A DNA stretch of 64,000 nucleotides, from contig DF236959.1 in NCBI GenBank assembly GCA_000708835.1, positions 357,728 through 421,727 of the forward strand. The letters run 5' to 3'. The stretch comes from Klebsormidium nitens. Lineage: Eukaryota; Plantae; Klebsormidiophyceae. The notes below the pieces were generated by a model. The model was not told the origin of the DNA, did no database searches, and worked only from the letters and a program-made list of their open reading frames with translations. Both the position numbers and the translations under genes were made by a program. Shown in pieces: positions 1-64,000 of the stretch; positions within the stretch are counted from its first letter, which is position 1; every line of letters begins with the position of its first letter.

Positions 1-1014
1 AGCTTGGGGGCAGGGTTAAAGTCAGAGGGGAAGTGGGAGGCTACTGGGGGGACTGTGGGCTGGGCGCTGGTGGATGGAAGGGGGAACCGCCGGGTGTTGC
101 GACTTTTGTGAAGTCGGAGTCGAAAGTTGGGGCTGGGGCGGACGGAACAGAGGGGGCGGACGAGGGCTTTGAAATTTATAGGTCTGCTGTGAGTTTAGAC
201 GCGGAGGTGATCGACGGAGCCAAAGAACGGAAGATGAACGTTGGGGAGATTGATTTTTTCGTCATGATGGTTTCAAACGAGGCGGGGTTGGTATGCAGGG
301 ACTTCGTGTTTTGACCGACAGAGCAAACAGATGTGAATCTTCGCTTGTGCTAGAAGGAAGAAGGAAATAATTGGCAATCAAGTGGCATGTGGGTCCAAAG
401 GGAAGACGCATCCTTATTGGAATGTCAAGATCTGGTTATGTCTTGGATTCGGTTGATCTCTGACTATACGGAAGGCACTGATTCAGAATGCCAGCGACAT
501 CCAACCACAGACTTTCGTTTAGGGCTTAGCTAGGCAGCCAGCGCAGGGTGTTACCTTAGTATAGACTTTAGTTTATATCCTGTACCGTAGCGCATGCCCG
601 CCGAAGTGCGGCGTCATTGAGAAGGGAATTTGAAATCCTTTTAGAAGAGGGTGGCGATCATCTGTAGTTACATACAACAGACCGCCATAGTTGCTTACAT
701 ACCTACATTAGCAGGCTAATAAATGATCTAGAGATACTAGTCAGAATAATCACTTGGATGCTGAGAGTGGAAGTTCTTCAACGTGGTTTATGCAGGAGAC
801 TCTAGCTAACTGTAGGACATTTCAAGATTGCTTTGGAGCTAATCATTCTGGGAATCTGTCGCAAAGGGGTCGGACGAGCCTGTTTGTCCAATCGACGTGT
901 GTGGTGCGTGACATGGCCGACGAAAGCCTCACACTTAAGGCTTGGTGCAGCCTAGGTCACTGGCGCCCGCGGCCCATTAATCGAAGGACTAGCTCATGGC
1001 CGCGTTCACACAAG

Positions 1015-1957
1015 NNNNNNNNNNNNNNNNNNNNNNNNNNNNNNNNNNNNNNNNNNNNNNNNNNNNNNNNNNNNNNNNNNNNNNNNNNNNNNNNNNNNNN
1101 NNNNNNNNNNNNNNNNNNNNNNNNNNNNNNNNNNNNNNNNNNNNNNNNNNNNNNNNNNNNNNNNNNNNNNNNNNNNNNNNNNNNNNNNNNNNNNNNNNNN
1201 NNNNNNNNNNNNNNNNNNNNNNNNNNNNNNNNNNNNNNNNNNNNNNNNNNNNNNNNNNNNNNNNNNNNNNNNNNNNNNNNNNNNNNNNNNNNNNNNNNNN
1301 NNNNNNNNNNNNNNNNNNNNNNNNNNNNNNNNNNNNNNNNNNNNNNNNNNNNNNNNNNNNNNNNNNNNNNNNNNNNNNNNNNNNNNNNNNNNNNNNNNNN
1401 NNNNNNNNNNNNNNNNNNNNNNNNNNNNNNNNNNNNNNNNNNNNNNNNNNNNNNNNNNNNNNNNNNNNNNNNNNNNNNNNNNNNNNNNNNNNNNNNNNNN
1501 NNNNNNNNNNNNNNNNNNNNNNNNNNNNNNNNNNNNNNNNNNNNNNNNNNNNNNNNNNNNNNNNNNNNNNNNNNNNNNNNNNNNNNNNNNNNNNNNNNNN
1601 NNNNNNNNNNNNNNNNNNNNNNNNNNNNNNNNNNNNNNNNNNNNNNNNNNNNNNNNNNNNNNNNNNNNNNNNNNNNNNNNNNNNNNNNNNNNNNNNNNNN
1701 NNNNNNNNNNNNNNNNNNNNNNNNNNNNNNNNNNNNNNNNNNNNNNNNNNNNNNNNNNNNNNNNNNNNNNNNNNNNNNNNNNNNNNNNNNNNNNNNNNNN
1801 NNNNNNNNNNNNNNNNNNNNNNNNNNNNNNNNNNNNNNNNNNNNNNNNNNNNNNNNNNNNNNNNNNNNNNNNNNNNNNNNNNNNNNNNNNNNNNNNNNNN
1901 NNNNNNNNNNNNNNNNNNNNNNNNNNNNNNNNNNNNNNNNNNNNNNNNNNNNNNNNN
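1015..1957. other. Assembly gap (943 N)
   Basis: Continuous N run. The ORFs listed across it are artefacts. Confidence 0.99.
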
Positions 1958-2821
1958 CAATAGCCCGGGTCGTTATACAGAGCTTGAGCACAAGCCTGGC
2001 AGGTGCAGCAAATGCCATGCCAGGCGCACGCATGGCGCGCCCACGTGAAAGTCATGCGGCCGCCGCCGCCCCATGGGCTTCTCATCGAGCACTATATAGC
2101 TCCGAGAAACGATCGAGCTGCACCAGCCGGTGGGTTAGTAGCCGCATGTATGCACTGCATGAGCCGTCGGCTGGCATGTGAGTCCGGTCCGATCTAGCTA
2201 TCGCCGTTGAGTGCGCGCCGCGGCCATATAAGCCCGGCAGACTCAGTCTACTGTGAGTCATCACATAATATGGTCTCTTTTCGTTCTCGCTGGAGCCAAA
2301 TAGGCCATGTAGGCTTCTCACGGGATGCATGTATGATTGTGTGCCAGCCCATGGGCCCAATTTGCTAGCTGATTGTTCGTATCAGCATGAGTAGTTAGTA
2401 GGTTGAGCAAGAGTCGACAAGCCAACAATAAATTGCTGTCAGGCCAGTTGCACCAAGCTGGGTGCAATTGCATGGCAGCACACTTGAAACGTGGACGCAA
2501 TCGGAGCTCTGGAGCCGAAGCCGTCCCGAAGTCTGCTTTCCAGGCGGTCAAGTCGACTCCAGATTGCTCTCACAGTTTCAGCAATACAGAAGACCTTTTG
2601 CCTGCCAGAAAACCACCAACGAACGCCGCCGAATCATCCAGGGGGACGCGATAGTGAGCCAACGTTGAAAAAGCAGTCGGCAGTCGGGTTGCATGGCATC
2701 TAATGAAGCTTATCGGACTGGCACTTCCTGCTATCAGCGGGTGTGACTCTCAAGTGGAACTTCAGGGCAGAATCAAGACCCTAATCAGTGACGGAACTCT
2801 GGAACGAAAACGCGTGCTCTC

Positions 2822-5143
<2,322 letters not shown>

Positions 5144-5856
5144 CCCACTGCCCCTGGATTCCAACTGACAGCTTCAGAAACAAAAATGGAGCTGCGGCAG
5201 GAGGAGAAGAAATTTGCCGCTTGATTGGGTCACCAAGCTTCTCCAACTTCACCAGCTTGCAGAGAAAAGGCCCACACCCGGAACAAATGATATAAGTAGG
5301 TCTGTTTATCTCAGCTGAAGATGCTAAGAGCCACAAACAGGAACAGCCGAATGTGCCAGTGAGCTACACACGATCTCTGGGGCCGTTCAAGTTTTAGGGG
5401 CGCCTTTCTCCACCTGTGCTCATGCAGCAGACTCGTGATTTCGGGTCTCGTCGTTTGTCATACGAACCGAATGGGTCTGAAGCCGAGGTTAGCATCGAAT
5501 CATCTCGAAGTACCTAAGAGTCCCGAGATCTTCCACTGAGTGTTAACGACGACGACCGACTATGTGTCAGCTTTCACTAACCCGAAAACTTAACCCTGCT
5601 GTCACAGTACCTGAAACCAACTTTCCTTCAAAGCAGGCATGATGCACCAAAATACAATTTACGACGTACGACGTGCAAAGAGAGGATGGAAAAGTCGAGA
5701 ATGCAATTCCCATCTCGTTTTTCCCAGACAATTTAAGGCAGCAGCTTCCATGCCGGTGGAGTGTTCCTGCGCTCCAGAGCGCCAGTACAGTTCAGCTCAG
5801 CCATCTCAGTCTTAACGATGAGCGCCTATGCAGGGCTGTGACAATCTGCAGCAAAC

Positions 5857-8800
5857 ATGCCCCCTTCTTCCTCCTTCTTGGCGTCAGCGCCAGCAATTGG
5901 GGGCACGTTCCGGAAGACCAACGGTTCATCTTCGTCAGGTAGGCTCTCCCGTAGCTTTTGTGGTCTCTCTTGACATGCTGCTTCTGCGAACGTTGGAGGG
6001 ATGCATTTTAGGGTTCCGTGAAAATTAGGGTTCCAAGCACTCAAATCTCACTTTGAATGCGTTTGGCCCTTCTCCCGCAAGCATGATGCCCCTAAACTGC
6101 CGAGAGAGTTGATGCCGTGTTTCCCTCGGTTTCTGCAATTCCAGCTGCATCCTGCGCGCTCGCTTCCATGCTGAGACACTGACTAAAACGAGCAATCTTG
6201 CCTCATCTGGCCCCAGTCAATAGAACCGCCCTACAACAAAAGAAGGAGCTTACACTTGTCCAATCCTTTTGCATTCCTACCGGTAAGCTTGTTCTGCTAA
6301 AGATCGGAGTGGGGACAGGGAGACAGGAGTCATGGAGCCAGGTGTAGTGAGTCAGTAAACCAGCAACTTAGACCCGAGGTTTGCCAATACCAAATCGCCT
6401 GCTTCTCTTCCCCAGCTTCCCTTGCTGAGCTGGCTCCGCCCCCCTTGGCAAGCAATTCAAAAAGGCGGAGCAATGTGGAGGACACGGCAGCTATAGACGC
6501 GCTCTTTGACGATGGGCCCAAGCAGAGGAGTGAGGGGCTGTCTACAGAGTGTGCTATTTGCAGAAAAAGCAGTGTCATAGACGACCTTTCTTTGTCATTG
6601 ATTCATCAGAATGTGTGTTCATGCCCCGTTACAAGGTGTCTCAAAAGTTGGGTCATTCAGCAATTCTTGCTGGAGCTCAAGTACCATCCAGGTTCCTATT
6701 CAACTCTGCTGTTCTTGCGCCGCACTCATACCGCAAATCTGGTCGGAAAGAGCTTGCTGATTGCAATGGTTGTATAAGTCTGGCCCCCACTTATGCTTGG
6801 TCAACCGATCAGCCTTCCCTAACGGGGGTCTGGTCACCTTGTAGGTGGCAATGCCCCAGAGAAAGGCTCAAAAGGGAAGGGTCGACAGAGCGTACACCTG
6901 AGCACAACCGACGCTTTGAAGACAGGTGCGAAGCTTACAATACTCTCTATAATCCCTTTACTCATTTTCATCGTCTCAGCTTTTTGGGGGCTTGGGGCAA
7001 CACTGAGCGCAAGATCTCACGCAGAGGCCGTTGCTATTAGCGTTTGCTTAGGTGTCCTCGTTGGAACTGGTAAGAAGATTCACAAGAGGCTCCTTGAAAG
7101 TCCTACTGAATGCAAGAAATCCGGATCACCACCGTTTCAGCTAAGCAATAATAGAGCCATTTGGCACCACTTGTTGAGTCCCAGCTTATCATCCGCGATG
7201 CACTTTGGCAGACTTGACTGACCATGCTAATCATACTTAGACTCTCTGCTTCCAGATTCCCTTGAAGTTTACCGAACTCGCCCCACTCTTCATCTCACAA
7301 TCTCCATTCTCTGGTACCTTTTGTACTTGAATCATATTAAACTTACACCGATATTTCCCTGCAGACCCAATCGACAACCCCCCAAAGAAGAGCGTGCTCA
7401 AAAGCGCCAGCCCTGCCCTAGCCCTCCTCTCTTCCCAACACAGTGTTTCTCTCAACGCACAAAAAGACGATGCTTCCACCTCGAGGCCTTCGTCTAGCTA
7501 TGGCATCAGATCTCAGTCATCGGCAGACCTTTTGAACTCCGACTCTGAGCCGTTCGGAAAGGAGGGCGGCAAGAGGGACAAACCGAGGGTGACCTTTGCG
7601 GAACCTGTGAGGGATAGCTGGGAGAAAGACGAGCTAAAAGCGCACGGAGAAGTGGGGCCGTCCGATAGGAGCGGTGGTTCGGGCGTTACAAATCCGCAAC
7701 ATACAGGAAGGGAGGGGCTTGCAAAGCCGAGCGTTTTTGGATCTTTGGAGGGTGACTCGCTCGATTTTTTGGGACTTGGATCGAGTGCCGCGGCGCCCAA
7801 AACGGGGCGAAGAGGCAGGCCGCCGGTGTCTGATGTAGGCACAACCGGCCAACTTGACTTTGGCGGCGCAACCACGTACGCTGCTCCGTTGCTTCAGAGC
7901 TCTCAACAAAAGAGCTTGAAAGAACACCCAGAAAAACCAACGGATAGGGCTTTGCCAAAGGAGGAGACGACTGACTGGGGCGATGCAGACGACTTGCTGG
8001 CGATGCTGCCGGACGGCTCGGGGGCCCCATCAAAGAAGTCGAGTTCAGAGAGTCCGCCACGTGGCACCGTTCAATTGGCTTCTCAGCAGCCTCGCAAACT
8101 GGTCTCTGCATTTGAGGAGAGAGCGGGCGTTTCCGATTCTGAGCCAACCGTCGCCCCGCTTCCGGAGGTCTCGGGATTGGGTGACAGTTTGCCGGCAGCG
8201 AAGGAAACTGCCGCTCCTGATTTGGGAGGATACACCCCTTCGTTTCTGAACAACACGGGGAGAACTAGAAGGGCGGGCGTTGGTCTGGGGAGGAGACCGC
8301 CGAGCCCCCTCGTTTCGGACACGAGCGTTTGGACGGAGTCGGAAGCTCAGAGGCGTTCGATGGGCGGCTTTCGGACGGAGTCGGACGCTCAGGGCCGTTC
8401 GAGGAATAGCGGTTTGAATGGTACGGACGCCCTGAAGCGTCCGATGAGTGCGGACCAGGCTCGGAGTGGTCCGCAACTAGGAAGCGCGCTGGGCGGCCGT
8501 CCGGCGACTGCTGACGTGTTCCGAGACGCTAGAGTTCCGCCCTCGCTGGACAGCAGGAACGGAGTGCCTGCTTCGGGTTATTCTCCGAAAGCAGATACGC
8601 AAAGAGCGGCTGGTTTCGCAGGTACAAGCAGGGGCGCGGGGGCTGCCAAGACGAGTCGGCTCGTGAATGAAGCTACAGAAGAAGAGCCGTTTCTCCGGCC
8701 GGCAGAGACGTCGGGACGGCGGAATGACAGGGCCGAAGAGGAGTTCGTGATGAGACCGGGCTCGGGGGGATCCCTCCGGGGCAGGGACAGGGAAGGTGAC

Positions 8801-11800
8801 GCAGTGGAGCAGGTGAGCTTGTTCTGTTGGAGCCGTCAACGCAATGGAACAAAAAGAGGGAGTTCCGTGAGGAACTCTGAGATGTTTAAAGAAGCCCATG
8901 CCTTTCGACATGTTCCTCGGCAAGAGTCTTACCGAAGCCTCAGGCGCGTGCAATACCTCCTGCACTCTCCAGTGACGGAAGTTGTTCCTCGTCTTTCGTA
9001 AGTGATTGCATGGCAGAAGCAGTGACTGGCTCGATGTCGATGGCGAGTACGTGCACTTACTTGTCAAGCAGACACATCCAAAGGTTTACATGGTAGTCAA
9101 TTTCTGGCTCTTTCATGCTCTCGCTTTTGTACCTGGGTCGACGACCAACGAAAGGAAGGAAAGAGCAGAAAACAGAAGGGAGAAGATCGCTAAAAGTGTG
9201 CTGCGTGCGTAGTGGAACGAAAAGAGATATAAAAGGGAACTGAACAATGCAAACAAGTACTGGGTTTGCACTTGCAGGCAGAACACGCGCGCGCCCTGGC
9301 CGCGCTCAGGGAGGAGATGGCCGCGAGCGCTGCGAAGGCCGCTCGCGAGCGGGAGCTGCTGGTCTCACTGCACCAGCAAGAGCTGGCCGCACGCGACCGA
9401 CAAGCGGAGGAAGAGGTTCGTCTTGCGGCCTGTTGAATCGGTTTGACTTTACTTGCTTGTTCCTCTGGTTCCATCTCTTCTTTCTCTTCTCTTTTGAGAT
9501 TTGACAGCTGCCGTCCGGAACCAGCCTACGGAGCAAGAGGTTCGTCCAGTACTAATCTACACGATTTAGGTCCTGTCTTTGCTTGTTCTTGTGAAGCCTT
9601 CTGTTTTTTACTTTCTAAGGCTGCTTAAACCTTCAGGTGCCGCCATCGATCAGCAACTGGAGCAAGATGTCTCTTTGGCCTTTCGCGAGAATTTCCGAAC
9701 TTTCTTTTGCACAGTCTGTTCTTGATGTGTATCTTGGCTCTCTTCACCTGGCGTCTTGCTTCTTTTACGGAATACACTCACTTGATCAATGTTGCTAGCT
9801 TTCGTGCAGTGTTAAGCCTCGAGCAGACTCTGTTCCCCTAACTCTATAAAGCTCTCCGCTGGGTGCTTAAAAAGCATATCGTCTCGAGGACCATGTCTAC
9901 GCTTTGAAATGACCAAGCGTAAAACGACCTTCTTTTTGCCTCTGTGATAGAGGGCCTTTTCCTCGGAGCACCAGAAGAGCCTGGACGTGCTCCAGAAGCT
10001 GGTCGCCCAAGTGGAGTCCTGGACTGCGGAAGTCCAGCACATGAGCGAGGCGACCCGGTCCGATAAGGAGAAGATGGTCGCAGGTGAGAAGCGGCTTCCG
10101 TGTCCTGCAAAGAACGCTTTCTAACCTTTGGCCGATCGCCGGGAAAGTGGTATCGAAGGGCGTCAGGGGTGCCGCCTTCGTGTTTGAATTGGGAGCTTAC
10201 CCGGGTTGTGTACGGTTAACACCGTGTGCTGGTTTCGTCTGTTTCCGCTCTTGGGCTTTGCACCGCCATCCCTCCTCTTGTTCCCGAAAACATGAAGAAA
10301 TTAATTTGAAAACCAGAATAAACACTGGGCTTTAGCCCAGTGTTTACCGGAAGACGACCTCATGCGAAACGTGATCCACGGATGTCAGAAGCCAACCGAC
10401 CAAGCTCGATTCATCCGGTCAAGGAGATTGAATCAATCTGTATGTCTCTAAGGGCAGTGATGTCAGAAACCGACCGCAGAATTCTGCGGGAAGTGGCTGC
10501 TTTTTAGCGATCGGTCCAAGAATTGTCACTTCCAGCGCCTCGTGATACACACTGCTTTACACAGAACCGGTCATTTCTCGAATCGTGCAGAGAGAGCGGA
10601 GGCCGTCCGGAGCGGCGAGGCCGGCCTGGCCGCGCGCGAGACCGCGCTCAGTGCGCGCGAGCAGCAGACCCAGAGCGCGACGCAGCGGCTAGATTTGCTC
10701 ATGGCGACGCTAGACGAGAGCGTGAAGGCGCTGCATAGCGGGCAAGCGGAGGAGAGGGCGCGGCTAGAGAAAGAGCATGCGAGACTGCAGGTAAAACCCG
10801 CAAATTGTCGTTCCCCAATCTCCGTCTTCCCTTGTTACTGGTTTAGAATGTGGTTATCTGTAATCATAGCTGGAATGCGGCTCTTGCCTTACGTGTATGA
10901 TTTGATTCTTTTGCGTGCTTGTTCCAGGGTGCGCCGTTGTCGAGGATCGGTTGCAGCTTTCAGGGGTCCTGCAGTTGGAAAGATCGAACAGAAACTCCGT
11001 CCTTTTGAGGAAGTTATGTTCCTAGCTTTTTATAAGCTCAGGATAAGCGAATGGAAATGCGATAACTAGGACGCATACGATATGGCCTCAGAGCCTGCCA
11101 GGGCCCAACCGCAGCTTATGTTATGGATCCGCTCCGTGCGCAAAACTCTTACTCATTCTGTCCGTCGGCGTGCAGTCCCTCCAGGAGTCCGTTCTGGCGG
11201 AACGTTCCGCCGCTCAGGCGGATCTTGCGGCAGCGCGCGAGCGGCTGGAGGAGATGCGGGACGCGCGGGTGCGCGAGCGGGAGCAGTTTCTAGCGGAATG
11301 CGAAGCGGAACGCAAGGAACTAGCAGCGGAACGGAAAGCGCTGGGCGACGCCAAGGAGCAGGTGTGCCTGGCGGAAGCGGAACTAGACGTGCGGATCGCG
11401 CAGCACGAGGCGAAAGTAAAGGTGAGGGGTTTCAGCGATCCAGGGAGGGTCGTAACACTGAGGGCCCTAGTATTACTGTGCGTTTGATATACTGAGGATC
11501 TTGAAAGGTTGCGGGACTTTCATCAAGAATCATGTTCTCGGACTTGGCGAGAATATCACATGTCAAGATCAAAGGGCGAAGTTGAAGTGAATCTAGAGCA
11601 GTGGCGCGTGGTGAACCAGGTTTTGCTTGGTTTAGTCTGTTCCTTTTACAGATATTCTTTGAGAGCGCAGGTCAAGAAGGTAATCACAAACATCGGTGCA
11701 TCTCGTAGCAAAGTCTTTTTCTCTTCTCTCAGAGTGAGACGGAGGCGCTCGAGCGCGAGCGCCTGGACGTCGAGAAAGTGCGGGAGTGCGCGCTCGAGGA

Positions 11801-13770
11801 GGCGCACGCGATTCAGCGCGAGCGGGCCGACCTCGAAGAAGAGAAGGCGGCCCTGGCTGCGGAGGTGGATAGCGTACAGGAAACGGCGCGGCACGCGCAG
11901 GTGGGGGCAGCAGAAGTTCCTGAAACTCCGAAGCTCAAGGATCCAAAATCCCTGAAGTTTTGAGAGCTCACCAGGGTTTCCAAGTTTACGATCCCCTTAT
12001 GTGCGTGCAGCGCTTCTGAAAAGCCCAAGAATCTCACCGATGTTTGCAACGCGGAGATCCCCTTCTCGCGTGCATTGGAAGTCAGACCCCGACACCTGAC
12101 GTGGGCAGCTTTTTGGACCTCTGCAGAATGCCCTGCTTTGCGCGTACTCAGCTAAACTGTGTGGTCATCATTGATATTTTTACAAGCGAGGATTTACAAC
12201 AGGCATAAGTCTGGAAAGCCCCCAGATGATCTCCTCGTACAGGGAGCTAGACAGAGCATGCAGAACCCGGTGCACAATGTCCGAAATTCACGGACCGAAC
12301 TGCTCGAAGCTCGCACAATACGATTCTGATGTACCGAAATACTGGAGTACAAGTAGCACAATCACGAAAGGATGAAACGCAAATCCTGAACCCCCAACCG
12401 TGCGTTACGCAGGCCCAATTCGTGAGGCGGCCGCCATTCGCGACGAGGCCGCGCTGCTGCAAAACATAAAGCACACGCGGTACATAATCGACAACCAAGA
12501 CAATCACGTACAAGCAGCAAAAGAAGGAAAGCAAGAAACGCAAACCTGAGCCCATCACTCTTGCGTTACGCAGGCCCAGTTCGAGGAGGCGGCCGCTATT
12601 CGCAACGAGGCCGCGCTGCTGCACCGCGACGCAGAGGCGCTGCACCAGGACCGCGTCGAGCGCGACGCGCGCTGGGAGGCGGAACGCCTAGAGGTAAACC
12701 TGTTGAGCCTTCGTCGTGGTCTGGTCTCAAGAGCTTTTTGGGGGGCCTTTCTCGGAGGACACGGAGGTTTGTCCTGTCCATTCTACCGGCGGGCTTTAGA
12801 TTGACCAATTTTGATGCGTTTGGAACGTTTGCTTTGGCGCGCCCTTCTTGATCCTAACACATTTCGAGCGCTCGAGGAGATGAATGACACCCGCTGGAGT
12901 GCGGCGCGGATCGGAGTTGCCGCTAGCACAGTCCCTTTGCGAGGGGCCATGCTGAAGCAGGGCAATGATGGTTGTACGTTCGTGTTTTGGGGTTTTTCGC
13001 GCCAACACAGATGGTTGCGGAACGAAGGACTCAGCCTAGTTGTTTTCCAAAGCATTGGAGCAGCCCGGTGGCGCTAGTGACTTATACACCACAAGAGTTG
13101 CACAATTTCAAATGGCTCATTTTCCGATGCCTCAATCCCCACTCAACGAGAGCAGGAGTGCCACCCTCTGTGTCCAGATTGAAAAAGCGCGCGAGAGCTT
13201 GCTGGCTCTACGGCGGTCTCTCGACGAGGAGCGGTATCAGATCGCGCAGGAGCGGCGCAGTGCGGGCGACGAGAAGCTGGAGGCGGTGCGCATGGCGGAG
13301 TCCGCGCGGCTGCTCATGCAGAAGGCGGGCGGAACGGGGACGGAATCGGGGGAGCGGAAGGAGAAGTGAGCACCACTATCGCTTCTCTTTCTAGGGTTCA
13401 AATCTCGATCAGATTCGTGAACAAGGGTGACTCTAGGATTCATAATCTGATCAAACTCGTGAACAAGAGCGAGAGGAACTCATCGAGCGAGAGAGCAAGA
13501 TCTAAGGGGTTTACTCAAACTTGCGTCGTTGTGGTTTAATACCGTCCTATAAAGGCGAATATTCAATTGCTGACGCGATCCATAGATTGCCTCCTGGAGA
13601 TCTGACGTTACTCCGCCTTGGTCACGTGCAGCCTTCCGGCGGAACGCCCTTCCGCCGCCACCAAGAAGAAGAAAAAGTACGCCAACCTAGTTCGGGCGCT
13701 CGTGGGCGGCAGCGGCACGCTCGACGACGTCCTCGCCGCGCGCCTGGGCGCGGCCGCGGGGGATCCCTAG
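5857..13770 (+). CDS. FBF1-like (Fas-binding factor 1 / centriole distal appendage) coiled-coil protein, about 12 exons, about 1013 aa (about 1153 aa if the TAG at 13768 is read through)
   Basis: Phase-consistent exons 7365-8812, 9278-9415, 9951-10083, 10591-10790, 11176-11421, 11733-11900, 12574-12693, 13178-13365 and 13632-13770. The 5' exons 5857-5938, 6217-6282 and 6416-6529 are tentative. A disordered Ser/Gly-rich N-half (WGDADDLLAML) precedes an E/R/A-rich coiled coil. Segments such as SEHQKSLDVLQKLVAQVE and EERARLEKEHARLQSLQESVLAER resemble FBF1 as I recall it. The family call is an inference. Confidence 0.6.
10319..10346. repeat. Perfect 12-bp-arm hairpin taaacactgggc-ttta-gcccagtgttta (intronic)
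   Basis: The arms are exact reverse complements. Confidence 0.9.
12371..12461 (+). repeat. Intronic echo of the acceptor plus first ~50 nt of exon 12574-12693
   Basis: tgcgttacgcag|gcccaattcgtgaggcggccgccattcgcgacgaggccgcgctgctgca versus tgcgttacgcag|gcccagttcgaggaggcggccgctattcgcaacgaggccgcgctgctgca. Offset 161 bp, with a 1-nt deletion in the echo. Confidence 0.92.
13391..13470. repeat. Degenerate 2 x 42-bp tandem repeat in the last FBF1-like intron
   Basis: ctagggttcaaatctcgatcagattcgtgaacaag versus ctaggattcataatctgatcaaactcgtgaacaag. Confidence 0.75.
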
Positions 13771-15417
13771 CAAAGAGAGCGCGAGCAGGGGCGCGCGTAC
13801 CTCCAGAGCCAGGCCGACTTCCTCGCCCAGGCGGAGGCGCGCGCGCGCGTGCCTGTGCACGCGCGCTTTGGGCGCGCGCGCTACTGCAACCTGGACGTTA
13901 TTGAGGAGTTGCCGCGGTTTCGAAAAGGGTTTGAAGGGTTAGCCGAAACAACCGGGCGGGATCGGATACCCCAGTGGGAAAACGCGGGGACGAAAGCGGG
14001 GTTTGGAAGTCGGGGGGTGCAAACCAGGGGGGAAAGCGAAGTGGTTAAGCGGAGCGTCGACGAGCCGCTTCGGTTTCCTGAGCCCTATGGGGAAGGCGAG
14101 GGGCAGTCGGGTGGGTCTCGACATGTGGCTGGGAAGAACGCGTCAGAGGTGGATTGGGCGGAAGATGAAAGCGCCCGGGGTCGTGCTTGATGGGTGATAG
14201 TTGGCTTACATACGGGCAACGGGACACGCGACTAACCGGCGGCAGAAACCTAGTATTTCAGGTCAACATTCTAAAATTTACGGGCGTACTGACAGGAGAG
14301 ATCGAGTAATTCCAGTAAAGCCTTCCTATTGGATACTGATCGTACTTCCAATGGCTTGGGCCAATAAGCAGCATTCAATGGTCTTGAAACGCGCAGAGTT
14401 TTCTCAACGTATGCTTGTTTATCTGCAACCTGCAAATAAGGCCGACAAACCCAATGTAATTCTACGTACTGAGCAACTCGCCGTCGATCGATGCATAAGC
14501 GTTGTTAGCTGTACGGCGCTGTAGACGGAAGGTCGCAATATGGGACTCAATAAAGCATCTAGCTCTCTTCATTTTTGATTGGCGACAGTGAATTCAAGCA
14601 TCAAACTGCCTGCAGCACGATCAGCATGCTAGCTTCTATCGTGGAGAAGCACATTGGCTCACCCCTGTCCAAACCTGGTTCAGCGTACGTACAATATTCT
14701 GCACAACAGTGTTCTGAAGCTCACCGTAATTTCAGTGATTGCACGCGGGAGCAATAACAGCGATCGCATGGCCATCGGGGAAGCAGAAAGCAAGGCAGCT
14801 AAAGCTCGCCTGATCTGGCACGGGTCGCAACTAATCAGACCTTCGATAGTCCCGCAATGCTGAGCTGATTGTGAGTCATCCTCGGTACTCAGCTAGCTAC
14901 AACAGCCGTACGCCGTGTTGCCACGTCACCCATCGTCAAGCTTCCATCTCGCAACCCGCGGGCTTGGCCCAAACGGCCGGGCTAGTCTTGATCGGGTGTC
15001 GAGCTGCCTTTGGAATTAAGCAGCACTGTGATCGATTGGCCGAGCTGTCGACACCCGCGTTCGAAGCGTCTGGTTTGCCATCGCCGTTTTGTAGTCTTCT
15101 GGCTCGACTTGAAAAGGCCTTGTCGAAACAGCTTCCTGAGAGGGACTGCTCCTCCTCCTCCCCTGGTATTTTAAGGCTGCCTCATTGTGCAAGGTAGACG
15201 CAGATCAATTCAGTTTCCAGCACTAAATCAGCATTTTTGCTCCCTCCGATTCGCCGCTCCGTTCATAAGCTAGGCTGCGTTCCTATTCCTGAGCGGGACC
15301 TTTCGATTTTTCGAGGCGGCAAACGGAGCATGCGCCGTCAGTAAAAGGGAAAGGCGGCAAGCAGATCGAAAAGGCACGTTTCCAACGCCCATCAAGCATT
15401 TGAACGGAGCTACAGCC

Positions 15418-18400
15418 ATGACTTCGTGTCCCTTACGTCCCGAGCGCATCGAGAACCTGTCGCCGGACGAGCTGTCTGAGTGCAAGCGGGAAGCCAAGAT
15501 GGGTTTGCAGCTGCATGCACACTATCTGTCGGGTGAGCCGCAGGTTCCCGCTGCATGCGAGTGTTGAATTCAAAGATGTGACCATAACTTGTTTGTCCGC
15601 CTCCAACCCCGTGAATTCTGATGCGATTTGGTTTCTGCCTGCTTGCTGTCTTTGATGTGTGCAAGTCGAAGGCACGTACTTCTTTTCTTCCAGCTTGTTT
15701 GCTCTTCTCTTAAGAAGTGACGCGTTAAGTGCACCAGCCGCAAGATGAAATTGAGAACACACAGAGAAAAGTTGGGTAGACCCCTCCTCTCATCGCCTGC
15801 GTTAAAGTGCGCTCTCGAACCCGGAACGCGCTAGAGTAGAAATTCATAAAAGGGTCCCTCGCGTCAGAGAACGTATAATTGAACGGCAGTCATGCTTTTT
15901 GCAGCGTCCTCCCAGGCTTTGTTTTCCCAGGGATCAGAAACGAAGCTGATTAGGCAGTATTCGAAACAATTTTCCAAATTAATACCAAAAGAAGCTTCAT
16001 TCCTGGAACTGCGCGTGTTCATTCGCAGTGTCCTTCCCGACATTAGACTTTCACCGCTGCGGAATGAAGGCGAACCAGAAAGCATTGAACGCTTCCTCCA
16101 TATAGAAGCAAAAGCCCCTTGACGTCGGCACTTCTCAATCCGCAGCATCCTCCCGGACCGTGCTCACATTCCTGGCGGCCAACCCCGAGATCAAAGTGGA
16201 CGTCGTCGAGAAGGACTTCACCAAAGGCGAGCTGCGGTGAGCGCGTATATACGCACGGCGCACTTGAGTGTCAAACCCCATGTCAACATAATCTTCGTGC
16301 TGAATCTGTAGCTTACTTGAATTGGATTTCAAACCTGCAAACTTTTACTGGCTCGGCTTCTGATGTTGTGATTGAGCAGTTGGCTGTAGCTTCACTTCGA
16401 GCTGTGCTACTGTAGTTCAAACAGTCTGACAGACCGCCACATTTTCCATCGCCCATAGCCGCCCGAGGTCGCTTCTTGCTCTGTGTTTTTGATCTCAAGC
16501 CACGTGTTCTGCAGGGACAGAATATAAGAGCGCCACGTAGCAATGCATTCAGTGCTGCGTGCCAGGGTTTCGAGGACGCACGACCATTTTGCGGCACAGA
16601 AAACGTAAGGTCGAACGATCCCATATGGTAATCGTGTGATAAAGGCGCAGAAAAATATTGATTTCCCTCTTCTTGCAGCACCAAAGAATACCGTGAGATC
16701 AACCCGATGGGCCGCCTGCCGTTCCTGATCGACGGTCCGGAGCACTTCCGGCTGTGGGGGGCGCTCCCGATCTGCCTCTACCTCGAGGAGAAGTTCGGCC
16801 CGGCGGAGCTCTCAGGTGGGCGTTAGGGTTTCAAATATGAAGGCCTATGCTCTAGAAGTTGAGTTTAGGTTGTTTTATCAGCTGTCAGGGCTGAGAATTT
16901 GTGAGGTCGTTGTGTCAAAGTTTCTCGTCCCAAACAGATAGCATTATAGAGGTTCCGCCTCCGGTCGGGAAGCGGTGGATCTGAGCGGACATTGGCCGGA
17001 ATGTCCCCTGTCAAGGCTGGCTCGCAAGCTAAGCACTTGCCTTTGTATTCGAAGCGGTCTCTGAAAAAAGCAGCTTGTAACGAATGCTAAAGGTCTGCAT
17101 TCAAAATTGTGGTCCGTAAGCCAAGGGGGTCTCGTTTTAACGTGGCTTTCACTTCAACTTCCCTATATTTCTTCATGTCTGCGCTTGATACAGCGGGGCA
17201 ATTGTTTGTTCTACAATAACCACGAGCCCGAATGAGATTTGGACCACCTTGGGAGAAGTATCTCAATGTCTCGCTCCCTCTAGAAAGCCGGTGATTCCGG
17301 TGCCGTTCCGTTGCAGCGCCGCTCATTCCGGTCGCGCTCAAGCCCAAGGCGAAGGTCCACGAGTGGAGTAACTGGTTCTACCACACAATCGGTCCGAAGG
17401 TGAGCGTCAGCCGCTGACGTCAGGCGTACCCTCCCAAAGAAGCGTCAGCCGCTGACGTCAGCCGTTCTCTCCTCGCCCGGAATCCGTCGCACCGTCCAGC
17501 CGCACTCGTCTCGCACGCATGGCAGACGTCAGCGGCTTTGTAATCTATTCTTGCATGTCGTCATCGGTCGATGTTTTCGTCTCTAGTGTTATCTTTGAGC
17601 GTCGAAAGCAGGATACCATTTCGCTCAGCCATTGAGAGAATGTAGAGATGTGGTGTCTCCTGTCGGACTGGTAATCTCTGCTCCGGCGCTCTTCGGGCGC
17701 CGCAAATGAATGTCTTCCCCTACGGACGCAGGTTGGGGCGTACGTGGACCGCGTCTTCATCAAACCCACGGTCAATGGCGAGCCTAAGGTCAGGGCCCAT
17801 ACGGAAACATCTCATGTATGCAGATTAGAGGGAGGTTCGACCGTTGTCAGGTTTTAGACTTAACCGAGTCGTCGGAGATGTTTCAAGCCATGCTTCTAAC
17901 CCTTACTTCTTGCAGTTTTCTGAGAACGAACTCGCGCAAGAATCACGGATTCTGCGTTCCTGCTTGTGCTGCGGTACTGACGCCGATCTTTTCAAGCGGA
18001 ACTGACATTTCTCTAGTCAGAAATGGAAATGTTCCGCGCCCCAACGGATCCAAAAAGACATGTCCTCAAGTTTAATCACGGGATCCCGAACCCCAACCTT
18101 CGCAACCAGGTTTTAGATTCTAAAAGCAAAGTGGTCTATCGCGCAGAATGAAGACGAAGAGCTGGGGGAGCAAAACCGGGGCGTCGACGATGCAATGTCC
18201 GAGCTAGAGGCGAGCTTCCCTTTGGGCTCCATATTTAGATGAAGGGAAATCATACTCGGATCAGAACCCCATTACTTGGGACCAGGTACTTACCTTCTTT
18301 AGCGATCGCACTTCGAAATCAAATAATGTCTCCGCGCAGCCTGAAGACAAGGAGCTGGAGGAGCTGGCCCGGGGTGTAAACGAAGCAATCGCCGAGCTGG

Positions 18401-20166
18401 AGGCGTGCTTCCCGGACGGCCAGAAGTGGCTGGTGCCCGCCGTCCCGGGCGTGGACCAGGAGGTTGGCTCCCTCGCGGACGTCCGCTGCGCCCAGAAGCT
18501 GGTCATGCTGCGTCCGACGCCGTACGACATCGAGGGCGCGGAGTTCCAGGTGTGCACTGTTCCGCCTCGAGTGTCCGTCTCCGTGCGTTTTCACGAAGGA
18601 TTCCGTCGGCTTCTTTCACTGCGCGGACGTCCGTTCCGCACAGGAGCTGGTCATATCGCTGCGCCCGACGCCGTACGACATCGAGGGCGCGGAGTTCCAG
18701 GTGTGCACTGTTCCGCCTCGAGTGTCCGTTTCCGTTCTGTTTCACGAAAGATTCCGTCGGGTTCTTTCACCGCGCGGACGTCCGTTCCGCACAGAACCAT
18801 GTCGCTTCGTCCGACGCCGTACGACATCAAGGGGGCGGAATTCCAGGTGTGCACAATTCGTCGAGCGTCCGTTTCCATTGCTTTCAGTGAAGGATTCCGT
18901 TCACTGCGGACGTCCGCTGCGCGCAGAAGCTGGTCATATCGCTGCGTTCGTCGCCGTACGTCATCGAGGGGGCGACATTTCTGGTGTGCATCACGATTTT
19001 CCTGCTTGATTCTTCAAACTCGAGTGGGAGTTTCCGTTCCGTCTGTGTAACAGGGAATCCGTCCGGCATCCCGTCTGTTCCCAAAAGCTGCGCCGACCTC
19101 TCCGGTCTGCTTCCGCCTACCAGGTCGAATGTCCGTTTGCGTTTTTCATTGAACGGGTTCCGTCGGCTTTTTGTATTGCGCGGAAGCCGAGCCTCAAAGC
19201 GTACGAATTTCCGGCACATCGCGACTTTAAGGAGACCCGGGAAACCAGGTCAAAGCATCGCTGCTCCCGTAGTGGTGACAGCGACTCCCTCCCCCTTTCT
19301 AGTTCCTCTTCTCCTCGGCAGTGGATGCGTGAGTTCCTCCGTTCAAGTTGCGCCTTATTGTTCGGCACCAGAACGTTGGGAACCTTCAATGGAGGTTTCG
19401 AAGTGACGCTGAAAGGTATTCGTAAGGAGGCCAGTGACTGATCTCCAACTGGTGCTTTGAAACACCAAGGGGTGATGCGCACTTCTGAGGCCTGTCCTGT
19501 CAACCGCTCCGTCTTCGACCAGATTCAACCGAAGGTCTCCCTCAGTCCGCTGATCTCAGATCGCACGCCAAGTTCTTGGATGCGATTGCAATTGACGCGG
19601 TGTCGGGATGTAGGGGGGCGAAAACTGAAGCGAATCTTCTTGTGTTGTCTTTCTGCGTCTCGCTAATCTGATATCAGATTGTCTCTGAATCGTTTGATCG
19701 CTTGTCCCGTCTTCTGATGATGTACCACTGCCGTTCCGCCTTCCATCTTACACACGTGACTTTCTTACACTGCTGGAGCTCCCAAATCAAATCCATCTGA
19801 AACCTTCTCGCATCGCAAAGAACTGTTTCTGGTTTGTTACCCTGATTCTTTCCGCACCCGTAATCAAACCAGTTGTCCGCTTCGCTGGCAGTAGAGTGTC
19901 AAAGTATGTTCCACCATCCAAGTCACTCCATCAGCATTGAGCAAATCGAGTTGATTGAAGGTACAAACAGTCTCACTTTTCGCATTTTTACCATCCCTCT
20001 CCCATTCCGTTCCCGTTCCGTTTCGCAGGAGAAGTACCCCAAGGTGTTCCGCTGGCTGGAGCGCATCCAGGCGGACCCGGCCTTCCAGCGCGCCAACGAG
20101 AAGTGGACCGCGTTCCTGGAGCCGCTCGGCTTCCTCGACCCCGCGCGCAAGAAAGCGGGGGCGTGA
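15418..20166 (+). CDS. Glutathione S-transferase, theta-like, 7 exons, 276 aa (249 aa from the second ATG at 15499)
   Basis: Exons 15418-15532, 16146-16236, 16679-16815, 17317-17399, 17732-17788, 18340-18549 and 20029-20166 sum to 831 nt. Motifs: HYLSASSRTVLTFL (catalytic Ser region), EYREINPMGRLPFLIDG (cis-Pro loop), SLADV N-cap and KYPKVFRWLERI. Confidence 0.85.
17403..17537. repeat. Two direct 21-bp copies (agcgtcagccgctgacgtcag) plus a partial inverted copy, with TGACGTCA cores, in GST intron 4
   Basis: Copies at 17403-17423 and 17441-17461. An inverted partial copy, cagacgtcagcggct, lies at 17523-17537. Confidence 0.85.
18139..18225 (+). repeat. Intronic echo of the acceptor plus first ~75 nt of GST exon 6
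   Basis: tcgcgcag|AATGAAGACGAAGAGCTG... translates NEDEELGEQNRGVDDAMSELEASFP versus exon PEDKELEELARGVNEAIAELEACFP. Offset 193 bp. Confidence 0.9.
18476..18990 (+). repeat. 4-copy tandem array of the GST exon 6 3' end plus donor plus intron start
   Basis: The unit gcggacgtccg...ccgacgccgtacgacatcgagggcgcggagttccag|gtgtgca recurs with donors after 18549, 18700, 18846 and (degenerate) 18983. Periods 151, 146 and 137 bp. Confidence 0.95.
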
Positions 20167-21557
20167 AGACCGGACATCGGAATCACCACGGAAATTAGGC
20201 CCAGAAATGTACATATGCAATAGTTGGCTCACAAGTGCAGTACACTTAAAGTCTAGCCGTTAGAATGTGGCGGACCATACCACGTCGAGTTAAGGCTGAG
20301 AGAGCCAAAAAAGATGCGAAAACGAATGGGTAAGAGCTTCATACCCAGACTAAACATGTAGCCGGGCTGCACCTCACGAAATAACAGGGGTGATTGAAAA
20401 GATTGGGCCTCAAGAAGCACTAAACGGGTGGACTTGGAAGTCAAGGGTCCAGATAAAGAAGACGACACTAAAATGAGTAGTGTTTAAGGTCCTACTGTAC
20501 CTCATGTGCAAACGACGAGTTTGCGTGCCGATGCCCTCAGGTTTCGACATCTTTTCGAGACGGCGTGACGTGGTCAATGGCGATAGGGCTCTGTAGATTG
20601 TCGAGAGTTCAATATGTTTTCAGTACACCGAGTGACTCAAACAGGGCGTCCGTTGTTTCGCGTGGCGTGGTGTCGGAAAATGTATGGCTCTTGCATCGGA
20701 CATGCACACATGAGGGCGTACGTCACCAACATGATTGAGCAGTAATCAACATGAACACGATTGCTAACCACCTCAATTTTACTACAAGCCTCTGCGCGCA
20801 CCTCGCACTCTCCTGGAATTCGGGAAGTCCATCTAATTAGTCGCGCTTGATCAGCTGACAGTACGGTATGCACTGCCAGCTTTGAATCGTCAAAATCACG
20901 TGGTGAAGTGCTCTCGAGCAACCAGCGGTAAGTAAGCGGCTCAGCTCCGTGACTGGCGCCCATTCAGGGTGAATCTAAGCACGTTCGTTCTTCTCAAAAA
21001 ACCCTGTATCCGCACTCGGTGGATCCAGACGGCAAGCCGTCCCGTGGATGATGTTCTTGAAAACAGCGCATGGGAGACCGGTCCGGTCCAATGGCAGGGT
21101 TCTGCTGGTTCCGACCTTCTGTTGCTCCCCCTTTGAATTCTGAATTTTGTAATGACGCTAGCACCTTAGCCAGAAGCCTTCTAGCGAAGCGAAAAGTTGT
21201 TAAAGTCAGCATCTTTTGGACCAACGCGGGCGTCGGCTGGCCGCCCGCGTGCACGGTCCGAGACTCGCGGGCTCCCGGAAAGGGTTTGGAGGGTTTTGGG
21301 TACTGAAACTCGGGGTTTTGAGATCCTGCGCCTCGGCCGCCGAGACCAAGGCGGCCGCGCGCCAGGTACGCAACTGCGACGTTCGAAGTTTGCACCGTGC
21401 ACCGTCAGCGCTAGCTGCTAGCAGCGCTGACTAGCAGCGCTGAACAAAGCCATAGCTACTGTAGTGGCGTTGTTCACGCACTCGAAAAATGTACTAGGAG
21501 CCAAAATGTCTCCGCTCAAACCGAGGATGCAGCAGCAGTAGGACTTAGAAGCGCGAA

Positions 21558-23036
21558 ATGGCGGATCCGTGTCATGTGGACCGACTCCCAGACGACTTGC
21601 TCCGCGACATCCTGCATAGAGCAGCTGTGCGTCTTGACTGGAGGGATGCTGGAGTATGGGCTCTGGAGGAGAAGGGATGCCGCACAGACTCCAGAACCGA
21701 ATGGGCGCAGGTCAGGGAGCTGTGCCGCTTACAAGGCGTCTCCACGCGTTTCTACCTCATTGCTTCCACCGTCCGGAACCTGCACTGTAGGATCAGTCCT
21801 CGAGTTCCCAAAAAGGAGATTGTGGGGCTGGCCAACTTTCTGAGCAAGACAAGATGCGCAAAGGGGCTTTCCCTCACTTTTGGACCTAAAACTGATCCAG
21901 AAGATGACGAGGATGAGGACGGTGACAGGCACCCTGAAACGCCTCTTGTCCTGTTCATAAGTCCGGCAGAGTCCAAGTTGTTTAAGGAGATCCTCAATCA
22001 AGCTCCCAGACTTGAACAATTTGCGGCAGTGAAAGGGCATTTCACTGAATATGATGGGGGGCTTGACGGGAATGCCGCTGCTAACCTCAGGACGAGAGCA
22101 TCCAACCTGCTGCTTGAGGCGCTCTCAAAGAGCTGTCCGCGCCTGAGCGCTCTTGCGCTAGGCAACCATATCAGCTCCCCCCTGCGCTTTCCTTTGCTGG
22201 CACCAAGCCTGAATCTGTTTGACAAAGCTTTTCCGCAACTGAAGAGGCTGTGCATCAATGGGGACGTGCAAGCTGACTCAAATGGTCAAGGAGTGACCTC
22301 TCTGCTGAAGCTGTGCCCGCACCTGCTGCAACTCGAGCTTTGTTACGCTACACCGTATTCCGAGTACCTGCTCGTGGATTCTGACAGTCTTGAGGTCTTG
22401 GAAGTCCAGATGCCTTACAGTGAGATTAAGCTAGACATCCGCACGCCGAAGCTTCGCAAACTTAGTACTGGGTTTGGCTTCCAGGGGGCGGTGGTGATAA
22501 CAGCACCAGAACTGAGTACGCTGGAGGTGGATTGCACAGCCATGGTGACTTTCTTAGCTTCATTGAGGCAGCTAGAGCGCCTGGTTCTAAGGTGTTTTCC
22601 AGGAGAAGACCACCTGTGGGACTTTGACAACCCACTCCATAGAGCCCTTTGGACCTGCTCGAACCTGAAGTCTCTCCTCATTGAATCCAAACAGAGTGGA
22701 TGGATCAGAAACTTGTCTGTCCTGACAAAGGGGGTCGACAGTTTAACAAGGCTGGACGTACCTGATAAGTCATGGTGCGCAGTACGCAAGTCGAAACCTG
22801 ACAACCTGTGCGACTCGCTGAGGAAGCTCACCGTCTCCTTCGACCCTGAGATAGGGGAGTCGGTGGATGAGAGCACGCTCCTTGAGGCTGTTCGAGGCCT
22901 AGAGCGCTTTCAAAAGCTGGAACTTGTCCGGCTCAAGGACACGGGAGACCTCACGCCATTTGCTGCCCAAGCTCTGCTTTCGCTCCAATGGAGGCGTCCC
23001 GGACTTCAGATTTTGGTTAACAAACTTAACAAGTGA
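21558..23036 (+). CDS. Intronless F-box-like / leucine-rich-repeat protein, 492 aa
   Basis: Long ATG-initiated ORF. The N-terminal DRLPDDLLRDIL resembles an F-box start, followed by LRR-like units (CPRLSALAL, FPQLKRLCI, CPHLLQLEL, TPKLRKL, APELSTLEV, CSNLKSLLI). Confidence 0.8.
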   Translation: MADPCHVDRLPDDLLRDILHRAAVRLDWRDAGVWALEEKGCRTDSRTEWAQVRELCRLQGVSTRFYLIASTVRNLHCRISPRVPKKEIVGLANFLSKTRCAKGLSLTFGPKTDPEDDEDEDGDRHPETPLVLFISPAESKLFKEILNQAPRLEQFAAVKGHFTEYDGGLDGNAAANLRTRASNLLLEALSKSCPRLSALALGNHISSPLRFPLLAPSLNLFDKAFPQLKRLCINGDVQADSNGQGVTSLLKLCPHLLQLELCYATPYSEYLLVDSDSLEVLEVQMPYSEIKLDIRTPKLRKLSTGFGFQGAVVITAPELSTLEVDCTAMVTFLASLRQLERLVLRCFPGEDHLWDFDNPLHRALWTCSNLKSLLIESKQSGWIRNLSVLTKGVDSLTRLDVPDKSWCAVRKSKPDNLCDSLRKLTVSFDPEIGESVDESTLLEAVRGLERFQKLELVRLKDTGDLTPFAAQALLSLQWRRPGLQILVNKLNK

Positions 23037-24687
23037 TAAGAAAGGCGTTCCATCGTGAGCTCTATGATTACGAACACAAGGCCAGCGATTGTAAGCGACA
23101 GGGTATGATTCCGGGGATCTGAATATTAGAAGATGTACTCAAAGTTACTCTTGATAGGACGCCTGAACTTTGCTTTGTTGAGAACCCTTCTTCACAGGAT
23201 CTTAATTTCTACCTGTTTCAATCACTAGAAGCTTCTTGATCTCGGATGTGTATTTGCATGCAGCGTCAGGCATATGCCACATTAAGTCGCTTGGATCCTC
23301 ACACGCAAAATGAGAGAGCGCCAGGCCGTTTAGGGTCATGGGACGAGCTGATACGCTTTGAACATGCTTCAGTATGAAGATGTCGTCTGACGTTGACCTG
23401 CCCCCTTGTTGCCTGATTCTGTTTCACTTGATGACGTATGGAAGATGATGCAGCATAATATGCATCATTGATATAGACGCTATGCAGTAACTCTCGGTTG
23501 TGTTACGCCTTACCGGAATATATCTCTTTGAAAAATATGCATGCATGCATTCCAAAAGTGGAAGTCGAACTTTCCAACTTTCAGATGAGAAGAATCGGGT
23601 TACAAGAAATTGCACCATGTCCATGTGGGGGATCTCAGTGGCCGGAGCAACATCAGATCGAAAGGGCCATGTGCAATCTTTCAGTGACATGTCAAGAGAT
23701 GGACACTCGTTGATGCATATGAGAACGTTGAGTTACGTATATTCAACAGATCGCTTGAGCTTCTAACTCTAAAGCCAGTTGCTCTATTGTTGCTTCCGGC
23801 TTTGCCATTACGAAGTCCGTATTGTAGCAATCGTCCGAACCGGGGTCCTTTCTGTATGGACAGGCGTACGAAAGTTGCAAAGAAGAGGATCATCTTGAAT
23901 GATCATGACACGCAGGGCGGCTGTCATGAACGTCAGCATGATGCCAAAACTCAGTGTAAGACATCATGCCAAGCCTCCTGTTGCCCTACTAGCATATCAT
24001 CATCTAACTTGATATAGTGTCCGACTAAACGTCCCTATTACGCCCGAATCTCTCCTTGATCTGGCGTGTGAACGTTCTGTACACTGAGGGGTGGACAACC
24101 CCGACATAAACCTAATCCGACTTTTCCCGGTGTGCAATCCGACCCAAATTTCAACTCAAACATCAGCAATGCTAACAGTCGACCAACAAATGTCGGCAAG
24201 CTGCTGTTGAAGCCCGACGCGAGTTCCAAGACGCGGCAGGCTGCATATCAAATCTGAACGCTCGCATCTGAATCGTCCTTCTATTCTTTTGTGGCTCGGA
24301 TCAGTACTGATTGCAGCCTCATCTTTCAGCTTGCAGTGCTTAAGCAGCTCCCGTGCTCCAAACCACAAACCAAGACCGTCATTGCGAAAGAGTGCCTCTA
24401 CGGGCCTACTCCTGCATAGTCAGTCAGCCTGCTACTCTTATTACTTCGACAATTATGCTAGCGGCCGAAGCCGCTGTCCGTTAACTAGATGTTGCCCCGC
24501 AAGCGACGCCCATTTCAAAGACGGCGCGAGAGCACCCATTTCTCCCGACACCGTCAAGCCGCCGTTACTCCGTTCTCACGGTCCCTCAGAACAGCAGTGA
24601 TCCTGAATGCCAGCGACATCAGGTACAGTTTAAGCACAGAAGTGTCCTTGTAGTGTTGTAGAGGAGTCACGTGTGGGGACGCCCCGT

Positions 24688-27600
24688 CTATGTAAACTCG
24701 AATCGCCTCCAGTCTTGTATCAACGGCTGCAACTGGTCCGCCTTTTCGTACATGCCCAAGAGGCCGCCCGTGTGGATGAAGAGCACTTTCCGCCCCGCCC
24801 ACTTTTCCGGTTCCGCTCGGACGTCCTTCAAGAATCCGAGGAGCGCCTTGCCACTGTGGACAAAAAGGTATAGAAAGCATGATGTCAGCGGGCCGGACGG
24901 TACCAGTAAGAGCTTGCGAGGGCATATGGCGTAACTAGGTTCTGGTGTTCGTTGCCTTTTTACGTTGAGAGTTGAACGAAAAGCTGAAGAGGACCTTTTT
25001 GAGGAGAATTAACGAGAGCAGGAGCGACGCTCTGGTGGCACAAGAGAAAGGCGTCCTAAACAAAGCAACACAGAAGGAACTCCCATGCTTTCCTCCAAGG
25101 GTACTCTCGACAAGAAAGTGCTTCACAGTTCTCGAGATCATTCCTCGAACAGAATGTTGATACTCGACAACAGCTGAGGACAAGTTCGTGCTCGCGTTCT
25201 CCATGCTGAGAACTCGAGTGAAATCTGGATTCGTCAGGTAGGCGCGTAGAGGTCTTTCGCAAAATCACGTTAACCCTTGGACGATTCTACAGCCCCCTTG
25301 GGCTAAAAGCAAGAACAACATTTGAAATTGTCTTCTTTTCGTCGACCTTCACTCGTACTCTCTTTCTCCCTACATGCCAGCCTTCGCTGTTTCAGTGCAG
25401 ACGAGCATTTCAGGGCAACCAACAACGGTACCAATAACCAGCAACTAGAGAGTGGTCAACCTCACCTATATACGGGGTCTAGAATGACCCCCGTCTGCTG
25501 CGCAATCTCTTTGGCGAACTGCAGCTCCTCCCGCGTGCTGATAGCGTACCCCTGCCCCTTCGAATTTATCATCCGGACGATGTCGCGCGAGCGCACCTCA
25601 GCGTTCAAACCGTCCAAAAGGCCCTGTCAAGGCAGAGAGGGAGCTTGGAAGCGTGCTTCGAAAGGACGGGCTGACAAGCAACGAGGCCTCGGTCGTCGAT
25701 AGAATCTGGAACAGTCCACAGAAGCATGTTCGAGGGACTATTAAATGACCCAAGCTGCGCAATGAATCAACCAAGCCATTTTCCAGAGCAAAGGGAGTCC
25801 ATCTCCCTAAAACAGGAATCGTTCCCATAAAAGTGCTTTCCTCAAACGGTGTGCTCTCTGGCCTTGATGTGAAGAACGGCGATGAACGGGCACTAAATTG
25901 CGGCTGTCAGGAGACGGCTAAAGCAATGACGCCGGTCGAATGCATCTGAAAGTCAAAGAAATGTGAACGAAAAAGCACGCTTTCGTTAGCCTCCTTTTCC
26001 TGACGAAGTGTTCTTCTAGGGGTTGCACGCTATAGCCCTTTCCGCGCCCCATCTCGGACGGAATCAATCATGAGCGAGAAAAAGCCGCACATTACGGAAC
26101 TCTTCACCCTAGGACCCTAGGACCCTAAACCCTAAAACCCTAAAACCTGCATCATTCGAGCTGCAAGAATTCGTAGATTACAATAGAATCGGTACACAGT
26201 TCAGCAGACCGGAACCTGAGAAAAGTCGTAGAAGTGACCGCTTCTTACTGGTGGTCGTACGCATCCTTTGAGAGCAATCCTCGAAAAACAGACAGCGCTA
26301 CATCGACCCGAACCAATGGACGAAACAAACGCGCAAATCAGCAGCAAAAGAAAAGCCGAAACATCGACCCACCTGTATGTACTCGTAAAAGTATTCCTCA
26401 TCGTCGCACACCCCGTAACCGTGCACCTTCGCCTTCATCCCGCTTAGCTGCGCCGCGAGCGCGACGCCCGCCGTCGTGCCCCCGCTCCCGCACGCCATGA
26501 TGACGTCATCGAAGCCGTCGGCGCGGCACGCCTGCCCCGCCTCTAGTTGCAGCGCGATCTCGCGCACGGCCTCGACGTACCCCCACGTCCCGAGGGAGTT
26601 GGAGCCGCCGACGGGGATCAGGTACGGTTTTCGCCCTTGGGCCTGCACGAGAAGTAAGAACGTATGCCGTTTGAGGGAGGGGGATGAGGATGAGATTGAC
26701 GAAAACGCGTTTGGCTGCGACGTACCCCCACGTCCCGAGGGATTTGGAGCCGCCGACGGGGATTAGGTACGTACGGTTTTCGCCCTTGGGCCTGCACGAG
26801 AACGTCAGAATGTATGCCGTTCGGATGTTTGGGGGGGGGGAAGGAGGGGGCGGAAGGACGGAGGAGACTGCGATGGATGCCAAAAGTGGCTGCGACGAAG
26901 AGCCACGTCCCGAGGATATTGGAGCCGTCGACGGGAATCTGGTACGGTTTCCGCCCTTGGGCCTGCACGAGAAAGTCAGAATGTATGCCGTTTGAGGGGG
27001 CGAAGGAGGACAGAGGAAACTGGGATGAAACTGACGAGAATGCAAACGGGTTTGACGTACCCCCACGTTCCAGGGAGTTGGAGCCGCCAACGGGAATCAG
27101 GTACGGTTTCCGCCCTTGGGCCTGCAGGAAAGCTCAGTACTATGCCATTCAGGGGGGAACGAAACCAAAGTAAGTTCGGGGAAGGGGGGATGACAAAGCG
27201 CATGTGGCCTCCTTGTGACCTTGCACACAATTTCGAAATCTTGCCAGGTAAGGAATCCAATTGTGCTTCTACTGCGGACAGAATAAACGCCGTGCCTTCG
27301 ATTCTTTGCGGAGGGGGTCAAGTTGCGCACAAAATCGACGTGCCCCCACGTTCAAGCTTTTAAAAAGGCGCCAGTTCGAACCCACATCTCAGCCTAGGAC
27401 GACAATTGACCGTCTTGGGAGAGGGGCTAGAAACAAGCGGTACTACTTTCCAGGGCTTCATGAGGATGTGCAATTCTCTTTGAATTTCAGTTCGTTCATC
27501 TCCAGGTAGTTCATGGAGGATTGGCGAGTTTCGGCAATGTGGAGCGCCAGAGGAGAGTTCCTCAATCTGCCTTCATAGTGCTTGGACTTGAGTCTACGTT

Positions 27601-29393
27601 CCTAGTTGCCTGAGCATTTGACAGATGCGTCTACATATCCGGGAGTCAGTGACGAACATGTTCGGCAGCCTAACTGAGGACAAATTCGAAATGTTTACCG
27701 AGCTCAACAAGCAAGTTTAGATCCTACTGGCCCAATGCACAAACACGTGTTTCTCATCAACGAGGCAAAGCATCAGGGGCACAGAAGCGCTTTACTTAGT
27801 ACTTCAGAATACCACCGACTCACTTGAGAAACTGTGGGTTCTGAAACAATCGGAAACGTACTGGACAATTGGATGTAACATGTCTGTCTCCCGTTTTCCA
27901 AGCGGATTGAGTGCGACAGCGCGACCTTTCACCTGCAGTCTTTCCATCAGTTGCTTCCCCAGCGCCATGCTCCCGTGCCGGACGTACTCTTCCTTGGTGA
28001 CCAAGTCGATGTGAGCGCCCACCATTCGCTCCACCAAGAGATTGCCCACGAGCCCCGGGTCTTGGTCCACTACAACCTGCAAAACACAGATGCTACAGAT
28101 TTTCTCGAATGTGTCTGTTCGACTGTCCTCTTAGATGGTCTTCATCGATTTTGCCTCTTTTGCACTACAGAGAACGTCCAGATGAAGAAGGAACTATAGA
28201 AGATATAGAGTCAACTAGAAGCCTGGACATAGGTTCAGCACGTCTGCCAAAGAATATTGTCACTTCCTGCTTTCCTCCTCTTCTCTCATGGTCCAAGAGT
28301 CACTGGAGTCATGATGGCCTGAAAAGAACAGCAGGGAATCCAGAAGCAAGTGTCGGGCTATTCGATGAGATACTTTTCTTGGACCCAGAACTTCAACGTT
28401 CTGGTCAGTTGGCAGAATCCCAGATCTTTTGCAAGTAGCTTTGGTTGAAGGGACACCCGACCACCAGAGAGCACTGCAGGATCCTGATCTTTATCTGGAT
28501 CCCTCCGCTTGATTGTCAAGTGACTCTAAAATGCGGGTGCTACCCTATGCTGGCCCCCAACCTTGTTAGCTATATCAGAAACATACCCAGCCCGGCTTCA
28601 CTGTTTGAAAACCTGAGAGACCCCCAGACTTCGACACGCAATCTATTTGAGCGAACCGCATCACTCATAGACCCTCAATCCAGTGGCGCCTCACCTTGCT
28701 TGTCCGCAATATGAGAAACGTGTCCAGCCCCGCGTAGCGCGCGGCGACAGCTGTCGCCCTGCAGTGGTTGCTCTGGATCCCCCCGATTGTGATCACGCAG
28801 TCTGCCCCCTGCGCTTTCGCATCCGCGATCAGAAACTCGAGCTTGCGCACTTTATTCCCACTCAGCTGCAACCCGGTGAGGTCATCCCGCTTTATGTAAA
28901 CCTCTAGACCCTCCGGAAGATCTGGGAGGGCCCATCGGTGAATGGGCGTGGGGAATTGTCCAAGGTTCATGCGCGCGGGAGGGACGGGCGCCAGGTGGCG
29001 CGCCCAGATTGGTGGTTGGTAGGGCGACACAGACAGGAACTGGCGGTATGGGAAGGGCGAGCTTTGCTGGGCTTGTTTGGAGTCCGGTTTCTTCATGGAG
29101 AGGTCAGGGGAGGAGGAAGCCATCGGGACTGGAAAGTGGGTGGGTTTTGTGTGCAATGCTAAGGGAAAAGTGGGGGGGACAAACCTGTGAATTGTTAGTG
29201 GGGAAGATATCGAAGGATGTGAGTTGGTAAATGAGTTGCTTTTGGTGGCGCCGGTCAGAAGATTGGGCGCTTGATTCCGCTTGCTTCGGAAATGTGGAGG
29301 TGTCGGAATTGCTGGTGGTCTTTTTAGTGAGAGGAAGCGACTACTGCAAAAGGAACACACGGGACTGGGCCGGGCGCAAGCAGCTACCGCCAT
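24688..29393 (-). CDS. DCD: D-cysteine desulfhydrase (PLP-dependent, ACC deaminase/DCD family), 5 exons, 478 aa with organellar presequence
   Basis: Exons 29393-28695, 28076-27933, 26642-26373, 25623-25466 and 24853-24688 sum to 1437 nt. Motifs: [14 protein letters not shown] (PLP Lys), [31 protein letters not shown] and HTGG. The Ser and Thr residues are DCD-type, not the Glu/Leu of ACC deaminase. Confidence 0.93.
26106..26147. repeat. Short interstitial telomere-like tract (ccctagga/ccctaaa/ccctaaaa)
   Basis: accctaggaccctaggaccctaaaccctaaaaccctaaaacc, in DCD intron 3. Confidence 0.75.
26576..27155 (-). repeat. 4-copy tandem array of the DCD exon 3 acceptor plus first ~70 nt (real exon plus 3 echoes)
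   Basis: (t/g)gcag|GCCCAAGGGCG(A/G)AAACCGTAC...GGCTCCAA...ACGTGG recurs with exon-start equivalents at 26642 (real), 26791, 26962 and 27121. Periods 149, 171 and 159 bp. Confidence 0.95.
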
Positions 29394-30218
29394 TGACCAG
29401 ACGGAGAAAGCATGCACAGCAGAAAAGCTATCCTAGATGCCTGCATGAGCTGAAACCTGCTCAAAGCTAATCCATATTATTATCATGGGCTCCAGAGTCC
29501 CTTTGCCCTTTTGAAGGTGTGAATAAGATTGGGGATGCCTAGAGGATTAATCAGTGGGCGACGTCCGACAGGACCGGCAAAAAAGCTCCAACAAGGTGTC
29601 ACATTCCAACGCCTTTTTGCCTCGATACTCCTTCAAGTTACTGTACACTCCTTGCGCCAGGTACGGAGAACCGACACATAGCCAAGTGTAGGTCAACGGG
29701 CGTCCACAGCTCTTGACTTCCTCTAAATACAACTAATATGCTGTCAACATTTCACGAGGATCAGCACTGAAAAGCACCCATCGCGGCGTGCTTGTTCACC
29801 AAGGCGTTCCGTTCACTAGCGACATTGAACATTGAGTACTTCTGTAGGAGGGCGCAGAGACTTCTCTGGGCTCTGGCTCAGGCCTGGATCTGAAGCTCTT
29901 ATATCCAGGCGAACACTTTATTCCCGCAATAAGGAGGGTAGCGGAAATATCGACGAAGCGCTACGGTTGCGACTGTCTGCAGAGCAAGGGCACCTGTAAA
30001 GGCAAAAGTTGTTGCAGGTTCCATGAGCACATCCGTGACACGCTCCGTAACTTGTTCAGCATCAGTGTTGTGAAGACCTTTAGAGAAGATAGATAACTCC
30101 ATTCGGGCAGGTCCGGCTGCAAGCAGCCCATTACAAGGACTTTGTGGATTGGCATCGGCAGCAGGCAGATTAATTGTGGTGTCGGGCGGAAAATCTTCAT
30201 CGGAATTCTGAGGGGAAA

Positions 30219-32078
30219 ATGGCGCATCAGACTGCAGATGACACTGGCCTCCAACAAGAACGGGTCCCTCACCCGATCATTCTGCCGGGAGCCCAGCAGA
30301 CTTCATTCTCAAATAGTCAGCCCCGCCAGCCAAAAGCTCCCAAAATCAGCTCTCAACTCCCTGAGATCCCCCCCTACTCATACACAGCAAATCGGTTCCC
30401 CCCGCCGGCAGATGCCCCAGCCATGATCCCCTCCATTCCCCACCCCCCCCGGAGAACACTCCCCAATTCCACCCCCCCGCAAGGCCATAAAAGCCAGACC
30501 GAGCAGCGCCCACAAGCGTCAAACCGCCTGCAGTTCTCCGGTCGCCCTCACGCGCCAAAGCCCATTCCTACGACCCATCTGCCGCTTGGTGCGCACTTCC
30601 CAAGCCCGCTCCAAAACCCGCTCCTTTTGAACGCCCAGCTGTCGCCCGCGCAACTCCATGCGCAGCGGCAGCAACTGATCACAGCATACATGCTGCAAAG
30701 CGGAGGGGCGGCGGGGTTGGCTCAACCGGTTTTCTTCTCGGGGGGGGGTGTCCCCACGACGCATCCCGCGCCGAACCCGCAAGCCCCAATAGAGGGATCC
30801 CCTGCGCCGAAGTACACGCAGATGGAGGCAATTGTTGCGGAGATGCGGGAAAACATGCTCAAGGTGGGGAAAACCGTCCTAACATTGTGCAATTCCTGTG
30901 TATCCCTGCTTCTTACAATTGCCTGTTTCAGTATCTCCCTGCTTATCGTTCCATTCGGCACGGTGCTGACAGCCGGACGTTGCTTGCTTTTTTGTTCGTC
31001 AAGGGGGTGATTGTTTCTTCAGCTCCTTGGTCCAAAGCCTGATTGCCAACCCATGCAGGTACTCAAGACCTCCAACTACAAGCGGTGCAAGTCTGCTAAG
31101 AATATCAGACAAGGTGCGCTCATTTGTATTGTCAACATGTCTTCTCAATCAGTGTCGTTCTGGCTGGTGGCAAGCTGATTCTAGACCTATCTGCACAAGT
31201 CACCAATCACTGCTTTTAAAATCATCAGCGTGCTCTTCCCAGACAAACTTGTCGTTGAAACTTCTCTGAGCAACGAGTATGACGAATCACAGACGTCACA
31301 GTCCTTGCTTTTAGCTGGTCTAGCAGACTAGTGTCCGCGTTTCTAGCAAACGAGTGCCGCCCTCATAAGCTGATACGGTCACCCATGGGTCAAGCAAAAA
31401 TGGTAACTGGAACAGTTGGCATGCATATCAGGGGCATGACTTTGAATGAAGGCAATGTAGACCGCTGCACAATGTGCCGTCCGTCTTCGTTTGGTGGTAA
31501 GCTCTGTGGCTCGTGATGATGACGGAGAGCTTTCGACTCAAAGAACGACCGGAGAATGAATCTGAAAGGAGGGTCTTTTTGACTTGCGGTTACCGAGACT
31601 GGACGCTCTTCATCTGACAGCGCTACGGCAAGTCCGGACGCTCTGCAAAGACATACGGAACGAGACGACGGAAATGGGGAAGCAGAAGGTGAATCCGCGG
31701 AAGAAGGCCCCCACACCAGAGGGGGAGGAAGGGCCATCAAAAAAGCATAAGGGCTCGGAAGACAAGGACGCGAAGAACCCGGAAGAGGGCCTCAAAGGGG
31801 ATGCGGACGTCAAACATCCGGAAGACGTTCTCGAAACGGAGGAAGCGGGAGCCGACGGCAAAGAAGTACGACGTCAGGATGACGTTGGACCACGGGAGGA
31901 GGGGGCTTCTAGGGAGGGGGCTGCGGACGCCGCTGAAAGAAGCCCCCTGAAAAGCGACCGGACTGTGTCGGGGACTGAGCTACAGGGGCAGGGGAACACG
32001 GAGTCAGGACGCGTTTACAGAAGTGAAGACGAGTCGGAAAAAGAGGAGGTTAGTGACCAAGACTTGCCACCAGAATAG
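30219..32078 (+). CDS. Hypothetical protein, about 397 aa: Pro/Gln-rich N-terminus, short helical core, acidic/basic disordered C-terminus
   Basis: Phase-consistent exons 30219-30863, 31023-31113 and 31621-32078 sum to 1194 nt, with GT-AG sites. No family recognised and the start is uncertain. Confidence 0.55.
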
Positions 32079-33342
32079 CAAGGCGCCAGTTGATCCGATG
32101 GGGAGAAATGAGGCAATCTGGTTGGTCGATTCTGTATGGAGACAACCTGCACTCAGGCTGGCTTCACCGCCCTTTGAAGTCCAGCCATTAGGCACCAGAT
32201 TGCAGATCGTAGGTACTATGGGGTCCGGTGCGATGATGTAACGCCTCAAGTCAGTGACACGAGTGAACTCCCACGCAAGAGCAACACTGCTACTTGTGGT
32301 CAATGCATGTAAGCACATGCGCGTTGCAATACAAAAGTACTTTGGATTAGTACGGTGGCCGTATATGGCAGCTAGCCGCCAGTATTTCAGGCGTAGTATC
32401 ACATTTTGCATCAACAACATGGCTCGATTGCATGCATGATGATGTATACACGTCTGTGGACGATCTCAAACATCGATCAGTGCACGTTGATATATGAAAC
32501 GATCTATGCATGTACTATAGTAATATAACCACATGGGACTGCAAGTCATTCAAGGAACCCTCCTGAGCCACACCTGCGTGGACTGTGCGACTGCATGGGC
32601 AGGCCTGGGTGACACGCTTGAAAGATACTATAAGTCTTTCGGACTCGGAAAACTGGTCAACATGATCGGACCATTTCGCCGCTATATATGTAGTCGATCG
32701 CTGGCAATAACCGTTGCTACCGTCAATGTTGTAGTACGTTCCCCGCGGCCCCAGCCCCATAGAAGCTTTCTGATTCAAGCATAGACGTCGCAACAATCAG
32801 CTGCCGATGGGCAGAGCCATTTGGTTGACTTAAGAAACATTTTTGTGGTTGAAACTTATGTATCATTTCTGTTACTGATTTAGGTACCCAATCTACAGTC
32901 ATTTGTCCACTTCCAGATCATTAAAAGACCAAAACGAAGCGCTATTAGTTTTACAGCTCTAACTGCGTGCGTGCTTGCAAAAGTTTTAACAACGAGTTCA
33001 ACCTAGAAATAACGTATAATCCTTTGACCATTGAGAGTTCACAGAGTCGAGCTTCTGCCAAAACTTGGAGACTACTGCAAACCCATGACATCAAACCCCG
33101 CACTGACCCACCATCTTGCCGCATGCTCGATTCCACGAACCAATCGCACCTGCTCGATAACCCGCGACCTGAAACTCCTCGTTCTTCCCCCGATTGAGAT
33201 TCTTCAGACGAAGATGCAACACCCACGAAGCCTTCCCAAAGCGTGCAACCGCACCCGAAGTTCTCAACCGCCCATACCTCCCCAGTTAGTCAGTCAACAA
33301 CTCCAATTATCCGTCTCCTCTTGAAAACCCAGTCACAACCTT

Positions 33343-36300
33343 TTACCGCTTCTGGTAGTTCAAAAACCGAACCGCCGCCACTGCCAGTAGGAAGAACAGA
33401 ACGACGAATCCGAGCAGGCACGCGAGCGCGACGGGCACGTAGCTGTGCTTGAAGCCGAGGTCCGAACGGACGAACTCGGCGACCGTCTGGGAGCTGGTGC
33501 CGTCCGTGAGCAGGATGCGCTCATCGGTGACGTCACCCAGCTGGGAGGCGATGAGGCCGTACAGCGTCCACGAGATGGGACTGGAAACGGACGGGAAAGC
33601 GAGTCGGAAAGAGTCCAAAGGTAACGACGTAACTTTCAAGCGTTATCAGACTTCAGGGGTTATCAGGTGCAGAGCATAACTTGGAAGGATGAGACAGACT
33701 TAAATATACAAAGAGGATTTTGCCTCGGGAGGTACCTGAATGATGGAAGATTACGCATGTCCTGCTTTTTTAGTACGGGTGAGGTATCTCTTGTTTTGTG
33801 GACGAAAAAAGACTCGCTCTTTCTAAAAAGCGACCTTTGTCTGATAGGCAATACCCAACTATGCCAAATTCTTCAGCAGACAAATCAGAGGCAAATCAGA
33901 AGAAACGAAGCCTCCGGAATCGACCAATGGAGGCAAGGAGAGGCTGGCTCTGATGCTTACTTGATGTAGTAGTACCACACCCACCAGCCGGGAATTTGCT
34001 GCAAGAGAGACCATGATGTTTAAGAAAACGGCACGGGGTCTTTGCATCAAGATTCCAGTCGCCTTCGTCATGAAGGAGAAGAAATGACAGCGGGACTTAG
34101 CAGCCCGATGCATGTTCTCCAGGATCGGCAACGATCCTCCGAAGGGCTTGAGATCCAGCTCAACAAGCAGCAAAGCATCATCATACATGACTTCAGACAT
34201 TTTCAAACCCCTCCCGGCCAGTGTTCATATCTCAAACATTCATTTCTAGAGAGTCATTATCTGTAGCACAAGAAAGTAGGGGGCGCTCACCGGCAGCGGG
34301 ATGAGAAAGCCGGCGAAGAGGTTCCAGAAGGAGTAGAAGAAGGACGAGATGATGGAAGACAGCGCGAGGCCGGGCGTGCCGGCGACGGCCATGATGCCGT
34401 AGTACGTGAAGATGAGGAACGTCAGAAACATGACCGTCGTGTACTCGAAGAACTTGACTGCAAGGCGATAAAGGGTCAGGGGCGCTCAGTTTCATCTCAA
34501 AACCACCGCAGAAAGTTTACCAGAAACGTCAAGCACGTCGCCATTGTGTATTTGAAGAACTTGACCGCAAGGCGGGAAACGGACGGAAAGGTTTCACTTT
34601 GTCAGAGAAGGTTCTCCTCACAAGCATCGTTCTTTCCGTTGCGCCAAAGCGCTGGCTCAAGCTCAAGAAACCTGAAGACCATAACCGTCGTTTACTCTAA
34701 GAACTCAACTATGAGGCGAGGAAGAGACGAAAAAGCTTAAGCTTGTCACAACAACTTTCTGCATCATCAGATGAATGGTAACGGATGCCCGCGCAGCAAC
34801 GAGTTCAACAAATCCAAAAGTGGATGATTCACAGTGGACGAAGGGGAACGTCTTTCGCCCAACCTAAATCCTGTTAGAGTCACGCACCTGCGGTCCACTC
34901 GAAGTTGATCATAGCGTATGTGATGACGCTGTACACGATCGTCTGCACGAGCACGTATGGGATCTCGATCGCGCACAGCGCGAGCACCCAGGCGGTCGGG
35001 GAATACATCCCGGCCCCTCGCTCTCGGTACGAGACCGCGCGTTCGGTGGCGAAAACGGGTTGAACCGAGGACGCGTTGGACACCCCGAGGAAGAGAACCG
35101 AGGCGTAGAGGGCGCCCATCACGTTGAACACGTTCTGCTGGGTGTTCCTGGGGAAGGGAAAAAAGCGACCGGGGTAAGCAACCGGCAGTATCGAGGGTGG
35201 AGAAACGGTTGATCAGGACGAGTAAAGAGGCAACCACAGCGGTTGGCGAGAGAAGAAAATGCTGGTGGTGGAAAACGTCTCAAAGAACAGATTGACTTCG
35301 GGACTTGAGCGGAAAGCTTGAAGTCAGCGGTGGCCTGTAAGATGCTGGACACTCTAGGTATAGCAAATGCACGTGCAAGACAAGAGCTTCCTGCTCCTCC
35401 GTTCTGGCAATAGGCAAGCTCCATACCAGATCCAGAATGGACAACCCCAGCTGTTTAGCCCCTCTTTTGGCCACACTCCCCGATGCTCTAGAAAATAAAC
35501 GCGTCACTTTTACGAACCCCAGAGATTGTTCCCGCCCGCGCTGACCTCGATTTTTGTGACAACGGAAAGGAATCCCAAAAAAAAGCAGGAACGTCCACAA
35601 GCAGCGCACCTGCTCTGGCCGAGGTCCCAGAAAATGCTCCCGAAGATGAGCGCGACGCCCGTGGAGAAGAAGTAGCGCACGCCGTTGTACTCGGGCGTCT
35701 GCCAGTAGATGCGGCTGTTCTTCCAGAAGCACGCCGCGAACTGCACCCCGAAATCGCGCGCATGCTTCGCGTCGAACCGGATCGCCGAGGCACCCTCGGC
35801 GGGGCGTTTCAGCTTACCGATCAGCTCCTCGTTACGCCTGAGAAAGCAAGGATTACGGGGTTAAGCCTTTCTTCTAGTGGGTTAGGGTGGGTTAGGAAAC
35901 GTCAGCGAAGTTTTATAGGAGGGGATTTGAGAAATCGGCTCAACTTTACGATCAGCTCCTTGTTGCGCCTGGGAAGCGGAAGGGTCTAGGAGGGTTAGGA
36001 GAAGGGTTTGAGGTAAATTATGTGGTATATGGTGGAGTTTGGTTGCAACCTAAGCAAACATTTGGCGAGGAGGTGGTAAGGGCTCTGATTCGAAGGCATA
36101 GACGGGTTGGTGGGCTTGTCCAAATCCGAATACAACGACCCTCAGTGAATTCTTCGTTACTTTCTCGTCGTTAGAATGTTACCACTAGCAAGGGCGAGAA
36201 ACACTTGAAGCATGAGAACTTGCCGAGATCATGAAGCTGGACCAAGCAATCGGCGGGTCCAGCGAAATGAACGTCCAAGTCGCCAAAGTGCCAAGCAAAG

Positions 36301-39300
36301 AGAGTGAGGCTCCACGTATGCCCCCAACATCTTGGCAGCAGGACATCGGCGCTCACTTGAAGAGGGAGCTGTTCTTGTAGTACTCCGCGAAGTCAAGGTC
36401 CAGCTTCTCCTCCATGCCAGGTGTCGTCACCTCGAGCATCCACGTGGACGGGTTGTAGCCGTCCCTGATGGCCGGGACGCCCTTCACGGCGGAGAAGTGC
36501 TCGATCAGGAACTTGGAGTGCGTGCCCAGCGGGCCGGCTGCAGGGGCGAGAGACGCAAAATTAGAAGTGGGCTCAGGACTTCCAACGGTTCTAAGGGATG
36601 AAAAGGACTCGTTCTAAGCTGTCGCCAAGTACGCTGGGGTTGCTCTGCTTCCTGCGAATCCCTGCTGAGACGAGATGAAGTCGTGACGAATGGTAATGAG
36701 CGTTTTGTTACTTGGGTGCTGAAAGAGAAGATCGCGCGTTCTGCTTTTTCATCCGTAAAGGAGCACACCCAAAGTAAGAAATACAAAATAGACGCACAAG
36801 GCTGGCTGAAAGACGCTCACTCAACAAGAGTCGAATCAACCTTCCCTCACTCAGCAGGAATCATTTGGCACGGCTCAGAACCTTGAGAGACAAATGACCC
36901 ACCGTAGATCACGTATCCCCCGCGCTTCATCAGCAACAGCTCGTCGAACGCTTCAAAGATGTCGATGCTCGGCTGGTGGATCGTACACACGACGGTCCGT
37001 CCGGTATCTACCGTGTTGCGGACCGTCCGCATCACGATGGCAGCAGCTCGGGCGTCCAAACCGGAGGTGGGCTCGTCCATGAAAATGATGCTTGGGTTAG
37101 CGACTAACTCGACGGCGATGGTTAGGCGCTTGCGAGCCTCGACGGGCAGGCCGCTCACGCCGGGGGAGCCGACGAGGGCGTTGCGCAGCGGGGTTAGCTC
37201 GACCAGGTCCATAACCTCCTCCACAAACTCCTACAACGGGGTCACACAAAAAGTAGGGTTTAAGGTGGGTTAAGGACTGTTGATTAGTGGTTGAGAAGCG
37301 GGTTAGTAGCGCTTGTTGTCGATAGGCATCTGGGGCGACTTTGGCGTCTGGGAGATCATTAAAAATGCCCTCTACATCTTGTTGAGGCAGATCTGCGGCA
37401 TGATTCATACCGAACAACAAGAACAAGCAAAGATGGATCGGCAAGAACTGCTATTTAGTTAGCTATCGTGCATCGCTTCCTCCGCGGCTCTGCAACGATG
37501 ATCAAAGAGAGTATTACGGGTCCCAATGGGCAAGACTGCTTTCCAAAAGTAGCGAACAGCGAAGCAATAGCAGAAGCCACTTCAAGTATACAACACCCCG
37601 CAACCACCACGCAAGAGCTGCGAAGCCAGGTACAAGTCAACATCATTCAGTCAAGCAGAATCCAAATATAGTGAAATTACCGTGGCCTCACCTTGCGGGT
37701 CTGCGGGTCGACGTCCTTGGCGAGGCGCAGCCAGGCCGAGAAGGTGAGCGCCTCGAAGACGGTGGTGGACGGGCTGTGGATGTCGAACTGCTCCACGTAG
37801 CCAGACACGCGCGCGAACGAGTCCTGCTCCTTGGGGAAACCGCCCACGAAGATGTCGCCCTCGATGTACCCGGCTGGGGGGGGGGGATACATACGGTGTT
37901 AAGATAGGCCTTGCAAGAGCGCCTTGGTGAGATCAAGAAACATGTCCCTTTGGGAAGAGTTGCGGATTTGTTTTTGATATTTGGAACTGGCCGGGACGGC
38001 TGTTGAAACCTCACGCAGGTGCCGAGAAGTTGTCGTAGAAGCGTTTGATGTTGAGGGACTGGTTCAAGGCGGGGCATGTTCAAGCATCGATATCCTTGCT
38101 GGTCCGCATCATGTATATACATGGCTCTTTGTCCGTAAGTCTCCTCTTCGCAGACCAATCGATGGACAAGCTATGACGAGTCTCAGAGTGTTTGTCTTTC
38201 GACAAACGTGCCCTGTCCTGATTGCTCCCAAGCGCACGCTGAAAAGAACCCTGCGAATTCAACCCTATAGCTTAAAACCTCCAGAACTTTGAAGACATGA
38301 AACATCCATACTCACTGGTTTTCCTGCCGGCCAGCACGTCCATGAGCGTGGTCTTGCCCGCCCCCGAGACTCCGACCAGCGCGGTGAGCACTCCCGGCCG
38401 GAACGCCCCGCTGCAGCCCTTCAGAATCTGCAGCTTCTTGCCTTCCTCGCCCTCCTTAGCCAGGCCCTGCAATCGAAAACATGCCACGTCATCGCGTGCC
38501 AAAGTAAATGTAACAGCAGGAACGTTAAATGAGGTTGAGAGTTTCCTCTTGAAGGCCTCTTTCCTCTCACGTCCCCAAGTGCTCACGTTTCCTACGGACG
38601 ATTGCAAGCAAGGACAAAGGCTACAGATCGTCAGAACCGAGGAAGGATCCGTCGCCATTCACAGAAGCACGCACGAAGGAGTTGAACGAGGCTCTCCAGA
38701 GGGGTGTGGTCAGCAGGGAAGAGTGCAAACGAGGCTACCACGAATACGCCTGAGACAGTTCAACCTGCCTAGCCACTCCAAAACTTGAAACTTGGAAATC
38801 CAAAAGTTGATTCGACAATTTGGACCATACTCGAGAGCATCCACGCCTAACACGACTTCTGAGCCGACTGCTCAACGGCTGCACTCAAAATGCCTTATGA
38901 AACGCCGCTTCATTTCTGATCCCGACCTTGGAAAAATTAATCCTGATTCAGAAACGGGAAATCTGAACCCACCTTGGGCACGTCCACCGAGTACCACACG
39001 TTGTGGAACACCATGCTGAGCGGCTGGAACGGCAGCACCATGCCGCGCTTCGCGGCGCCCGACTGCTCATAGTACTGCGCGAGCCCCGACGACTGCTGGC
39101 TCAGGCCCGAAGGCTGAACCTTAAACTGGGCGAGACCCGAGGACTGCTGCTTGACTTTGCCTTTTCCCAGGGAGGACGAACTGGGCTGTCCGAGACCGGA
39201 CCGGGTTAAGCCGAAGGAGCCCCGGCGGGAGGCGGATCTGCCGGGCGCGAGCTCGATTTCGGCGCCAGGGGGGGCGAGGCTAACGGCTGCAGAGCAAGAA

Positions 39301-42300
39301 AATGTCTTACACTTAGAATGAGGGCTAAGGGCGGTGACAGCTGGTCAACAAGCTTCATCAAAAGTTGAGTAAGGTTGAGAAGACACCGTGGATAAGCCTA
39401 AAGAGGCAAAGGTCATTTTAAACCTCACAACCAACCAAAGAGAACATGTTGCAACCAAGTGAAAGACGACATGCGCAGCTTACCTGTCTCGTGCTGCGCA
39501 GCCGTCTCTTCGTCCACGGACGCGATGGCATTGCCGTCGGTTCCGGTTCCGTTCCGCGCTTGTTGCTCCTGGAGCGCGTCGACCGGCACCTTGACGCTCT
39601 TGAGCGAGTCGTTGTCGTGACCGACACGTGCCTTCTCCTTCTCGTCGAGGACGTCCTCGGGGATAATGGCCTGGGGCTTGCCGATGGCTGTAGAAGCGAT
39701 AGAAAAGGTCTCATAAGACCTTAAATTCCACAATCAGACGCAAGAGCCTGCTGAGTGACTGAAAAGTGGCTGGGGTGTAGAGAAGAGAGCTCGCTTGGAG
39801 CCGATTCTCAGCGGTTGCGTTCACGTGATGCCAAGGACAAAAATGGCGAGAACCAGCTAAGTTTACTACATGTGGACAGGGCGTCAGGATCATAGCACTG
39901 CACGTCTTCGTCTCAAAAAGAAGCAGAGAACTTACGCGGGAGTAGTCCATCGCGGCTTTGATGAGCCGGTAAAAATTGCTGACGTAACCCAAGACGACGC
40001 CGACGCTGAAATACACCCACCAGTGCTCATGAACGCACAGGGCATTAGAGCTCCCTAAACCTTCATTTAATACGAAAGCAGAAAGCAGCAAACTCACGTG
40101 GGAAGTAGTCGAGCGCGGCGTTGATGAGGAGGTTGAAGATGACGGCGTATCCGACCATGACGCCGACGCTGACCCACACCCACCAGTGCTGGTGGAACAG
40201 GCCGCGTGACGTCAGGATGATGGACCCCAGCGTCTCGTTGGTGCCCGGCGCGAGCTTCTGCCAGCGGGGCGCACTGAACTCGTTGATGGCCATGCCCTGC
40301 TGCACGTAGCTCAGCGGCGAGATCCAGAAGCCCCAGATCCACCACGGGTGGATTTGCGCTGCACAAGAGGTTCGGAGTGTCAGTAAGTCGAAGCATCTGT
40401 AATCCTATTTTCACAGGAGTTCTCTTCGGATGTGCGCGGCCCAAGAGGTTCGGAGATCACCAACACGTGCGTCAGATTGCAAGCGCACTGGTGGCATCCT
40501 AGTCCTCGCCAATCTGGTTTTTGGCCGGACCGTAGCGTATTTCCAACATCTGGTTCATAATTTGTATCTACGAGTCAAAAAAGCTTCAAGACCATCTAAA
40601 CGTTTGGAACCAATCAGTGTACAACTTGGCGCTCACGCTTGGCGATGATGAAGCCTCCGAGCAAGAGGATGCAGAATGCCAAAAAGACCTGTTCAAGCAG
40701 CATGCTCGGAACTGAACTCAGAAAGGTTTCAAATACTGATTTCACCATATGAGCGGGGGACAACATAAACGAACTTGGCACTCACGCTTGGCGATGATGA
40801 AGCCTCCGAGCAGGAAGATGCAGAGGAGTGCGAAGGAGCCGGCTGTGTTGGCGATGGTCATGGTGCGCGCCAGGACACCAACCAGACGGAAGAGGCCCAC
40901 CCCCATCTGGTGCAGCGCGAGCAGGATCAAGATGTAAATGAAGAACCTGGGGAAGCGACGTGGCAAAGATCGTTAGTTTGATTCCAGTCACAAGGTCAGC
41001 TATGGGTCGGTTATTGTGAGGCTCCGTTCCTCAAAATGGGGATGTATTTAAGAAACTGAGATTGACACGTACTTGGAAGTCAGATCGTAACCTTCCTAGT
41101 CAAATCAGATGGTCAGCGGATCCCTAATCTACTCAAGTGTTTGAACCATGTATTGCTCTTGATCGTCGAAAAGAAGATATCCTCAGATGAGTCGTGCGCT
41201 CAGCGGACGATAAGGATCCCACCAGAACGCCCTGATGGCTGTCTGGGGAAGTGTGAGGCCAAATGAAGAATGCTGTAGGAAGTACCTCTGCGGCTCCATA
41301 GCGAAGAATTTAGATTCGAAGCTTCTCTTCAGATTCCGTACGAGGCTCAAGCAGAAGAAGACTCGAGAATCCGGTTTGGACGTACTCAACCCATTTTCAC
41401 AGAGTGGACTCATTCCCACACGTACTCCGGACACCTCTACGAACATCCTTTTCTTCCGTCTCGACTCACCTGCCAGCGTCCGGCGCCAGTCCGACAATAT
41501 AGTAGGTGAGCGCGGTCCAGATGAGCACTTCGACGAGGGTATAGGGCAGGCGGGTGATGATGGCGGGCAGGTTGAAGGCCCACCCAGGGTAGAACTGGTC
41601 CTCGCGCTGCTTGAAGAAGATGGGCAGCCGTTGCACCTGCGGGGTGGATGGATCGTAGCCAATACCGCTGACGAAGAGGAGAAAGCGAGGAGAGGAAGAA
41701 AAATCAAGGAACCAAGATCTTAAGACAGAGGGGATTTGTTTTGTGTAAATGGGTCTTAACGATTTTGCTGTAAGCAGAACAAAGTTGACCCTTTTCAACA
41801 AAGTCCTATGCCGTACTTTCGGTGATACACGCTGGTGGTACGCTACCAATCGTTTCGAGAGGTACCAGAAGGTCTGTGTTAATCAAGCGAGGAGTCGAGA
41901 AGGAAGAACCTCAGATCCAATTCCGTGCGTTAATTTAGCCCCTGATTGACAGAGGCGGGTATTCTTTGGCTGCTTCAAATTCGGGCTCTAGGGACATCCA
42001 ACAGCCGCCTAGACATTGAAAAGGGGATGCCGTAAAAAAGAGAGACCAGAAAGGGCTCCGGGTATACAAAGAACGGGCCCCATGCTCACCGTGAGCGACA
42101 TTTCTGCGTAGCTGTTGAACATGATGTGCACGAGCGAGAAGAAGATCATGGACAGGTACAGCGAGCCGTCCTGGATGTTGTCGGGGTTCAGCGTGGTGCG
42201 GAAGAACACCGTCGCCGTCATGAACGCCATCACGGCCACCTGTGAACAGGAGTTACTTCAGATTGTGTAGACCATGCGTTTGTGATGCATTACAGACATA

Positions 42301-45300
42301 AAAAAATCCTCTGATGAAGCCATCCAGAAAGCGCATGTCCGGTCACATGCAAACCTGAGGATCTCCAAATGAGCGGTTCGGGTTACTTCTGTACTTTCAA
42401 CACGCAGATGAAGTGGAATCCGTATCTCTATCAGAATTTCTCAGAGATAACATATTGTAAGTTTCCTTTGGAACTCAGACGAAGCGGTACCCAGAGCCGA
42501 TCTCAAACACCAAATATGCCGGCAAACTCAGTCCCAGAACCCGCCTACAAACCGACCTGGACCGTCTCGAAAACGTGCAAAAACATGGTCTGCGGCAGAA
42601 GCGTCTACTCGCTGTCCAGGCACGCCTTGATCAGATTGCCACGAGAACTGAATACCAAACCGACGCGCAACCCAAATCTCAACCGGCCCACGAAACCCAC
42701 CTGGAACGTCTTGAAGATGTACAGAAACTTGGTCCGCCGCATAAGCGTCCACTCGCGGTCCAGGCACGCCTTGAAGATCTCGTACTGCGGCGCGCCGTAC
42801 TTCGTCTTCGCGAGGGCGTCCGACGGAATTTCCGACTTTTCCGGCGGAACGGACAGCTCCTTGCGGATCGCCTGGCCCACCTCAAAGTCGTTGAACGCGG
42901 CCGCGAAGACGGAGACGGGGACGTACTTGTAGGGCACGTCGCGGGACCAGTATTGCTGCATATGAAGTGAAGCAAGAAATGAGAGGCTGCGACTCTCTCT
43001 CCAATGACTTCGAAGCCGACCATTTGAAACCAACTATTTGCACAAAAGAGGAGCAGATGGTGCATTTGATGCTGATTCGATGCTGAGAAAACTGCCAAGA
43101 AGGTGAAAAAAACGCGCTACATGACACGGGTGATTGTCTGGAAGCAGTCCTTGGAATCTCTCGGCCGCCACTCAGACGACCCAGCGCCAAACCGTATATA
43201 AAGCAAATCATATGGTGCAACGAACCAACAAAAGCGCGTTCATTCTCCTCAACCAGCAGCACTAGGGATCAACCTAAAGAACCACGAACCTTCATTTGAT
43301 ATAGACTGCTACTCAAGGAACTTCAAAAATCGTAACAAGATTATGTAATGCACATATTCTTCCAGGAGTGATTTGAGACCCACCTCCTGATCCTTGCGCG
43401 ATGTGACCTCCTGCAGAAAGTCCGCGATGCCCTTGCGTGGCGGGCACTTGAACCCCTGCGTCTCGAAGAACGCCAGGATGTGCTCCCGGGGGCCCTGGTA
43501 GATGACGTGGCCCTCCGACAGCAGCACGACGTCATCAAACAGCTCGAACGTCTCGGGGGCGGGCTGGAGGAGTGACGTCATTACGGTGGACTGCGTGCAA
43601 AGAGGAGATGTGTGAGAACGGGGGGTAAATCCAACCAATAGGAGGGCAGTTGAAATGTTTCAAGACCTCCTAGGATTTCTGGCGCTTTTTCAGAGGCAGT
43701 CAACCAGCAAAAATCAGGCAATCCAATACGGAGCCCGACTCTTGTTACCGACCATCTCTTTGCTTGCTAGAAGATCCAAACGGGTGTTTCTTTTACACCA
43801 GATAGAACCGCTTGTATCGACTTGCTCTGACAAAGACTCGGATACGAAATGCTTGCTGCCAGCACCTTTTCGCTTTTGATTTTGTACTCGCTTTCATAAG
43901 GTTTTCGAGACACTTGGTGAGTGAGTCTTGGGAGTGCCCCGCTCACGTCTGTGAAGTGGCAGATGTTGCGCAGGCAGTTCACAATCTGGTAGGTGGTCGA
44001 GCTGTCCAGTCCGGTGGAGATCTCGTCCAACAGCTGCGCACACAAGAAAAACGAAATCCTTAGCATTGTTCAATAACGAGCCAACTCCCCCTGGAAGCAT
44101 TCCTTTGGACGAGACACCAACGGTAAGCTTAGAGGTTTGACTGCTCATGACGTGTGGATGAAATTGATGGAGGGGACCAGGCCAAAGCAATCGGTGCTCT
44201 CTGTTTGTGTAGGATGATATCCGTTATGCGAAGCGAACGGAAATGAAACGGACACTTCCGAAGGATCTCAGGAACTCACCAGCACCTTCTTGAGGCCCAC
44301 GAGCAACTCGCCTGCAAGCGTAAAGGTAATGTCAGAACCAGCTTTCTCAAGGGTTAAAAGAGGGGTTAGTTTCACGGGCTTGAAACTTGTCTACTCGTTT
44401 ACTTCGCAACGCCTTCCCGCTTTTACTGCAATCTCGAGCACAGACGTTAGTTCAGAGCGCATCACTATCGGGATGCACTCGCAGCGGGTTCGTTACTGAG
44501 CGGCTTCGAGCTCCGCCCCTTCTTTTAATGCTAGCTACCTCCAATCGACCTCAACAACAAGCCACAGTATTGCGCTACGATGAAGTACTTTGCCACACGT
44601 ACACCAGTTCCACCTCTTACTGCACCTCCGTCTTAACAACGCTTCTCCTCATGAGGTGGTCAGCGTCTTACCTGTAGTGACCCGTTTGCGCTGCCCACCC
44701 GACACGCCCCGAATCAGCTGGTTACCGACTAGAGTGTCCGCACAGATGTCGAGTCCCAGGATCTTCATGACGTAATCAGTCACCAGGTTTTCCTTCTGGT
44801 TCCCAAGAGAAATGGCCTTCATGAACGCGTCGATGTCAGGATCCGGGACGACGCCATTCTGGACCTCACGCCTCCCCAGCTCCCGGATGAGATCTGGAAT
44901 CAAGAATTATTGCATGCTATGAGAGCACGTCCGTAGAAGAATACACTGTTCCTGAGAGAAAAGTTGCACCAGTTCAGCTCGAAATGAGCATTACTATGTC
45001 TCACCAGAAAAAAAAAGACTTTAGATCGTCGAAAACCGCAAGAAGACACAAGTGAAGACCTTCGCTCAGAGCTGCGGGCATCTGATCTCCGCGTCACACC
45101 AAACAAGCCCGTTTCTGAAGAAAATGTCGCAGAGACTCACCTTGGTTCGCTCCCACTCCCTGGCACCGCGCACCAAAGTCCAGCGTCTCACGCACTGTCA
45201 ACTCTCCCATGTGCAGATCCACCTGGGGCACGTACGTGACTGTCCGCTTCGGGTAGAACTCCCTAGCAGAGTGCCCGTTATACGAGATGCTTCCGGTCAC

Positions 45301-46897
45301 CTTAAGATTGGAGTCCAGTCTCTGAGCAAGAGCCAGGAGGAGGGTGCTCTTGCCGCAGCCAGGGGGACCGAGCAACAGAGTGAGCCGGCCCTGCAGAGGA
45401 GGGAGGGCGGAGAAAGGATGAGACGGTTTCTGTCATTCTCAGGGCTCTCTCAGTTTGATTGGATTGAATAGGAATGGAGGCGGGAAGTTCACAGATTGCT
45501 TTTGGTGTAAAGGAAGCCTGCCAGAAGCAAGAAAAGCTGAAGCAGACAACCTTGAAGAACTCGCAGTGAGTTTTTTTTTCACAACTTTTTGCACCACACA
45601 CTTGCTCATGATACTTGTCAGACCACAACATCAGGAGCATGACTCAAACTCCTGATGATTGCTGACATGCCTTCCAATGATTGAGATTGCTTATGCTTGT
45701 ACTAATGCTACTAATGATGATGGACAAGCTCATTCTTAATTGGAACCAACGAGCTAGACAGGAGACTCACTGGCTTCAACACGCCTGATACATCACGCAG
45801 GATCTGAAACCGCCGACGGGTATCCTTCGTCAGACGGAGTGTCCTGAATATTGACTCCATGCTGTTGCGGGCGGCGTTTAGCAGGTTGGGGAGAGCACGG
45901 CTGCCAACGTAGACGCCCGCCTCGATTGTGAGATTCTCGTATCTGATCTCCACCTTTGGCTGAGTGACGCCAACTCTGAGGAAGGAGGAAAATGTGGTAA
46001 GACGGGACTGACCAATGCAGACAAAATGATGTTGTCTTTCAGTGAGAGAGCCACTGATTGTTGCCCTGATAGCGATTGATTTGAAGGAAACTCAAGGACA
46101 GATTCTACTGGTGTAAAATGGAGATTTCAGCAGACGTGCTAATAAGTCATTCAAAGATTGCTAGCTACAGGGTAGAAAGACAGGAAAGATGGGGCAGTGC
46201 ATAGAATTCCAAGTAAGACCTGAATGAGAAAATTCAAGATCCAAAACTGTGCCGGGGATGCACAAGCAAAAGCCAGAACTGTATACCATACCAAGATGAG
46301 TAAAAGTGGATCAAAGCATTGTCTGAAACAACTGCTTTAACAAAACCTTCACATCCAAGACGACGATGAAGAATACATGCAAGCCTTCTGATGCAACTGT
46401 CAAGCCCTTCATATAGTCCCACCATATAAAACAAGCTGAAATGAAAGCCTCAGCTCCTGCCTCTTCATCAGATTGCAGCAGTAATCGTATCCGCCTCTGT
46501 TGTCTGCTGCTTCATTGAAGATTTGGCACCAACTCAAATCTCACCTGTCCAGTCTCGAGCGGTACTTCTGATAGTAGGCCCCGTTGTCCTGGTCTGTGGT
46601 CGCCAAGGCCCTCTTCACAACCTGCTCCCTCTCCTTCCTGCCTAGATTGTGCACCTCAAATGTCACCACCTGGTCGCCAGCAGGGCCCTTCACCTGGTCA
46701 TCTGGCAGGAGCGCAGTCTCAGCCCTGAGGTGCGAGGAGAGCTGCTCCAACTTCTTCCTCCTCAGTTCGGTGAGTCCCAGGCCCCCCTCCTCAAGTGCCA
46801 CCTCATGCATGACCTCTTGACCAACACTGACAGGATGTGAGTCCATGTGGCCAGTTTCTTCTCTTGAACCAGGGACGCCCTGGTCATCTACCTCCAT
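33343..46897 (-). CDS. Full-size ABCG (PDR-type) transporter, 23 exons, 1546 aa
   Basis: Exons 46897-46545, 45975-45771, 45390-45141, 44893-44672, 44311-44280, 44033-43947, 43590-43384, 42955-42701, 42239-42090, 41636-41470, 40946-40786, 40358-40098, 39687-39484, 39286-38973, 38466-38316, 37873-37692, 37230-36903, 36537-36357, 35837-35610, 35147-34888, 34457-34291, 33998-33961 and 33580-33343 sum to 4641 nt. Motifs: [60 protein letters not shown] and the C-terminal LNYQKR*. The start codon is tentative. Confidence 0.95.
34520..34580 (-). repeat. Echo of the ABCG exon 21 acceptor plus exon start; acceptor CAG changed to CGG
   Basis: gccttgcgg|TCAAGTTCTTCAAATACACAATG versus gccttgcag|TCAAGTTCTTCGAGTACACGACG. 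Offset 107 bp. Confidence 0.88.
35946..35976 (-). repeat. Echo of the ABCG exon 19 acceptor plus exon start
   Basis: gcttcccag|GCGCAACAAGGAGCTGATCGTAA versus gctttctcag|GCGTAACGAGGAGCTGATCGGTAA. Offset 131 bp. Confidence 0.85.
38915..38935 (-). repeat. Short echo of the ABCG exon 14 donor
   Basis: TTTCCAAG|GTCGGGATCAGA versus TGCCCAAG|GTGGGTTCAGA. Offset about 47 bp. Confidence 0.55.
39931..40045 (-). repeat. Echo of the ABCG exon 12 3' end plus donor
   Basis: Translates [32 protein letters not shown]|gtaagt versus [32 protein letters not shown]|gtgagt. Offset 162 bp. Confidence 0.9.
40428..40455 (-). repeat. Echo of the ABCG exon 12 acceptor; CAG changed to CCG
   Basis: Plus strand ggatgtgcgcggcccaagaggttcggag versus ggatttgcgctgcacaagaggttcggag. 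Offset 78 bp. Confidence 0.8.
40623..40690 (-). repeat. Echo of the ABCG exon 11 3' end plus donor
   Basis: A near-identical aacttggc(g/a)ctcacgcttggcgatgatgaagcctccgagca occurs in both copies. Offset 149 bp. Confidence 0.93.
42541..42630 (-). repeat. Echo of the ABCG exon 8 3' end plus donor
   Basis: TCAAGGCGTGCCTGGACAGCGAGTAGACGCTT...CCAG|GTCGGT versus TCAAGGCGTGCCTGGACCGCGAGTGGACGCTT...CCAG|GTGGGT. Offset 144 bp. Confidence 0.92.
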
Positions 46898-47886
46898 CAG
46901 GAGGCGATTTACCTTGTCAAGGAAGAGTCGCTGAAACAATTTGCTGCTGATATCAATTCACGGCGTAGGTACAAATCACGGAGCAGGCGCGGAAGTGAGA
47001 CAGGATGGGCCCCCTGGATCGGTTGGTATGCTGTTATATTTCGCTTACAAAGACTGCACCTTCGTGTGCGGCTTCCTTTGCACGATACCTACGCCCTCTT
47101 CGAACTTCTCAGGCTGGCCTTTACAAGAAGCCTGCAAACCCCAGAAATAGAATGCTGAATTGCATGCGCGCCAGCCTGCCAGCCGCAGCTAGCCTAGCTG
47201 ACTTGGGCGGCACATTCTGCAAACACATGATTCGCTGAGGAGGGCATGACATAAGCAGTCCGCAAACTAAGTTCGTTAGCATGCTTTGTAGGCACATGTT
47301 TTTGCCTAAACCCAGGGCATTTTTAAAGAAACCTCTAGCCACATGAAAATAACCCAGAACTTAACCCAGATTGGGCGCTGAGCTCCTGCAAACGTCATAC
47401 GCTCGTCAGCACAACGGTCAGGTGGCGCATCGTGGCGGTCTCAGAATGAACCTGCGATCTGAGTATCCCGAGAAGAACTTTCGGACGTATCTGCGCCGTC
47501 AAAAATGCCACCTCGACACACCGCAGATTGCTCAGACGCGTCAGGTCGACGTCAGGGATCCCGCAACCAAACCCTCGAACCCGGCTGTGCGGCCGCGGAC
47601 GCCGCTTTGAGGCCGCCCGACCCGGCTCCGCGCGGCCGGCCGCCCGGCAGCCCCGCGGAGACGCGAGCGTGAGCGCGCACTTATGGTGGTATGTAAGCAC
47701 AGCTAGCTGCTGCCACTCGCGCAAGATGCACAAAACTTGTGAACTCCTTTCGAAAGTTCGGACGCGGACGGTTCCTGTCGCCGGTCAGGTCGACAAAGCT
47801 TGCGACCCGTATTTGTCATCGTCCTGCCAACCGGGTGGTCCTAACCACACTAAAATCCTAGGAATAAGTGCTCAGCCGATAGTGGC

Positions 47887-47998
47887 AACCCTAATCTGAG
47901 AGCAGTCACAAGGAAGGGACGTGACCCAAATTAAACAAACCGTCACAGAAAGTGGCGTAACCCTAACACACCATCAGTACTTTGTGACTTAACCCTAA
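47887..47998. promoter_or_regulatory. Three aaccctaa (telo-box-like) motifs in the divergent ABCG/mS38 intergenic region
   Basis: Motifs at 47887, 47959 and 47991, 370-480 bp upstream of the mS38 ATG. Regulatory function is inferred only. Confidence 0.4.
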
Positions 47999-48366
47999 TG
48001 TCACAGAGAGTGCCCGGCTACTCTGCCGGGTACCGTACTCGTATTCAACGGTGCATACCGTCCGCCATTACCAATCCGCGCCGGTACTCCCCAAAACACT
48101 GGACAAAGACCGTCCGCGTCCCAACTTTCGAAAGGAGTTTTCAAGTTTTGTTAAATTTTGTACGTTTTGCGCCACTGGCGCGCCATGGCGTGAAACTCCC
48201 ACTTGAAACTTGAAAGAGAGAGACCTGGAAAGCTGACCCGGCGCAGGGGTCTTTGTTTCTTCTTCCCCTCTGTCTGCGTGCACCGGACCATATTGCAAGC
48301 TCTCTCTGCCTCTGATGTGGTGTTTCTAGGAAATGCTGAGACGGGCACGTTTTAGATGCTAAGCAC

Positions 48367-50503
48367 ATGGCGCAGAGGCATGCATTGTCAAAGCTTCGGA
48401 AACCACCGTTGCTTACCTTCCTAACTCTCCTTCCTAAAAGCGCCATTTCCGTACGAGATCCTTTGCAAGCTTTAGCAGAACAATGTTATCAGTCCCTGGC
48501 ACGAAATGGCGAGGCGGCAGAAAAGCAAGTGTTGGCTCCAAGCAATTCTCATTCAGCCTCATGGCGGCCTTGGGCGGATTCGTCACACGGAGGTCAGTTG
48601 TTATTGATGGACTTTCAAAATATTCGTCAATCTGCTCATCAAAAGGTGTACTTGGGGTGCCGGAGAGATTACTGGGTTGCTCTACGAAATAGATTATAGG
48701 GTGGTGTAAAATGCAGAGTTTCTCAGAGTTGTGTGGCTGGTCTGCTAGCGACCTTGCTGATTCGGTTATTCTGCTTTTGCCCCTTTTTTGTCAGCAATTA
48801 CCACTTCTGTGATCGCCTGGAGTCTTTTCCCTCTGTAGTGCACATGGATGTGTTACCACTTCCGCCATGTGTGTCGGCTTCATTGAAACTGGGCACAAAC
48901 AAGTCACCAGTCAGCATTGTTGGTTGAAATCTTCATGCTTGAATTGGTATTTGGTGGTGATCTGCTCCGTCTTAGACCGTCCTGCGGTCTCAAGGACAAA
49001 TGCAGTACGCCAAAAAGAAGGCGAAGCAGAAGCTGAAACGTTTTCTTATCTCCTTTGACGACCTGCAGGTGATGTTGGGAGCTCATCGGGCATTGCCTGT
49101 GATGGGGGACTAGATTGGCGGCTTTCTGAAGAGCAGGTGGAGCGGATACGACTATTGCGGAGCTTGAGGGGGCTTTTAGGGGAAGCGACCTTTGAGAAGC
49201 TGCAATTTCCGGCGCCCCAGGCCCAGATCCCTTTGAAGGCAGACAGCGTCAAGCGGAAACGGGTAAGTCAATGATAAAACTTCACACAGATCAGTGTCTG
49301 CTGCAGTTGAGACCTTCTTTCAATCTTCCATTCTTGTTTCTTTCTTCAGACTAGTTAAGTGGCATTTGGATGCGTAACATATCAGCGTGGGGAGGACAGA
49401 TCAACGCAACACTTGATTCGAAATGGAGGCTATGACCCGTCCTTTGCATGCTTTCCTGGCGCTGGGGTTGACACTAAGCAAAGGGTTGATGTGTACAGTA
49501 AGGTTCCAACACAGAGCAGCCTTTATGTTTTGCTTATCCGTCAACGTCAAGGTGTCCACTCAACTCTACCTGTCTCTCAAGCCAACAACTCTTTCACCCA
49601 TTCAGTGCACTTCTAGCTGGGTTCAGTCAAATCAAATCGGAGTGCGGTCCCTTCTTTGGACCGGGCACCTTCCTGATCAAGCCGCAAGGGGTCCGACTGA
49701 CAAATTCTACGTATGGACAGATGCGTAGACACCAAAAGACTTGTCAGTGGAGACCCGTGAACTGCTGCAGCTGAAGTTTCGGCTCTGCATTTTCTGGTTC
49801 CATCGTCAAATCATTCAACGACAGCGGATGTTATACTGCCGCTGGCTTTTGGAATATCTTAGCTGACTGGTCAGCAGTTTGGGACCAGTGAATCTGCTGT
49901 CCAGAGGCGTACATAGGTGGACTGATGGGGCTGTGCGTGATCAGTGAGACCGCCATTTCAGTTGTCCAAAACCACTTCGGCTTGTACAAACTCAAATTGT
50001 GCGTCTGGGACAGTACTGCTGGTAATTGCACTAGATCTGGTGTACTTATCTTGAGCTTCTAATGTTTCTGGACTGAGATTGTCCATGTTGTCAGACCTCT
50101 TGGTCGGTTAAGCGGGTACTTGTCAGCCTAGCGAGACAAAGACACCGTCCACCCGCCAAACAACCGGCAATGTGGATGACCCAGAATCTTTTCAGCATTT
50201 TGTTCCCGTAATCGTGAAGACTTGACTAAAAGTCAAAGGAAGCCTCTGTGAAGAAATGACCCGACCATAAACGTGGATTGTAAACGTCGTGCCTGCGTAG
50301 GCGTCTGGTACTGCGCGCACTTTCGTCAGATGTGATCCAGTTTGGGGGACCATCCCCGATTTCTTGCTCGTCTGTATCCAATCATGTCTTCGTTTGCTAC
50401 CGTTAACGATGTTATTGCTTGTGTGCAGAGGAAAAAGATGAACAAGCATAAGCAACGGAAGTTGCGAAGACGGGAGCGTAACAAAGCTTCAGGCGGCAAG
50501 TAG
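48367..50503 (+). CDS. Mitochondrial small-subunit ribosomal protein mS38 (Cox24 C-terminal / DUF1713 family), 3 exons, 164 aa
   Basis: Exons 48367-48592, 49069-49262 and 50429-50503 sum to 495 nt. Splicing creates the hallmark DSVKRKR|RKKMNKHKQRKLRRRER, and the N-terminus resembles a basic presequence. The ORF track misses this gene. Confidence 0.85.
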
Positions 50504-52021
50504 AGTAAGTCTCCGATTGCAAAGGTTGAACGTGGAAAGCATACAGCTTGTTCACTCTGTAGATCCTCGTGCGACAGTAAGTCCTTGAACGGACTGTATC
50601 TGGCTGACTGTACGCTGGTCAGAAAAGCATGTTGTGAGCTTGTCTCAGCCCTATCGAAACGCAATGCCCTTCAAGCGCGACGACGCAGATTCAAGCGCAC
50701 TTGCAATGAGAAGATGTTGTTTGCATATACTTCATTCAGGTGTGTCAAGTGCTTCTAGTCAGGATGATTAGTTGGCACAGGCCGATCAATTTCTTGAGTA
50801 ACCTCATGCATCTTCTCCGGGTCCTTGGACAGTCACTCGATCAGCCAAACTGAGGGTAGTCGCAGCTCCGCTTCACGTCTGCAGCTGCAGTACTAAGCAC
50901 AATGTCAAGTTTTATATGAGCGGGTGACACGTCCTACATGCATGGGGACGTCCTCCACTATTGAATCTGAGAGGAAGGGACGAATAGTGGTGTCTGCTGA
51001 GCTCGCTAGGACTTACACGTGCTCACTGCTAGGGGGGGCGTCTCTGATTACGGCAATTCGCCCGGCAAGACACTATCACGACACACGCGTGAATGCCGCA
51101 GAATGCTCATGAGGTCATGCACGAGCATATCCCTCTCGTCGGGGGATTGAATTAAGTAAGTTCCGACCAACACATGCATGTCGCGGTTGCATATGTACAG
51201 CCAGATGAGCATAACCCTTAACGGCCAGTGTCCTTGCTGGTTGGAGTTTTGTCCTGTAAGCCTCAATCACGGACTCCCGCTAAGTTCGTACGTACGATAT
51301 TATGATCAAGAGTTGACAATCTGCGAACTAAGCAATTTGGAGTTGTCTCAGCATGCTGGGACACATGGTTGCGGTTGAATGGATTTGGCTCCACATGTTA
51401 AGTCAAGTTGTGACGGCGGCCGCCGCGGTTCTGACAAAACAAAACGATGGGAAATCCAATAATTTAAAGGCCAAGACCGATGCCACTCTGTTGGACAGCT
51501 GTAACAACGTGGCGAGGTCGTCCGAATCCAGGCAAAACCTCGATGATCGAACAATGTCTGGTTTGACTGTGCCAGTATGACCAAGGGTTCACGTGTTTGG
51601 ACCTCGCCACGAGTCCAACGTTCCTACAGCGTCTCAGCCCCGGTTCTAGAAAGAACCAAGGTTTCCCTCACCCAATCGTAGTTGCAAAGACCCAAGTACA
51701 GGAGGGGCCCATGGTTGAATTGATGCATTGAAGCTTGAGTCTCGTGATCGCCAGGCGACGCCGCCCCGTTTCCCTTCGCAACCTATGTCAGCTTGGCATT
51801 GAACCAAAAGTCTTACAACAGCTTACTGATGCTGAAGCAGAAGCACTAAACGCTTGGTACACAGTGCGTCTTTATCCGGTGCCTTCACAAACAACGCCCA
51901 AACGCCGTCCCAGATTATGTTACGTTTTATCGGACCAGACGATTGTCAAAGGCCCACGCACGTACAAACCTTACCGAACCCCATCTCTGCCGCATCTCTG
52001 ACAGCTGTCCAGCATACTTCA

Positions 52022-52052
52022 CTTGTCACATCATGTCGGTCTGCTTGCAGAA
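52022..52052 (+). promoter_or_regulatory. Conserved upstream block of the WW-membrane paralogues (copy 1)
   Basis: The reverse complement reads ...tctgcaagca...atgatgtgacaag. It matches plus-strand aggatgtgacaa upstream of copy 2 (57388-57400) and tctgcaagca...caggatgtgacaa upstream of copy 3 (about 62393-62421). Confidence 0.5.
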
Positions 52053-52184
52053 CCAAGACGGACGTGTCGACTCTGGCGAGCAAAAGGCTACGTGACCGCA
52101 ATTATACGCCATCTTAATTTGGACAGGACCGCCAGTGCGGGCGCTTCACTGTGGTTTCTCAGTCCGTCTGTAAGGGTGTGAAAA

Positions 52185-54051
52185 ATGGCGTCAAGCACAT
52201 CAGCAGCGCCAGGTTCCGGCCGTTGGCTGGCAGCATCGTGCTGCGTCCTGAACCTCCATTATGGCGCGTCTATGGGGAAGAGGAACGTCCGCCTTCTGCA
52301 TAAGAATAGTACGACTCTGCCTAAGGGGCCTTCAGATTTCCTTGGCAGAGAGCTTCAGCGCTTTCGAAATCTGGCACAGCCCACTACAAGCTTGGAATTA
52401 CATTTCACTAAGAGGCCCTGTCAAATGACCCGCCCTTCTTCTGCTCTCGCATCAAGCAAAATTCCACCCTGGAAGTGGCCATGTCACAGCAAAGGTTTAC
52501 ACCGGAAGCAGGTGTCACGTCTAAGCAGCTTAGACGCTCACCCGTTGAACAAGACAGTTTCGGCTTCGGGTGTGGTCAAGGGGGCGCCGCTCTGGAAGGG
52601 GTTGAGGAGGAATGCACTTGGATCAGCTCTTGGCCCTTCAGCAAGTATTATGTCAAACTCCAGGAGGCGCAGTCTGGGGAAGATAAGTGCCGCGGAAGCT
52701 ATCAAGGCAGGGAGTATCAAACGGCTGAGGAAACTTGAGATGGGGAAAGTGAAAGCAGGGGGAACGAGTTCCGGGGAAACGAGCCCCGGGGAAAGTAGGT
52801 CAGGGGAGCAGAACCCGGGGGGATCCCCCGAGCCGCCCCTGAGCCCCGACGTCTCGCTCAGACTTTCCGTGGGGACGGTGACCCTGGCTGCTTTTGCTCT
52901 CGGTTTGTTCGCCCTTTCGTGCTCCGTCCTCCCGCCTCTGAGGATTGCAAACTTGCCCCTTCTTGAGGCCATTCTTCTCCACATCCTGCTGTCGTCAAAC
53001 GCCATCTTCCTCGAGTGGACGGCTCTGCAATCATTCAAGAACGGAAGCGCTAGTATGACGGGCAGGCTGCGGACCCGGCACCCGGGGCTTCCTCCCGACA
53101 GGCACACCTTATCCGACCCCAGAGCAAACCGTGTTTGCTTCTACAACTCGGTCAGCAAAGTCGTTCAGTGGGAGCCCCCGCCCTCATTCCTACTTACTAC
53201 CCCGGAGGCTTCCCCCGGGCTGTTTGGAACCCTGACCCTGTTCTTCCAGCAACTTTGGGGGCTTCTGCAGCCAATCGTGACGGTCGGGCTGTACTTGAGC
53301 ACAGTCGTAACGGTCTACTGGTTCTCGCGCGGTCTCTATAGGGATCAACTAGGTGTGGGGACGACTTTGTCCCTCTTGGCAGCTTTCCTCGCGCTCCCAC
53401 AACCGCTGCCGTTCGTTGTCCTTGCGCTCAGTTCGCGGCCTTCCTTCCTGGGGGAAGTTGTTGCCGCCCAAGTTCGAGTCAGCCCTCTCCATTGCCCTCC
53501 TCATTAGAGTTCTCCCCGGGCTCTGCTCCACCCTCAAGACACTCCACCGGGCTGCGGAAGCGCGCCTGCCTAGTTGCCGTCTTCCCTGGAACTGCGCGTG
53601 TTTCTCGCGACTCTTAGTCGCTCTTTGCCCCACCCTGAGTTGGAGGCTCCACCCTTACGCCCTCAAGCTGGATTATGCTCGCGTGGCGCTTCTCCCGCTA
53701 CCCTATAGTGTTCCCCTCCCGGTGCCTGTGCCACGCTGGGAACTCTTGACGTCTTCCTGGAGAGCGCTCCTGTACGCCGCGCCGATGGTCCTCACCCTCG
53801 CGCGGCTGCTCGCGGCCGCGGCCGCGGCCAATCCTCAGGTTTATGCACCGAGCAAGCTTTACACCCTTGTGCTCTGTTCCAGGCCGGTGCAGATCAGTGC
53901 GTGCGTCTCGGCCGTCGCGTTTCTGCTCGGGCGACAGAGGGCGGCGTACGAGGTCGCTTTAGAGGAGAAAAAGAAGGAAGAAGAAGCGGAGGTCGACACC
54001 TTGGACAAGAAGCTACTCGAGAGTTTTGACAGGATGCTGGTTGATACGTAG
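52185..54051 (+). CDS. WW-domain multi-pass membrane protein, copy 1; one frameshift near 53450-53485 (621 aa if one base is removed)
   Basis: Overlapping ORFs 52185-53507 and 53353-54051 are colinear with copy 2. Features: presequence-like N-terminus, hydrophobic helices, degenerate WW at 53088-53181 (LPPDRHTLSDPRANRVCFYNSVSKVVQWEPP) and C-terminal LDKKLLESFDRML. No introns are evident. Confidence 0.7.
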
Positions 54052-55406
54052 ATTGCTTTGTGTGAAAGGATCTGGCGAGAAGAGATTAGCGAACGAGGCA
54101 GAATATCAAAGCACTGCCCAATCCAACCGAATTCCACGCTATTAATAAGTAGATGTACCTTATGCTGCCTTTGACTGGAACACTCTACTCAAGAATAAAT
54201 ATAGAAGAGCCTCAGAATATGTAAGTTTTTTGTCAGACCCATTGACATGGACGCTCTTAAAATAATCCCAGTCAAGTTTGAGCAGCCAAATCATGTACGG
54301 CTTAGCATGTACATATGATCACGATCATTGACGTCACTTGCGACGTACCGTTCAATGCGAACCGCGACCACGTGAGTTCAAACAACAATAGAGCTGAAGA
54401 CACTGAAAATAATTTGCTATTGGACGAGCAAAGCTTGGCGCCGGAGATTGCAGCGAGGATAGTAAATGAATAATTGAAGGCGGCAGAGAAAGGGATCTTT
54501 AGAAGGTGACTCGAGCGCCGATTGCAATGGTAGGTGCATAGCCGCTCTACTCCTGCTACACATTCTTAATAGCAAAAGGTCAAGCGTAAGATTCGTCACC
54601 AACTGGAGCGAGTGTTTTTATAGCACAATTCTGATAAGCTCCACGTTGCAACTAACCAGGACTAAGGCGTGTTTGGCCGATAAACTCGCTCTGCGTGCTT
54701 GTCTCTAGAAAGCTCGATGTGTAGTGACAAAAGCTGACTGTTCAGATCCGCTTCGAACCTGATTCGGATTCGTTTCGGGCGAGATTTCAAATGTGTTGGA
54801 CATGTCCGATTGTGTTCCGAAAGTGTCCAGATTGCAAAGAGAATTGTTCTGAACGGAGTCCGATTTCAATCCGTACCTGATAAGAATTCGGTCCGCAATC
54901 ACGCTTTCATGTCGTTGCACCAATCTGAGTCGTGTCCGAAGTGGATCTGAACCTGTCCGAATCAGATCCGAGTCGCACTTCAGTTCGGATCTGCTTCGGA
55001 CCTGGTTCAGACAAAGGCTTTCTTGCAGTGAAATTTAATTTTATATGGTCCGCAATGCAGATTGGATGGCTTCGTAGCACGTGCACAGAGGCTAGATGGT
55101 TGGTGATGCGTGCAATCATTCAGGAGCAGGCTACTGCAACGAGCATGGCAGACTCCCTTGGTCCTTTTCGTACATCTTAAGCAGAAGGATCAATTGTAAT
55201 GGGCACTCCCCTCTGCATTACGACCACTCAGTACTTCTTACGACACAGTAAGAAAATGATGAGGACTTCTACAATTTGAACTTCTAGTGCGAAAGTCTCA
55301 TCTTCCGAGAGTACTTCTCCGTTCCGGCTGGAATTAGCAGTGCCTTGATTGAAGCATCCGTTTCGAATCGGCGATTCCAGACTTTTCAGAATACGTAGAG
55401 CAGGTT

Positions 55407-57124
55407 CTAGAATAACGAATCGATTAGCATCCTGTCGAAGTCCTCAAGCAACTTTTTATCTAGGCTCTCAATCTCTGCTTCTTCTGTCTCCATCTTCTGC
55501 TCCAAAGCAGTCGCGCACGCCTCACCCTGTCTCACGAGCAGAAGCTCGACGACCGAAACGAACGCACTCATTTGCACCGGCCTGGAACAAAGCACCAGGG
55601 TGCAGTTTGTCCCCGCGGATAATCCCTGGGGTTTGGCCGCAGCCGCGGCCGCGAGCAGCCGCGCCAGGGGGAGGATCATCGGCGCCGCGTAAAGAAGCGC
55701 TCTCCAGGAGGATGTCAAGAGTTCCCACCGGGGCACCGGCACCGGGAGGGGAACTCTACAGGGAAGCGGGAGAAGCGCCACCCGATCAGAAGTCCAGTCC
55801 AGTGCGTATGGGTGTAACGTCCAGTTGAGAGCAGGGAAGAGAGCGATCAGGAGTGTTCTGGAGGACTCGCAGTCCCAACTAGGGAGGGGGCACTTGGGCA
55901 GGCCCTCTTTGGCCGCCCGGTGAAATACTCTGAAGGTGAGGCGCAGCCCGGGGAGAGCGCTAACTAGAAGCGCCACGCACAGAAGAGACTCCAACCGGGC
56001 GATCAGGGTCCCACTAAGACGCGCTGACCAGCGGGAGCGGCTAAGGAGCAAGATGAAGAACGGCAGCGGTTGGGGGAGGACAAAGAAAGCTGCGGAGAGA
56101 AAGAGGACCGTCCCCGCGCCTAGTTGCGATTTGCCCCCGAGAAGAGCGAAAGCGCACCACCGGAGCGTTACGAACTTGCTCCAGTACAGCCCGACCGTCA
56201 CGAGTGGCTGGAGAACTCCCCCGAGCTGCTGAAACAGGCCGTCAAAGATCAGGGTTAGAGTGACAACTAGACCGGGGGAAGCGCCCGAAGATCTGACGGT
56301 GAAGGCGGGGGATCCCATTGGACGGTTTGCGTGACCGAGTCATAGAAGTAAATCCGGTTCGTTTTGGGGTCGGAGAGCGCGTGCCAGTCGGGGGGAAGTC
56401 CCGGGCTCCGGACCAGCAGTCTGCCCACGTCAGCCGTATCTTCTTTGAATGCTTGCAGCGCCTTACGTACGAGGTTAAAAGCGTACGCTGCCAGCAAGAT
56501 GTGGAAAAAAGCTGCCTCGGCAAGGGGCAAACGTGACAGCTTCAGAGGCGGGAAACATGCGCACGAAAGGGCGGATAAGCCGACAGCGTACGTGGCTAGG
56601 GTCACGGTTTCCGAGCAAAGTAAGTTGAGCGAGACGTGGGGAAGGGGCGGTTCGGGGGATTCCTCCGGGCTCTGCCCTTCTGAGCTTGTTTCCCCGGAGC
56701 TCGTTTCCCCTGCTTGAGCTCTTTCCCTTTCAGCACAGTTCAGCCTCCCTCCTCCGTCGACTCCCCTGCCTCTTGATGTTACCGGGCGGTGTTTCTTCAG
56801 ATTGCATTTTCTTGCTCCAGCGTCAAGAGCTGATTCAATTGCACCTTTCCCCCAGCCCACCCATGGCAGCGCCCTTGTGACCACACCCGAAGCAAACAGA
56901 CTTTGCAACGGTCGAGTGTCTAAGCAGCTCAGACGCAACGGCTGCTTCCGGACGAGAGCTTTGACGCGTGGCCGCTTCCAGGGTGGACATATTATCGAAG
57001 GGAGAAACCCAAAAGGAGGAGTCGTTTGACAGGGCCTCCTATTGCACACTGTTCCCGGCATTCTGGGCAGTAGCGCCAGATGTCGGAGCTCGCTCCCCAG
57101 GAAACGTAAAGGTTCCGTCAGCAT
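55407..57124 (-). pseudogene. WW-domain membrane protein, copy 2; frameshift just after the WW domain
   Basis: ORFs 57124-56267 and 56318-55407. The WW domain at 56398-56306 is intact (LPPDWHALSDPKTNRIYFYDSVTQTVQWDPP). The codon matching the copy-1 ATG is ATA (57244-57242). Pseudogene status versus assembly error is unresolved. Confidence 0.6.
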
Positions 57125-58301
57125 CGCGCCACCTCCTTGTTGAAAGAACTTTCTGCTTTTCTGTCACTTGTACACCTTCAGGAACCTGAAGCAACCCAAG
57201 AATGGAGGTTCTTCTCTCAACGCATGTGTGATGCTTGACGCTATTTTCAAAATCTCTCAGGCTGCCACCGGACTTCAGACACCGCAGATAAGTTCAGCGC
57301 CCGCCGTTCCTGTCCAGCAGAAGCGCAGAATCTCTGGCGCGCGGCCTGCTTCCTTCCTTTTCGATCGAGGCTGCAGCCAAGACCCACAGGATGTGACAAA
57401 TCAAGACGTGACGTCAGAGATGACGACGGTGAAGTTCGTACCCTGAAGCGTTCGGCAGTCTTGTCAAGTATCACCCCTTTGCAAGCACCGCCACGCGAAC
57501 TCAGGTTATTTGGAAGCATCGATCTGGTTCAGATGCTCTGTACAGATGCTCATGTCTGCTAAGCATGCCAGTACGTGCTTTAGCTTCAGCACCGCGAATG
57601 TCAGACCTCGCGAATCACGGCAACGGAAGTGTTACAGCTCAGCGAGTTGGGCCGCTTAGAAACAAACCGACTGCAGTTTGTACTGATTCGGCCGCAAACT
57701 AAGGCGTTTACTCTGGCCATTGCAAGATGGGGTCATGAAGATCGACAATCGTAAGGGCCGACGTTATTGCAGCGGATGACGTGGCAAGGTACTGGTGTTG
57801 GCGCCGTCTTAATTCGGTCAGTCATGAACTGATCAAACAGTCCCCTCGTTTTTATCAAACCTCTCCGCCGTCAAGGTCCTTCCAACACAGTGCCCGCGGA
57901 CTCAAGCTGGATGTCGATGAATGTTGTGTTGACCCAGCTCTGTCCAAAGCGGCAGCTTCATCCCAGCTTCATTTACACGTCAGGTACTCAGGTACTATAG
58001 ACGTATATGCGGAACAGTTCTCCGGTCTCTTGCGGGTACACAACAGCAAAGACCAGATGTAGCCTAGGGCAACGAGTAACCATTTAAAGCGGAGCTACGT
58101 ACGGTCTTAACAAAGGAAACGTACAAGGTCCGAGCGTCTTCATATCGACGTTCCAGGACGTTCTATCTAGGTAGGGCAGGATCCAACAAGACGGTATTCT
58201 GACCGTTCCGGTTGATTCAATGGCTTTGCAGCGACCTTGACAGAGCTGGTTCGCGAGCCGATTGTTTTCTATTCTGCAGTGTCAGGTGTCACCTGAAGCA
58301 A

Positions 58302-58759
58302 GTCTTTCGTTTCCACCAGCATCCTGTCAAAGTCCGCAAGTAGCTTCTTGTCTGGTTCTCAACCGTCCGCTCCTTCTAGTACCTAGTTCCTTCTTCTCCT
58401 GCTCTAAGTACAAGCGTCCTCGTACGCCGCCCTCTCAGAGTCTGTCATCTATCGAACCCGACATTCGAGACGCACGCACTTTTCTGGCCGGTGTAGATTC
58501 AATGTGTCCAGAGACTCGGATAGCCCCGCCCGCCGGGGTTTGCCCACCGCGGCCGCGGCCGCGAGCAGCCGCGCCAAGCCATGGGAACCGTGACCGGGAC
58601 CAGGGCCGGGCGCGCTCTTCGGGAGGATTTCAAGAGTTCCTACCAGTGCACCGGCAGTGCCGGCACCGGGCACCGGGAGGGGAACGCTTAAAAGGGAAGC
58701 CGGAGAAGGGGCCACCCGGTCCAGAGCGCATGGAGTCCGGTACGTCGCGCGCGCCAGTT
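58302..58759 (-). pseudogene. Degenerate 3' fragment of a WW-membrane paralogue
   Basis: Homologous to the VALLPL..PLPVP..LARLLAAAAA..DKKLLADFDRMLVETKD region, with indels. Its 3' flank (about 58170-58300) aligns with the flank of copy 4 (about 63800-63910). Confidence 0.85.
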
Positions 58760-58999
58760 CGCTTTGGAGATCGTTGTGACGTCAAGTTCAAGTTGTTTCA
58801 TGATGAGCTCTCAGGACAAGCACTCCGAGTCCAAAAGAAAAAGCTCAGGAAAAGCTCAGGAAAAGCACTCACTCAAAAGGCTAGTACTGAGCAGTGAGGA
58901 CGGAGTGTGTAGACACTAGATAGAGAAAGGAAAAGAATAGCTTTGTCCAAAGTCCACTGTCCAGCCATTTCTTCTGCGCTTTCTGGCCTGTCAGACAGA

Positions 59000-59890
59000 A
59001 TGCAGGCAAAGCTAGAGTTAATGGAAAAGCGGACCAAGGAGCTTGAGCTTGCCTGCCCCATCTGCTATGAGCCGATTGTCAGGTATGGACCCAAGGGCTT
59101 TGGCAGGGCGGCCGTGGATGCCTCCCGCTTTGAGTGCCCTCGCTGTAAGCGGAGCTTCTGCGGAAAGCAGGGCTATGCTGACTTGACGGTATTAGAAGGC
59201 GCACAGGAGTATGCTGACTTCTTGCCGCTTGGGACGGAGCTGTTTAGACTTCCCTTAATAAGCTATGTCTATGAGCGAGGCTGGCGTCAAAACTTTGCCC
59301 AGTCAGGGTTCCCTGGGGTGGACCAGGAGTTTGCCTTGGCACAGCGGTACTTAGAAGCAGCAGCAGGCGGGGTGCTCCTGGACGTCAGCTGCGGCAGCGG
59401 CCTATTCACACGGCGGTTTGCAGCGAGCGGGAAGTATTCAGTGGTGGTGGGGTCAGACTTCTCAGAGAGCATGCTGGTGCAGACCAGGGACTTGATTAGT
59501 CAAGACAAGACGCTTGAGAGTTCAGCCAATATTGCGCTTGTCCGGGCAGACGTTGGGCGGCTGCCATTCCCGACAGGCTCCATCGACGGGGTGCATGCAG
59601 GCGCCGCCCTCCATTGCTGGCCTTTGCCGAGCACAGCAGTAGCAGAGATCAGCCGGGTTCTCAAGCCTGGAGGTGTCTTTGTGGCCAGTACTTTTCTAAG
59701 TCCAAGCCTACCTTTCTCTCGGGTCACCCAACGAAAGATCAGACAGGCACTTCATCGAGTCGGCATTCTGCCGGTTCAACTCCATTTGGAGCCCGAGTTG
59801 AGGGAGCTGCTGACAAAATGCGGCTTTGTTGACTACACACAAAGAACTAACAGGTTGTCTATATGGTTAGCGGCTAGCAAACCGAGGTAG
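59000..59890 (+). CDS. Intronless SAM-dependent methyltransferase with N-terminal Zn-ribbon (At2g41040-like), 296 aa
   Basis: Motifs: LACPIC...FECPRC, TELFRLPLISYVYERGWRQNF, LLDVSCGSGLF (motif I), DFSESML, RADVGRLPF and HAGAALHCWP. An in-frame TAG at 58910 leaves no transit peptide in this exon. Confidence 0.9.
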   Translation: MQAKLELMEKRTKELELACPICYEPIVRYGPKGFGRAAVDASRFECPRCKRSFCGKQGYADLTVLEGAQEYADFLPLGTELFRLPLISYVYERGWRQNFAQSGFPGVDQEFALAQRYLEAAAGGVLLDVSCGSGLFTRRFAASGKYSVVVGSDFSESMLVQTRDLISQDKTLESSANIALVRADVGRLPFPTGSIDGVHAGAALHCWPLPSTAVAEISRVLKPGGVFVASTFLSPSLPFSRVTQRKIRQALHRVGILPVQLHLEPELRELLTKCGFVDYTQRTNRLSIWLAASKPR

Positions 59891-60981
59891 TTAGCATGCA
59901 TAGGCTGTAAGTTCGTTCTTTATACGCGTTGCTGTGCGGGTAGCTGTTCATTCCTACATTTCCGATTCTGGGATCAAGGTTCAAAAATCAACGTTGAAGC
60001 TCGCGTATTGATTTCTTCTGATGAGCGCTGTTATGTGAGGTGAGAGTTCCCTCGGCTTGGTTTAGTTTATTGAGTCTTGAGTGCTTGCTGCTGGAGAAGT
60101 AGACCGTCGAGGGGCTCAAAGCATGTAGTAAGAGGAGTAGGTCCACAGAGTAGAAATCTGCGGTGCTTAGCCTGCACTATTGATGTATGTGCCATGACCC
60201 ATATGAACTGAAGATTGTTGCTACTTGCGTTCTCAACTCATTTAGATGCTGGAATCATCTAGCTGGCCCTTTTGTTTGCCCCAACCCGCTCATCCAAGCG
60301 GATTGATCCCTCTTCAAGTGCTGGTGTGCAATCCGCGTCTTGTTGCATATGCATCAAGATTGAATGCATGTTAGATACGAAACCTTTGAAAAATTGGCTT
60401 CATAACTAGGCGCCTCAGGCTCTGTCATCCGATCGAATGCTGAGGATGCACATCCATGCGTGTCACTATCCTTAACAAATTTAATTCAATATGTATATTT
60501 GCCCGGCAGCTCGCTATAGTAGCCTGTGCATACAGCGGAATGAACCTATGCACCTCACACCTGCGTTGACATGACCGATATGCATTAACAGCCGCGCACG
60601 CCTTTCGCAACCATAGCTGATCGAGCGCGGCGCGCCGGCACGTGGGCAATCTTGATACCGTTGAGTCAAAATCATAGAACCTCCGCGGGTTACAAAATGT
60701 TATGATGTACCGAGTTAATACATTAAATCTAATCGATCCATAAAGAGATCGGATATGAAGAAGAGATATAAAGCGCAATAAAACGTTCTTAGAAATATAA
60801 GGTAGACTTCCGAAGTTGTAGAAGTATACCATGCCAGTGATGTCGATCCAATTAAACGCGCGACATCGCGATCCACAATCATGATTAAATGGTTTGAATT
60901 GAACGGCCAGGATCATGCAGCATTCATGTGGACTCCTTCATGAAGCATACGGCCGGCAATCTTTTTTCTACATCTAATCTG

Positions 60982-62242
60982 CAGGGCGGCAAAGTGCCAG
61001 CGAGACACGCCGAGACATGGGAGGTGCTAAGGAGCAAGACGAAGAACAGCTAGAAAGATGGCAGCCGCTGGGGAAGAGCAACCTAAGAAAGCTGCGTAGA
61101 AGAAGAGGACCGTCGGGCCCGCGCCTAGTTGCGCCGGTACTTTGCCCCCAAGAAAAGCGCACGAGCACCACCGAACTGTTTACGAATCGGCTCCAGTATA
61201 GCGGGGCCGTCACGAGTACGTGGCTGGAAAACTCCCCTGAGCTGCTGAAGGAGGCCGTCAAAGTCAGGCTTAGACTGACAATAAGACCGGGGGAAGCACC
61301 CGGAAATCTGACGATGACCCGGGGAGTGAGGGCGGGGGAGCCCATTGGACGGTTTGGGTGACCGACTTATAGGAGCAGGCACGGTTCGTTTTGTGTCGGA
61401 AAGCGCGTGCCAGTCGGGGGGAGGCCTCGGGCTCCGGACCAGCAGTCTGCTAACCTCAGCCGTAGCTTCTTTGAATGCCCGCAGCGCCTCAGATCCGAAG
61501 CAAACGGCGCACGCAGACAGCACTCTGTGGAGGAAAACGGCATGAGCCAGGGTCCCAGGGGCAAGCGTGCAGGCCTCAGAGGCGGGAAGACTCTGCACGA
61601 AGGGGCAAATAAACCGACTTCTAGGGTCACGGTCTCTGGGGGAGTATGAACGAATAGTGGGGGAGGGGCTGCTCGGGGGATCCCCCCCGGGGTCTTCTGG
61701 ATTTAGATCCGGGCCTGGGCTTGTCTCCCCTGCTTTGACTTTCCCCTCTCAGTCGTTTGATACCCCCCTCCTCTAGTTTCTGCGGCCCTTATCTTTCCCC
61801 GGCTGAGCCCCCCCAAGGGCAGGTGTTCCCTTCCTGTAGCGCCAATACGTGATCCCGGTGCGTCTTTCTTAAAACTCATCGAGAGAGGTGCACCTGTGAC
61901 CATTGCCCCCGAAACCAACAAGTACGGTCGAGCGTGTAAGCAGCTTAGACGCGACGGCTGCTTCGGGAAGGAACTTTCGCTGTAATATTAATATGGCCAC
62001 TTCCAGGCTGGACGTCTTGCGGGGGAAGTAGGAAAAGGCCAAGTACAGGCCCTCTTTGTGTTCCTCGAGAGCAAGTTTTTGGGCAATGCGAAACCCTGAA
62101 GCTCTGTCCCCAGGAGATGAAAGTGTCCCGTGCCACTCCTTTGACGAAAGGAACTCCCTCTGCTTTGACAGAGACCTGCACCCTCAGAAATTAGATTCCG
62201 CAATAAAGCTGTCTTAGTCCTAAACGCTGGCGCTGCTGACAT
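60982..62242 (-). pseudogene. WW-membrane paralogue, copy 3 (5' two-thirds), multiply disrupted
   Basis: The ATG at 62242 (MSAAP) aligns with the copy-1 start region. There is a premature TAA at 61990-61988 after AWKWPY, a 1-nt deletion inside the WW domain and further shifts. Homology stops near 60982. Confidence 0.85.
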
Positions 62243-62684
62243 GCCTGACGTCACGCCACTCTTCCAGATGAATCCATACAAGCGTCGGAAAAAGATCCTA
62301 ATGAAGCGCCCGCACTCCGAGTCCTTTCCAGCAGTGGCGCGCAAGTACTGGCGCGGTTGCGTAGCCTTCTCTTCTACAACAATCTTACGTCTTCTGCAAG
62401 CAAGCCAGCAGGATGTGACAATCGAGGAAAGATGACGTCAGCAACGACGCACGGTGACGGTCCTTATCTTGGCGGTCTTCTTATATGAAACTCAGCTTCA
62501 CTTGCGAATCTTTATTCTGCAACCGCACTGCTTGTGAAGGCGTCCGGTCAGGATGTAGCCTCTTCTGAGCGCGTTAACGCTCTGAATCAGCATCGTTGGG
62601 CTTGTCAGACCTAACGGTTCTCTGCCAAAACAATGCAGAACAGCTCAGGGCTAGCAAGAGGGATCCTTCCTGAAGGGCAAACGG

Positions 62685-62727
62685 ATTACTTGCAGCCATT
62701 GCTAGCGTCAGATTGGCTGCAAGTAAT
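62685..62727. repeat. Perfect 14-bp inverted repeat with a 15-nt spacer
   Basis: attacttgcagcca ... tggctgcaagtaat. Confidence 0.85.
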
Positions 62728-63906
62728 AAAGATTCTTCTGCTCAAACGTACGAAGTGAAGGATCGCGGATACTGCCCATACGCACTTGCATCAGCTGCCT
62801 GCTCATATTACCTGGCACGACCAGTCATCTAGCCTGTTTACTGTAAACTTATCTTCTTTCTGGATCTTACAACCTCCATACAAGCGCAGTGACTTCGCTT
62901 CATGCACCTGGGTAAGCAGGCGCGCAGCGAGAAGAGCAGCGTCTATCCAAGTAGAGTCAAATCTTGCAATCGAGTGACCACTTGAAGTCTTCACCTGTCG
63001 CCTCGTCTTACATGTAATCCAGACTTACAATCTCTGGCCCCTGATCTCGCACGTCCACTGGTTCTCGTTTGCAATGCCATGGACTCGGTCATTCTATCAC
63101 AAGATCTCGACGTCATTAAGATAATTCTCGATTACCTTTTGACAGCGCAGGAGACGGGTTAAGTCAAGGTCACAGACAAGGGTTGCAGCGTGCATTCAGG
63201 TTGAGTCCAGCCACGCAGTACTGCTCCTTCTTTCCCGGCTTTGTCGGAAGCTGCGTCACTTCGAACCATACAGTCGACTTTTCGTGTCCATCAAGCCTCT
63301 TTGAATGAGATGATCAGGCAATGGAAATGTGTCATTCGCTATTGCAAAGCCGATTGTAACGGTGCTTTTCAACGAAGTGTCTCTGTTGCGCCCGAAACTA
63401 GCATGCTCAACACGTACAGTTTTGCATTTTCAGAGACGACAATCGGAAGACTGCGCTTCCGTTACGCAGGAACGGATCATTCAAGCCTGTCGAGGTAATT
63501 GAAGCGCCCGCCTTCGACGTGCCAAGACTCGATATTTACTCCAGCGTCCTCAGTCCTAACGGCCTTCGAGGTCGTGAAGACGCTTTCAAAATCAGAGACA
63601 TCGAGATGAGAATTTCTCGTATTTGTGGTTTGACCCACTGTTCACAACGATGTGGGAGTCAGGAAGACCTCACGCCATTCGTACTAGCGTCCACTTTTGA
63701 TCAATTAAGGAGTTACGTCCATTCTCATGACTCGAACGTACAGAATGTAAGCCCGCCACATGCCTGATTGTAATTTCACTTGTCCAGAAGTCTTACTCTC
63801 GTTAGGGATCCGGCAAGGAACTCGACCGTTCTAGTTGGATTAGCAACTTCTTGACAGAGCCCATCGTCTTCTATTCTGTACTGTCAGATGTATCTACCTA
63901 AAGCAG

Positions 63907-64000
63907 TTAGTCTTTCACTTCCACCAGCATCCTGTCAAAGTCTGCAAGCAGCTTCTTGTCTAGGTTCTCAACCTCCGCCCCTTCTAGCTCCTTCTTCTTC
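63907..64000 (-). CDS. WW-membrane paralogue, copy 4 (C-terminus only; runs off the window)
   Basis: KKKELEGAEVENLDKKLLADFDRMLVEVKD*, homologous to the C-termini of copies 1 and 2. Confidence 0.8.
   Translation of the reverse strand, partial: KKKELEGAEVENLDKKLLADFDRMLVEVKD

Follow-up and report, generated by a model that had tools for sequence, protein, structure and literature searches.

An in-frame TAG private to one Klebsormidium-type genome in the conserved last exon of an FBF1-like gene, probably a recent nonsense allele

The analysed DNA, a stretch of 64,000 nucleotides referred to here as the window, carries an FBF1-like coiled-coil gene whose last coding exon contains an in-frame TAG at a position where related algae encode tryptophan. 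The best explanation is a recent, real nonsense allele (TGG to TAG) of the sequenced strain or species, a reading to which we assign a probability of about 0.55. It is based on what the comparison shows: orthologues with a sense codon at the site, a coding tail beyond the stop, a gene that is otherwise intact and a lesion of recent origin. We infer, further, that the A at 13769 is truly present in the organism and did not arise in assembly, and that the TAG terminates translation efficiently. As it stands the case is an ordinary one: either one base has changed to give an amber codon in a conserved exon, or the assembly is wrong at this point.

The gene most likely encodes an FBF1-like coiled-coil protein of a Klebsormidium-type streptophyte alga, and 13632-14190 is most likely its true last coding exon. 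FBF1 (Fas-binding factor 1, DYF-19; PF21007) is a centriole protein of the distal appendages or transition fibres. When the Pfam FBF1 profile was searched exon by exon, three consecutive exons matched consecutive parts of it: 10461-11066 aligned with profile positions 162-236 (16.4 bits), 11167-11445 with 234-313 (17.5 bits) and 11709-11960 with 322-380 (14.0 bits). The three are collinear, with scores totalling about 48 bits, although each of them lies below the gathering score of 45 bits. The window gene further resembles FBF1/DYF-19 in encoding a long coiled-coil and in coming from an alga that makes flagellate zoospores; it differs in its C-terminal three-helix module and tail, for which relatives were detected only in Klebsormidium-like algae. 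The features of the 3' part of the gene are listed in Table 1.

Table 1. Features of the 3' part of the FBF1-like gene (window coordinates)
Feature	Position	Strand	Remarks
Penultimate coding exon, ...IEKARESLLALRRSLDEERYQIAQERR...GERKE	13172..13365	+	ends in phase 2 with AA
Last intron, 266 nt, GTGAGC...TGCAG	13366..13631	+	donor GTGAGC from 13366, acceptor AG 13630-13631
Last exon, part 5' of the TAG, N-LPAERPSAATKKKKKYANLVRALVGGSGTLDDVLAARLGAAAGDP	13632..13767	+	phase 2 start, AA/C = Asn
TAG, private to the window	13768..13770	+	TGG (Trp) in 5/5 orthologous sequences
Most conserved block of the exon, QREREQGRAYLQSQADFLAQAEARAR	13771..13848	+	third, best-predicted helix
G+C-rich predicted RNA hairpins	13779..13878	+	begin 8 nt past the TAG, inside conserved coding sequence
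Variable tail, predicted disordered	13849..14187	+	pLDDT below 50; short conserved motifs
Motif HARFGRAR	13858-13881	+	conserved, in the variable tail
Motif EVVKRSVDEP	14038-14067	+	conserved, in the variable tail
TGA, ancestral terminal stop in the clade	14188..14190	+	position matches the L004 TGA and the second stop of L001

The penultimate exon, which terminates with ...GAG AA at 13365, is 91-92% identical at the amino acid level to the orthologous locus L001 and 81-84% identical to L002 and L003. The blastn similarity to L001 breaks off at 13371 and returns at 13627, bracketing the last intron, and four loci, the window, L001, L002 and L003, share the splice sites (AA^GTGAG...CAG^C) and the split Asn codon, their introns measuring 266, 360, 546 and 486 nt, respectively. 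The phase-2 donor at 13366 and the acceptor at 13631 of the original prediction are thereby borne out, and the in-frame TAG reached through this intron, in the context TAG CAA AGA, lies where it had been placed. Retention of the intron would lead immediately to a TGA at 13367-13369 (AAG TGA). The part of the last exon preceding the TAG is identical in amino acid sequence to L004 and shows a dN/dS of 0.05 against L001; for the L004 orthologue AlphaFold predicts two helices there (H11-24 and H30-40). Each remaining exon of the window gene has an open frame and 66-95% identity to L001, so this is no decayed pseudogene, and elsewhere in the gene no frameshift or stop was found across about 1,100 aligned codons.

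The frame of the last exon runs from LPAERPSAATKKKKKYANLVRALVGGSGTLDDVLAARLGAAAGDP through the TAG into QREREQGRAYLQSQADFLAQAEARAR and onwards to the TGA. At the position of the TAG the orthologous sequences, which come from Klebsormidium-like algae (L001, L002, L004, L005-7 and L008), have TGG within near-identical flanks, and they read GDP-W-Q(K/R)EREQGRAYLQSQADFLAQAEA around the site. The base difference is G to A at 13769, equivalent to C to T on the minus strand at a CAG (CHG) site, which is a common type of mutation. Only one lineage carries the stop, and the relatives have a sense codon that differs from a stop by one base; a single G-to-A transition in this genome alone would have converted the conserved Trp codon into TAG. 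The codons CAA AGA that follow the stop are the ancestral Gln-Arg codons, because L004 reads TGG CAA AGA and has the same bases downstream. When a copy identical to the window was sought, the protein collection returned only relatives and the metagenome scans returned nothing.

By comparison with the orthologues, the sequence after the TAG is real coding sequence. The five orthologous last exons are open straight across the TAG position, and a tblastn search with the post-TAG frame recovered the same frame in L001 (60% identity, E 2e-45) and L002 (48%, E 4e-20). Among the intact orthologues the dN/dS of the tail is 0.28-0.44, and the tail indels relative to L004, of 12 and 9 nt, are in frame. 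Coding conservation downstream, which had been proposed as an orthologue check, is thus present. The G/C-ending bias noted earlier for the first ~30 codons after the TAG also holds, with a GC3 of 0.90 against 0.76-0.84 in the upstream exons, 0.63 in the remaining tail and 0.46 past the TGA; the open frame is likewise confirmed, with 139 sense codons before the TGA. The closest relatives share the terminal TGA with the window, and the blastn similarity to L001 stops at 14185. The frame might instead belong to a 3' UTR open by chance, with the TAG as an ordinary stop, given that the region is G+C-rich (0.60-0.74) and that one other frame has a single stop. However, only 1.1% of mononucleotide shuffles of 13771-14187 stayed open in frame (the other two real frames have 1 and 5 stops), the dN/dS is well below 1, and five orthologues without a stop at the position conserve the region as protein, their indels keeping the frame; this refutes the 3' UTR reading, the probability of which is practically negligible.

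The TAG coincides with the onset of a confidently predicted helix and interrupts the part of the exon under the strongest conservation. As modelled for L004, this third helix (H47-71) has a pLDDT of 87-93, and from E49 to A69 most residues are invariant among orthologues differing by a dS of around 1. The last exon gave no match to Pfam, a language-model atlas search for relatives of the tail gave none either, and metagenome scans with the post-TAG peptide and with a four-sequence alignment were equally without match; a profile search of 1.84 billion representatives returned two Klebsormidium-like ORFs and nothing beyond. The C-terminal module, comprising three helices and the disordered tail with EVVKRSVDEP, is specific to the Klebsormidium lineage. 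Private amber codons occur in this tail in other loci as well: L002 has one at a different conserved TGG, and L001 has an in-frame TAG 25 codons ahead of the shared stop, in both cases with homologous in-frame sequence beyond.

On the window branch the 26 codons after the TAG are unchanged, although the rate of the tail itself would predict about 5-6 changes if they were neutral (P about 0.002-0.005); therefore the TAG is evolutionarily young, or a base error, or still decoded. The window branch carries 28 changes and that of L004 14 (P about 0.03 in a relative-rate count), and otherwise invariant columns are broken in 5 of 49 cases in the window, 0 of 44 in L004 and 7 of 51 in L001. Relaxed selection on the window branch is not demonstrated by these counts, as the ratio of synonymous to nonsynonymous changes equals that of L004 (8:20 vs 4:10; Fisher P = 1).

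An assembly or base-call error, in which case the organism would have TGG like its relatives and would make the full-length protein normally, is rather unlikely. At this codon the window differs from the five orthologues by only one transition, the downstream motif is untouched, the gene has no second lesion, and 13769 is a minus-strand CHG-type cytosine, a class that methylation-sensitive platforms may miscall. Against such an error stands the absence of any further sign of base errors (frameshifts or stops) in the roughly 1,100 codons aligned, and strain-private nonsense variants are, as a prior expectation, commoner than consensus errors. The assembly of K. nitens NIES-2285 was built from 454 and Illumina data with 5.4 Gb of reads (PMC4052687), and if the window comes from it, substitution errors should be rare, as in deep short-read/454 assemblies.

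Conserved programmed readthrough is not supported by the sequence comparison, because all five orthologous sequences have TGG. Programmed readthrough giving two C-terminal isoforms had been the original prediction, and a sense codon in orthologues had been named beforehand as the outcome contrary to it; this outcome was found in 5/5. The alternative offered with it, a nonsense allele or base error, has proved the better reading, although the ancestral codon is TGG and not the TTG given as an example. Cellular cases of readthrough have been found through coding conservation past a conserved stop (PMC4132726, PMC3542737). The window resembles programmed readthrough in its in-frame stop, conserved coding-type extension, following CAA and structure about 8 nt downstream, but the defining conservation of the stop across species is absent.

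Functional readthrough restricted to this lineage, with a real TAG leaking through UAG-CAA-AGA and the hairpin into two C-terminal isoforms and with the tail under selection, is distinctly unlikely. The context agrees with the yeast-type CA(A/G)N(U/C/G)A pattern named in the original prediction and has CAR in common with the tobamovirus UAG-CAR-YYA motif, and the predicted structure is stable and starts at the spacing of structure-assisted readthrough (PMC3542737); moreover, no further stop interrupts the tail, and the window branch shows no change in the motif. However, the second triplet, AGA, violates the plant-virus YYA rule (PMC3542737), no orthologue conserves the stop, and both context and hairpin are inherited coding sequence that did not evolve for readthrough, as TGG CAA AGA in L004 indicates. 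An unchanged motif is explained equally by a very young mutation. Near-cognate decoding of UAG normally inserts Gln, Tyr or Lys, and not the conserved Trp. The predicted hairpins (MFE -69 kcal/mol; z -2.4 vs shuffles) are probably incidental.

Restoration by A-to-I editing, through which UAG in the mRNA would become UIG, be read as UGG and regain the ancestral Trp, is extremely improbable; nuclear A-to-I mRNA editing is, to our knowledge, unreported in either green algae or plants. A genomic TAG exactly at the TGG of the relatives is the signature of fungal premature-stop genes such as AMD1 of Fusarium graminearum (PMC5496914), with which the window also shares intact coding sequence downstream (PMC5496914, PMC11156358), and the private TAG of L002, which likewise replaces a conserved TGG in this tail, could be read in the same way. 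Fungal editing prefers U at -1 and hairpin loops, and UAG is often edited (PMC11156358), whereas the A of the window TAG lies in or adjoining a terminal stem of the predicted fold and not in a hairpin loop. The fungal system is known only in filamentous ascomycetes, in sexual development, and ordinary G-to-A transitions could easily account for both TGG-to-TAG events, since TGG needs only one change to become a stop. That UAG is decoded as sense here at all, by editing or by efficient readthrough, is very improbable; the TAGs of L001 and L002 would then reflect lineage-wide tolerance or correction of amber codons, the first nuclear stop-codon-correcting mRNA recoding to be described in the green lineage. 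The case would be of interest only if RNA or protein data showed such decoding.

If the TAG is a recent nonsense allele, the protein of the clade, which ends at the TGA, would in the window be cut short by 139 codons, with the loss of the best-conserved helix (EREQGRAYLQSQADFLAQAEA) and the disordered tail. The truncated protein would probably still be made, because the TAG lies in the last exon with no exon junction downstream, and full-length product would arise only through unselected background leak at UAG-CAA. The single transition, the sense codon in the relatives, the intact gene and the location in the last exon, where exon-junction-dependent decay should not apply, are those of an ordinary private amber allele, unlike which the window TAG removes a strongly conserved helix and not a dispensable end. 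Three observations count against the nonsense allele: the untouched motif after the TAG equally fits a base error or continued decoding, the share of nonsynonymous changes is no higher on the window branch than on that of L004, and CAA AGA with a hairpin 8 nt downstream could permit appreciable leak.

An annotation ending at 13770 misses 139 residues of the ancestral protein, and comparisons of ciliary genes in streptophyte algae should extend the last exon to 14190. Vegetative K. nitens lacks flagella, which are formed only in zoospores (bioRxiv 10.64898/2026.02.05.698958), so a lesion in a basal-body gene could be free of cost in culture; a real allele would mean that the FBF1-like basal-body protein of the strain is truncated, and the strain's readiness to form zoospores could be affected. 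Rescue by splicing and a second gene copy were considered and rejected. Use of the AG created by the mutation as a splice acceptor would shift the frame and lead to a stop at 13940; as to a second gene copy, the last exon is single-copy within the window.

At the position of the TAG at 13768-13770, in the last exon of the FBF1-like gene, all five orthologous sequences from Klebsormidium-like algae carry the Trp codon TGG, and all of them continue through the homologous downstream frame. The window codon corresponds to a single G-to-A transition at 13769 (C-to-T at a CAG site on the minus strand) and is private to the window among the compared sequences. The original prediction had proposed programmed readthrough of this TAG; as a conserved function this could not be upheld, since a sense codon in the orthologues was the outcome that the prediction itself had named as refuting. 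Word searches, the first of them using the large exon as query, located the relatives as ORF calls on contigs of related algae, and their flanking DNA was retrieved; neither the word-search matches nor the metagenome scans contained same-species sequence.

Features of the window and of the orthologous loci, with codons at the position of the window TAG
Feature or locus	Coordinates	Strand	Source	Codons at TAG position	Remarks
FBF1-like gene	~6.4 kb to 14.19 kb	+			
Large low-complexity exon of FBF1-like gene	7334-8869	+			followed by short coiled-coil exons
Arf-family GTPase exons	3546-5191	minus			upstream of FBF1-like gene
L001			Logan SRR23617307	GAT CCC TGG CAG AAA	identity 67% in large exon, 91-97% in coiled-coil exons
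Private TAG of L001	12984-12986				ATG in L004; then 25 homologous in-frame codons to shared TGA
L002			JGI 3300060284	GAT CCC TGG CTG AAG	more distant
Private TAG of L002	21074-21076				Trp TGG in window, L001, L004, L005 and L008
L003 / L008			JGI 3300060285	GAT CCC TGG CTG AAG (L008)	one contig, more distant
L004			ENA ERZ23789742	GAT CCT TGG CAA AGA	closest relative; contig of 753 nt
L005-L007			Logan SRR14092358-60	GAT CCC TGG CTG AAG (L005)	last-exon product identical (P0007); treated as one orthologue

The penultimate, coiled-coil exon closes with ...GAG AA (last base 13365), next to the donor GTGAGC, and the acceptor TGCAG has its last base at 13631. Splicing gives a frame that encodes N-LPAERPSAATKKKKKYANLVRALVGGSGTLDDVLAARLGAAAGDP and then has the TAG in the context TAG CAA AGA, 139 sense codons and TGA 14188-14190. 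Both the 13366/13631 intron and the frame through the TAG were found as originally described, with conserved splice sites and Asn phase: AA^GTGAG...CAG^C is kept in the four loci spanning the intron (window, L001, L002 and L003; lengths 266, 360, 546 and 486 nt), the remaining intron sequence is unalignable, and the split codon AAC would be AAT in L004, known from the acceptor side only, giving Asn either way. By these sequence criteria the last intron is real. Its retention would lead immediately to an in-frame stop, TGA 13367-13369 (AAG|TGAGC), and a protein ending ...GERKEK; the GTGAG donor overlapping this TGA is also present in L001, L002 and L003.

The claim that the frame beyond the TAG (the tail) is coding was borne out by its conservation as protein and by its being read through in the orthologues. 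Identity amounts to 60% with L001 (E 2e-45) and 48% with L002 (E 4e-20) with the frame constant, dN/dS among intact orthologues is 0.28-0.44, the indels relative to L004 are of 12 and 9 nt, and only 1.1% of shuffled tails stay open. The 30 codons directly past the TAG have a GC3 of 0.90, compared with 0.76-0.84 in upstream exons, 0.63 in the remaining tail and 0.46 past the TGA. The terminal TGA is common to the window, L004 and L001, and similarity to L001 stops there as well. Over the first ~55 nt past the TGA the window (14191-14245) is ~89% identical to L004 (615-670), after which the alignment breaks up; this probably reflects mere closeness of the two taxa, because divergence there resembles that of the variable coding tail.

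For the last exon of L004, an AlphaFold model built on four aligned sequences only (mean pLDDT 56) predicts three helices, spanning residues 11-24, 30-40 and 47-71, and disorder beyond them. Of these helices, the third is predicted with confidence (pLDDT 87-93), and the Trp, residue 46, immediately precedes it. Since the TAG falls inside the block TLDDVLAAR..G...GDPW..EREQGRAYLQSQA.FLA.AEA, invariant across orthologues with dS around 1, termination there would halve the best-conserved element of the exon and also remove the disordered tail, in which the short motifs HARFGRAR and EVVKRSVDEP are conserved. The last exon had no match in Pfam or in the language-model atlas, and a profile search of 1.84 billion representative proteins returned only two Klebsormidium-like ORFs; by these searches the C-terminal module is specific to this lineage.

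With L001 as outgroup, 28 tail changes were assigned to the window branch and 14 to that of L004; as the synonymous to nonsynonymous split is equal (8:20 and 4:10), these counts do not demonstrate relaxed selection on the window branch. None of the 28 falls in the first 26 codons past the TAG, where the rate of change in the tail itself predicts ~5-6 (P about 0.002-0.005). Purifying selection has therefore acted on the motif during all, or nearly all, of the time since the window lineage separated. On these counts the TAG would be either very young, or absent from the organism's DNA, or still decoded.

We rank first a real, recent nonsense allele at 13769, private to this genome (probability roughly 0.55), because consensus substitution errors in deep assemblies are much rarer than private variants of this kind; the published K. 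nitens assembly combined 454 and Illumina data (5.4 Gb of reads; PMC4052687). A base error, with the A absent from the organism's DNA, is an unlikely though still serious alternative that fits an otherwise flawless gene, no other stop or frameshift being found relative to L001. As for a nonsense allele, zoospores are the only flagellate stage of K. nitens (bioRxiv 10.64898/2026.02.05.698958), so that selection on a basal-body gene may be slight in cultured cells.

Lineage-specific readthrough of UAG is improbable. Two features resemble known stimulators (PMC3542737): the codons CAA AGA after the TAG and, beginning 8 nt past it, a stable predicted hairpin (-69 kcal/mol, z -2.4). Both, however, are ancestral coding sequence, present also beside TGG in L004, and AGA violates the YYA rule; any leak would be incidental. 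Editing of UAG to UGG in the mRNA would give back the ancestral Trp exactly, but we are aware of no such case in the green lineage and give it hardly any credence. Filamentous ascomycetes are known to edit in this way (PMC5496914, PMC11156358), and the window TAG likewise occupies an ancestral Trp codon.

Private in-frame TAGs occur in the same tail in three of six sequences (window, L001 and L002), the one in L002 being followed by 16 homologous codons to a stop that L002 shares with L005 and L008. The simplest reading would be an extreme C-terminus under weak constraint, together with TGG lying one transition from a stop. This recurrence is the sole hint that UAG might be decoded as sense by a lineage-wide mechanism, which we regard as very unlikely.

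In an exon-by-exon Pfam search, three consecutive exons gave collinear matches to FBF1 (PF21007; profile positions 162-236, 234-313 and 322-380) scoring 16.4, 17.5 and 14.0 bits, each under the cut-off of 45; the name FBF1-like therefore seems reasonable but unproven. The window is syntenic with L001, L002 and L003: in all of them the FBF1-like gene has an Arf gene upstream, on the opposite strand (Pfam PF00025 on called ORFs in the relatives). A window-specific tandem duplication (12347-12461 and 12508-12623, spacing 161 nt; single copy in L001) comprises an intron end with its acceptor (TTACGCAG) and ~60 nt from the start of the AQFEEAAAIRNEAALLH-encoding exon; the more upstream of the two copies might serve as a decoy or as an alternative acceptor. 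Positions 1-2000 are A+T-rich, with G+C of 0.27 as against 0.49-0.59 elsewhere in the window, and a GC skew of +0.25.

Follow-up and report, generated by a model that had tools for sequence, protein, structure and literature searches.

A cluster of four paralogous genes occupies positions 52185-64000 of the 64,000-nt stretch of Klebsormidium nitens contig DF236959.1 analyzed here (the window). It is best explained, with a probability that we put at about 0.65, as a tandem array of an orphan family of membrane proteins carrying a WW domain and subject to birth-and-death evolution, in which copy 3 is an old relic whereas copies 1 and 2 were disabled recently. The four paralogues were recovered, by DNA alignment and repeat finding, where the initial annotation had placed them, with 70-91% identity between copy segments, and the hydrophobic hairpin, WW domain, PLPVPVPRWELLTSSWRALLY motif and LDKKLLxxFDRML tail that it had described as shared were borne out by ORFs and translations. 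That all four are working genes is not supported, however: three of the four (copies 1, 2 and 3) are frame-broken and copy 4 alone is intact. Copies 1, 2 and 4 represent subtypes I, II and III, respectively, and this order is kept between K. nitens and L002, an SRA-derived contig from a related alga. The common architecture consists of a basic, Ser-rich N-terminus, two hydrophobic helices, a WW domain, a C-domain of about 300 aa and an acidic end helix. The broken copies entered searches and alignments as separate pieces, and in scripts these were joined only with NNN at the breaks.

Copy 1 (subtype I, annotated KFL_000100570, forward strand, 52185-54051) was delimited from its ORFs and is 99% identical to the deposited protein P0001. 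Its reading frame is split into two pieces, 52185-53471 (429 codons) and 53473-54048 (192 codons), parted by a 1-nt insertion. A three-way DNA alignment, using copy 6 and the L002-A orthologue as reference, locates the break at 53470-53472 (about 53472), where GCCCAAGTTC has one base more than the C-GGT of the relatives. Since the K. nitens assembly has gaps, this base may be a 1-nt sequence error; an exact-pattern scan of metagenome contigs recovered no independent sequence spanning the break, no locus was confirmed when the same contigs were scanned for the family, and exact look-ups found the ORF pieces of the window in no other assembly. The hydrophobic hairpin lies at 52878-53018, with helices at 52878-52931 and 52959-53018 according to family-average hydropathy and the structure model, and is followed by a degenerate WW domain (LPPDRH...QWEPP) at 53088-53180. 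The end of the C-domain (53713-54039) runs in translation from PLPVPVPRWELLTSSWRALLY (53713-53775) to the acidic tail LDKKLLESFDRML (54001-54039).

The initial annotation, which had spoken of a repaired copy 1, left unsaid that copy 2 is also frame-broken, as follows from the lengths of both copies (1867 and 1718 nt), neither of which is a multiple of three. Copy 2 (subtype II, annotated KFL_000100580, reverse strand, 55407-57124) was recognised from its ORFs and matches P0004. Its pieces, 57124-56303 and 56303-55410, stand in different frames, and DNA alignment against the L002-B orthologue reveals a 10-nt deletion at about 56303, directly past the WW domain (56306-56398), which is itself intact.

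Copy 3, also on the reverse strand and traced in two parts by ORFs, repeats and DNA alignment, carries many indels and is an old relic. Its N-terminal part (60982-62242), which extends from the start to just beyond the WW domain and is devoid of gene annotation, has at least four frame breaks, one of them a 1-nt deletion within the WW domain. The C-terminal part (58302-58759) is badly degraded yet recognisable (LARLLAAAAA..., ...DFDRML). Between the two parts, on the forward strand, lies an ORF for a SAM-dependent methyltransferase (58943-59890; Pfam Methyltransf_11, E 5.5e-21; annotated model of 349 aa at 59000-61361), which is not a family member.

Of copy 4 (subtype III, reverse strand) only the last 30 codons and the stop, identified by translation, fall in the window (63907-64000, 94 bases). 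Its full sequence, whose retrieval the initial annotation had advised, is a single intact ORF of 573 aa without intron, located outside the window at L001:10246-11967; the public annotation gives 477 aa instead. Other intact single ORFs of the family are d4 (553 aa), an ORF at L007, P0012 and P0017. Within the window, the full protein is probably made by copy 4 only.

The identity of the WW domain is supported by profile, sequence and predicted structure. Against the Pfam WW profile (PF00397, gathering cut-off 26.9 bits), copy 2 scores 42.4 bits (E 7e-11), copy 4 scores 40.9, and the L002 copies 42.2 and 37.8. Failure against this profile had been named at the outset as grounds for rejecting the proposal; copy 2, described as intact, passes, whereas the substitution originally reported for copy 1, Arg for the first Trp (LPPDRH), keeps its score at 17.3 bits, below the cut-off. 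The 31-residue module reads LPPDWH...YFYNS.T...QW.PP, and copies 2 and 4 and most relatives keep the W...QW.PP signature, two Trp about 22 residues apart followed by Pro. phmmer matches include ITCH (E down to 1.5e-9), NEDD4L, WWP1 and Pin1, and the predicted structure, a three-stranded antiparallel sheet (strands 89-94 and 99-104, and a short third at about 110-111), superposes on the WW structures of Pin1 and NEDD4 with an rmsd of 0.7-1.3 A over 30-35 residues. The first WW loop is as long as that of Pin1. In the usual WW "NH" motif, the His, which is important for PPxY binding in WW structures, is replaced by Ser in the family, so that the sequence does not tell which class of ligand would be bound.

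Proline-rich segments of the protein itself had been proposed as intramolecular WW ligands. In the structure model, however, LPQPLP and VPLPVPVPRWE belong to helices and a beta-hairpin that are folded with confidence, and they look structural rather than free to bind. A juxtamembrane PP motif (EPPLP / PPSxWGP) ahead of the first hydrophobic helix is the better candidate ligand, although it is absent from subtype III, copy 4 included.

The two helices that precede the WW domain are strongly hydrophobic (family-average hydropathy peaks of 2.28 and 2.06), and five segments of the C-domain, modelled as long helices, are moderately so (1.45-2.04). We infer that the family protein is a polytopic membrane protein, the embedding of the C-domain resting on this moderate hydropathy. 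A first structure model built from 16 close copies only was discarded (pLDDT 40.5); with 32 more diverse rows in the alignment, residues 160-573 of copy 4 were modelled with pLDDT 86.7 and pTM 0.65. In an intact member, the WW domain would occupy a loop returning to the N-terminal side after the two-helix hydrophobic hairpin. The C-domain would then form long, moderately hydrophobic, proline-kinked helices and one beta-hairpin over about 300 aa, and would be followed by a soluble acidic C-terminal helix. So placed, the WW domain might tether to the membrane domain either a proline-rich partner or the juxtamembrane PP motif of the same protein. The C-domain is hydrophobic and proline-studded. 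Pro, Ala and Leu make up most of the invariant residues, among which no set looks catalytic, and the protein is therefore taken to be an adaptor or a scaffold and not an enzyme.

Searches with the C-domain gave nothing below E 0.17 in Pfam, no matches among PDB sequences at E≤10 and, in Foldseek searches with the C-domain as part of a larger model, no match for it in PDB or BFVD at E≤1e-3. Structures of the ESM Atlas reached TM-scores of at most 0.27, driven by the WW domain, and feature searches of the same resource returned no usable match for the C-piece of copy 2 or residues 275-573 of copy 4. The sole match in VIA searches was a generic helical hairpin (Z about 8). The WW domain matches by profile and fold, neither Pfam and PDB sequences nor Foldseek (PDB and BFVD) and the ESM Atlas supplied a match for the C-domain, and the view of the cluster as a local expansion of a family lacking a described counterpart stands.

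WW domains are familiar from soluble proteins. The NEDD4-family ligases (ITCH, NEDD4L, WWP1) and Pin1, which share the WW module, are soluble, in contrast to the present family, where the module lies in a loop between hydrophobic helices. A parallel in logic is offered by NDFIP1/2, PPxY-bearing membrane adaptors that recruit soluble WW ligases and in which a contact between a WW domain and a proline motif is likewise tied to a multi-pass membrane protein. The polarity is nevertheless reversed, with the putative membrane protein of the family bearing the WW domain and not the proline motif, and the two are unrelated in sequence and fold.

The N-terminal 170 aa or so are basic, rich in Ser/Thr and fast-evolving, and their composition (6-11 Lys/Arg, 2-3 Asp/Glu and 6-13 Ser/Thr in the first 60 residues) is compatible with a transit peptide. 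That they are a true transit peptide, which would make the family a plastid (or mitochondrial) membrane protein with its WW domain facing the stroma or intermembrane space, is nonetheless doubtful.

Only 24 clusters among 1.84 billion representative proteins matched the family in a profile search (E≤1e-3). All named ones are from K. nitens and the remainder derive from SRA or metagenome contigs; on the evidence of the databases, the family does not extend beyond Klebsormidium and close environmental relatives. The deposited proteins KFL_000100570/580/610, KFL_001120250, KFL_002450160, KFL_006530030/040/050 and KFL_011450020 are the same genes and their paralogues, auto-named "WW domain-containing protein", "Transmembrane protein" or "Uncharacterized protein". 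Unlike the ORFs described here, these public models span frame breaks by means of introns that remove conserved segments, or use other start exons. No literature was found on the KFL gene identifiers, on the SRA run or on WW domains and Klebsormidium membrane proteins, and no family, function or pseudogene status is described for the KFL proteins.

Lesions are heterogeneous across the copies (+1, -10, -11, -1, -2 and -64 nt and one palindrome insertion). The palindrome, 90 nt long, perfect and flanked by a 5-bp target duplication (a 95-nt insertion), breaks copy 6 and is absent from the window. Frame-broken copies beside an intact one also occur in a second K. nitens cluster, L006. The C-domain is under purifying selection, with dN/dS of 0.23-0.36 vs 0.46-0.84 for the N-terminus, and the pieces downstream of the breaks are free of stops (192 codons in copy 1, 298 in copy 2). 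Given these open frames and low dN/dS, the breaks in copies 1 and 2 are either very recent or tolerated. N-terminal trees separate subtypes I and II from III while C-terminal trees separate I and III from II, a conflict that shows past recombination between paralogues. Recent within-species gene conversion was considered as a source of the low dN/dS and rejected, the C-part tree being star-like between I and III; as it does not group by species, old recombination alone is supported.

Copies 1 and 2 could instead be working genes whose breaks are assembly errors, or are spliced out as introns in the manner of KFL_000100570 and KFL_000100580. Each of them has a single lesion followed by an open, constrained frame, the scaffold contains an N gap and hence belongs to a draft assembly, and the annotated models do bridge the breaks. 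This explanation is unlikely, however, as the 10-nt lesion of copy 2 is not a homopolymer miscall, the independently derived L002 contig has the same kind of lesions (-64, -10 and -2 nt) at other places than those of K. nitens, and the copy 6 palindrome carries its target duplication. Moreover, the annotated "introns" take out conserved parts, namely the WW domain of P0004 and some 80 conserved residues of the P0001 C-domain, and copy 1 has lost its first WW Trp as well. Still less probable is that the broken copies remain in use, either as separate modules (hairpin plus WW; C-domain alone) or as recombination donors for intact copies. Six of 10 independent lesions do lie no farther than about 45 residues from the WW centre, in a zone making up 16% of the length (post hoc binomial test, about 2e-3), but this test was devised after the data were seen and C runs near the WW domain may simply mutate more. 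Also in its favor are the open and constrained downstream C-domain pieces, the recombination recorded by the conflicting trees, and a branch test that assigns fewer non-synonymous changes to copy 5, which is broken twice (18:29 non-synonymous to synonymous), than to intact copy 4 (30:25). Against it, internal initiation on eukaryotic mRNA is inefficient, and copy 3 shows that broken copies do decay further.

Genes that are multicopy, intron-free and spread over at least five scaffolds might also suggest the cargo of a transposable element or integrated virus instead of host genes. This is highly improbable, given that the subtype order I, II, III is kept in L002, that repeat finding in the region recovers only the paralogues, without terminal repeats bounding the units, that ordinary host genes with introns (PHD/LRR, acyltransferase, metallophosphatase) lie next to the family genes, and that viral structure models (BFVD) gave no match. 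An Rfam search of positions 50000-64000 returned nothing. The neighbouring ORF at L004:10921-12672 was rejected as a family member (19% identity).

A tandem array with turnover of its members thus remains the preferred reading of the cluster, and on present evidence the family is an orphan to which no function is assigned. A WW domain that sits in a loop of a putative multi-pass membrane protein and is linked to a 300-aa domain lacking detectable relatives constitutes an undescribed architecture; should the N-terminus prove to be a transit peptide, it would be the first case of WW-mediated docking within an organelle, and an invention of the Klebsormidium lineage. Klebsormidium is widely used for studying plant adaptation to land. 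Its public gene models mask with introns the breaks of a family in which most copies were disabled independently and recently, their downstream frames still open and constrained. With three subtypes common to two algae, the cluster offers a clear view of gene birth and death.

The analysis confirmed the four paralogues placed at the end of the window by the initial annotation. Their segments share 70-91% identity by repeat finding and DNA alignment, and their translations contain the hairpin (two hydrophobic helices), the WW domain, the PLPVPVPRWELLTSSWRALLY motif and an acidic tail, LDKKLLxxFDRML. Copy 1 (52185-54051, + strand, 1867 nt) falls into two frames, split at about 53472 by a single additional base, and copy 2 (57124-55407, - strand, 1718 nt) changes frame just past the WW domain because a deletion has removed 10 nt present in its orthologue. 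Copy 3 (62242-60982 and 58759-58302, - strand) contains numerous indels, is degraded in its C-terminal part and has no gene annotation. Of copy 4, the final 30 codons and the stop lie inside the window (63907-64000); the complete gene, whose retrieval had been recommended, was obtained from a fetched locus of scaffold DF236959.1 (L001, which matches the reverse complement of window 53907-64000 exactly) as a single uninterrupted ORF of 573 aa (L001:10246-11967). Copy 5, just outside the window, has two frame breaks. Pieces of broken copies were used as separate queries, copy 1 being searched as its two pieces.

Between the halves of copy 3, on the opposite strand, lies an ORF of 315 aa for a SAM-dependent methyltransferase (58943-59890, +; Methyltransf_11, E 5.5e-21), the public 349-aa model of which extends to 61361 and overlaps the copy 3 relic in antisense. 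Elsewhere in the window, a scaffold gap of about 950 N (1015-1967) accounts for the low GC of the first 2 kb.

The family genes are already present in databases as hypothetical proteins, and no paper mentioning them was found. In the public models of copies 1 and 2 (KFL_000100570 and KFL_000100580, window 52185-57124) and of copy 4 (L001:10001-11967, 477 aa versus the 573-aa ORF), introns or alternative first exons remove conserved segments, including the WW domain in one and about 80 residues of the C-domain, the hydrophobic, proline-rich region after the WW, in another. Seemingly, the predictor used these introns and exons to get round frame breaks.

Word-based and profile searches retrieved further K. 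nitens members, namely KFL_001120250 (copy 6), KFL_002450160, a second cluster (KFL_006530030-050) and the relic KFL_011450020, as well as relatives with 32-77% identity from SRA run SRR23617307 and JGI metagenomes. Apart from the relic and short fragments, all share the same order of parts: a variable basic N-terminus, the hairpin, the WW domain, the C-domain and the acidic tail. The second cluster (L006:2323-11945, scaffold DF237602.1) holds four divergent members, two of them frame-broken and one with an intron-like interruption of about 190 nt before ALPQPLP; only d4 (553 aa) is intact. Intact single ORFs in the family are copy 4, d4, the L007 gene and the proteins P0012 and P0017.

The WW segment is a canonical member of PF00397. 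As the initial annotation had it, the copy 2 domain is intact (42.4 bits against the Pfam cut-off of 26.9), the frame break just after it having been overlooked, and the first Trp of copy 1 is changed to Arg, that domain scoring 17.3 bits, under the cut-off. In sequence the family WW is closest to the ITCH, NEDD4L, WWP1, SETD2 and Pin1 domains, and its predicted model superposes at about 1 Å on the WW structures of Pin1 and NEDD4. The rest of the protein is outside every described family. A profile of the post-WW domain matched only 24 clusters (E<=1e-3) among 1.84 billion representatives, the named matches being K. nitens in every case. No match to the C-domain was found in Pfam, among PDB sequences, in the ESM Atlas or by Foldseek against PDB and BFVD, and VIA searches returned a generic helical hairpin only (Z ~8). 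Since it was modelled only within the larger protein, the C-domain may yet prove to be a known fold.

The members fall into subtypes I (copies 1 and 6, L002-A), II (copies 2 and 3, L002-B) and III (copies 4 and 5, L002-C), whose order is common to K. nitens and the related, SRA-derived contig L002, another species given an orthologue dS of 0.46-0.58. Trees of the N-terminal and C-terminal halves conflict in their subtypes, which demonstrates old recombination among paralogues and points to a mosaic origin. The frame-breaking lesions comprise +1 nt in copy 1, -10 nt in copy 2, -11 and -1 nt in copy 5, and -64, -10 and -2 nt in L002-A, L002-B and L002-C. In copy 6 the lesion is +95 nt inside the WW, a 90-nt perfect palindrome (TGTTGGAGATAAG...CTTATCTCCAACA, L003:10538-10627) flanked by a 5-bp AAAAC target duplication. 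This palindrome resembles a foldback or MITE-like element, and the window contains no copy. Unlike assembler errors and seen in two independent data sets, the lesions are taken as real. Family-wide, six of ten lie near the WW, an observation made post hoc.

No two copies share an identical frame-breaking lesion, and in subtypes I and II the orthologue is broken in each of the two algae at differing sites. The simplest reading of this pattern is recent parallel decay, yet broken copies may, less probably, remain in use: the frames downstream of the breaks are open over 192-350 codons and constrained, and non-synonymous changes are fewer in copy 5, broken twice, than in the intact copy 4. The dN/dS ratio is 0.23-0.36 in the C-domain versus 0.46-0.84 in the N-terminus.

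AlphaFold2 modelling of copy 4 residues 160-573 with 32 diverse alignment rows (pLDDT 86.7, pTM 0.65) gave two long helices that form the hairpin, a three-stranded WW, a low-confidence linker, and about six long helices with a beta-hairpin formed by the invariant LLPLP..VP..PVPRWE stretch, ending in a helix of about 57 residues that continues into the acidic tail. Prolines make up 10 of the 24 invariant C-domain residues; the few conserved polar ones (two invariant Arg and near-invariant Glu, Gln, Tyr and Cys) give no hint of an active site. Hydropathy is strong in the hairpin and moderate in the C-domain. From the distribution of Lys/Arg (28 in the N-terminal region, none in the short hairpin loop, 8 in the WW loop), the WW is predicted to lie on the same side of the membrane as the N-terminus. 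The putative organelle targeting proposed earlier fits the N-terminal composition.

The family protein is most likely a membrane-anchored docking protein. Its WW domain, positioned beside the N-terminus at the membrane face, would dock a proline-rich partner. One candidate partner is a juxtamembrane PP motif within the family itself (EPPLP or PPSxWGP); this motif directly precedes the first helix in most members and is missing from subtype III.
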